A DNA stretch of 54,431 bases, filler included, from Sluysia triapertura (taxonomy: Eukaryota), in NCBI GenBank assembly GCA_046118255.1. It is 3 parts of 3 records of this genome, joined end to end, with 100 filler letters (N's around TTAATTAATTAA, not from the genome) between each part and the next. Parts side by side here need not be neighbours in the genome. Positions count along the whole stretch, not along the records: positions 39,251 to 54,431 come from JBJNIA010235778.1; 2 more parts are not named here. The stretch is one strand, 5' to 3'. Within the stretch, counting starts at the first letter, position 1. Each line of letters begins with the position of its first letter. Positions 1 through 54,431 of this stretch are shown one piece after another. The notes beneath the pieces were generated by a model. That model did not search any database. It saw only the letters and a list, made by a program, of their open reading frames with translations, and was not told the DNA's origin. The position numbers and the translations under genes are program-made.

Positions 1-171
1 TTTTTTAACTCATAATCTTAAATCATTCAAACGAATAGACTTGAGTCAGTTCTTCATCCAACCTAACATTCTTCAGTACCCCCGGCCATCCCATAATAAG
101 ACGCCCTCAGCCATTTTTCTAAATATCTATTATTATTATAAATTACAGACCAAAACAAAACTATCCCCCAT

Positions 172-223
172 AGAGAGGTCCCGGATTCGATCACCGGTCA
201 GTCCATTTGACGAAGTTTAACAC
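172..223 (+). repeat. 3' half of a dispersed tRNA-like repeat
   Basis: GAGAGGTCCCGGATTCGATCACCGGTCAGTCCATTTGACGAAGTTTAACA: B-box plus the 3' tail shared with four other copies in the window. Confidence 0.7.
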
Positions 224-1529
224 AAAGAGAAGATATAAAGACAATATTTTAAAATTTAAAGCAATTACAGAGTAATCTTGCATTGTTGTCGATCGGTAGA
301 TGCTCTCAAATTATTAAAAACTTCCGCAAATCAAATTAACTGACACTACCAAAATCAAAATGGCTATTTTCATTATACTAATCATCAGCCAATATGAATC
401 GAGGGAATACTCTAGAACATTCTAGAAGCTTCTATTCTATTTTTGGAACATAAGATTTTTTTAGAATAACAGTTCTTGAACCTGAATTTCTTCTCTGTTT
501 TTGAAAATTCCTCAATTTTCCTAACACATTCAGAAAAATTTGGTTCCGATGTATTTTCTCATGTCAAAAGTTCAAAATGTTCATTAAATTTGACTTGCAC
601 TTTGTACAGTGAAAATTCTCTTTCACACAACTGTTGCTAATATACTCAGCAATTCTCTAGCAAACTTACTTTTTGAAATTGATTTTCGCATGGGAAAAAA
701 TTGAAGCTTCTTAATATTTCTTTTACTTGGTTAAATAAATCTACAGATATCCAAGGATATTCATTTCATCAAAACATTTTCAGTTTATTTTTATCGTCAT
801 TTTTTTACATAAATGTTCGTTCAATTCTTTTTAAATTTTAAAATCAATCATTATTTTTTTGTCTATATTAGTAAGCTCTGAATAAGAAGACTTCAAATTC
901 GAACTCTTAAAAATAAACATTTTCTTCGACCAATTATTTACGTAAAAGTTCAAAGATTGTTACAAAACTTTTGAAAAACTTTTCAGTAGAAAAATAAAGT
1001 CCATTTAACATTCAAGAAAAATTGTAAAATAAAAAGCATATTGATTATTTTTCTACATATTCGACAAATGTACGTCAAATTTATTTTCATTAACATTTCT
1101 TTTCTTTATTGATAGTCTTTATACTAACCTCAGTAACCATTTGAGTATGAAGAAGGTAATAAAGTGACTCATTTTCAAATTCTAATTACTAATAACTGAA
1201 ATGAGATACGACAATAACGAGAAATATGCTAATATTGTTATGATAAATAATCCCAAATCATAAATAGAATAATAACCATCTGAAATGTTTATTCAAATAA
1301 AAATAGAGACCAAACAATAATAATAAATAATTTCAAAAATTCAAATATTACGTACTTCAACAACAATACAATAAGAGTAGTCACAATTGTTGTCATTGAA
1401 TTGGTTTAATAGATATTGATGTTACATGCGCACACTTTACCAATCCTCTAATTGTATTATTAATAATATAAGAAATAAATGTGTGTTTGAAATTGCACAA
1501 TACAATAATAATTAAGTGATAATCATAAT

Positions 1530-1945
1530 CAGGGTCGGATCTAGAGTTTTGGCGCCCTTTCATAAAAAATATACAAATTTATTGCGAATTAAAATAATAT
1601 TTAAAAAAGGCAAAAAATCAAAATTACACAATAAAGAAATGTGCAAGCAATACAACACATGGAATAACATAACGAGTGCACTTGAAGTTTGAGCGACGAA
1701 GGAGCGAGACATACAAGATTTTTTTGTAGTGCTATTTGTCAAAAATTCAATAACATAGTTAATTAAATTAATTTTTTTGAAAATCAGTTTGTAAACTGAT
1801 TAGCCCGTTGTGACATTTATTTCGTATTATGAAAGAAAAAAATTTATTGCTTGCTAAAAAAATCGATGTGTCATGAAAAATGATCGATTTTAATTAATAA
1901 AATCTAAAAGAATATTTTTTATATCGGTGCAGTCGCTCGCACTTT
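1530..1945. mobile_element. possible Harbinger/Tourist-type MITE remnant
   Basis: Begins CAGGGTCGGATCTAGAGTTTTGGCGCCC, with internal GAGCGACGAAGGAGCG and distal GGTGCAGTCGCTCGC. These GC-rich motifs are typical of such MITEs, but the second TIR is not recognisable. Confidence 0.25.
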
Positions 1946-1988
1946 TAAAATATTTATTTGGTAACTAAAAAAATAATTGAAAGTTTAG

Positions 1989-2252
1989 AAAGGTACAAAG
2001 TCTGAAATCGAACTTGGACGAACATTTTCTACAATCATGGCAGATATTGATTTCAGACAACAATTATACAGAACTGGTACCGAAGAAGAATTCAGAAAAG
2101 TTTTGTATATGCAAGCAAAATTGTTACAAGAAAGTCAAAGGCAGCAACAAAGTTGGAAAAGAAGTATTCGAGTTCAAGAATTAATGGATCAAGCATTTAA
2201 CAAGAACAATAATGACGAAATGGAATGTTGTCAAAACTGTGGAATAATACAA
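1989..2252 (+). CDS. SLC4A11: SLC4A11-like exon (end of cytoplasmic N-terminal domain)
   Basis: tttag|AAA...CAA|gttagt; KGTKSEIELGRTFSTIMADIDFRQQLYRTGTEEEFRKVL resembles SLC4A11 [35 protein letters not shown]. Confidence 0.88.
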
Positions 2253-5200
2253 GTTAGTTTTTAATATTAGAACAAATTCAAAGATGTCAAATAATTTTTT
2301 CATTCACATAATTCAAACATTTCATCCAATCAGATAAAAGTAAGCACAATATTCGTGATTATCCAAAATATAAACGAGAGCCAAATTAATTACATTTGTT
2401 ATAATATTTCTAGCTTTATAAAATTCGCAAATAATTACACTTGGAAGAAGAAATAATTACAGCAAAAAAAGAATTCGTGTTTGCATTAGCAGTAGTAAAA
2501 CAATAAATAATAAAAATTTAATTATTTAAGTAAATAATTTAATTAAAAAGTAATTGGAACAAATAAAATTATCAAATTATATTGCATTCTATAAATAGAA
2601 TATCATTAATATTTTTTTGTTCTCTTCTTTTTGTTGTATATTTAAGCTAAACTAAACAAATCTTTGTTTAAACAAACATTTTGTTTATTTATAATTCTAA
2701 GTAAATAATATTGTTTGTTTGTATTAGAAAAGTATTATGTTTATTATGAGGTTTCACTTTTATTTTCAGAAGTGTCGATGTTTCATATGTAAAGGTCTGG
2801 TTGACGATGTTAAACGGCGTTTGTCTTATTACAAAAGTGATTTTGTTGACGGTTATTATTATTGTTTCTATTGTTATTGTTATTCTTGTTTCTTTTGTTA
2901 TAGTTTTTTTTTATTGTTATTATTATAGTTATTATTGTTATTGTTTCTATTGTTATTGTTATTCTTGTTTCTTTTGTTAGTTATTTTTTATTGTTATTAT
3001 TCTTATAGTTATTATTGTTATGGTTGTTTCTATTGTTATTGTTATTTTTTATTGTTATTACTCTTATAGTTATTATTATTGTTGTTTCTATTGTTATTGT
3101 TTTTATTGTTACAGTTATTGTTTTATTATTATTATTTTCATTGTTATTATTCTAGTTATTGTTGTTATTGTTATAGATATTGTTTTATCGTTATTATTAA
3201 ACTTCAATAAATGGACAAACCGAGAATCGAACACAGTCCCTCTCGCTTCACAGCTGTGCAGTTCCATGCTCTGACTACCGAAATATCAGCCTCGTCCAAC
3301 AATTTTATTTTATTATAGTCAATTATATTATTATTATTCTATGGCACTTTTGGCCTGTACCCCAACATTGTTATTATAGTAGCACTATGTTTAATGAACA
3401 TGGTGGATACGAGCAGTTTAGTCGACCATAAGAACAGATAATAATAATAATAATATAATAATTATAAAAATAGTATATCTTATTACAAAATAACAAAATT
3501 TTAACCCACATCATAATTAACAACATTCCCTTTTTAAATCACAAAATCCTTAAACATTTCACAGCTCTTCTTACATTTTATATCACACAACCTTGGTAAT
3601 CAAGTATGTTAAATTTCAAATCATTTAACAATAACATTCCACTAACCAAATTCGCTCTACAAACCGTCTAGACGACAATAAGTTGTATTTCCAAAAACTG
3701 AAACAAGGTACAACTCAAGACATTCAGTAGAATCAATTCAAATATTTGTATATTTATGCGAGATTGCGTGAAAATTATAGTACAGTTATTCAACAAAGAA
3801 ATAAGTACTCAGAGATTAAAAAATGTAAAAGAGTGAAGAATAATTTAAGTATCTTTCAACTTGTAAAACATTCGTATTCATCCAAATTCGTATTCATGAT
3901 AATCACATTCAAATATCACTAGACAATTTTCCACACTCTCGTGCTTTATGTCAGATTTAAATATCAATATACTTTATTTCTATGATTTTTCTTAATTTAA
4001 GCAAAATATTAAAATGGGTTCATCTATGCTCTACGATTTATACCTAATACGAGACGTATGAATAGATAGACCAAAACCTTTTTAAAATTATTTAAAAAAA
4101 TATTTCTTTAAAGAAATATTTCTAGCTTAATTCAAAATGATTAAAATTACCAAAACCGAATTAAATTCATTAATAAAAATAATTATTATTACAATAAAAT
4201 AATTTATTTTATAAATAAATAAATTATTTTAATATAAATTTTATGATTAGTTAGTATCGTGAAAAATTAAAAGTTTACGTAAATTTGTTCTATCCTAAAG
4301 TAGAATAACCTTACCAATAATGAACTTGCAAATACAAAAAGATGGGGTATTGTTTCCACAATATAATGATAATTGCCAAATCGTATGGTAAGATGATTAT
4401 CTTTCATATTTGTTGTGTGTCTTGTGTTAAATTTACTCCTCTTTATATATTACTTTGTTAAGTACTAATTGTTTGCAAAAATAAATAATAAATTTAATTA
4501 AATGCATTCCCTATTTGTTTAATTGAATTTTGCTTGTTTTGTAATTTACTTAATTGGAATTGTTTTATTCTGAAATTTTTTAATTGTTTATTATTTATTT
4601 TAAAATTATCTTAATTAGTGATTATTTGTGATTAAAGTTTTAATTAATTTTATAATTGCACAAATACTAAACCATCTTTTACATAATAATATTCTTACAT
4701 TATTACGTGTTAGATTTAAAGTTGGAAAATGTTAAACTGTAAAAGAATTAATAAGACTTTAATTGACCAATAAAAATTGAATAAAATTTTGGCAAAAGTA
4801 CAAAGTTTGCGAAAAATTTGAGTGTCAAATAACAATAACAGCCATTAGCAAATGATGTTTTCCTGACAGCATCTGATCATTGGATTAAACCTTAATAATG
4901 TTACAGGGTTTCCGCCTTATTTCAATTTTGTTATAATTATTAAATTTTATTAATCCTTGTTTCTGTTTTATACCACAATATAATACTAATTAATATTTTT
5001 ACATCTACTTATCATTCAGCTGTAATAAATAATTCTAGAAATATCACGACCACCATATTTAATCACCATATATATAGTTACTTCAATGTTCCGATTTCTC
5101 AAATAATAATAATAATTTAATTATGATAATAATTATTAATAATGATAATAATAATTATTATTCAGGATTTACAGGACAAAACACACTCCGCAAAGTCATT

Positions 5201-8200
5201 TCGACAACTAGTTTTCTGTACTTTTCTTGTCTATTACCCTCTATTGCATTCGGGGTTCTGAATGGGAATAATACTAACAATAAAATCGGTTTGTTAAATA
5301 AATAAATATTATTGTTAAATCTGATTATTAATTTTATTAACACATTGCGAGCGAGGTGTTATCATTTGCAAAGGATTTATTTTAAAATAGAAGCGCCAAA
5401 AACTTGATTGGAAGAAAGGTAGACATATTTTCAATAGATTTCCAATTGCCAATTGGATTTAAATTACGTATGATTGGTATCCAAAGATGAAATGTGCAAA
5501 ATTAAGTTGACACTGTTAATAAATTATGGAGATGTTTAATTTTTCATCCTAACATATTAACGTACAAATTGTGGAGCTTGCAAACCTTTTATGGCCACAA
5601 ACATAAATATACAAGTGTAAAAACTCGAAAAAGGGCTACAAATAAATTGTTTTTACAAAAATTCTACTATATTTATTAATTTGTTATGTTTATTTCCCCA
5701 ATTAATAATTTATTGATAGTACTACTTGACTCTACAAAACTACACTACTTACTAATGAGAGAGATATTGTAGATAAACTCAGTTAGAGTCAAATTGTCAA
5801 CATAACCTCGTTATCTGCCGAAACGAAATAGAATCTAAGTAATCGTCAGAATTTGAATAACCAGGATTCTTGATTTGTGTTTTTGCTTAAACGTGTGTGC
5901 AAATAAGAAAAAGGACATATCGAGTCCTGTTGCATTCCCACTGCCAACTACACGAGTATACTCGTGTTTGATTTTTATGCATGTAAATGATGATTATTTA
6001 TGACAAAATGTGTGTGTATTTATCTTGAAATAATAAAACTTAGATAAACAATAACACTCAAAACAGAACTGGCAAAACAGGATTGGCAGCGAATGTGTTA
6101 AATATTGTCTAAATTGGCTAAGTTTGACATTATACGAGATTATGTTTGCATTAATGTCTAAAATGAAGGAACTGTTTCTAAGCAACATATCATTTAGTTA
6201 AACTTGATTTATGAAAAGTGTTGGAAATTGAAAAATACTTATTGATATTATTAAAATTATTAGTTAAATTATGATTCTGTATTAACACATTTCATTGACA
6301 TAAACATTCATTGCAATTGTGTTTCCTTTACCGTTATTTCGTTCTACAAATTAACCTGTATCTGGGACTACCAGCACTCTAATAAAATCAATGGACACCA
6401 CAAACGGTTAAGGTCACAATCACATTCCACATTGTTCTTGCAAATTAAATATATGTAGCGTTTTCTAGAAATTACAAGAGATTACTTTGTTGAAAATAAT
6501 TTCATAATTATATAATTATATATATTATTAAATTAATTTATTGCAGAAGTTAAAAGAGTTATTTTATCACAATTTATTGCTGGAATTGTCTTTGCATTGA
6601 TTGGTGGACAACCGCTTATTGTCATGCTAACCACAGCTCCACTGGCTCTTTATACTAAAAGTATTATTATTATTATTATCATTTTAATTATATTATTATT
6701 ATTATTATCATCGAAATTATATTACAGTCATAATTACCGTTATTATAATCATTATTCATATTTATTGTTATTATAATCATTATTTAGTATTGCATGAAGT
6801 GAGTAAAGAGTTCAAGCTAGATTTCTTCGCAGTGTTTGCGTGGACCGGCATCTTCAATGCTTTATTCTTAATCATATATTCCGTGCTCGATCTCAGCAAA
6901 ATAATGAAATATTCGACAAGGTTTGTAATTATCAAATATTGTTTTGATCAAATCAAATAAAAATATCGTCGTTTCGACAAATCTTTACTAATATCCTTTC
7001 AGTCAAATAATTAATTTAATTTAATTTTAATTTAATTCATGTATCTTTACGAGACTTTCGGTAGCCATAAACTGTACAAATATTCGGTTTATATTATTTC
7101 ATATTATTTTCATTTTTACTTATATTTTAGAGGTAATTATTTCGATTAACACGGTTTTCCTAGGAAGCTATCTACTGTGTCTTAGATGCATAGATATAAT
7201 CGTGATAGAAATTAATATTGATATTGTTGGAGTTATAAAACATCTAGAACCACTAAATAAGTGCTTATACATCGTGCATTGTACACTTTAATATTCACAC
7301 AATTTATAATAGCATCCCTTTTAAATACAGACATTAATAATCGATACACAAATATTAAATAATTAATATCAATGCGGACGATCATATTAAAGATTAGACA
7401 TAAAGAGTATTCTTAAATCCCAATGTAATACCACAGAATTCAGCAGAATTAACATTCTTTAGTCTTAGAACATCTAACAAACTCAAAAAACACGACACAA
7501 CCATACACATCTATTTTAAATTAAATTATTATGTTTCATTTATGTAAGATCTTGTGGCTTAAAGTCAAGAAAATTAAAAAGAGATACAAAGAAAAGAAGT
7601 TTATGACATAAATACTCGTTAAAAAAAATAATTTCATTATGCAGATCACTGACACCTCAAATATTCTTATTTTATTCCATTTACGAATATGTGTAAATTT
7701 ATATAAGATTATTTACAATAGAGAAGAGAAAAAGCAGTTAGACTGTTTACAATAATAAAATAATAATGCGGCCTATAATTAAATGAATAATGCAGAATGA
7801 TGTAATAATTAATATTCTTAATGCTGTTAATTACTAAATGACGAAAAACGGTTTTGAAAACTTTAGTAAAACTTGATATATATAAACATGTATGTTATTG
7901 TATAAAATAATTATCGACCACAGAAAATATGGAAGATTTATATATACAATAAGTACTAATTTATTCGTGGGAATATTAGTAAAATTTAACATTTAGTGAA
8001 ACTGTTTCAGATGGATTTATCAAGAGTTTATTTCAAATTAATCAATTAACAATGATGATGAAAAAATGAAACATTATCAGAGTTAAAAGAAAACTACATT
8101 CACGAATTGCAGTAGTTGTGAATTCAGTAAATATTCTTTGTTAAAGATAAATCAGACGTCAAATCTAACATCATTAAAATACCAATTGAAATGATGTACT

Positions 8201-11200
8201 TCGAGATTTGAACGATTTTCACATTTATGTGACACAAAAACTCTATTATGACGTATTTATTCACTCAATGAGACTTAAATATTTAAGAAAAGAGTTGCCA
8301 GAATTAATTGATGAAGGGCATTTTGGAAGTTCTTTTCTGATCATGACCAATCCCTCTCATTTGAGGTTGGATTAAAATACAAGCACAATCTAATTTCGCA
8401 CATCGTCAATGAAAGCTGGCGATTTAATAGGCGATTCTCTATTCGGGATGAGAATACAACATGTAATACAAATGGTGAAATAATAATAATAATATAGAAA
8501 ACAAAATGAGTAATAACGAAGATTCACATAGTTTCGAATGTGGAATTAGAAATTGTCGATAGTACATCACTATCTATGAAGAAAGAAGCTATTGTCCAGT
8601 GTGGAATCATTGACAGCATTGATATTGCTGGACATCCCTATTTCTGTGAGCAACGAAATGAGTTCTATGATGAAACTCTGGATGAAATATTAGTTTATGC
8701 TTCAACAGAAAGATCGCATTTTGAAGATTGAGGTCGAAAGTCAAATTTGAATTTATATAAATTTTAGTTTTTATATGCACGTTTTAGTTATGTGAACCGT
8801 TTCCCCGTCATACCAAACACGAAATTCTTGGGTCCAGTTATTTTAAAAAGCTTAAAACATATTTATAAATGTGTAAATATTAATAAGACTAACTTTAGTA
8901 TTCGACTTGATGTCCAACTAAGTACATAATATAAAGTACATAATACATAATACATAAAGTGCATAATATATGCTGACCAATCCTACGCACAATTTCGATC
9001 TGTAATAATCTGTTAACTAGCCCACCCTCTGACTAGAAGAGTCAGTAAGACATTGGCAGTTTGTGGCTATCTACCTAATTATCATTTCCCGTGGCAAGAA
9101 AGAAAAACATTACTGCATAAATACGGGGTTGCATATCACAAAATACACGAAAAAGGCAGAAGATGAGAAAATTACGAGATATATCATTAAATACCTCCTT
9201 GTATATTCACATATTCTTAATCCTGAATAATATGTAATTCGAGGCGAGTCTACTAATGAGGAAGAGCTCAAAACATGAGGAAATGGTTGGATATTTAATA
9301 ATCTTGGAATATTAATTTACTTTAAATTCGATGTATGGAAACAATTATTCAAATGGTTCCAATAATTATTTAATAGATCGAAAAGCGTCGATGTGAATTT
9401 GAAATAATTTGATGAATATAACACTTAAAAAATTGAATAATGGGCATTACTTATAGACATTACATATTGAGGAAATCCCAGGTTCGAATAGACTTTGATA
9501 AGAATAAAGAAAATTAATTTATAAATACAGAATATTATCTGAATAACTAGCATCAATAATTATAAATAATATCAATATAATCAATGATATTATTATTATT
9601 ACTATTATTATTATTATTATTATTATTATGTTTCATTTAATTTCGACTCTTATTGTATTATGGTAATAAAATTTACAAATTAAAAATTATTCAATTTAAT
9701 TTTTAACATAAAATGAACTACTTATTACACTAAACAGATTAAAAGTTTCAAAATTTTAATTTATTTTATTGTCACAATATAATTTATATTTATTTATTAC
9801 GAATATTACAAATGTCTGTAATTTAATAGTTATTCAGATCTGAACGTCGTGCGATGATCAATTAATCACAATCCAGACGTTCAACTTCATAATAAGACAA
9901 TAGGTCTTTACCAGTCTAAATGTTTCAGTTTATCGATTTTTTGTAGCAAATTTAATTTTAACTTTTTTTTTTACTTATTTTTACTTAATGAATAACTCTA
10001 TGAATTAAACACAAAATGTACAAATAACTCAATGATCTGAGAACATGTTATTACAAAATGAAGTTGATTGATTAAAATTCGAGATTTTGTAAGTTGGGGT
10101 GTGGAAATAACAAAATTATGTGTAATGAATTGCGACACAACAATATTTTATTTTAAATTTATTTAAAAATTCTAATATAATAATATTAATAATTCACCTT
10201 GAATAAAACGCTAGATGCTTAAATCTTTTAATTTAATTTTTAACATGAATTAACTACTTATTATAGTAAACAGATTAAATGTTTCCCAATTTTAATTTAT
10301 TATAATTATTTAGATCAACAGAAGAAATATTTGCTTTGTTTGTTGCAATAGCATTCATTGTTGATGCTACAAAAGACGTAAATAAAGGTTATAAATATTG
10401 CTTAGCTTAAATGTTTATAAATTAAATGTTTATATTATTAAACATTTTTAAATTTACGATTATATATAGTAGTGGCCATATTATTAGACTAAAACAGGAA
10501 AATATGTTTCTCGATGATCACCTGTTAAGCTGCTGCCATGGCCTGGAAACTCGCCAGACATGAATCCCACAGAAAATCTGTGAGAGATTGTCAAAAGTAG
10601 AATTTCTACCCATAAGCCAACCATCAGGACAGAACTTATTAAAACCCTGATAAAAGTATGGCACCAAGATGACGAGATCAAAGACTTGTGCTCCAAGCTC
10701 ATCCGTGGGATGCGCCTTTAAGGATCAGAAAATTATTGGATAACAAAGTATACGGATACAACAGTTTGTACATATTTGATTTGTAGTAAATTGTGATATC
10801 ACATCCTACATGAATAAAATTTCTGTATGTTTCGGATCTCAGATTTTTAACTATTATTTTACTTTCACTAGAATTTTTTGGAGAAAGTAATTATTTTACA
10901 ACATTTTACATTTTCTGTGACAATGTTTTTATACACTTTGATTAATAGTTTCATGGCATCCTTGAAAATATATATATTTTCAATGGCCAATTATTTGAAC
11001 GAATATTGTTTTGATATTATGCATAAATAATGTATAATGAAGTCTAACAATAATAAAAATTAGATGCAAAAATTGTTTAGAAAAACAAGTTTCATTGGCT
11101 AAAAATTACAATTAAATTTGGAATTATGGAAGAGCATCTTTTTCTTATATTTCATGTGAATCACGATCACAATTAGGATACGGTTTGTAAATAAGTCGTA

Positions 11201-12249
11201 GTATCACGAGGAAACTAGATCGATTCCGGGACGACAAAGGATGAGTCATACAATAACTATTATTTATAATAGCACGAATAATCATCTGACTTGAAGTTCT
11301 TCAAATTCCCGATAATGTGTTGCAGTATTTTATTGTGTCATTTCGGGCATTCTTTGTGAAATTTCTTCTTATAAATATGATCCATTTTTTGTTCATATTC
11401 ACATCAAAAATTCGCAATATTTTCAATATTCCACAAATAATGTACATATCCTTCATTCGAAAAATAAACCTTATTTAAATTAAATAGTAAATGTACTTTC
11501 ATAAATTATAACTTATGCGAGTGTTTACTGCGAAAAGAATACTAATTGTATTTGCAAACTACGGAGAGGTCTGTTCGCCTAACAAGTGCGGTTTACATCT
11601 ATGGCTAGAAGACGCTTCTTAGGATTTCCTTATCTCAGCGGAAATTATATTAACACTATTATCTGTAAAAAGATATATTGTCTGTTACTCTTACTCTTAT
11701 GCACGAAAGCTATAAATTAAAGTAGCCTCTAAGATCTAGTTTATAAAATGTAATTTAAGTTAACTTTTAAGGTCTAACTGCAAGTACAACTGCAAGATTT
11801 TGACTTAAGACAAAAATTAAGTAACAACTAAACTTTATTGACTAACCAATTACTAAATAAATACTTCTTAAATGAATAACGTAGGGACAAAAACAATAAT
11901 AACATAAAAATTTAATACTATTTAAGACTTATATTAATTTTAAAAATAAATTAAAATAAAAATAAATTACTTTTTGATAGAATTTCGTATAACTATTTTC
12001 AGAAGATTATATTTTAATTTTGCCATATTAAAACTTCATTTGTTTTATAATAAATTTTCAATTGGTCAGCCATATTGAGAGAGAATTAGTGTACTAAAAC
12101 AATTTTCTATATAAAATAGTTAAATTTGACATCTTGATTTTATTTTAATATTTTGTTTTGTTGAAATCTTAATAGTTTAATATTTATTTTTATTTTTTAC
12201 TTTAAATACATTATTTGTAATATTTAAAAATAATTTATAATATAATTTA

Positions 12250-12282
<33 letters not shown>

Positions 12283-15200
12283 AAATGTCTCAAATAAGAG
12301 CCAACTTAATAATTTTTTACAAAACAAATTAATCATATGAAACGAGAATATTAGATCATCAAGGACGAAGTAGAAAAAAGACAAAGTTGGTTGACAAACA
12401 TAAGGAATTGTTTTATTCATCAAAGTATTGTCATTTGTTTAGGCTGATGGCATAAAACCCTGTAATTCCTGTCGGAATTATGGAAGATGTGGCAGTCAGT
12501 GGAGGCTAGATCTGATGAATCATGGATTATTAATTATTTTCATCGTATTCAGAATTCCAGCTGCATTATGAATGTGATGATGCGCACCAATCAGGTGTCA
12601 CTGTTCCTCCGAGTCATCGCAACCACACATTTGGATTCATTTCCTCAAATGTGACTTCTTTAATAACAAAATCTACGAGCAGTTTTAACAATACAACTAC
12701 TACTACCACAACAACTACTACTACAACTACAACTACAACAACTATCGCAAGTACAACAATGAAGGATTATCATAAAACGCTGCATAAAGATCATTCTCCT
12801 TGTCATCGCGAAATATCGGTACTCTATCTTCTACTGACCATAGGAACAGTTTGGTTGGCCGGACATTTACATAACTTTACTAAAACGTTAGTCAATAAAA
12901 AAGTTAACATGTAATACAAAACAAATTGTTTTCAGGTTTAAAGTTATTAAATAATTTCAATTTAATATTCCTTCATTAAAATTAAGTTTGACATGAACGT
13001 TAAAATCAATTAGGAAATGAATCATCATTTTATTTTTCTTTAAAAATATATCAAATTTAAAAACGTAAAAATAAAACATTAAAATTAATACATTGAACGT
13101 AATACAACTTCGAAGAAAAAATTCATCAAAAGAGAGATTACTAAAGATAATACACAGAAGATAGTTAAAAAAGCTTATTTCTAGAGTTATGGCCTTTCAG
13201 GAACTCGAAATGATTATCATCATCTACTACAACCAAATAATAAGGCCATAAATCATCTTTTATCATATCGCCTAATACCACCAGATAATTAGAAATATCG
13301 GATCATTTGTTACCGGAACTAACTTTATTAACTGAGTCATTCATAGTTTTAAAGTACTTTTTTCCATATTTCCATTCCACTGCATCATAAATTGTTTTAA
13401 TTTCTGACTCACCTGATTTGACATCAAATTCATCGACATCGAGACTATCTAAAGATTGTAGTAAATACTCGTCCAGGTGAGTAATTAAAGTCATTAACTG
13501 TGGATGATTATTAAGAGCTTCGATCCAGAATTTTGGAATAGGTTTTATTAATAATGGTTCTTGTTTGAAATTATACTCATTCTCTATTTCTAATACTTCT
13601 TCACTAGCTTGCTCGTTCAATTTATCAATATTACTCTTGCCGTTACTTTCAGTTTTTTTGGTATTTTATGACTCGACGCTATGCTTTCTGTTTCTTTGTG
13701 CTGGAATAAATATTTGTGGTACAAAATTGTAAACTACTAATTTTAGTAGTTATTTTATATTATTAGCAAAAGGCAACTTGTTACGTGGCCGTAAATTATT
13801 TTTAAAATTCATAATTATTTTCATTATTACATAAAAGTAATATTTTGTACAATCATTGCATTGTTTTCTACAAATTAGTAAACTTTCTTTCCATAAGGTG
13901 TCTGTGAAAAAATCGGCTCTCGTGATGTGTAAAAATGTATATTGTCTCGTGTCCAATTTTGTCGATAAGTATTTGAGTTGATCTTGGCGATTATAATCAA
14001 TATTATGCTTAACGCACTGACATCACATTAATATTATTATTATTAAATAGAAATAATACAATAAATTGCGACATCGAAACTGAAGATGATAATAATGATA
14101 ATGTTGACAAGTTCAGTACCATTGACGAGACAAGGTTATTTTTGATTCTATATTTATTTAATCGGCAAAATCGGTTGGTTGAATAAGATAAAATTATTCC
14201 ATAAATTTTTGTTTCAAATATACAGTTATAATAAAATAGATTATTGATGTTCTTATTAGTTTATTTTACAAATGACTGCTAATAATTAATTACAGTTTTG
14301 ACACCTTCGACAGGTTTCTTACTGTGTGAATTGTCGTCATTACGATCAAAATCAAAATCTGTATGCTTAGTTCCTCGAGTTCGAAATTGGTTTGATGAGC
14401 TTTGTGTTTCCAATTTTGAGCTATTGTTTTTCAGTGAATGAGTTGTTCGGTCAGCAAACAAGTTTGATGATGATAATCTTCTTTAAACGACGACTTACAT
14501 CTTCCATGACATTATCTTTTCATGAAAATCATCTTCTAAGTATGCTTGGAGACGTTGTAATTCAGCCAATTGACGTTCACGTTGTGTTAGATTTGTTATT
14601 GTTGTACCAAGAGCTTTTTCTAATTCTTCGTATTCAGCTACCTTCTTCTTCATCTCTGTTTTATATTCTGAGCTAGATTAATCATAACTTGATTTTCTAA
14701 ATAATTTTATTTTTCTTTCACTTGATTGAAAAGCGATGCTTCTTCAGATTCATTACACATTTCAATTGAAAAGCTGGCAGAAGAAGAGTGAGAGAGAGTG
14801 TCATACAAGATGATTAAAGGAAGTTGAAGAGTGTTAGAAAATTGTGACGAAGGGAGAATAAAGAAGAGATTATAATAGAGAACTTAAAGTAGTTGAAGGT
14901 ATTCTTATAGTAACTTTATTTCATTTTTTAATTACAATTGAATTTTTGAACTGTAAGGATTTTAAGTGATGGAGATTTAATATTCTAAGTTATTTAGTTA
15001 TTATGTAGTTCTTTATTTTTTTGGTGTATCATGAATAATAAAATTTTGGATAATGACTAGTTCTCCGGATTGTTACCCATCTTACACATATGACTGGCCA
15101 CTATACTGATTTGTTAGGATATGTTATATTATGCCAGCATGTTTATTTTACTGCTGACAATATTTCACTTGTCGAAGAAAATAATCATTGTAAATTTATA

Positions 15201-15785
15201 ACACAACGAGGATATTACGTGTAGAAATGCATGACCGGACATTAAATAAGTGAGCGATTATTTTTAGAAGGAAATAAACACAGATTAAAACAATAATAAG
15301 TGTTATATTTAAATATTTCTGATAATAAATATATACTTTGAATTTATTATATGATTGTTGCATTTTTCGTTTTCGTAGACCATAACTGACAATAATAATG
15401 ATAATAATAATAATAATAATAATGATAATAATAATGATGATAATTATTATTATTATAAAAATAATAATAATGATAATAATATTCACTATTTATATTTCAT
15501 TATTATTATTACTGTGATTTTACTCTTAAATATTACGGGGATGAGAGTTTCCATGCAACTGCAATATTAAGTCTCAAAATCAGGAAGTTTTAAATTTAAA
15601 TTAGAAAATAATTTATATTTATTATTATTATAATTTCGTTTTATTATAATTCAAATCAAACTTTATTATTCGTGCTACTAATTTAACGAAAATAATCAAA
15701 ATGCAAACATTTTTCATTTTTATTCCAAACAGTATAATTAAAATATTATCATTATGATTATTATTATATAACGATAATTATAAAA

Positions 15786-15816
<31 letters not shown>

Positions 15817-15962
15817 TAAATAAAACTTATTAAATTAAATTATATTGTTATCTAGACCTTTCCTAAATGCTAGTAAGCGGGAACTATTTGCAGATTTTTC
15901 ATTACCTCTTGCCATAACCATCATGTCTGTCATTGGAGCATTTTTATTCAAAGATATTCAAA
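1989..15962 (+). CDS. SLC4A11: SLC4A11-like (BTR1/NaBC1-type) SLC4 bicarbonate/borate transporter, partial multi-exon gene
   Basis: Eight GT-AG exons with consistent phases: 1989-2252, 2770-2851, 5166-5288, 6547-6660, 6788-6920, 10314-10387, 12553-12886, 15856-15962. The spliced translation carries SLC4A11 hallmarks: ELGRTFSTIMADIDFRQQLYRTGTEEEF, KGLVDDVKRRLSYYKSDFVDG, TTSFLYFSCLLPSIAFG, GGQPLIVMLTTAPLALY, FAWTGIFN, TRSTEEIFALFVAIAFIVDA, PFLNASKRELFADFSLPLAI. No 5' exons were found in the window and the 3' exons are cut off by the scaffold end. Confidence 0.93.
2770..2851 (+). CDS. SLC4A11: SLC4A11-like exon (GLxxDxxRR...DFxDG)
   Basis: tttcag|AAG...GACG|gttatt; KCRCFICKGLVDDVKRRLSYYKSDFVDG. 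Confidence 0.9.
2852..3195. repeat. (TAT/TGT)n degenerate trinucleotide microsatellite
   Basis: Continuous tat/tgt low-complexity array directly after an exon donor; source of spurious Y/C/I-rich ORFs. Confidence 0.85.
3194..3370 (-). repeat. near full-length dispersed tRNA-like repeat with conserved 5' flank
   Basis: Reverse strand: AATGTTGGGGTACAGGCCAAAAAGTGCCAT...AAAATTGTTGGAC-GAGGCTGATATTTCGGTAGTCAGAGCATGGAACTGCACAGCTGTGAAGCGAGAGGGACTGTGTTCGATTCTCGGTTTGTCCATTT. Degenerate A and B boxes; matches copies at 172, 16045, 32641 and 44470. Confidence 0.75.
5166..5288 (+). CDS. SLC4A11: SLC4A11-like exon (TM1)
   Basis: ttcag|GA...ATCG|gtttgt; FTGQNTLRKVISTTSFLYFSCLLPSIAFGVLN. Confidence 0.92.
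5931..6101. mobile_element. possible piggyBac-type MITE remnant
   Basis: Imperfect inverted ends (CATTCCCACTGCCAA ... TTGGCAGCGAATGTG-TTAA), right end at TTAA, subterminal palindrome CACGAGTATACTCGTG. Confidence 0.35.
6547..6660 (+). CDS. SLC4A11: SLC4A11-like exon (TM2-TM3)
   Basis: ttgcag|AA...AAAA|gtatta; EVKRVILSQFIAGIVFALIGGQPLIVMLTTAPLALYTK. Not in the ORF track. Confidence 0.92.
6788..6920 (+). CDS. SLC4A11: SLC4A11-like exon (TM4)
   Basis: tttag|TA...ACAAG|gtttgt; ILHEVSKEFKLDFFAVFAWTGIFNALFLIIYSVLDLSKIMKYSTR. Confidence 0.92.
10314..10387 (+). CDS. SLC4A11: SLC4A11-like exon (TM5)
   Basis: tttag|ATCA...AAAG|gttata; RSTEEIFALFVAIAFIVDATKDVNK. Confidence 0.92.
10467..10720 (+). mobile_element. 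Tc1/mariner transposase C-terminal remnant with one TIR
   Basis: The + frame reads LLPWPGNSPDMNPTENL*EIVKSRISTHKP...ELIKTLIKVW (Tc1 WPxxSPDLNPIE motif). TA|TAGTAGTGGCCATATTATTAGACT matches the TIR of the copy at 45722. Confidence 0.85.
12553..12886 (+). CDS. SLC4A11: SLC4A11-like exon (large extracellular loop with poly-Thr, plus TM6)
   Basis: ttcag|AA...AAAAC|gttagt; EFQLHYEC...T17...CHREISVLYLLLTIGTVWLAGHLHNFTKT. Confidence 0.88.
13200..13640 (-). pseudogene. SET: decayed intronless SET/TAF-I (NAP family) copy, antisense in SLC4A11 intron
   Basis: IDKLNEQASEEVLEIENEYN...IPKFWIEALNNHPQL...VDEFDVKSG...VEWKYGK...*SDISNYLVVLGDMIKDDLWPYYLV matches SET motifs LNEQASEEIL, IPNFW...NHPQ, EFEDIKSG, IKWKSGK and LGEVIKDDIWPNPLQYYL. 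There is no start Met, an in-frame TGA at 13303-13305 and several internal deletions. Confidence 0.85.
15856..15962 (+). CDS. SLC4A11: SLC4A11-like exon (TM7)
   Basis: tctag|ACCT...CAAA|gtaagt; PFLNASKRELFADFSLPLAITIMSVIGAFLFKDIQ. Confidence 0.9.
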
Positions 15963-16044
15963 GTAAGTTAGTAAATAATAGTAATTAATATTAATATTAA
16001 TAATAATAATAGTAGCATCAGTAGCACTAGTAGTAATAATAGTA

Positions 16045-16107
16045 GTGTTAGATTTCGTAAAATGGACTGACAGGCAATCGAACCCGGTACCTCTACCACT
16101 GAGCTAT
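16045..16107 (-). repeat. tRNA-like repeat copy (anticodon arm deleted), runs into gap
   Basis: Reverse strand: ATAGCTCAGTGGTAGAGGTACCGGGTTCGATTGCCTGTCAGTCCATTTTACGAAATCTAACAC. Confidence 0.75.
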
Positions 16108-16278
16108 NNNNNNNNNNNNNNNNNNNNNNNNNNNNNNNNNNNNNNNNNNNNNNNNNNNNNNNNNNNNNNNNNNNNNNNNNNNNNNNNNNNNNNNNNNNNN
16201 NNNNNNNNNNNNNNNNNNNNNNNNNNNNNNNNNNNNNNNNNNNNNNNNNNNNNNNNNNNNNNNNNNNNNNNNNNNNNN

Positions 16279-16336
16279 TTAGTAATAGTAGTAATAGTAA
16301 TAGTAGTAGTAGTAGTAATAGTAGTAGTGTAGTAGT

Positions 16337-16381
<45 letters not shown>
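16279..16381. repeat. (AGT)n microsatellite
   Basis: Tandem agt/aat triplets between assembly gaps. Confidence 0.9.
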
Positions 16382-16382
<1 letters not shown>

Positions 16383-16397
16383 ATATTTCCTTAATTT

Positions 16398-16497
16398 NNN
16401 NNNNNNNNNNNNNNNNNNNNNNNNNNNNNNNNNNNNNNNNNTTAATTAATTAANNNNNNNNNNNNNNNNNNNNNNNNNNNNNNNNNNNNNNNNNNNN
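16398..16497. other. artificial scaffold-concatenation linker
   Basis: Exactly 44 N + TTAATTAATTAA (stops in all six frames) + 44 N = 100 nt; identical to 39151-39250. Confidence 0.95.
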
Positions 16498-16724
16498 GTT
16501 GAACTTTATGAGATGAGTTATAGTGAATATTGTGTGATGAATTATAATGGATACCGAACGACGAGTTCCCTACAGATGTGATGACAGTGACGGCTATATT
16601 TATTGTAAAGGTTGGATTGTGGGAACATTAACATTATTAACTTAGAGTTTAATTTTAATCGATGATTTAATAATTCTATTTGGAGTTGAAATGTAGTAAT
16701 GAAAGTGTGGGGTTTTATGGGATG

Positions 16725-17063
16725 TTATGTGATGATGTATTTTTGTGACAAAGTTTTCGTCTCTGTTATTAATATAATATGACCGCGGTAATCGGTTGAG
16801 GCACCACATATGTTCTTTAATATTTTAATATTTTTCTTTAGTCTTAAATTTTTCTTATCTTTTTCAGATTTCTTAGAATATGTTCGTTCTGCAAGTAATC
16901 TTGATTGATAAGCAAAATAAGCATATGATTCATCTTTATGTTGAATTCTTTTCCTAAGAAGCATTTTACTCAACTTTTGAAAATCTTCTCCAACAATTTT
17001 TAAGTTATGCACACTTAATGCCTGCCCAGTAATGTAAGATTTTACTTTTCTTTTGCTTTTCAA
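16725..17063 (-). mobile_element. possible LTR-retrotransposon gag-like remnant
   Basis: RIQHKDESYAYFAYQSRLLAERTY resembles the gag Q-x3-ES-x3-FA-x-RL-x2-LA-x2-AY motif. No pol domains recognised. Confidence 0.35.
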
Positions 17064-17454
17064 CTTATTGTGCTTGATTCATTTTGGTATTACGTCTAAA
17101 AGCTAGTTTTCATCTATGTGAAATTTTTCAATAGTTAATGTTATCACATAAATTAATTGAACTTTTGAAACAAGATTGTTTGTTGCCAATTTTGCCTCGA
17201 AATTTTCCTTTTCGCTCTGTGATATTATAAAGTTTTCCAAACATGTTTTAGACTCCGAAATGTTTTATGAAGGTGGGATAAAAACTGAAATAAAATAAAA
17301 CTTTAAAATAAATAAAATTAAACAATTAATATTATAAATATATTGCTATTGCTATTGTAATAAAAATAATAATATTGTATTATTATTACATCACATTGTA
17401 TGAAGGGCAACCTACCTTTATGTTTTTGCAGTCTGTCACCAGAGCGCGGATTAC

Positions 17455-17650
17455 GTAAAAGTACTTATTTATCAGATTTGTCCTAAAGAGCGAGTATCGT
17501 ATAAATACAATTGGCATTGTATGTGCAGTGTTTTTGTTGCTAGGAAACACTTTGCATTGTTTCTTCCTATATGTTTTGTTTTAGTGACTTTATTGAATGA
17601 CCAAACTCCTGTTGCACGCGTAAAACCGCGACGAAGTATACTCGCACGCC
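17455..17650 (+). mobile_element. possible piggyBac transposase C-terminal Cys-rich remnant
   Basis: YQICPKERVSYKYNWHCMCSVFVARKHFALFLPICF resembles a decayed CxxCP...CxxC..VC.KH..C..C domain, followed by CGACGAAGTATACTCG, similar to the palindrome at about 5951. Confidence 0.3.
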
Positions 17651-17656
17651 AAGTGA

Positions 17657-17714
<58 letters not shown>

Positions 17715-20104
17715 TGCTTTTAATTTTTAATGCATCATAAATTTGCTTCAGATTATTGTATATTTGATGTATCCATAAATACGGCAAATCTAAACCATAA
17801 TATATCAACAAGGTATAATCATATATCGATTCAATTAAATTCTTCTTTAATGTCATCCCTTCCATTTAAATTATCTGTAAATGCAAACAATAATTCTACT
17901 TTTACAGTTCCAAGCTTAACACTAAACGATATACATTTATTGAAGTCACTAATCAGACAACAAATTCTTCATTTATTTATTTTGAATTACCCCGACTGGT
18001 TACGCCAATTTGAACAAAGAATTACGGAAAACAATAGGTTAAAATTTTATTTTTATTTGTCAAGTTTAAAACTAGTAATATTTAATTCATATTATTTTAT
18101 ATAATTTATTTATTTTTGGTTTTAGTTGAATAAACTTTGCTTGTTTTTTATTTGCAGCAAACAGTAAATGTATAAACAAGAGACAGCGGCGTTATAATAG
18201 TGACGTTTGCAAAATAATAAAAAACATTTAAGGATGAGTAAAAAACAGAAATACATCGTCAGTTTTATAGAAATGTTTTATATATAGTTAAAAATATTAA
18301 TTTACAAATAAATTTTAATAAAAGGATTTATATTACAGCTATAATATTGTAAAAGTTTATAGATATTATTTGTAATGTATAATGTCAATTTGTCTTTACT
18401 AAAGCAGTACTTGTTTTGATAATAACTTTTAGTTTAGCGTTACTTTGTATAATCAAATTCTTTGGTCAAGTTCTTTAATTATGAAATACATCAATGTACA
18501 TCTATTATCTTTAAATATATACTCGTCAAATACTAGTCAGCAGTTCACCAGAAAGATTTCCAATTAGAAATACATTGTACTATTTTGATCTCTATTATTT
18601 CTTACTTATTTTCTCGATATCAGGCTCTAACTCTGCTTTATGATAGTTTATATGTCTATCAAATATTTAAGAATGATAACGTGAGTCTCGTACTCAGCTG
18701 TTCGAGATAGAAGTACACTAACATATGGCTATTTACAATTTTATTCACTCACATTCTACTATTTAAATTCTATTAGCTTGGGTTTTATTTTATCCAACTC
18801 TTATTTTATTCATTAACGCTCTAGTCACAATTTTATTTCTTAATTTCCTGCAAACTTCTTTCTCAATCCCTTTTTTCTTATTTGTTAAAATTACAAATGA
18901 AAAATAAAATGAACAAACTATTATTCAAATAATACAAATATTGTCACGAATAATTAATAAACTCGTAATAAAATAGTAATTTATTTTAATAACTTACGCC
19001 GAAATTTAATAATTATATTACCTTGCATTAATGGATTTTCCCGAGTTATAATCGTTATTGTCCAGATAAATTTGTCGTTAGCATAAAATTACTTCGCGAA
19101 GTTAAAATTCCTTTCTTCGTTTTTAGTAGAACATTTCAGTCGAATTATGTTTAAAATCGTTCTAGGTGATAGGCTTACATTTAAGATTGTCCTTGTCCGT
19201 TAACGTTTTTTATGCACACATCGTTCTTTTTATACTTGTTGATTAATAATGAGTAAGAATCATATTAATAATTAATATCTAATTAATTTTCGACTAAACA
19301 TGAATTTTCATAAAATCATAAATGTTAATAATAATCAAATAATTAATTTTCGGGTAAACATATACTTATTGTAAAATCATAAGAGTTTATTAATTTTCGG
19401 TTTATAATTATTAAGAAATATTGTTGATAAGATTTTATTATTAACATTTTAGTAATATAATTATTAACAGGTAATATAATTATTGAAAAATATTGTTGAC
19501 TATTAAATCGATATTTGTATAATCTAATATTAGGTTATATTTTCATTTTAAAATGATTTTTGTCGATTATGGTTTTTTTAATTTTTATTTCATATTATTT
19601 TTATCTAATCTTAAGATTAGATATAATAATTTTATTTATCTAATTAATTATAATATTTAGGTTTAATGTTTATAAATTTTAATTTCAAATTTTTTCTATA
19701 CAATCATAATTTAAAATGATTTTAAATGAACATTGGAGTATTCGACATTTTATTTCTTCAAGCATATTTATAGATTTTATTGCTTACTAAAATTGATCAA
19801 CATTCTTATTTAATTCCGTTATGTACAATTTTATTTACAATATATTTAAAGCATTTTTTAAAATATTTTATGAGTATTATGCATTTTCTAAAACATATTT
19901 TGAAATTAATTTATTAATATTATTTTGTGTCCTTGTCGAGTGTACTTATTATAAATTTATTTCTATTACATTTTACAAATTTATTTTATATTTTTAATTA
20001 TTTAGAAGAACATTTAATTTAAATTATTTATAAAAGTTAATTACTTAGAAAAATAAAAAACTACGATTATTAATATATTAATATATATTAAATAATATAT
20101 TAAA

Positions 20105-20107
<3 letters not shown>

Positions 20108-20169
<62 letters not shown>

Positions 20170-20170
20170 G
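20108..20170. repeat. (AAT)n microsatellite
   Basis: About 20 perfect AAT units. Similar arrays at 15391-15480, 17659-17714, 39125-39150 and 43085-43188. Confidence 0.9.
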
Positions 20171-20322
20171 TACTTAAAAGTACTATTCTAGAAAATAAAA
20201 CTTTTACAATAAGACCTTTAAAGATCATAAAATAGGTCTATAAATTTTGTAAAAATTTTAATATTCCTTAAATTGGTTCATTGAATTGTTTGGATGTATG
20301 ACAAAAAACATAAATTGTCTAA

Positions 20323-20433
20323 CAGTGACTCTCAACCAGTGTGACGCGGCACTTTTAAATTTATTGTAATGATAGTGTGTCGCCAAATGTTTTTTTTAAG
20401 TGTGAAAGACAAGAAACAGGTTGATAATCACTG
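20323..20433. mobile_element. hAT (Charlie/Buster-type) MITE
   Basis: 15-bp TIRs CAGTGACTCTCAACC ... GGTTGATAATCACTG (13/15 match), internal GTGTGACGCGGCAC / GTGTGTCGCC subterminal motifs. TSD not clear. Confidence 0.65.
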
Positions 20434-22439
20434 GTCAAATAAACGGAGAATGCTTACAAAAATTAAATTAAATCGAAAATTAAACATTACATGTAATATA
20501 ATTTTGATGAAAATTAAACCAAACAAATAGGTTTTAATATCAAATAAAGCCTTATATTGACGTGCTGTACTCTTTTTATTTATCTGACCATTATGTTTTC
20601 GGGAAATTTTAATCGGTGAAAAATTATACCCAGTCTAATGAGGAGTTTTCATTTAACTCATTCACACAATCTTATGAATAATCTCTGATGTTTGGTATCT
20701 GCTAAATAATTTACTTATTTTATCTTGTTATGGATTGGATAATTCTATTACTATATAATTTACAATATTTATAGTGGTAACTCTTGATTCTTAATGGGCT
20801 TCTGTCCTTTCTGTTATGATATAAATGAATTCTGAAATCTTAAAAGTACACAAATAACTAGTTAAAAACTTGATATAATTGTGCAATATACCAAAGAGTA
20901 ATTTAAAAACATAAAATTATGTAAATAATTGTAAAATAAATATTATTTAAATAAAAATACTTAAAGAACTCTAATATTTTCAAAAAAAAGCTTAATAATC
21001 CTAATATGGAAAAGGAATATATTAAAATAAACTTATTCTTAAAAGAAAATAAGATACTAAGAATGAAGAAAAATCCACGTTTTGAACAGAACCATAGAAA
21101 AATAAAAATAAATCCGCTTATAAATGCATAAAGCGGATATCAAATAATTATCAAGCTAGAGTTATATATAACATAGATTGAAATTGCTTTATAACTTTAC
21201 CAATTTATGCATTTGCCATTAGCCTTTTTTTGTTATTAGGTGTTACTTATTATTTGCTCATTATTTCTATTTTTAGGAAATTAATAAAATTATATGTACA
21301 TTTATTTTACATTAATTTACATATCCATAATTTACTTCTGGATAAAAAACTAAAACGTGAAAGTTTTATTCTTAACAAGATTTTATCAGAATCTTAATAT
21401 AATTTTCAAAGACGATCTTACATTTATAATTTTTCGGCTTATTTTTTCTCTATTTAACAATAATTTTTTAGGTTTTTTGCGTCGAAATAAAACTGTTTTT
21501 TCTTTTCAATTCAAACTCAAATAGATTATTATTTAATTTTTCAAATTTTATTAAGCTGGTAAATAATGTATAATAATCAAAATTTGGTTCAATTATTGTT
21601 ACTTTATTGCGCAATTTGTATTTATACTAGCTACAAATCATTTTAAAATGCATGCATAAATGAAATTTTTTTGAACTCAACAATGTTTTATTTTTAGAAT
21701 TTAGGTGCATAATAATGAATGAATAATTAAGAATCTCACACGAAATATTCATTTAATTATATGTTTTTATTTCAAACTCTTTTTATTTATAAAATATTTT
21801 ATATACGTTGATCTCAAAATAAGAAATGTATATATTATTATTGAAGTGTATAAAAGAAATTGTATAATTGATTGTAATGAGAATAAGCTAGATTGGATTA
21901 ATAGCTTCCAATTAATAGGTTCAAGACCCAATCAGTCCATTTTCTGAGGTCTAAGTATCTACAAATTGCAAAAAATATCCTCTTTAGGGTTTTATCTTCA
22001 AGTGTTTAATAACATTTGTGATTAAACATTATTTTTCTTGTTTAATTCTGTTTTGGATAGCTTAATACTTATAATTCAAATGATTAAAATTTTTTAATCA
22101 CATGCAACTGGTTTTAAATAATTAACTTAAGTGAGTTTTTGACTTCATTTTAAATTTGATTTTCCTTATTGATTCTTTTTTGCTAAATATTTAATATAAG
22201 CTACTTTTACTTTTAAATTTTAGTATATTTTTTCATTTGTTAATATTTAATCTAATAAATAATTGTTTGCATGTGCAAAAATGGCTTGAAGATTTTTATA
22301 TTTGTTGACTTTTTTGTGTAAAATGTAAATATAAATTGTTAAATTATGTAATTAGATTATTTGTTCGACTGTGTTACGTAAAAATAGTAAAAATTCACAA
22401 AAAATTTATTTTAAACTATATACTATTAAAAATAAATAA

Positions 22440-23459
22440 TTAATTTAATATTTGATTTATTTCATTAAGAGAATCATCTTGTAATTGACCTAAAAAACTC
22501 TGATGTGACATTGATGTGATATTTGAAAACAACTCCGATTCAAAATTAGAATTCATACATTCTTGCTTTATTTGAGTTCGTTCATTTGAAGAATTTGTTT
22601 GCATTTCTACTGGTAATGTTAAATCATCTTTTACTTGTAAGTGTGATGAGTCACTTAATTCGTAAACATTAAATTCATTATTTACATTAAATTGTTCTTC
22701 ATAATTCATTTCATCGTTTTTATTAGAAACTGAATTATTTGACATATTTGCTGGTTTTCGACCACCACGTCTTCCAGCTCCAGTTTTTTTGCTTTGATAA
22801 TCTGTATGGGTTTTACGGTGATTTGCTAATGATCCATAATGCTTATAAGATTTATTGCATCTGGTACATTGATAAGGTCTTTCTTCTTTATGAACAGCTG
22901 CATGACGAATTAAATAACTTTTTTGGGTAAATGCAAAATTACACTCTGAACAAATAAAAGGTCTGTCGCCAGTGTGACATTTTATATGATTTTTCAGACG
23001 ATTTTCAGTAGAAAATCTTTTGTCGCATCTTTTGCAAATAAAATTGAGTGGCCTATTACGGCTATCTGTTTTAGTACTTGAAGTACCTTCTACATCCACT
23101 GCCATCATTTGCTGCTGCTGCTGCTGTTGTTGTTGTTGGATTTGTTGAAATTGATGCTGTTGCTGTTGTGCTTGGCCTAACTCCATTTCTGATGATCGTA
23201 CTCTAATCATTTCATTGTACATAACAGCAGAATTCATCACTTTACTTATGTCCAGGGGTAAAATATTATTAGTTACATTAGCAGTTGTCATGTAATTCTG
23301 CATATGAGCTGGAGGAATCCCGTTTGTCGCCGTTGGATAAAATTGAGTTGGCATAACAAACGTTTGAAGCCCATAATATTGTTGAGGTTGAGTTAGTATT
23401 GGAAATTGTGTTAATGGTAAACTTGAACTTAGTGAATATTGATGATTCTGCTTGTCCAT
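22440..23459 (-). CDS. intronless C2H2 zinc-finger transcription factor with polyQ tract, 339 aa
   Basis: Three tandem fingers CKRC...HIKCH-TGDRPF-CSEC...HAAVH-KEERPY-CTRC...HRKTH. Q/P-rich N-terminus, polyQ run, basic KKTGAGRRGGRK patch. A 1-kb ORF in very AT-rich DNA. Confidence 0.92.
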   Translation of the reverse strand: MDKQNHQYSLSSSLPLTQFPILTQPQQYYGLQTFVMPTQFYPTATNGIPPAHMQNYMTTANVTNNILPLDISKVMNSAVMYNEMIRVRSSEMELGQAQQQQHQFQQIQQQQQQQQQQMMAVDVEGTSSTKTDSRNRPLNFICKRCDKRFSTENRLKNHIKCHTGDRPFICSECNFAFTQKSYLIRHAAVHKEERPYQCTRCNKSYKHYGSLANHRKTHTDYQSKKTGAGRRGGRKPANMSNNSVSNKNDEMNYEEQFNVNNEFNVYELSDSSHLQVKDDLTLPVEMQTNSSNERTQIKQECMNSNFESELFSNITSMSHQSFLGQLQDDSLNEINQILN

Positions 23460-26400
23460 TATTTATTTGCTTTTGCTTTACTTTTCTATATCTCCAAATT
23501 CTTGAATTAATTTTAAAATTAATCATAATTTTAGATGATTAAAACACAAAGTTGTTAATTTTAATTCATTTTTTATTAATTACATTTTTATAAAAATATT
23601 TTTTAATAAATTTTATTTGAAATACAAAATTATTAAATGTTATATAAATTTAATTTATATACTTAAAACCATAACACGTCTTCATAGTTTGTAACTCGTT
23701 TGTATGATGTGTTCATGACATGCCTAAGCATAGTTAATTTGAGAATCCAAATTCCACCAATAATAGTGATGCGGTCACAAATTAAACGCACACTAAACAA
23801 TATCGGGATTTGTATTATGTTGCGGACAAACCATAAGCATTAAAATTATTGTGTAATAAAAGCACCATGCAAATAGTAGTTTTAGTAATTTAATTATGCA
23901 AAATGTGCTACTTATCTAATTTCGATAAATGATAACTTGGCACCTGAGATTTAATATTTACATGTAAGTTTAAAATTAATGTTAGTTTATTCAATTTTCA
24001 ATTAAAAAAATCCACAATTAAAAACGGAATAATAATATATTACCTTGATGTTGAATCTAGTATAATTGATTCTTAATTTCTAATTTAGAGATGCATTTAT
24101 AATAATTTTATACTTTATTACTTTTATCTAATTATAAATATGTGAATTGCAGAAAATGGTATTCTTTCAAGTTACCATTTCATTAACTTTATTATTAATA
24201 AAATCAACCTTTCAATTTCATTATTTGTATAGCTGAAGAAAAAAATATACTGAAAGCAATATTTATATTTAGTGTGGAAGCATCTAAGTAAAAAAGTAAC
24301 TATTGTATATGTTTAAACTATTGTCGAATGTAAAGTTTGTCATATAATCAGATGACATTCCATGATGAGTTTTGCAAAATATTAAGGAAATGTTTTAATT
24401 GTAAGTTACAAATGATGAGACTGGTGTTGTTTATTTTTTTATGAAAATTTATGTTCGCAGGTCAATGCTTAAATAACCAATAGATACAGATATCCCTGGT
24501 GCCATACTGATGTGTTAACTACATAGAAAATAAATAATGAAAAAATAAAGTAAATATATTTGTTTAACTCTTAGTACTGAGAAGATTTATTTAAGTAATT
24601 TTTATAATCAATATACTGTTATAAACAAGATTTGAATAACCCAAATGCACTATTAAAAATTCAGTACATTGATGAACTAATGGGTTAAAGTAACATTTTA
24701 AATCAAGAAGTTTTAGAAACGACTTAAATATACACCTTATAGCAATACTAATTAAAGCAATATATTCAATGAGTTTTACTTATAGATTAATTTTTTAAAG
24801 GCTCAAAAACATTAATTGAATGGTAAATTAGGTATATTATTAATTAATTTAAATTTTAAAAAGGATTTTTACTAAATTTTGAGATAAACTTGGCCAATAA
24901 AATTTTTTTTTAATGATGAAAATGTTTAACTTTTTGTGGCCTACTGATGATAACAAATGAGTTTGAAAATTCACCAAAGATTATAAATATAGGAGTGGAA
25001 TTTAAAAGAAATTTAGAAAGAGCTTTTATACGTACGTTAATTGAATATGTCTAGCGGTACTAGATATTGGATTGCGAAGGGTTAAAGATTAAAAAGGTTA
25101 ACTTGAATTATTTAATAATAAAAGATACATGGAATTCCAAATATAATTAAGAACAAAATTATTATGTTTTTGTCAAATTAATTATTTATTTACTAAATAA
25201 GACAACACTCAATATTTCACATGTGCATCTTATAATTGATGGTTTTTATAATACACAAAATTGAAAATTAGCATAGAAATTAGTTTTAACGTTTTAAATA
25301 TTTTTTAATTGGTAATTATTTATTGAATTGATATTTAATTATTTTGTTTGAAGATACTATTAATAATTATTCTATCAAATCTTGAATAATAACTATTTTC
25401 CTTATTTCATTATAACCTATTTTCATTATTTTTTATAATAGATGTGTTACATGTATGATAATTTTTATAATTATTGTGCAATAAATTGCCAAATTGCTAC
25501 TTAAATACCATTTATCAATTATGTATAATTAATTAATCGTGTAATATTGTTTCCTACACTTAAAGAACTGCTACCACTATAATTTTCATTAATTTTTGTA
25601 TTTAGTTTCACTCTGAAATCATTATCTAAACTTAAGTTTTTGACGGTATACATTATATGAATAAAGTAAGATTTATGGAAAACTGTAAAATACAGATAAA
25701 CAGAGTGATTTAAGTGTTTCTTACATTTTCTTAACAAATTATTGTCATGAATTGTAATAACAATTATAAATAGGTATTTGTGTGGTATAAATGTAACTTA
25801 AGCACGAAGAATGTTTTGAAAAAGGAATTATGAACCTGTTAAACAAGTTGAGATTTACTGTTGCGGTTGAATTATCACACGACGCATTTTACACGATTTT
25901 CAATTTTATTGACTAGTAAAATGAACACAGTTTTTCAGAATTATTTTGTAAGTTTCAGGAAGAATGCATCATCATTTACGTTTTAAATTGGAGCAAAAGT
26001 TACAACGAAAGTATAATTTCTTTCCGTATTATCTATTTTTGTACATTTGTGTGCTTTATTTTAAGTATGTGGGTGAACTATTTTCTTTTCTTGTTAATGT
26101 TTCACTGAATTTTAATCTTCATAATAAGTAATAACTTATGTTTCATATTTGTATTTTGATAAATTATATTATTTTGGTTTTTTTTTGACTTTTTGATGTT
26201 TATTTCTTAATATTCGAACGAGGAAAGTATGAACTGTATTTTGAATTTTATTTCTTTAATTGGATGTTTATGACATGATCTAATAGCTTTTGCGTCATAA
26301 CTATTATTATAGAACTTTATTTTATTATTTTATTTATAGACCAGCGTAAATTATATTTTGTGTAAATGGAGAAGCTCTACTTAGAAGCGAATTAAGACTT

Positions 26401-29400
26401 TATTGGCGGATGGCGTTGCTTTTAATATTTTTTTGCACATTTAGCTTGAATAATTTAAAGTTTTTCTATGCTTATTTATGCAGAGAAGTTTTATTAATTT
26501 GTTTCAGATTCATTTTGTTATTTCATAAAGTATATATGAAAATAATTTTGTGCAATTTTAAACCAAATAAACGGTTAAATTAGTATAAAATAAAAAATAA
26601 ATAAAAAGATTCTGAATTTATTGGTAATTTCTTGTTCGGTACTCAATATAATTCAATTTGGTGTCGGAATCATTAGAATTTGATGTTCATTCGTTTGTGT
26701 CATCAGTCACTAAATGTTTATTTAGAAAATTACAAAAGTTGGAAAACAAATGTGAAATTAGTTTAATTTAATTTAATTTCATTAATCAATATGTAATTGA
26801 AAAATTCTTCGAAAAACTACTGGCTCGTTTTAATTTTGACGTTTAATTCAAAATATTAAGTTTTTGAACCAGGCCTGCATAAAGTAATTAAAAAAAATTT
26901 TTTACTCATTAATTCTATAATATGAAACGAAAATTAATTTCAAGTGCGAGTTATACAAGCATTTCAAATTTAGTGGTTGATTACCTAGGCGAATTAACAA
27001 CAAATTTTTAAAGGTTTTTTGACGTTTATTCAGTATTATAAAATATAGTTAGTGGAAAATTGTTCTATTTTAAATTTTTAATTAAAATACATATTTTCTC
27101 CGCATCATTTTGAAAGTTAACCGCTTCAAAGTTTTAAATTCTTTGAAATTCCACGTTAAATGTTTAATTTTATTTTGTATTATTTTTTAAATCTGCCAAT
27201 TATATAAAGAAAATTCGTAATCAAATGTATATATTTCAGACCAGCTGCATTTTATCGGCAAATGTACAGTTTAGTGACTGATAAATATCCTGTTTTACTC
27301 AAAGATGATGTATCTACTAATTGATATTAGATTTATTAATACTGATATATTTTGCAGTTATTATTATTATTAGATTATATTTTATGTAATGTGTATGTTT
27401 GAAAAGTTAAATATTAGGTTTTCCTATTACTATATATACACCAATAATATGACAATGACAGCTGTAACGTATAACGAGAAATATGTTTATAGAAGTCACT
27501 GTCCGTGAACATGTTAATAAGATTCAAGTAAAGAAAATTATCAATACTTTGTTTACTCGATATAAAAATAGTTTACACAGATTAGGATAAGGTTATTGAT
27601 AAAATGATTTTGACAAATATTATTTTATAAAAATGCAATAAGGATAATTATTAATTAACTATTAATTTTATATAAAAAAAACTACTCCTTATAATTTTGT
27701 TTAGAAATTTTTATTAATTCAAATGTTATCTAATAATAAAAATAATCAAAATTAATTATAAACCTTCCAAAATTAATTATCAATTGTAATAACTTGATAC
27801 TTTTAATAAGCTGTAATCTTCAATAAACTGTGGTGTCTATTTATACTTTTCTTTTTTATAGCTTAGAGAGTCTATTATTTTATTATTATATCCAAATTAT
27901 GACTCCAGTTACATTGTTATTACTTTTTATGGTCAATTTAATTATTCTATAATAACGCAATAATTTTCTGTGGCTTTTCTCTATATTTTAATTATTAACG
28001 ATAAAATAATTATTGTTTTCAAACAATGGTAGAATTAGTTATTTATAATGGATAAGTTATTTTTTTGCTAACAATTATTTCCCTCAAGCGTTTATTAACT
28101 ATTTGCAATGAACAGTGATTATTTCTTCATTTTTACTAAGTATATACAATAAACAATGATTACATTTATTTACCATAATTATTTGTAATATCTGTAAATA
28201 ATAAATTTTATACTTTTACTGCAGTACTTAATAAATAACATTTGGCTTCATTTTGTTGGGATTAGTAAAGGATAAAAGCAGGACTCAGAATAAGAGAATA
28301 AGGTGAACGTTATTAGAGAATTCAGATAAGGCATTGTGATGAACTACAATGGTAGAATACTTGAATCAAAACAAAGGAATGGGAAATTTGAAGGAATAAC
28401 AATTTACAAGGTTTTATTTGTTAAAATATTAAAATACATTTGTTAATTAACTTAAGTAAAATTTGTTTAATCGGATAACTCAAAATGTTTGCTCATGATA
28501 TAACGATATTAGATTTAGTACATAATTATGAATTGTATTAGTATTTTTAATGATGAAATAATGTGAAGCACGTCGACTTATATAACGTAAAAATTATTTA
28601 TTTTAATTAATTTTTATAATTTAAAAATAAAGTTAAGTATGTTCCGATGTCTAAGTATTATAAAGATACTAATTCAGATTTTTCCATTGAACTTGACGTG
28701 CAACTTATTATGCAAAAGATTGCTATGAGAAATAAATTAATCATTTCATTAATTTTATCTTTAAATTAAATTGACAAATTAAGTAACAGTATAATAATGA
28801 TTTTAAATTTTAATTACATGATATTCAAGGATAAGGAGATTGTTTACCACAAATCCAATTAACTTTAGATAATTAAAATGATAATGAAGTTGAACTTAGA
28901 GGGAAATTGCTGTCGAAATTTAATCAGTAAAATTGGACGGCTTATTATCGACTAAAAGAGAATAGACAAATTTAATTTCCGTCTTGTTCAATTTCTATTA
29001 TTTACTTTCCCTAATTATCATAAAACTGCTATATGAGCAGTTGAACTTTTGCAAAACGATAAAGACAAGAGTTAGAGAAACAGAAGAAAACTTTCTAGCT
29101 AAAGGGACGCTACTTTATTTCATTAGTGGATAATGGTAAATCATTAATTTTGTAACACATTTAAAAATCAAAACTTAATCTTTATCTTAAAAATGATCAA
29201 TTCTGTAAAACAATTAATGATCCATGTGAAGTAATAGAAGCAGTGTGCCTGTAATTAAGGAAATTAAATTAAGTGACTAGAAATTCAAGTAAATAATGAT
29301 TGTCACTTCATTAAAATTGCATTAGATTTAGCTGAAATATTAAGATTTCTTAACAATACATTTACTTCAGGTGAAACATTTATTAGTTCTGTTGGTTGTC

Positions 29401-32400
29401 GTGACAATCATTTAAAATCTTAAAATATACAAAAATAAAGTTAATTTTCAGAAAACGAAAATTTCTAGAAAATTATAGAATTTCCATTGATTTTGAATGT
29501 CTGATCACTAGTACATATATTAGCATTAGAAACATTGAAAAATTTCAATTTATAAAATCGTTGATATCACAAGCTAATATCATACTTTATTTTATCAATC
29601 ACAATTGGATTAAGCAAAATTTGGACATCCGCCATATTGATTGTGTTAGTAAGTTTTTTTGTTAGGGTGTTTTGTCTAGTACCAAATACTAAAATACCTG
29701 TAAAATCTTTTTTATTAATATTAAGCCAGATTTATAGAAAAAATTATTTATTAAATTCCATTTGTATTTAATAATGTTTTAATTTTAAACTAATGCATTT
29801 TGTTATTTTTATTTTTTAGTGAACTTTTTATTATTATTGCCATTGTAGTAATTTTTTGATTATTTAATTCAACTCCTTAATTTAATAACACTTAATAAAC
29901 GAATTTTCTTGATTGCATTCGTGACTTAATTGGATAAATTGTGAATAATCCATGAAATTTATATTATTTAACACAGATACTTTAGTATTACATATATTAA
30001 ATATACCGAACACTTCGGCATAAGATTAGACCCTCTAAAAATACATATCTCGTCGCTGCATAAATTAAAAGAATTTCAGAATCTTTAGTAATTAAGATAA
30101 ATTTTTATTGAATATTGTTAATTTTAGATAAAGTACGCTCACTTTACGTCATAAGTCGTACACTGTAACCGGACCATGTTCAAAATTATTTTACCGTAAG
30201 TTAAGAGTTAAGAAAACCATAAAAGTTCAAATGAACCATTATGAAATAGTAATACAAACATTTTAATACACATTTATTCAAGTTTAAAATAATCGATTTA
30301 TTTTGGTGATTCATAAATACTAAAAGTATTAAAATTAGTGAGGGAGTTACTGTTATAAAAAATCATCTTGTAGCATCACCATCATCTATAATCCTTATAT
30401 AAATTAACATTCGTTTTGATTTCGATCAACTTCTGAATTTTGCATGCGGAAGTAAAACAGGTTTAACTATTTTTAATTAATAAAAATGAACCCTGAGTCT
30501 ATTGCGGTTATTGGAGATGTAGAATTTAGACTACACGATCGAAACTGATTAATTAGATAAATTATTATTTGTTGAATTGAGTACACTTTTACCTGATAAA
30601 GGATAGATTATTTAACATTAAAATTTAACATTATTCAAATAGTCATTGTGTATGTAATGCAACATTAAAAATATTCCAAGTTATATTATGATTCATATGT
30701 AACATTAAATGCACTTGGATACGATTTACGTAAAATAAAATAAATTTACGCAGAATAAAATGGATTAAAAAGTTGAACAAATTTGTACTGAGTTTCATTA
30801 TCTTTAGTTTCTTTCAGTTATTCAAAATATTTGATTTCAAATGTAAATATTTGCGTGAAATTATAAAGAAATAAAGCAAACGTTCCAACTGTATCTGACA
30901 TAAGTACTGGCGATTGTAATGTTGTTTTGATAGATGCGAAAGTAAATGTATGACGAGTTAAAGTTGAACCACCAGTCTTAGTTGAACATCAAAATCATAC
31001 GCAATGTATCTTATTCGTAAAAACAAACAATGTATTGCATACCAAAAAATAACTTGAATTACATAAAATCAACTTTTTGGTGATTCATAATTATCAAAAT
31101 TTGCTTCGGTTACATTTCAAAATAGGCTTCAAGTTTTGTACATTGTAGTGTCGAATCTATTAATCTAAATTTCTTCGGACGGTCATAGAATTCCTAAACT
31201 TTACTACAAGATTGGGTATTTATTATTTTACGTTGGTTTTCAGATTAGTGATGTTGACGCGACACCAGACTCGCTTTTTTGATTAACTAACCATTAAAAT
31301 TAACATTGATCAGTAGTAAATTAATATTTATTATTTAACCCAGGAATATTCAGATAAACCACAAATCAATCAAAACCCATTTCATAAACGCCAAATACAA
31401 ATTTAAGATAATAAGTGTTTCTAAATCCTTATTTCTTATTTCTTTACTTTGTATAACTGATAATTTCGTAAGTTATTTTGAGATGATTGAGCAGCATTCA
31501 GGGTTATAATCTTGAATAATTGAATCATCATTCTGACTGTATTTTTTCAAAAATAAATCAAAGGCAGCGTCATTGCTTAATATTTCATCAAAATTTAATT
31601 CTTTTTCTTTTCAATAATTAAATCGAAAATTGATTCTTATAATAACATGCATATGCTGATTAGTTCTTTATGTCTAACCGCCTTATGCGTCATCTGTTTA
31701 TCTTATTCTGTAGAATTAAGGTATTGTTTTGCGATGAATCACTTCAAGTACAGCAAAAATCTGGAAAATGAAGTAAAGATTTGTAGGCAATATATCAAAA
31801 CAGTTATAATACAATATGCGAGTAGGAAGGTAAAAAAAATAACACGATGGTAATGTGTCATGTAATTATAATTACATGTAATCAGTTGGATATTATAGAA
31901 CTGATTTCTACTAATTTTAGTGAATAAAAAAAGAGGTTTCGTGGGTGTTTGTGGTATTTATGATATAATGAGTGATAGATGGCTGGACCTCGACATGAAG
32001 TCATTTTCCTTATTTGGTATTAAATTCTAGAAGTCATTCGTATTATTTGGTATGGAAGTCATTGCATTGTTTAGTAAAAATGTCCTTGGTATTAATTTCC
32101 ACACCTAATGTTGTCAGAATTCGATTTACGTTTTACAAAAAGGAAGACATTCATACTTTTACAGGGTACCACACGTGGCTTTATATTATTCAGTAAGGTT
32201 TTATTCATTTTTATTTAATAACGCTCAAATGTTATATAAATATCTTGGCCCTATAATTCACAAATTTGAAGCAAATATAAAATAAGAAAATTTGTCGTTA
32301 CTTCAAAAGCAAATTTGCTAGTGGATTACTTTAAGCATGATATTATTTATATAATATCATGATATATATAAACATGATCTACTATTTTTTTGTAGAATTC

Positions 32401-32640
32401 TGCGTTAAGAAAACTTAGTTTAATTTAGAGTTTCATTACTTTTGCAGAGGGTTTGAAAAATAAGATTTAAAGATAATAAATTATAAAATTTTTACTAGTA
32501 TTTCCATCTTTAACAACAGAGACGAACTAAACCACCAAAATAAATGTATACTAATTCATTTAGAGATATGAGAAAGAGTTTTTCAACTAATATAAAGAAT
32601 TCATAAAAAATATAAATAAATTTACAAAATTAGAGTGTTG

Positions 32641-32766
32641 CGATACTGGCATAAAGTGCCAATTAGTATAATAATCTAAAATTGTTAGTCGGGGCTGATA
32701 GCTCAATGGTAGAGCATCGAACTTCGCAGCGAGAGAGCCAGGCTTCGATTTTATGAAGTCTAACAA
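32641..32766 (+). repeat. tRNA-like repeat copy with conserved 5' flank
   Basis: ...AAAGTGCCAATTAGTATAATAATCTAAAATTGTTAGTC-GGGGCTGATAGCTCAATGGTAGAGCATCGAACTTCGCAGCGAGAGAGCCAGGCTTCGATT-TTATGAAGTCTAACA. A-box intact, 3' acceptor strand deleted, so not a functional tRNA. Confidence 0.75.
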
Positions 32767-33367
32767 GAGTTAAATAAAATTTACATTAAGGTATATTTAT
32801 ATTATGCTGATAATTAATTATCTGACATAAAAGTACGACGATTCTGATAAAAATATTTTGCTGGCTTAAATTCTAAATAGTATAAGCAGTAAACTAATTC
32901 GATCAAATTTGAAAAAATACGTGACAACCCACAAAGCATATTCGTTCAATTATTTCGGTAATTCTTAATAAAATAGGCGTTAGTTATTGCTGAATTAAAA
33001 AAACGACTTAAAATATACTAAAAATCGTATTAAATATTTTTCAACCGCTATTTTAAATAGGTAGATAAAATCAACTTATATCTAGAGAAGTACGTCTTTA
33101 AATGATATTATATTTTCTATTGAGCATTTTTATTACTTTTTTTGGGTATAGTATAATTTTTGATAAAAATATCAGTTCAATTTATTTTTAAAATAAATTA
33201 ATTTACGACTTAATTTATACATTAATATCCAAAAATCTCGGCGCTGTTCTGTAATTCACATTTTAAATAGTGGAATAAAGTCATTTGATATTATTCACTA
33301 TTAATATAAGTTTAACATAACTACACCATTATAAATATGTAAAGATAAAGTATAAGTGTAAATACTT

Positions 33368-33500
33368 GGAATACATTGTTCGAGATACATTGATACGTTG
33401 TTCCAGATATATTCGAAACTTGGTAATTCAATTCGAGATATATTGCTTGAGATGCATTGACACATTGTTCGAGACACAGTGGTAATTTGAAATGCAATAC
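33368..33500. repeat. degenerate minisatellite (TTCGAGATACATTG-like units)
   Basis: Recurrent ttcgagatacattg / ttccagatatatt / ttcgagatatattg / ttgagatgcattg / ttcgagacac. Confidence 0.55.
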
Positions 33501-35463
33501 AGTTAGTGATTCAATTAGTGAAATAGTTCTTGTGGGCAATTTCAAGCGACTTAATTTTTAAATACTGACTCAATTTTTTTTATTAAAGAAAACATTTTGT
33601 AAGTTGATTTGCATAAGATTTCATCTTGTTTCCTTAAATATAATTTAAACATTTAAAATATATAAAAATTTAATCTCTAATTTTGTCAGAAATTATTTTG
33701 ACTGCTAAATTCATATTAATAGCATTAGAAATTGTCCATTTCTAATAATAATTATATACATATATTTATTTTATATTTATAATATTATTCTAATTCAGCA
33801 ATTGTGCCGTTATCGTTTTTATTATTCATTGTTGTAATAATATACCTTTTCGACTCAAGTCTCCTTAGCATTTGTTGAATTTAGTAAAGGTTTATGTAAT
33901 TAAACAATGAATATAAAGATAAGCATAAAGAATTAGAATAAACTCATAGAGTAAAAAATTAGTTAGATTTTGATAATTGAAAGAAAGGGAATTTAATTTA
34001 ACTTAAATTAAAATAAAGTCAATAATTAGAGTTTAGTTGTTTAATAGAAAAATATGATAAAAGTTATGATAAGTTGTAATAAAAGTTATAATAACCCTTT
34101 AAGAGAATACAATATTGTATTCACTATACTATACAAAGATTATAAACCCAAGATTCATAAGGAGTAAAGTTTAGATAATCATAAACTCAAGTTAGAATCG
34201 AGAAATTAATAATCTTACTGGAAAAAGAATCAGAGTTAAATTCTATAGATATTGTAGATAAAACTCAAGCAAGTGACTATATAAATACGATTTTGTTTGC
34301 ATAAAATAAGTGCAGAGATAAGACTTCCTAAGCAGTTGGACCTCATTTAAAATAAATAAAAATCCCGCGGAAACGTCTCGTTAAGCATAAAACGTTAATC
34401 GTATGCAAACCTAGTAATTAAGATTTAATTTATTAGTAGTTAAATATTTACTATTTACTAGTAAATATTTATCTACTAAGAATACAGTCTCACCTCCACA
34501 ATGTTACAAAAAATATTTATAGATCTTTTAGATAAGCCATTTACTGTAAATTATGAATCACAGTCAAATTCCATTTAGTTTCTCTTCATAGGTGATAAGC
34601 AAATTTCTTAAACAACTGTGCCTCGTCAATAAAGTAAATAGTTTGATTTATTTAATTTATTTATTCACCTCTAAGCCATTGTAATTCAGCAGTATAATCC
34701 GAATAGGTTTTTAACTAATTGCTTTGTTTAAACTTAACAATTACCCACAGAATTTTCCATTATCTTTAGACTAAAATAAGCTTCAAGTCACTTATTTATA
34801 TTTTGTTGAACATTACCAAATTATTTTAAGTACATCTGAAGAGATATCAGAAAACATTGAATATCAAGCAACTAGTGTAACTATTCTTTGAAAAATAATT
34901 AAACTTCTTGCCTGAAGTATTTTTTGAATTATTATTTTGTTGAAAAGAATGTGTTGAAAATGTTAGTAGGTACGTTTATAGAAAGACTAGATATGGTGTG
35001 CAAGGTAATTCAACATTACTGCTGCAACGTTAAACTGACATTTAAAATACAAATACCACAATAACAAAAAATTACTCAACATTAACATGAATTGTAATAT
35101 AATATTATTCGATATATTTTCAAAAACGGGTCCATCGTGCCATCAAATTTTAATTAAATAATTGTAAAATAAAAGTACAAAACATGTATTTATGGAAAAA
35201 CTGAATTAGTCATATATAAGGACTAATTGAACCTATCACAAAGAGTACTTAATATAAATAAAAAAGTGCAATTTTTTAAATACAATTTGAGTATATTGTA
35301 AAATACAGTTCATATTTAATGCATAACAAAAATAGCAAACTTACACATTTATTAGAAAATATCACAAATAGAAATAAATAATTCTAATAAATTGAACTTA
35401 AAAATATTAATGATTCTGATAATAAAACCGAATTTTCGATTATACATAATTTTTATGTGAATA

Positions 35464-35777
35464 TTATTTTTTGTCCGGAAGACATTCTTTCAAAGGGTGC
35501 GATGAATATGTAATTGGTGAAAATAAAAACGTATTAACTTCAAATTTCAAGTTATTACTAATATCATTATCATCGCTATTAGTATTCTTAAAATTGCTGT
35601 TCAAACTACAATGCATACTTAATTTCTGCATCACATAAAATGCCATCCGCTCACTAATTAAAAGATCTTCTCTAGAATTTCCAATATTTACTAAATATTC
35701 AGAAATCCGTTTACGATCTTTTCTCAATAACAAACTGCACCACATGTAAGTCAATTCTACGTAATTTGAAATCAATC
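35464..35777 (-). CDS. candidate terminal exon of an unidentified gene
   Basis: Strong acceptor atttcag| followed by a 104-codon open frame ending in TAA, with protein-like composition (ELTYMWCSLLLRKDRKRISEYL...FSPITYSSHPLKECLP). No family recognised and no upstream exon identified. Confidence 0.4.
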
Positions 35778-36207
35778 TGAAATATAATTATATTAAACTA
35801 TTTTCATTCCATCAAATAAAAAATCAAAGATTAAGTCTAAAGGTCAACTATAGTTATAGTTAATTAAAATAATCTAATATGTATTTGTTTTAATAGTATA
35901 CTTAATATAAAACGATCCACAGTAAAAAATTAAAAATTTTCAATCAATTAAATAATATTATAAAATAAGCTAAAACTAATGCATAATTATTAAATTTAGT
36001 CATAATCACTTCATTTTAACGCAATAATTATATAAATATATAAAATTATGTAAAATATTTAAATGTATATGTAACATTACTTAAAGTAATATGATTTAAT
36101 TAATTTAGTTGACAGAAAATATTTTATTCATTAATTAATATTGTAAAATAGTAAGTATTAGTATTTTAAATTATCATAATTATTATACAGTAATAAATTT
36201 GCTGGAA

Positions 36208-36330
36208 GATTATGAAATATTTAAGAAAAAAGCAAATTTCTTTCTGTTTCAGAAATATTATGATGAATGATTTACCTTAAGCGCTTTTGAGTACTTTCGC
36301 AGTGGATATGAGCGCAATATAAATTAATAT
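36208..36330 (+). mobile_element. 3' end of the same L2-like LINE family as 49745-50700
   Basis: TTTACCTTAAGCGCTTTTGAGTACTT...GATATGAGCGCAATATAAATTAATAT is the reverse complement of about 49744-49867. Confidence 0.7.
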
Positions 36331-39150
36331 GTTATATTATTATTATTATTATAAATATAAATCTAGTGTACAAACATTTATTTTTAGAATGATTATTAAT
36401 ATGTGCGTGGTAGTTCAGATATAAATATACGTGCAAGTTTATCAAAAAATTGACAGAACAAACATTTATTTTAAAAGTTTGAATTTATATTAAAAGTCTT
36501 CGTTATAATTTGATAATTTGTTTTGCCTATCAATTAATTGAAAAAAGGATACAAATTTCGCAGATAAATTATTTTAAAAAATATAATTTTTGGTGACGTT
36601 AGTTAATAATTTATTTATAAATATATTATTTTAAAATATTTTATAAATTATCAGCTTTTTAGGTAAAGTTTATTACTGATTTAAATTTTTATTGTGAAAT
36701 TATTTTTATTATTAATTAATAATAATTATTAATCAACTATTTAATCACTATTATTGTTTGTTGAATCATTTAAAATTGTAGAATTGTTATGATTTTATAA
36801 TTAAAGAATTAGTTGAAATCGTTTTTTTCTTTTAATTACGCTGTACATTGTTATTCAAATAATATAAATTAATAAATTGATTAATTTTATTATTAAAAAA
36901 CAAAGTAAAGTTAAAAAGAGACATTACCAGAATTATATTAAAATTCGAAAGTATAAAATAAATATAGAAATCTTGTATAAAAAAATAAAAGTATTGCATT
37001 CTAACTCCCACATTTAAAGATTAAAAAGTAAAATACTAAATTAGTTTTGACTACGATTTGATTTAAAGACTCTTATTTCAATATATTTAAGTAACATTAC
37101 ACTCAAGATTATATATTATTTCTTACCTCCATAACTTGCATTTTCTTTAAAAAAGGCTGACATCTGTGCATCGGCCCTTAAGCGTGTAAGCCGGGTATCA
37201 TAGAGGACTCACTAATACTTATACATAAATCAAATTATATTATTGTTTTTTGAATCAATATCGGTTATTTGGGATAACCATTAGTCCAAGATTAAAGCCT
37301 CGTGTTCCGTATTAATATGTCCCAAATTAGATAATTTACCATATGTGAATATTATAATTATTAAATAAATTGTAAAAAAATATTACATAAAATGAATACT
37401 TTTTTTAATAAATTTGTGTTTTAATAAAAATTTCCACACGCACATATTTTCATGTGATTCGCACCCAATAGAAATTCTCTATCCCGCATATTACGATAAA
37501 AATGGTCATCCTATGATAATGAGTTCTCAACAACTATTAATTTAATTATCGTCCAAAATACGATTATGTATCAATACAAATTTTTAATCCGCGTTGAAAA
37601 ATTAAATTAGAAATAATAAATTCAAGTCTAAACATTTGTTTTCACAATTCTAGTTTGTTACAGAAAAGCTCTTTCATTGCTAATCACAATCTGTACTATT
37701 TTATATAATATCGATTTAGGCTTTTCACTACTCATTTGTCAAGCGATTTGACAAAAAATGCCCAATATAGTTCATTTTTCTTTATTTATAGTTCTAAGCG
37801 ACAACTGGATTATACGTTTATGCAAACAAAAAATTTAACAAATTGAGCTGAAAGGAAATTCATTTTTAAAAACATGACATAATATTTTCACAATTTATTT
37901 TTAGTTCTTAATAAAACTTTGCTTCAGGTGGTTCATTATTCGAGCAGCTTTTTTAAATTTTTTGACAATTTATATTCGTCTCCTTATTGCTTCTTATTTG
38001 TTTAATCAATAAATAATATATAAGGTAATATTTTCATAAATTTCGGTGCTTGCAATATTCATTATCAGTTTTTATTCTAAGTAGAAAAAACTGATGTTTT
38101 TTAAACATCTGTAAAAGTTTCTTTTATCATATCTGTATATAAATCAAAATTTGGATGTATATTTGAATTGAAAACTGAACATCGAAATAGCATATTTTAA
38201 GCAAATTTTTTCGGTTTGTAAAATAATGTAAAATGACGTAGAAGTTAATGTGTTAATGATTCGTGATCAAAATTGTAATTCATTTTCATAAATTACATTA
38301 ATCTATTTATTTTTAAAAGTACGTTCTTTTTTTTACAAAAACTACATATTTTTCTATTCTTATTTATCAGCTAAAATATTAAAAATTGAAATTTTCCCTC
38401 TAAAAATTATAATTTAAGCCATCTCTAATATTGAATTATATTTGTATTTAATATGGCATTGATATTACTTTTGATGCTCGTTTATTTTATTAAAACTTTA
38501 ACATATACTGCAAATTTTATTTTAAATTAAAAAAAAGTTCTCATTTTAACGCTATTTAAGGATCCTAAAATCGTCATAAATTACACTCTACAGCCTTTAA
38601 GTTTTAAAAGTACTATTTTGCATTTGGTAACTTAATCTGTGCCTTTGGCAAAAGAGCTTCACAAAAAGAACTATATTAATAAAATTACATAGAAAAATTG
38701 AATTATTGAAATACATTTAAGACATCTCAACTCTTCATAAATTGAAACAGTCGACAGTAATGCTAATTTACAGTACCAAATTTAATTTTGAATAGAAACG
38801 AACACTACCATTACAAAAATATTAATGAAAACTGTTACATCTGACGCTGTTACTTTATTATTATGTAGACGTTAGAAACAGCGCATAAGTTGTTGTTTAT
38901 GCTATTTATAATAAAATGCGAGTGATGCATATTTGCGTCAATATGAATTGCATGGTTAATGTTTGAATCAGCCACAAATTAAAATACAACACTAACTTAC
39001 ATATCAATCAACAAATTCAAAAAATCAGGATCGTAATCTGTAGCTTTGAAAGATTCCAAAAATTGCGATATATAACCTTTCTAGAAATTATTATTATTAT
39101 AAATATTATAAGTATTATAAGTACTATTATTATTATTATTATTATTATTA

Positions 39151-39250
39151 NNNNNNNNNNNNNNNNNNNNNNNNNNNNNNNNNNNNNNNNNNNNTTAATT
39201 AATTAANNNNNNNNNNNNNNNNNNNNNNNNNNNNNNNNNNNNNNNNNNNN
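39151..39250. other. artificial scaffold-concatenation linker
   Basis: 44 N + TTAATTAATTAA + 44 N. Confidence 0.95.
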
Positions 39251-40175
39251 ATTTATAAGTAATATCAATTAAAAAAGCGTTTTATTAATGTTTTTTATTG
39301 AAAAAACTTGATAATTTGTAAAATAAAGATTATATTGAATCTTAAATTTTGATTGGACGATTATTTTAAACAATCAAAATCGATAGAATTTTAATATAGA
39401 ATTTAAAATAGAATTGTTTTGTATATGAAAAAGAAAATCTTTCACTGAATCGCGCATATAAGATTTTTGAAGGAACATTTTATATCATTTTTAATCTATT
39501 GACAAACTTAATCTTATTTTATGCTTAAAGATTATATTAAAGTTTAACTTTAATCAAATATTACTCAAGGGTATTACATACTCAATGTTTATAAAGCATT
39601 AATTGGTCTAAATGTTCGCATGTTTAAGGGTACTTTAATACACCGAAATGATCTCAAGGGTCTAAGGTATTTTCTAATTCTCAAAATGATTATAGATATT
39701 ATCGTCTTCATCATTCTTACTATTTATCTGCATTTTTCGCTTCTACATCTTCCTCACTATTCCACGATTTGGGCAATCTCATAATACGAAAATTAAATTA
39801 TGCATTTCAAATACTTTCTATGATTATTATTATTATCACACTAGATCATTTAAACATTAACAAATCAAAGTCAAATATTTATACATTAATATTTATTGTG
39901 GGCCAATAAAAGTATTTTAAAATTTATCATCATCAATTTCATTTACACATTCAGATTAATTTAATTTAATTTTATTATTTATTTTTATTTATATTTAATT
40001 CGAACAAAATAATTCTTTTTATGATTTAATAGAAAATCTATATATTATTTCATTTATTTTCTCAAGTGAAGTGCAATTTTAATTTCTTATTTCTAATTAG
40101 CCAATCATAATAATTCTAGAAAATATAGCTATTTTATAAACTATAAAATATTAATTTATTATAATAAAAATAAAA

Positions 40176-43093
40176 CTAACAGCATGTTTTCTTTTTTAGT
40201 AACACTCGATATTTGCTACATTTACAGTGTTTAATTTTAATCTTCCAGCCAATCAATTTCATTTTGCAATTTGATTTGTTACACTGTGTCCAGAATGGTC
40301 TTGGTAACTGAATATGACACCCTAAATTAAATCTAAAATATATACCATCTTCGAACTTACGGAACGGTTTAATCGCTGTCTTTTGTTTCATGTTACAATC
40401 ATATGAACATTCTCCCTCAATACCTTTGAAATATGTAAATTTGGTTTTATAATATTTGTCTTTGTAACATTTTGTATTCACTGACGGTTTTGGACAACCT
40501 ATAAAAATAATAATTTATTTAATAATAATTATATAATCCATCCTAACCACAACATTTGCATTTCTTTTTCGACACTTCTTTCCAGACACATCTGCAATGC
40601 TTATGATCAAGTATTTGAGTAAGAGTATGAATTTTTTTCATGCATGTTTTGTGTCGATCGCATTTACCAACGATAATTTTCTTTCTGTGTCCACAATAAA
40701 CCAAATATTTATGATGCTGAGTTTCTTTAATACATTTGCCATGCTTGAGTAAAAATTTGGTTACCTTGGTTACATATTTACCATGGTTTTTATCACAAAA
40801 TTTATCCACACGACTTTTTGGACATTTACATCGTCTATAAAACGATTTAGAATTTGAAATATGACATTTTTTATGCTTTGAGTCCCACTTTTTAAATATT
40901 ATAATCTTTTTGCCAATGTAACCAGTTGATTTGCTACACTTTTTAACAACAATTTTCGTTGGACAACCTATTCAAAAATCATTCAAAATTTTTAACGTAA
41001 TTAACTTACGGCAATTTCGTTTTTTAACATGTATTCGAACTTTGCATGAACAAGTGTGAAAGTTTTTGAATTTTTTTACCAATTTTTCCACATAATATTT
41101 ACCATTACATTTCGATTTATACAAACGAACTTCACGTTTACAAACTGAAATTAAAAACATTATTTACTTAAATTGTTCTACTGATAATTGTAAGTAGGTT
41201 ATTTTCTAATAAAAATTAATATTACATATTGGTTCTTTTTTCGTACGAATGATTTTAACACATCGATTAGCTTTTTCAATCCATTTTTTGTATATTTTCA
41301 TATAAACATAATGACCATTATTTTTGTCACAAAATTTTCTATATACTGGTTTCTTTTTTGGACAACCACATTTTCTATACCATACTTTCTTTTGGGGAAT
41401 ACATTTACAATCTTTACGTAAATAGTACTTTTTGGTGTACTTTCGACGTTTAATCAACAAATTACATTTCGATCTATGGAAATAACCGTGATGACAATCT
41501 AATAAAAATAAAACCAATTTTAATACTTTTTAATTACTTATATTCATAAGTAGATTATTTTTTACAAAAAATTAAACTTACAAACTGGTCTTTCAGAAAC
41601 TGTTACTTTTTTCATACATTTTTTATGTAACTTATTAAAAATGTAAAACTTTTTAATTTTCATCCATTTATGACCTTCATTGTGGCATTTGATTTGTTCT
41701 TTTCCTTTGTGATTTTTGCAATCTAAATTTTACAAACAGTGGTTTAAAAAACTTACGACATTTACCACGGAACACGATTTTCGATCGCCTCAAGCATTTA
41801 CAATGTTTTGCAATATAGAATCTTTTAATTTTCAAGTAAATACCATTAGTATTTATGCATTTTTCATCAAAATTAATTTTTTTCGAACAATGAATGTCTT
41901 TACGCAATACACGGTGCTTCTTATAACACTTTTTATGTTTTCTAACATAAAAATACTTTTTTGAAATCCAAGTTTTGTTGTCAACACATTTTGGATGAGT
42001 TTTATATCCACTAGGACATTCTAAATTAGACAAAATTTCATTTCAATTTCATTGGTTCATATAAACCAATAATATTGTAATAATGATAAATGTATAATAA
42101 ATTGTAATTTAACATACTGCATTCGTATTTTTGATACAACTTTTTCTGTTTACATTTACAACCATCTTGATATTTTTTAATGAACACCAAATAACCCCAT
42201 TTCGAATGTTTATGACATTTTCGACCGATCTTCTTTTTATAAACTGGACAGACTGAACAAAATTCAATTTTAATAATGATAGATCTGCAATTATAAAAAA
42301 TTCACTTACATATTCGACGTTTAGTAAGTTTCATTCGGGGTTCACAATGGCAATAACGAGCAACTTTATATTTAACTGTTTTAACTACTGATTTTCGAGT
42401 TTTATCGCAATATACTTTCACGGATTTATGTGGACATTCTAAATAATAAATAATAATAAATAATAATTATTATTATCATTATTATTTTTTATTATTATAT
42501 AATGTTTGAAGATCAGCATCTATTAAAACAAACTAATAAAAACTTGAGTAAACTGGAAACATATTAAGTGAATAAATTTATACACATATTATCTACTATT
42601 GTTTAAAAGTAGAAAAAAATTCTGTAAAAATGAATCACATTTTAACATAAAAACATTAATTCTATTGTGAAATGATGTAAGAGAAAAATAGAAAAATATT
42701 TAGAAATAATTATTTCATTCACTAGAATGTATTAGGTTTTGTCGTCAAATTTTATTTTAAAAATTCTGTATTATCAAAAAATAGAGCATTTTAATTAAAA
42801 GAAAATAAAACAAATATAATTGCAACAAAGTACTAAGAAATTATTATTATTATCTAACTATATTACTTGATGGTAAATTTAATATAGTACGTTTTGTTTA
42901 AATAAATATTTATATTTTTACAATTTTTATTTAAAATTTTCTTTTGTAATTATTTTTTTTATTAGTCGTATTAAAATTTATTTATCTTTTTATGTATACT
43001 CATTTAGCTATACGTTTATTTGCATTTGTTTGAACTTATTAGTATATGTTTATTAAGTTATTTTAATTTTGTCATATAAAAATTTAATAATAA

Positions 43094-43127
<34 letters not shown>

Positions 43128-46100
43128 GTAAAAATAGTATTAATGATAATAGAAATAATAATAATAATGATAATAGTAATAATAAAAANNNNNNNNNNNN
43201 NNNNNNNNNNNNNNNNNNNNNNNNNNNNNNNNNNNNNNNNNNNNNNNNNNNNNNNNNNNNNNNNNNNNNNNNNNNNNNNNNNNNNNNNNNNNNNNNNNNN
43301 NNNNNNNNNNNNNNNNNNNNNNNNNNNNNNNNNNNNNNNNNNNNNNNNNNNNNNNNNNNNNNNNNNNNNNNNNNNNNNNNNNNNNNNNNNNNNNNNNNNN
43401 NNNNNNNNNNNNNNNNNNNNNNNNNNNNNNNNNNNNNNNNNNNNNNNNNNNNNNNNNNNNNNNNNNNNNNNNNNNNNNNNNNNNNNNNNNNNNNNNNNNN
43501 NNNNNNNNNNNNNNNNNNNNNNNNNNNNNNNNNNNNNNNNNNNNNNNNNNNNNNNNNNNNNNNNNNNNNNNNNNNNAATTTCTTACTCCATATGCAAAGT
43601 TTTGTTTTATATTTTCGCTTGCATTTACAATTTTTAATATATCCATATATTTTTCGAACAATCATTTTTCCATTTTTGAATTTTTTGCCTTTTTCTTCTC
43701 CTAAAAAGCCAACAGGACATAACACTCGATGGAGTTGTTCCTTGTGATATTTACTACATTTTTTATCATGCATAAATATCTTCAAATCTAAAGTAGTTCG
43801 AATATATTTATGTCTGATACATTTTTTCCACAATTTCTTTTCCGAAGCACAACAGCACGGTTTTCGGATCACTTTGACCAATTTTCGTACACATTTCTTG
43901 GAAAACATCAACCTTTCATCGTGAGCCAAACGATACCGATACCATTTTGTGGTGGAATAACAATGTTTGGAACAATGCTTATGAGGACCCAGTTTTAAGC
44001 AGTTCTTTGGACATGGAATTGTAAGTTTATGATACAAATTTTTACATCCACAAGGTTCTACAAATACTTTCCGTTTGGGTAGACAACGACAGCCATGTCG
44101 AACTAGTGTTTTGAAAATAATTTTTCGAAATTTCAATTTCATATTATGTCTCGAATAAGTACACGGTGATGTTTGACGTATCATTACTTTGTGACACACT
44201 GAATTTATTAATATTTACATTAAATATGCTACTGTTATTTATCAGTAGATTATTATTATTGAAAAAAACAAATTAAATCGAACTTATTGGAATTTTCTTA
44301 TTGATTAAAACTCGCAGACACGTCTTGTGTTTTGTCATATGAAATGTTTTGGTGCTATGAACAATAATACCACGTCTTTTGTCACAATATTTGATTTTCT
44401 GTTTTTTGGGACATCCTAAAAATTATTATATTATTTAGATAATATTAAATTTTTTATATTATTAAGTTTGTGTTAGACTTCATAAAATGGACTGACAGGG
44501 AATCGAACCCGGAACCTTTAGCTTCACAGCTGTGCGGTTTGATAAATTTTAAATATGTTGGGATACAGGCCTAAGGTGCCATTTAGTATAATTGAATATA
44601 ATAATCTAAAATTGTTAGACGGAAGCCCAATTTTTTCAGAAGAATATCATTTCAGGATCCCAAGAACCAAGTGATCCAAAGACAAACGTGTCAAGGGAAA
44701 CCTGACATTTAAGTTGAATTTTGACGGAATATTTCGTAATATTGAAAGTTTGGGCCGCCTTAAATTTCTCATAATCATCAATCGGCTACTTGAGAAAAAG
44801 TTGGGAGGAATTGGTACATTGCGCTTGCATATCAGGTGTTCGATAGTCACCAGTAAGTTGGTTTTCCGTATCAATTTTGACTGAGAAGCCCATTTGTTTA
44901 AGTTTACTATGTAAACATTCGAGAATTTTATTATGTCTGACTGTACTGCCAATGATAGTTCGAGGACAAAGAAATATAAGTGGGCAATTGTTTTCTGTTC
45001 AAAGCTACGTAACAGAAAGATGCAGTCGAATGTTTTGTGGAGAGAAATTAAGCTTAATAATACTGTTTCTAGCCTTAATCATAAAAATCCAACTTTGGTT
45101 GTTTAATTGTAAAGAAAACGGGCGATCAGATAGAGGACTTCTCATGAAGCATTCATCAAATGTTGGTATTGGAAATGTTAATCATTCATGAAGATATTTA
45201 CCTACTTTCTCTTTATGAAACCGATTTAATATGACTTCGTTTTCACCAAGGATGTAGTATTTGATTATATTATGTTTGTTTTATTATAGTCAATTATTAT
45301 ATTATTAAATTTGTCTTTATAAAACTAACGACATCGTATTTTCTTTTGCAAAAGTTGTACTTTGCAAACATTGTTAATTAAATAATAAACGAATTTCTTT
45401 TGCAGAATATAATAACCAAGACACGGGGTCGTTGTAACTTTAGATGGCGGACAACAGCATTTTCCAACAATAGATTTTTGTAATGTTAAACGACATTGAC
45501 ATTGTTGTGGTGACCATTTTTCAACATATTTTGTTTTAATACACGATTTCTTGTGACATTTATAAATTATCTGAAAAGTATATTAATTAGACTTTAGTGA
45601 TATTTTTTGGTATATTTTTTTTACCAATCCTACTTCATTATTTATGTGATTGGTTAATAGTTTATACAATTTCGAATGGCTAAAGATTGGACGATATAAT
45701 TGGCTAATAAAAAATGAACTACAGTGGTGGCCAAATTATCAGACTAAAGACAACCATTTTTGTGACAACACAATTAACTACAAATCAAAATGTTGTATCA
45801 GTACTTTATTTTTCCTTCTTTATTATGCAATAATTTCCACGGATGAGCTTGGGACACACGGTTTTTGTCAGAGTTTCAGTAAGTTCCGTCCTGATGGTTG
45901 GTTTGTGAGTAGAACTCTCTTTTTGGTAATCTCTCACAGATTATCTATGGGATTCATGTATGGAGAGACTTCAGGCCAGGGTATCAAATATAAGCCTAAT
46001 AATTTGGCCACAAATGTATAAAATTTATTGCTTCTACAAATCACATTGAGTGATCCATATCATAATTTGGATGTTCGTAAAATATGGTTTTAGACTGAAA

Positions 46101-49100
46101 AGATAACAAAAACGAATTTGTTACTAAATATATCATTGTCCGTGAATATTAACTTGAATTCGATTTGTTATTATCAAACATTATCTGAAAATCTGCTATT
46201 ATTTAAATATTATTCATCATTTCCCTTTTTGTAGCATGTTCAATAAATAGTTAACCTTTTGCTTCTTTTCACAATTAACATATTTCTTGCTTTTTGTAAC
46301 TATCTTTTTGCATTTATGATGCTCTTCCATTCGATATGTAATTTGATAAAATACCCATTTATTATCTTTACAATAAGGTCCTTTTCGTTTAAATCTTGGA
46401 CATTCTAAAATAAAATAAAATAATAATAAGAATAATTTAAAACTTACTGCATAAAACTTCAACTTTTCGTGATGAATAATGACATTTACAGTCTATAGCT
46501 TCAGATTTATGATAAACCACTGTTCTGGCTCCAGATTTGTGATCACATTTAGTACTAGTCGCCCAAGTTCCTTTACATTCTATAATAATGATACAAATTA
46601 TAAAAATGAACATATTTTAATCTATTTATAATAATAAGTAAATAAAAACTAAAAATTTCATAACTTACGAGCTACTTTTAAAATACGAGTGAATGTTTTT
46701 TTTATACATTTAACACAATTTTGATCATTATATTCATAAATAACTTTAATCAAACGATTATTTTTTTCGCATTTAGTATAAGAACCGTGTTCATGACGAC
46801 ATTCTAAATAATATCAAATTAACAAATGCCAACATAATCATACTGCATTCTTCCTTTGATTTAGTTTCGATATATCTACACATCTTTTTGTGTGATTGAT
46901 CACGAAAATATTTACGTATTATAGACCATCGATATCCTTTACAAAAATCACATTTAGTACGTCGTTGTATTGGTTGTTTTGGACAAGCTGAAAATAAACA
47001 CAATTTATCATATTATATTTTACTGATTATTGTCAGTATATAATTATTTGTTATTATTTATTTTTCTTACTTCCACAGGCGGAATATGTTCTTGCTATTA
47101 ATGGCATACATTTTCCATTATCGGCCAATTTGTAGCAAATTTTCTTTGTCATAAGATATTTATATTTCGGATGACACTGACTTTGAATGGTTCGACAATC
47201 AGGACATTCTGAAAATATGATTGGATAAATATTTTTTTGAAACATGTAAACTTTGAATTAAATCCAATTATTATTATGTAATGTTTAATTTTATTGGTTA
47301 CATTATAAATCAATAAAAATCTTACTACAAGATTGTGGATAACAAGTTAATCGACACATTTGTTTGTAAAATTCATGATCACATTTTCCTTCATGTTTAA
47401 TCACTTGGCAAACCTTAGTAGCAGCTTGATCTTGACATTTTACTTTACATAAACCACAAGTTAATGGACAAAATTCTTTCATAACCTCAAATTCACTTTT
47501 ACATCGACCTTGTTTTTGGTATTCAAGACATTTTGAATGAGACATTCGATCCAAACAAACTTTAAAAAAATTAAATTTAATACAAATAAGCTACTTATAT
47601 TAATAAGTAGACGTAAATATGTAAAAAAATATTTCTTACCATCTCTTAAACATTTACACGAAGATGGATGGACACAAATATTGCCATCTAATATATAACC
47701 AGGTTTACAGTCACAGCCATTTCGATGGGGTAATTTAAAGCATCGTTTACTTGTTTCAAAAAAATAATTTTCACACGTTTTAGGGCATGGATTCATATTT
47801 GTTACAAATAGTTTATTTTTTCCACAATTTAAAGCTAAAAATAATAACAAATTTTCAATTACTTACTAAAGTAAAAAGAATAAATTTAACAAAACAAAAC
47901 TATTCAAAACAACTAACGACAAAATTCAATCGTTCTCCACATAATAATTTTGCCTTTTTCTGAGCAAGCTTCAGCAGCTATAGCATGAACTTGACATGCA
48001 GCTTGGTACATCTTAATTGCATCCGGCCAAACTGAACAAACTTCTTTAATACAGCCACGATAAAAATGAAACGCTGTTTCACTACACTTCATAAATTGAC
48101 TATTGATTTCACCAGACAATCTACCACAAAATTTGTGACCAATTTCACGACTATGATGTTTCAAGCATTTTCTGGCATACTTAAATTCAGCTACTAATTT
48201 GCATTCATCACCGCCAGCATAATGTTTTTTCATTACATCATCGAGAGGGTTTCCTAGGTAAGAAATGTCGCAACTCATTTAATTTAAAATTAATTATTTT
48301 TTGTACTTAATTAATCTTTATAGTAGAATTATATTTCGCAATGTCGCACTTACAGGACGCAAAAAAATCAGATGTAAAATTGTTCACATTTCGTCAAATA
48401 AAACTGTTGATCACTGCTTTTTCATCATTGTCACTATGATCACTACTCTTCTATTTCACTTAGGTATTCTTTTGATGAAGGAAAATGCGAGAAGTTGGTT
48501 ATATACCCATAATATAGAAATCCGAATGAGAGTAACGAAGCGATGAGACTAGTAAATTATTTATCCATAATCATAGTTTAAGGCTTCCATAATTCTTAGA
48601 TACAATCAAATCTAAAATACCCAATCATACTATATACATCTGATATAGCCAAGCGCTAACATAAATAAACGACGCATACTCAACACTTCTGAAGGGTCAA
48701 TAAGCGTTAAATTCTTCAGAACTCTACCTGGTGACCCGTACCTAAAGGGTTAAAGAATTCTTAGATTATAATTAATGATAATAAAATAATTAATTAATTT
48801 TATAATGTTTATATTTCAAAACAACTGCAAGATATTTTTAATCATTTCAGAAATAGCCAAAATGATGTATTTCAATTTAGCACAATTTAATTTATTTTTA
48901 AATATATTTAAAACGAATATGAGAAGTTAAACAATCGTACTCACTTACGACCACAGTATGAAAAAAGAGTACTTCAATATTACTAATTATTCGGTTAATT
49001 GTTTATTATCATTATAGTCATTATAGTTATTATCATAATGAACAGACTTTATAATTAGTTAGTTTAAAATTAAAATTCAAAATAAACTACCATTACAATT

Positions 49101-51762
49101 TCCACATAACCCCTTGAATCCATGTTGTTTAAAAAGTCCCACACTAATATAACCACCACCATGACCATTATATGCAACTGCTAAGTTGCAATGTGGTGCC
49201 ACAAATTGTAAATACTCTCCTGTAATAAATATTCGCACTTTTTTATTGTAGTAAGGCAACTTTTCAGATTCTCCATTTACCTAATAGATAATTTTTTTCA
49301 TAAAATAAACTACTAATTAAAGTAAGTAAGTAAATATCAACATTAATTTAATTTATTATTTGTAAGTTAAATATTAACCTTATCAAATTCATTGAAAAAT
49401 GTAAAGAAGAAGGTATATATTATTTAGATTTTCTTACTTAGACTAATCATAATTTAACAGATTTAATGACTGTAATATCTGTGATATATTTTTATCATTG
49501 TGTCTATTTTACGAGTTCAGGTTAAAATATCGTTCAATAGACGCATCTTGAATAAAAGTTATTTAAACATTAAAAAAGAATATATTTCTAGAATTTGTTA
49601 CATAATATGAAATGACAGAACTTAAATATCAAATAAATAATTAAAAATTAAGATTTTTATAAATTTTCAACCAATAAAATATTATATATTATCAAATAAT
49701 ATAATTTAATTTAATAAAAGATATATTAAAATAAAAAAATAATATATTAATTTATATTGCGCTCATATCTAATACAAAGTAAGTACTCAAAAGCGCTTAA
49801 GGTAAATAGTTCATTATGATATTTCTATAACAAAAAGAACTTTGCCTTTTTTTAAATATTTCATAATTAGACATTCTCTGGTAACTGGCTGTATATATAA
49901 CCTATCATCTGTGTAGATTCCACATGTTTCATGTCTCGATGAAATATCATTTCTAAGAGTATTCAGGACTTCTGTAATGTAAGCAATTTCTAAATTATTG
50001 TCATGATTTTGAATTCCATTCCTGCTTTTATTGGTAGCCAATGTAATAAGGTGTTACATGAGTTCTTCTTCCCATTTGGATAATTAGCCTTGCTGCTTGA
50101 TTAATTATTAACTTTTTCACTTTTCTATATGAAATTGAATACAATAAACCATTATTAAAATCTATGTTGCTAGTTATCAATGAATGAACAATAAGTTTAT
50201 CAGTTTCCTTATTAATAAATCTTCGAATATGTGATATTTTCTTTAATGATACAATACAATTAATATTTTCTTCCATGTTAATTAATTAAAAGGTAAAGCA
50301 TTCATTGCTACAATTTAAAATATAACATTTTAAATATTCTAATATTGTTTGATGGACATTTTACTGGACTAAGTTTTGAAAATTTAGATGAAAAATACAT
50401 TTTCATAGTATATTATAAAATACTAATATGAAAATTACAGCGTCTGTCTACAAATTAATTGATTGACATCTTAATTGATTGTGATTCGTCCAATGAGTAG
50501 GAAATATGACAATCTATTTCAAAACTTATATACAAAAAGTCCAATAGTAATGCAAATATCAGAATGAGTCAATTATAATTAATAAAGTGTGCATTATACA
50601 TTGAAACTGATAGTGCTAATCGATAAATGTCAAGTTTAAAAAATACGTAATAATACTATAAGCTCTAGAAATTGAAAACAGATTTAAAAAAAGCTTCAAT
50701 GGGATTTAATTATTATGCTTACTATTAATAGTAATTTCAAAAGTCAAAGATAAAAAGATTACGTGTTAATTTTAGAGCAACGTGTGAAATCAATCGAAAT
50801 GTCAATTATTTCCCTAATAATGGTATATTTGTTGTGATATAAATTAAATTAAATCCAACTAACATAGATTTCTTTGTTATTTGTAAGTAAATATTTATTA
50901 TTACAAAATTTAATAAGTTGACCAGAAAATTTTCCTTTAACAGAAATAGCAAATATTTGATAGGAACATGTCGACTTAGAATTAATCCAGCTTGATAATA
51001 AAATGCTGCATTTACCAGATGTTGCAGCCAAAAATCGACGTTTATCAAATGATAAAACATTACCTTTACCATAGTGATAACATTGGCATGCTAAAACGAA
51101 AGTGTAATATTGAATAAAATTTAAAAAAAATTCACCGTATTTTGGTTGCCATTTTGGTTTTGGATCACATATCTCAATATGTTTTCGTTTTTTCAGCTGA
51201 CAATTTTTATTTGTATTACGAACATAGTAAAGTGTTGTTACTTTACGTTCACCTTTTTTACATTTATGACGTCTTGTTATTGTTTTAGAACATGCTAAAA
51301 TCGATATTTTATTTCGAAAAAAATTAATAACTTACGACATTTAACTTTATTTGTAAATGTTTTTGGTATACAGTGACATTCTTTGACAATAAATTTTGTT
51401 ACTTTACGTTTTGCCCATCCATTGTAACATTTTGTTTGAAAAGTATTATGTCTAGGACATTCTAATTTCATTTAAGATTTAGTTTAATAATAATATATAT
51501 AGTTTTACTTATTTTCTTTGGTATTCGTTTGATATGTTTTATACATTTATGCTTTACAACTTGATAAAAAGTAGTGATTTTTAATTTATGATTTTTTGCA
51601 CATAAAATTGTTGATTTAGTATCAGGACATTTTGTTCTAAAATTAATAAATTGGTTATTAAAATTTATTTTACTTAGTAGCATTAATAATGATGGCAGTT
51701 GTTACAATAGTAACAAATAGGCATAATGTAACCCAACTAAAGTTTGGGTTTAGCATAGCCAT
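40176..51762 (-). CDS. large secreted Cys/Lys-rich modular protein: signal peptide, 3 modules, VWD-C8-TIL, 2x ShKT, ~25 cationic Cys-rich modules (about 1,730 aa)
   Basis: 25 GT-AG exons with matching phases (5'->3'): 51762-51674, 51636-51509, 51461-51336, 51294-51136, 51090-50864, 49280-49091, 48253-47918, 47834-47640, 47559-47326, 47208-47071, 46987-46844, 46803-46669, 46579-46448, 46404-46256, 45570-45330, 44415-44284, 44198-43587, 42438-42310, 42252-42118, 42020-41757, 41722-41582, 41498-41226, 41144-41010, 40967-40548, 40498-40176. Sum 5,187 nt, open frame. The 3' end is ambiguous (TGC TGT TAG could instead be a T|gttagt donor) and the gap at 43189-43576 could hide an exon. Confidence 0.88.
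44470..44622. repeat. tRNA-like repeat: 3' part on - strand (44470-44544) back-to-back with its 5' flank on + strand (about 44550-44622)
   Basis: Reverse strand CCGCACAGCTGTGAAGCTAAAGGTTCCGGGTTCGATTCCCTGTCAGTCCATTTTATGAAGTCTAACAC, then + strand ATGTTGGGATACAGGCCTAAGGTGCCAT...AATCTAAAATTGTTAGACGG. Confidence 0.75.
44623..45250 (-). mobile_element. R2-superfamily (NeSL/Utopia-like) non-LTR retrotransposon C-terminal fragment: zinc knuckle plus restriction-like endonuclease
   Basis: Frameshifted reverse translation: SWIFMIKARNSIIKLN ... TIAHL ... CPRTIIGSTVRHNKILECLHSKL ... YRTPDM ... TKY ... LDTFVFGSLGSWDP. Matches the WRFIHRARLN / ETLxH...C...RHN / RPD / KY / VGSLGSWDP motif series of this clade. 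Confidence 0.75.
45722..46016 (-). mobile_element. internally deleted Tc1/mariner element with both TIRs and TA target duplication
   Basis: TA|CAGTGGTGGCCAAATTATCAGACT ... AGCCTAATAATTTGGCCACAAATG|TA. The internal sequence is the reverse-complement homologue of 10530-10705 (WPEVSPYMNPIDNL*E). Confidence 0.85.
47326..47559 (-). CDS. exon with two tandem ShKT domains
   Basis: CLD...C...GRC...MKEFCPLTCGLC and CQD...C...GKC...KQMCRLTCYPQSC; six-Cys ShK pattern. Confidence 0.87.
47640..47834 (-). CDS. TIL (trypsin-inhibitor-like) domain exon
   Basis: CGKN...PCPKTCEN...GCDCKPGYILDGNICVHPSSCKC. Confidence 0.9.
47918..48253 (-). CDS. C8 domain exon
   Basis: FCGRL...FMKC...FYRGCIKEVC...ACQVHAIAAEACSEKGKIIMWRTIEFC (C8 signature ending WRxxxFC). 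Confidence 0.88.
49091..51090 (-). CDS. von Willebrand factor D (VWD) domain exons (51090-50864, 49280-49091)
   Basis: ACQCYHYGKGNVLSFDKRRF...SGKCSILL ... YVNGESEKLPY ... FKGLCGNCNG|NPLDD; canonical GLCGNxNG end motif. Confidence 0.88.
49745..50700 (-). mobile_element. L2-clade LINE remnant (ORF2 C-terminus and 3' tail)
   Basis: ISHIRRFINKETDKLIVHSLITSNIDFNNGLLY...QAARLI...HVTP and adjacent-frame HWLP match the L2 ORF2 motif (IRxFL...LIHAFITSRLDYCN.LL...NAAARL...HITP..LHWLP). L2-type tail AAGCGCTTTTGAG. A weak ALLLDF...DCH RT motif lies near 50550. Confidence 0.8.
51674..51762 (-). CDS. first coding exon, signal peptide
   Basis: MAMLNPNFSWVTLCLFVTIVTTAIIINAT(K). The phase-2 donor AA|gtaaaa matches the next acceptor across a 37-nt intron. 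Confidence 0.8.
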
Positions 51763-54330
51763 GTTAACTGAAAAATCTGAAGCTAATCGGTTTTATATAT
51801 ATTATTGAAAATACCCGCTTATTGAGACATGATTTATTAAGATTTATTTCAAAGTCAATATTACAAGTAATTGTAATAAATTTTTTCCTTTGTAATTAAT
51901 TAATATACATAAAATATGTTTTGTTAAACACAGGTCTTATGTGGTTGACGTTTTTTGATGAATTTGTACTTAATACTTGTTCAGAGAATATTGTAACATT
52001 GTTCGTGAAATATTTTCAAAATAATAAGGGAAAAAATTAATCCAGAACTTCATAATTAGATAGAATTTAATATAGAATAGAAAGAATAAGAAAATATTGT
52101 GATGAATTTATTATTTAAATTTCAAATGGAGATAAATATAGAAGAGAGAGAAATCCGAAGTAAAAATGATTAAAAATGGTAAAGAAAGAAAAAATTAGAA
52201 GAAAATCAATAATAATTATAGTAACAAATCTAAATATCTAATACAATATCTAAATAAATTTTAAAATTATAAATAAGAATTGACTCAAATTCCTTATACC
52301 AAAAAATATAATAAAATAAAAATTGCTGAACAAATATTATAATAAAATAAAAAAATAATAAATTATATTCATTGTACAATGAAGTTTTTTATTTACCTGA
52401 AAAGCAAATGATTAGTTAAATTATTAGGTTTAAACGAAGTCGAGGAGAAATAAGAAATATGAAGGTGCATGTATCTATTTAAAATTTATTGAAAATTATT
52501 TGGACAGAAGAACAATAAAAAGAGTATTTTTTTCAATAAATAACTTAAATTGCCTTCTGTTGGCTCTCTTCATATTAGCAGTGATCAAACGCATATTGTT
52601 TTAAATCTTTGATAAGTGTATCAATGTTCTTATGTAATTATTTAGTTTCTTCTGAACTGTGTGTATTTCGTTTTTAATAAATTCTTGATTACCTTTTTCT
52701 ATATTATTTACTATTTGTAACTTGTGTTATTTTAATTTGATTGGACGCAATCTTCGTCCATATTAGTGAATCTAATATATTAACAAATTTTAATATTTTT
52801 GCTATAATGATGTTTGAAATTTCAGGAATAAGCCTTAGTAATAGAAATATTCGTTTAATATTAGACAAATTAGGGTCTATATAATAGGTGCAGTTCTGAA
52901 GTACAATATTCAATGTGAATATTTTTAAAGCTTAACTGCGGTACTCACGAATAAAAGCTTATTCTGCTAGTGCTTTTCTTACCCTAGTCTTGCGAGTTCA
53001 CCAACGTACTAGTCTTATCGATTAGATCTAGCCGTTGGATTTTGAGATTAAAAAAAGTAACGTTTGTGGAGGTTATAAATGGCTTAAAATTTTATATTAA
53101 TGCTTTTCTTCAAAACGAAAATTTTAAGAAAGGAATTTTAATTCAGCAATAATTTAATTAGGTTCTTACACTGAATCTTTTAAGATTAATAACAATGATT
53201 TTAATGAGGTTCTATAATGAACCTTAAATTTTACTTCTAAGTGATTTTAATTATAATTAGACGGATTTTTTAAAAATTTAATGGAATTAACAATAAAAAA
53301 TAATTTATATTAAATAAAAATAAACAATTCAAAGGGTAAGTGATAAAAAATTTTAAATGGATTAATTCAAAATTTTGATAAGCTACTTCAATAAATAGTA
53401 GCATTCTTTTAAAAATTTTAAAGGAGAATTTAAGTCTAAATTTTAAAAATGCAACATTAAAAATTGCTAATCACCGTACATAAAATAACTAAAGATAATT
53501 CGTATCGGAATTGAAATAGAATACGAAATGAATATGGGAGAACTGAATAAGATTATTGCTGATGTCGACTACTTTTATCAAAAAAAGCTTTTGTAAAGAA
53601 TTGGAACTGTAGATTTAAAAATATATCGTGTCACAATTTTGAAGTTTATGTTTAATTATATATTGGAAAAATGACCTTGAAAGTCAAGCAATTATTTTAT
53701 TTTAAACTATTTTTAAATTTTTAATAATAGCAATAATAATAAAAATTAATAATAATAGTATTCCCTTACTTTTGTTAAATTAAATCCTCGAAAATATTAA
53801 ATATTAAATTAGCGAAAACATTAAAATCAATATTTCTATTGTAAATAATGTAAAAATTGCTTGTAAATATTGTAAATTTAAAAGAATTTTTGTAAATTAA
53901 ATGAAAAATTATTGTTAATTAATTGTTAATAAATGAAAATGTATTGTTAATTAAATCATTAATTTTAACTAAATATCAAAGATCGAAAAAGTTTAAAAGT
54001 TTAATAAATCATTAATTTTAATATTGAATGTCGAAAAGTTTAAAGGTTGAAATAAAGATTTATTTATATTATTATTCATTCATTTATATTACTAATTATT
54101 TGATTAATCATTGAACTCATTATTTAATTTAAATATTTATATTAAAAAACGAAATTATTTATTTATTCATGGAACTGTCTATCGTAATTAATTAAAAATT
54201 TAATAATCCGTTTAATTGTCAATCTTATTCATGGAACTTATCAACAAAAAAATCATATAAAAGGTGTAGCGAAATTCACCATTATCACAGTTATACTAAT
54301 AACAATAGTAACGCGATTTGCACTTCTCAT

Positions 54331-54403
54331 TTTTGGATACGTGGATCGTTCGCAGACATTATTTGGATACGTGGATTGTTCACAGACATCGTTCGGATAC
54401 GCG
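54331..54403. repeat. 30-bp tandem repeat, about 2.4 copies
   Basis: TTTTGGATACGTGGATCGTTCGCAGACATT / ATTTGGATACGTGGATTGTTCACAGACATC / GTTCGGATACGCG. Confidence 0.75.
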
Positions 54404-54431
54404 AATTAATTACAAATATTAAATTTAACAC

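Follow-up and report, generated by a model that had tools for sequence, protein, structure and literature searches.

What kind of gene, if any, lies on the minus strand of this Sluysia triapertura locus, and what would its product do? In the window (the whole stretch of DNA analysed, 54,431 nucleotides with filler), 26 exons running from the ATG at 51762 to a TAG at 40176-40178 splice into a single open frame of 1,715 amino acids plus the stop. The earlier note had joined small ORFs and extra exons into one frame of about 1,730 residues, and splicing them gave this closely similar length. From the start codon onward, the features are:

51674-51762, minus strand: exon 1, the ATG and a signal-peptide-like N-terminus (residues 1-30), phase-2 donor GTAAAA
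51509-51636, minus strand: exon 2, Cys/Lys module 1 with 3 Cys (module HMM, 19 bits)
51336-51461, minus strand: exon 3, Cys/Lys module 2 with 5 Cys, canonical (module HMM, 35 bits)
51136-51294, minus strand: exon 4, Cys/Lys module 3 and a linker (module HMM)
50864-51090, minus strand: exon 5, first part of VWD, assigned by its position beside exon 6; alone it has no Pfam match
49566-50313, no strand assigned: high-copy repeat in intron 5 with tail-like retroelement ORFs, judged by eye (contig word depth 60,000-633,000)
49091-49280, minus strand: exon 6, central VWD, ending in the motif GLCGNCNG (PF00094, profile positions 79-144 of 156)
48257-48817, no strand assigned: moderately repeated element in intron 6 (contig word depth 1,400-6,200)
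47918-48253, minus strand: exon 7, end of VWD (NPLDD), placed by position, and C8 (PF08742)
47640-47834, minus strand: exon 8, TIL (PF01826, full length, 1-55)
47326-47559, minus strand: exon 9, two ShK (ShKT) domains (PF01549, 2 stretches)
47208-47071, 46987-46844, 46803-46669, 46579-46448 and 46404-46256, minus strand: exons 10-14, five single-module exons, all starting in phase 1 (module HMM)
45330-45570, minus strand: exon 15, a degenerate module followed by a second (module HMM); phase-0 intron between exons 14 and 15
44284-44415, minus strand: exon 16, with weak donor GTTCGA and a single module of 3 Cys (module HMM)
43587-44198, minus strand: exon 17, about 4 modules in 204 codons, with residues 970-1034 atypical and rich in Cys (module HMM; no Pfam match)
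43189-43576, no strand assigned: assembly gap (N) inside intron 17
42438-42310, 42252-42118, 42020-41757, 41722-41582, 41498-41226 and 41144-41010, minus strand: exons 18-23, eight modules (module HMM)
40548-40967, minus strand: exon 24, 140 codons, 3-4 modules (module HMM; no Pfam match)
40498-40361, minus strand: exon 25, the penultimate module (spliced frame)
40321-40176, minus strand: exon 26, the last module, with TAG at 40176-40178 (spliced frame)

All 25 introns of the model have canonical GT-AG borders and 22 of them are in phase 1. The frame is far beyond chance, since a stop is expected once per 11.8 codons at the local base composition and an open run of at least 203 codons has a probability of about 1.6e-8 by the same calculation. 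Exons have a GC content of 30.4% versus 16.4% for the short introns. The tiny introns (34-117 nt), a GC of about 25% and a TTTTTCAG acceptor sitting 5 nt upstream of the start ATG are compatible with several invertebrate groups and favour none of them. Because 20 of the 25 introns hold an in-frame stop and retention of three others would shift the frame, only two could be retained; the intron between exons 25 and 26 (39 nt, stop-free and in frame) could be read through in this way. Three of exons 18-23 end in T/GTAAGT or T/GTAATA (the slash marks the exon end), so that the donor consumes the last Cys codon. Exon depth in contig word counts is about 20-35, which corresponds to single copy. An independent contig build has no frame-changing differences in the gene, and the single exonic allelic difference, at position 51516, is synonymous. 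The high-copy repeat of intron 5 has no Pfam match and its ORF no protein match; neither this ORF nor an Rfam search helped to place the source among animal groups. The locus is one intact, single-copy, multi-exon animal gene with a predicted product of 1,715 residues.

It is very unlikely that this single-gene model is wrong, either because two genes are present (split at the assembly gap, or continuing past 40176) or because the locus is untranscribed or decaying and still open only through recent origin. The true length of the assembly gap within the model may differ from its run of N, two donors are weak (GTTCGA of exon 16, and GTTAAC), and the terminal TAG falls within a possible donor, T/GTTAGT. 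However, the gap opens 10 nt into the intron (exon 17 donor GTAAGA at 43586-43581, N run from 43576), and on its far side comes a (TAA)34 microsatellite at 43085-43185, with about 650 nt of non-coding, AT-rich DNA between it and the exon 18 acceptor. Both gap edges are thus non-coding, and the frame is kept across the gap because both flanking junctions are in phase 1 (1/1). Exon 17 has no stop and ends in a phase-1 donor, and exon 18 begins in phase 1 with neither an ATG nor a signal peptide, which leaves neither side complete unless it is joined to the other or to further similar exons; the gap may hide additional module exons. Decay is also at odds with the absence of a frameshift from all 26 open exons across 11.6 kb in which a stop would be expected every 12 codons or so, and with a Cys framework that is retained although module identity has fallen to about 20%, which implies long-standing selection. 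An AATAAA at 40160, 16 nt downstream of the TAG, argues for an end at this point.

Pfam was scanned exon by exon and the modules were counted with a locally built module HMM. The resulting order is a signal-like start, three Cys/Lys modules, VWD-C8-TIL, two ShK domains and about 23-25 more modules, which bears out the domain order and module numbers of the earlier note. The N-terminus has a 17-residue hydrophobic core followed by a short polar Asn-Ala-Thr-Lys stretch. All four families exceed their gathering cut-offs: VWD in exon 6 (E 7.4e-8, 33.3 bits versus 22.9), C8 in exon 7 (E 2.6e-7, 31.3 versus 23.7), TIL in exon 8 (E 5.4e-7, 30.1 versus 24.5) and ShK in exon 9 (E 1e-10, 42.4 versus 20.9, in two stretches). 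C8 and TIL lie on consecutive exons, 7 and 8, straight after VWD, and in exon 5 GKGN replaces the usual GDPH motif of VWD. Beyond VWD, C8, TIL and ShK, the Pfam scan of every exon and of 24 modules returned nothing. The TIL exon matches TIL' of VWF (E 0.012), the ShK exon matches the cysteine-rich domain of CRISP-2 (E 0.002) as well as ShK-type peptides, and among sequences of solved structures the best match of the C8 exon is a weak one to the IgGFc-binding protein FCGBP (E 0.3).

The composition of the chain is extreme, with 19.2% Lys, 9.7% Cys (167 residues, of which 166 are in the mature part), a pI of 9.87 and a net charge of +331. The tail, already described as polycationic and Cys-rich, contains 21.9% Lys and 10.1% Cys. 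As had been claimed, the spliced protein has no Pro/Thr/Ser mucin region along its length (S+T+P is 12-13% throughout, 13% overall, with 4 NxS/T sequons) and no transmembrane segment, its sole hydrophobic window being the N-terminal signal-like h-region.

The Cys/Lys module itself is about 44 residues long, has three invariant Cys and follows the pattern C-P-x7-9-(K)C-x17-22-(C)-K-C-x9-11-(C). It occurs about 27 times, in three copies ahead of VWD and about 23-25 downstream of the two ShK domains, and 14 of 24 modules have an odd number of Cys. Scanned singly against Pfam at E<=10, the 24 modules match no family. AlphaFold2 gives one module a pLDDT of 88, with strands at residues 5-12, 18-29 and 32-43, a predicted three-stranded antiparallel beta-meander. 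In the two-module model (pTM 0.43) two successive meanders appear as beads; one of the five models is confident. The rod-like tail of the earlier note is an inference; the modelled pair has the form of two beads with poor inter-module confidence. Fold searches with one module (PDB Foldseek, a wide VIA-align search with a best Z of 4.9, and ESM Atlas) and the Foldseek search with two modules returned generic beta-meanders only.

No homologue of known function was found by word, metagenome or module-profile searches with exon-sized and module queries. Word searches with exon 17 (203 residues) and exon 7 with its C8 (111 residues), and two metagenome scans with the same exons, gave no relatives within their reach of 0.55-1.75 times the query length, and the ESM-Atlas feature search with exon 24 had a best score of 0.75, below the useful level. 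An exhaustive profile search with the 24-module alignment gave one match, P0001 (E 7e-5); it was rejected as an unrelated repeat protein that has only an 'HGCRC' motif in common. In simulation the profile search recovers relatives at 30% substitution and loses them at 50%, which places its limit at about 70% identity; half-profiles miss the other half of the protein's own modules at library size, since the composition-bias correction of HMMER costs 30-95 bits. Given this correction and the limits on query length, blank searches for relatives are weak evidence. The earlier note recognised no named family with this architecture, which agrees with the lack of a Pfam or specific fold match, but at the low power of the relative searches it is not proven.

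The module may represent an undescribed domain family, a Lys-rich, disulfide-stapled beta-meander with a three-Cys core. We put this forward tentatively and with more doubt than confidence. Some 27 copies on a polymeriser of the D-assembly type would give a folded, protease-resistant polycation, an independent and structured answer to charge-based adhesion and cohesion, for which flatworms use disordered Gly-Arg-Lys repeats. The odd-Cys modules could give the material a built-in cure through thiols and disulfides, and its release might come from a secreted polyanion.

Several known systems carry the same central unit. Flatworm ap1 proteins (Mlig-ap1, Mile-ap1 plus ap3, and Tmed-ap1) consist of a signal peptide, a C-type lectin domain, vWD-C8-TIL and EGF repeats, with flanking Lys/Arg-rich regions proposed to act by charge (PMC6745481, PMC9229212). 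The predicted protein resembles them in its putative signal peptide, its one vWD-C8-TIL core and its strongly cationic regions, and a combination of charge and cohesion is proposed for both. It differs in that the C-type lectin, vWC and many EGF domains of ap1 are not detected by Pfam: Lectin_C and VWC have no match in the exons or modules, and EGF-type matches are sub-threshold (E 0.01-0.035) and overlap the TIL of exon 8 only. Moreover, the cationic parts of ap1 are low-complexity Gly-Arg-Lys repeats, whereas here they are folded, Cys-stapled modules, and ap1 has no ShK domains. Within ap1, the cores of Mile-ap1 and Mlig-ap1 are about 40% identical, and the hallmarks are that adhesive gland cells express the gene and that its knock-down abolishes attachment. 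Compared by domain description, the best reading is that the protein is an analogue of flatworm ap1 that stands outside the ap1 family.

With gel-forming mucins and VWF the predicted protein shares VWD-C8-TIL, a CGLCG-type region (GLCGNCNG), a TIL that aligns to TIL' of VWF, a high Cys content and a predicted secretory route. Those proteins, however, have the D assemblies D1-D2-D'D3(-D4), and a scan of all exons finds a single one here, with no PTS domain, no VWC and a tail that is cationic instead of glycosylated. A CTCK domain has no Pfam match in exons 24-26, and the 3' end could extend further if the TAG is within a donor. The unit is likewise common to FCGBP, zonadhesin and alpha-tectorin, which have tandem D assemblies, many with an autocatalytic GDPH, in contrast to the one assembly with GKGN here. 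The ShK pair recalls ShK/ShKT (SXC) proteins such as sea-anemone ShK, CRISP, MMP23 and nematode astacins, in that both domains have six Cys, but it is internal to a very large protein in which no protease or CAP domain was found. It probably serves as a structural or interaction module rather than as a channel toxin.

On composition and domain logic, the explanation we favour, at not quite even confidence, is a polycationic polymer that is joined by disulfides and acts as glue, coat or matrix; the similar functional inference of the earlier note is thus a reasonable one. The predicted protein would enter the secretory pathway. VWD assemblies are established mediators of disulfide multimerisation, and the VWD-C8-TIL unit may act here as in VWF, mucins and related glues, with N-terminal regions that self-associate non-covalently and then through disulfides. 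In the tail, small cationic beads, each folded and stapled by disulfides, would follow one another as on a string and form the folded counterpart of the low-complexity Lys/Arg-rich regions of ap1. These beads could bind polyanions such as the glycocalyx or GAGs, biofilm-conditioned surfaces, or acidic partner proteins or polymers, and their unpaired or exchangeable Cys could tie chains to one another in a network that does not dissolve. Such a glue, cement, coat or matrix polymer would owe its cohesion to disulfides and its adhesion to Lys side chains together with abundant Tyr and Phe. Two-ended polymerisation in the style of mucins and VWF cannot be assumed, because there is one D assembly and neither a C-terminal cystine knot nor VWC; and because the mature Cys total is even, all Cys could pair within one chain.

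The importance of such a protein is potential. If the polymer reading is true, one chain would combine a polymerising head (VWD-C8-TIL), dense Lys beside aromatics and a scaffold that is folded and disulfide-stapled instead of low in complexity. Such a chain would be a natural blueprint for wet adhesives or coats, relevant to bioadhesion and biomaterials for its charge, aromatics and thiols on a rigid repeat. It would also be a case in the evolution of mucins and VWF, in which a glycosylated tail was replaced by a cationic module array through duplication of phase-1 exons. Even if its role lies in walls or in defence, the product would be a clean case of a module family, specific to one lineage, that was added to an ancient polymerisation unit.

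Unlikely, but the alternative that survives best, is a structural protein in the wall of an eggshell, cyst, capsule, cuticle or extrusive organelle. Such a protein would be insolubilised by disulfides, and its charge would serve for packing with an acidic component of the matrix and not for sticking to surfaces outside. It would share with a glue the high Cys content, the odd-Cys modules, the lack of a glycosylated region and the secretory start, and nothing in the sequence separates the two readings. In several invertebrate groups the proteomes of matrix and capsules commonly include ShK-type domains, which favours a wall, while chitin-binding, ZP, collagen and cuticlin domains are absent from all exons by Pfam. 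Among flatworms, planarian regulators of the extracellular matrix carry ShKT domains (PMC6453901).

The protein could also serve in host defence or the armouring of mucus, with a VWD scaffold like that of FCGBP or hemolectin-type clotting and mucus proteins holding cationic, defensin-like beads that immobilise microbes; we consider this distinctly unlikely. Many antimicrobial peptides are built as small cationic, Cys-stapled beta-sheet units, as the beads are predicted to be. VWD-C8-TIL is common to FCGBP, albeit with a weak match, and the bacteriocin laterosporulin and other small beta-proteins are among the noise-level fold matches. These fold matches are at background, though (best Z 4.9), and neither defensins nor any other antimicrobial-peptide family is matched by the 24 modules in Pfam. 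FCGBP-type proteins, too, are made of many D assemblies with GDPH, against one assembly here that has none.

An organiser of the matrix that binds polyanions or GAGs, or a signalling scaffold, seems quite improbable; here a heparin-binding array like midkine or pleiotrophin would tether GAGs or sequester ligands. Midkine and pleiotrophin have Lys-rich, disulfide-stapled three-stranded domains, and both they and the predicted protein carry small domains of this kind in tandem, the three-stranded antiparallel sheet being a prediction here. Pleiotrophin is the top Foldseek match of the two-module model (E 0.23, TM 0.27), midkine-b ranks 38 in the same search, and the C-domain of pleiotrophin matches one module in VIA-align with Z 3.5 at rank 47. 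All of these structural scores lie within search noise, however; there are about 27 copies rather than two, the Cys spacing differs, and PTN_MK signatures (PTN_MK_N, PTN_MK_C) are matched by none of the 24 modules at E<=10. In the binding of polyanions, midkine and pleiotrophin are likely functional analogues.

A venom or toxin precursor with the ShK domains as its active parts is scarcely credible, since the two domains, although they match ShK-type toxins and CRISP cysteine-rich domains, make up 78 of 1,715 residues and lie mid-chain in a very large structural protein without obvious processing sites, unlike the short secreted channel toxins with their Lys-Tyr dyad, and since ShK domains are widespread among non-toxic matrix proteins and proteases (PMC6453901). 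As read from the sequence, neither copy retains that dyad, its position reading Lys-Glu in one and Tyr-Lys in the other.

The piece at 39251-54431 (the third record, JBJNIA010235778.1), to which the analysis was confined, has a G+C content of ~25% and one obvious coding feature, a series of Cys/Lys-rich stop-to-stop segments at 51700-40179 on the minus strand; no tRNA genes were found in this piece, and no Rfam family scored above threshold. Setting exon borders at canonical splice sites, after reading of the three-frame translations, gives a minus-strand model of 26 exons that runs from an ATG at 51762 to a TAG at 40176-40178 and is open over 1,715 codons when spliced. All 25 introns are GT..AG, with donors that are mostly GTAAGT or GTAAGA and T-rich acceptors ending in TAG or CAG, and 22 fall in phase 1, against two in phase 0 and one in phase 2. 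Twenty introns measure 34-117 nt; the five long ones (1583, 837, 685, 914 and 1148 nt) contain repeats or an assembly gap. The model bears out the earlier note, which had joined small ORFs and extra exons into one frame of ~1,730 aa.

At the local base composition stops are expected every 11.8 codons, which puts a 203-codon open run at P ~1.6e-8. The exons have 30.4% G+C versus 16.4% in the short introns, and their A+T content is highest at third codon positions. An in-frame stop lies within 20 of the 25 introns, and keeping any of three others would put the frame out; in-frame retention is possible only for introns 4 (51091-51135, 45 nt) and 25 (40322-40360, 39 nt), which are stop-free multiples of three and would add 15 or 13 residues. 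Neither flank (39251-40175, 51763-54431) shows coding-like sequence on either strand. The only public run found to contain the locus is DNA-like and probably the source sample. Its Logan contigs were compared over 46200-51800; they carry no frame-changing differences in exons 1-14, and the exon depth of ~20-35 is that of single-copy sequence. The sole exonic allelic difference, C>T at 51516 (plus strand, one contig, about half depth), is synonymous by reading of the codon (AAG to AAA, Lys to Lys, exon 2), and intronic differences occur at 49085 and 49409, along with a 13-nt deletion at 48319. That this is one intact, single-copy gene is close to established.

Pfam, scanned exon by exon, recognizes four families, all exceeding their gathering scores:

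Exon 6, minus strand: VWD domain (Pfam E 7.4e-8)
Exon 7, minus strand: C8 domain (Pfam E 2.6e-7)
Exon 8, minus strand: TIL domain (Pfam E 5.4e-7, full profile length)
Exon 9, minus strand: two copies of the ShK domain (Pfam E 1e-10)

No further Pfam family was found in any exon. The N-terminal part of VWD is assigned by position to exon 5, which has GKGN in place of the common GDPH motif. Among solved structures, the TIL domain aligns with VWF TIL' (E 0.012) and the second ShK with the cysteine-rich domain of CRISP-2 (E 0.002), while the C8 exon matches FCGBP weakly. Protein properties were calculated from the spliced model. Its single hydrophobic window, at residues 6-27, is a signal-peptide-like h-region, presumably followed by cleavage, and the sequence predicts with near certainty a secreted product with no membrane anchor. 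Lys (19.2%), Arg (5.6%) and His (4.7%) are abundant and Asp+Glu make up just 5.6%, resulting in a net charge of +331 (pI 9.87). Cys accounts for 9.7% (167 residues, 166 of them past the signal region) and Tyr+Phe+Trp for 10.6%. S+T+P reach 13%, with four N-glycosylation sequons, so the suggested lack of a Pro/Thr/Ser mucin region stands, as do the putative signal peptide without a transmembrane segment and the single D assembly (VWD-C8-TIL) with two ShK domains, whose presence is hardly in doubt.

The remainder is mostly a cationic Cys module; repeated rounds of a locally built HMM against the model give three copies before VWD and ~23-25 after the ShK pair, where three and ~25 had been counted by eye. 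The ~27 modules almost certainly make up ~70% of the chain. Across ~44 columns, 24 copies align with a mean identity of 28% and three invariant Cys; Pro is frequent after the first, Lys precedes the second and third, and two additional Cys are each found in only ~9-12 copies. As cut, 14 of the 24 have an odd Cys count. Three exons end T/GTAAGT or T/GTAATA, so that their last Cys codon is lost to the donor. The majority of modules are single phase-1/phase-1 exons, and exons 15, 17, 20, 22 and 24 contain 2-4 modules apiece. Since the exons show no DNA-level tandem repeat, the array is old, and it appears to have arisen through exon duplication, with some introns lost afterwards. One region of exon 17 that is rich in Cys (43962-44040, aa 970-1034) and has CxxxC, CC and CCC motifs lies outside the module profile, matches no Pfam family, and may be a second small unrecognised domain.

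AlphaFold2, given the 24 paralogous modules as alignment, confidently predicts a three-stranded antiparallel meander (strands 5-12, 18-29 and 32-43, pLDDT 88), the middle strand being lined by hydrophobic or aromatic positions. A two-module exon gives two meanders in series, with one of five models confident (pTM 0.43). These models support a "beads on a string" layout; as to the disulfide-stapled rod of the earlier note, they bear out a series of beads and leave a rigid rod conjectural. No specific fold relative was found by Foldseek against the PDB, by exhaustive VIA-align (best Z 4.9) or in the ESM Atlas, and no Pfam family recurred among the 24 modules at E<=10. For the two-module model, pleiotrophin is the first Foldseek row (E 0.23) and midkine-b ranks 38, and the pleiotrophin C-domain has Z 3.5 against one module, all within noise. 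Midkine and pleiotrophin have Lys-rich, disulfide-stapled, three-stranded heparin-binding domains, and serve only as a functional analogy for the modules.

All searches for relatives, among them exon word queries and a module-profile search, were blank or spurious. The word searches reach only proteins of 0.55-1.75x exon length, so a full-length annotated orthologue is invisible to them. With library-size statistics, a profile built from half of the modules misses the rest, as the correction for composition bias costs 30-95 bits. The full profile would recover the protein itself (E 6e-144); in simulation, relatives at 30% substitutions are detected and those at 50% are missed. The 1.84-billion-protein library has no representative above roughly 70% identity, the profile search being blind to more distant ones.

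From its sequence, the product is best classed as a putative secreted VWD-C8-TIL protein carrying an unrecognised cationic module array. Gel-forming mucins and VWF are defined by several D assemblies, a PTS domain and CTCK, and FCGBP and zonadhesin by tandem D assemblies and GDPH; the predicted protein has none of these. The architecture is striking, though invertebrate genomes commonly encode large secreted repeat proteins that are lineage-specific. The nearest case in the literature is the flatworm adhesive protein ap1, whose vWD-C8-TIL core is joined to Lys/Arg-rich regions; these are proposed to keep the glue attached to the glycocalyx or kringle receptor of the animal, and to be displaced by a polyanion upon release (PMC6745481, PMC9229212). 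However, ap1 has lectin, vWC and EGF domains that are missing here, and its cationic part is Gly-Arg-Lys low complexity rather than folded modules, making it an analogue and the predicted protein not a demonstrated member.

The polymerising glue, coat or matrix protein proposed earlier is a plausible hypothesis and the leading one. The D assembly would gather chains and allow disulfide linkage, as in VWF, mucins and mucin/VWF-derived glue proteins; the folded cationic beads would bind polyanionic partners; and unpaired or exchangeable Cys would cure the material. A structural role in the wall of an eggshell, cyst, cuticle or capsule is unlikely, a host-defence scaffold rather more so, and a GAG-binding matrix organiser is improbable; these readings draw on the same features as the glue, coat or matrix protein, and the sequence by itself does not separate them. 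The chance that the gene model is mis-joined is slight: the two sides of the gap depend on each other, with exon 17 lacking a stop and exon 18 lacking both a start and a signal peptide. A toxin precursor, drawing again on the same features, is very improbable.

The N run begins at 43576, beyond the exon 17 donor GTAAGA (43586-43581). Its opposite edge is a (TAA)34 microsatellite (43085-43185), probably the cause of the assembly break, followed by A+T-rich non-coding DNA as far as the exon 18 acceptor at 42439. Non-coding DNA at both edges places the gap (43189-43576) inside intron 17, with phase 1 on both sides and a continuing reading frame. Extra phase-1 module exons could be hidden inside it, and continuity across it is that of the model only. 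A strong acceptor-like TTTTTCAG at 51767-51774, ending 5 nt upstream of the ATG, could receive a 5'-UTR exon or act in trans-splicing; an in-frame stop further upstream still favors the ATG at 51762 as the start. The stop TAG lies within T/GTTAGT (40176-40182), the donor form seen after exons 7 and 15, and the gene might splice onward to exons past the piece edge. No module-like frame is present in 39251-40175, and an AATAAA lies at 40160.

The upstream flank at 53779-54401 has no visible coding potential and contains several short A+T-rich tandem repeats with periods of 22-53, and a 30-bp repeat at 54328-54401. Intron 5 contains a very high-copy repeat (49566-50313) and intron 6 a high-copy one (48257-48817), with contig word depths up to ~633,000 and ~6,200 versus 20-35 in exons. 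Two short ORFs in the intron 5 repeat resemble by eye the C-terminal tail of a retroelement polyprotein and are unrecognised by Pfam and by protein word search. In intron 14, a minus-strand W-P-x-x-S-P-x-x-N-P-I-x-N-L stretch broken by stops (~45900-46000) looks by eye like a Tc1/mariner-type transposase remnant.
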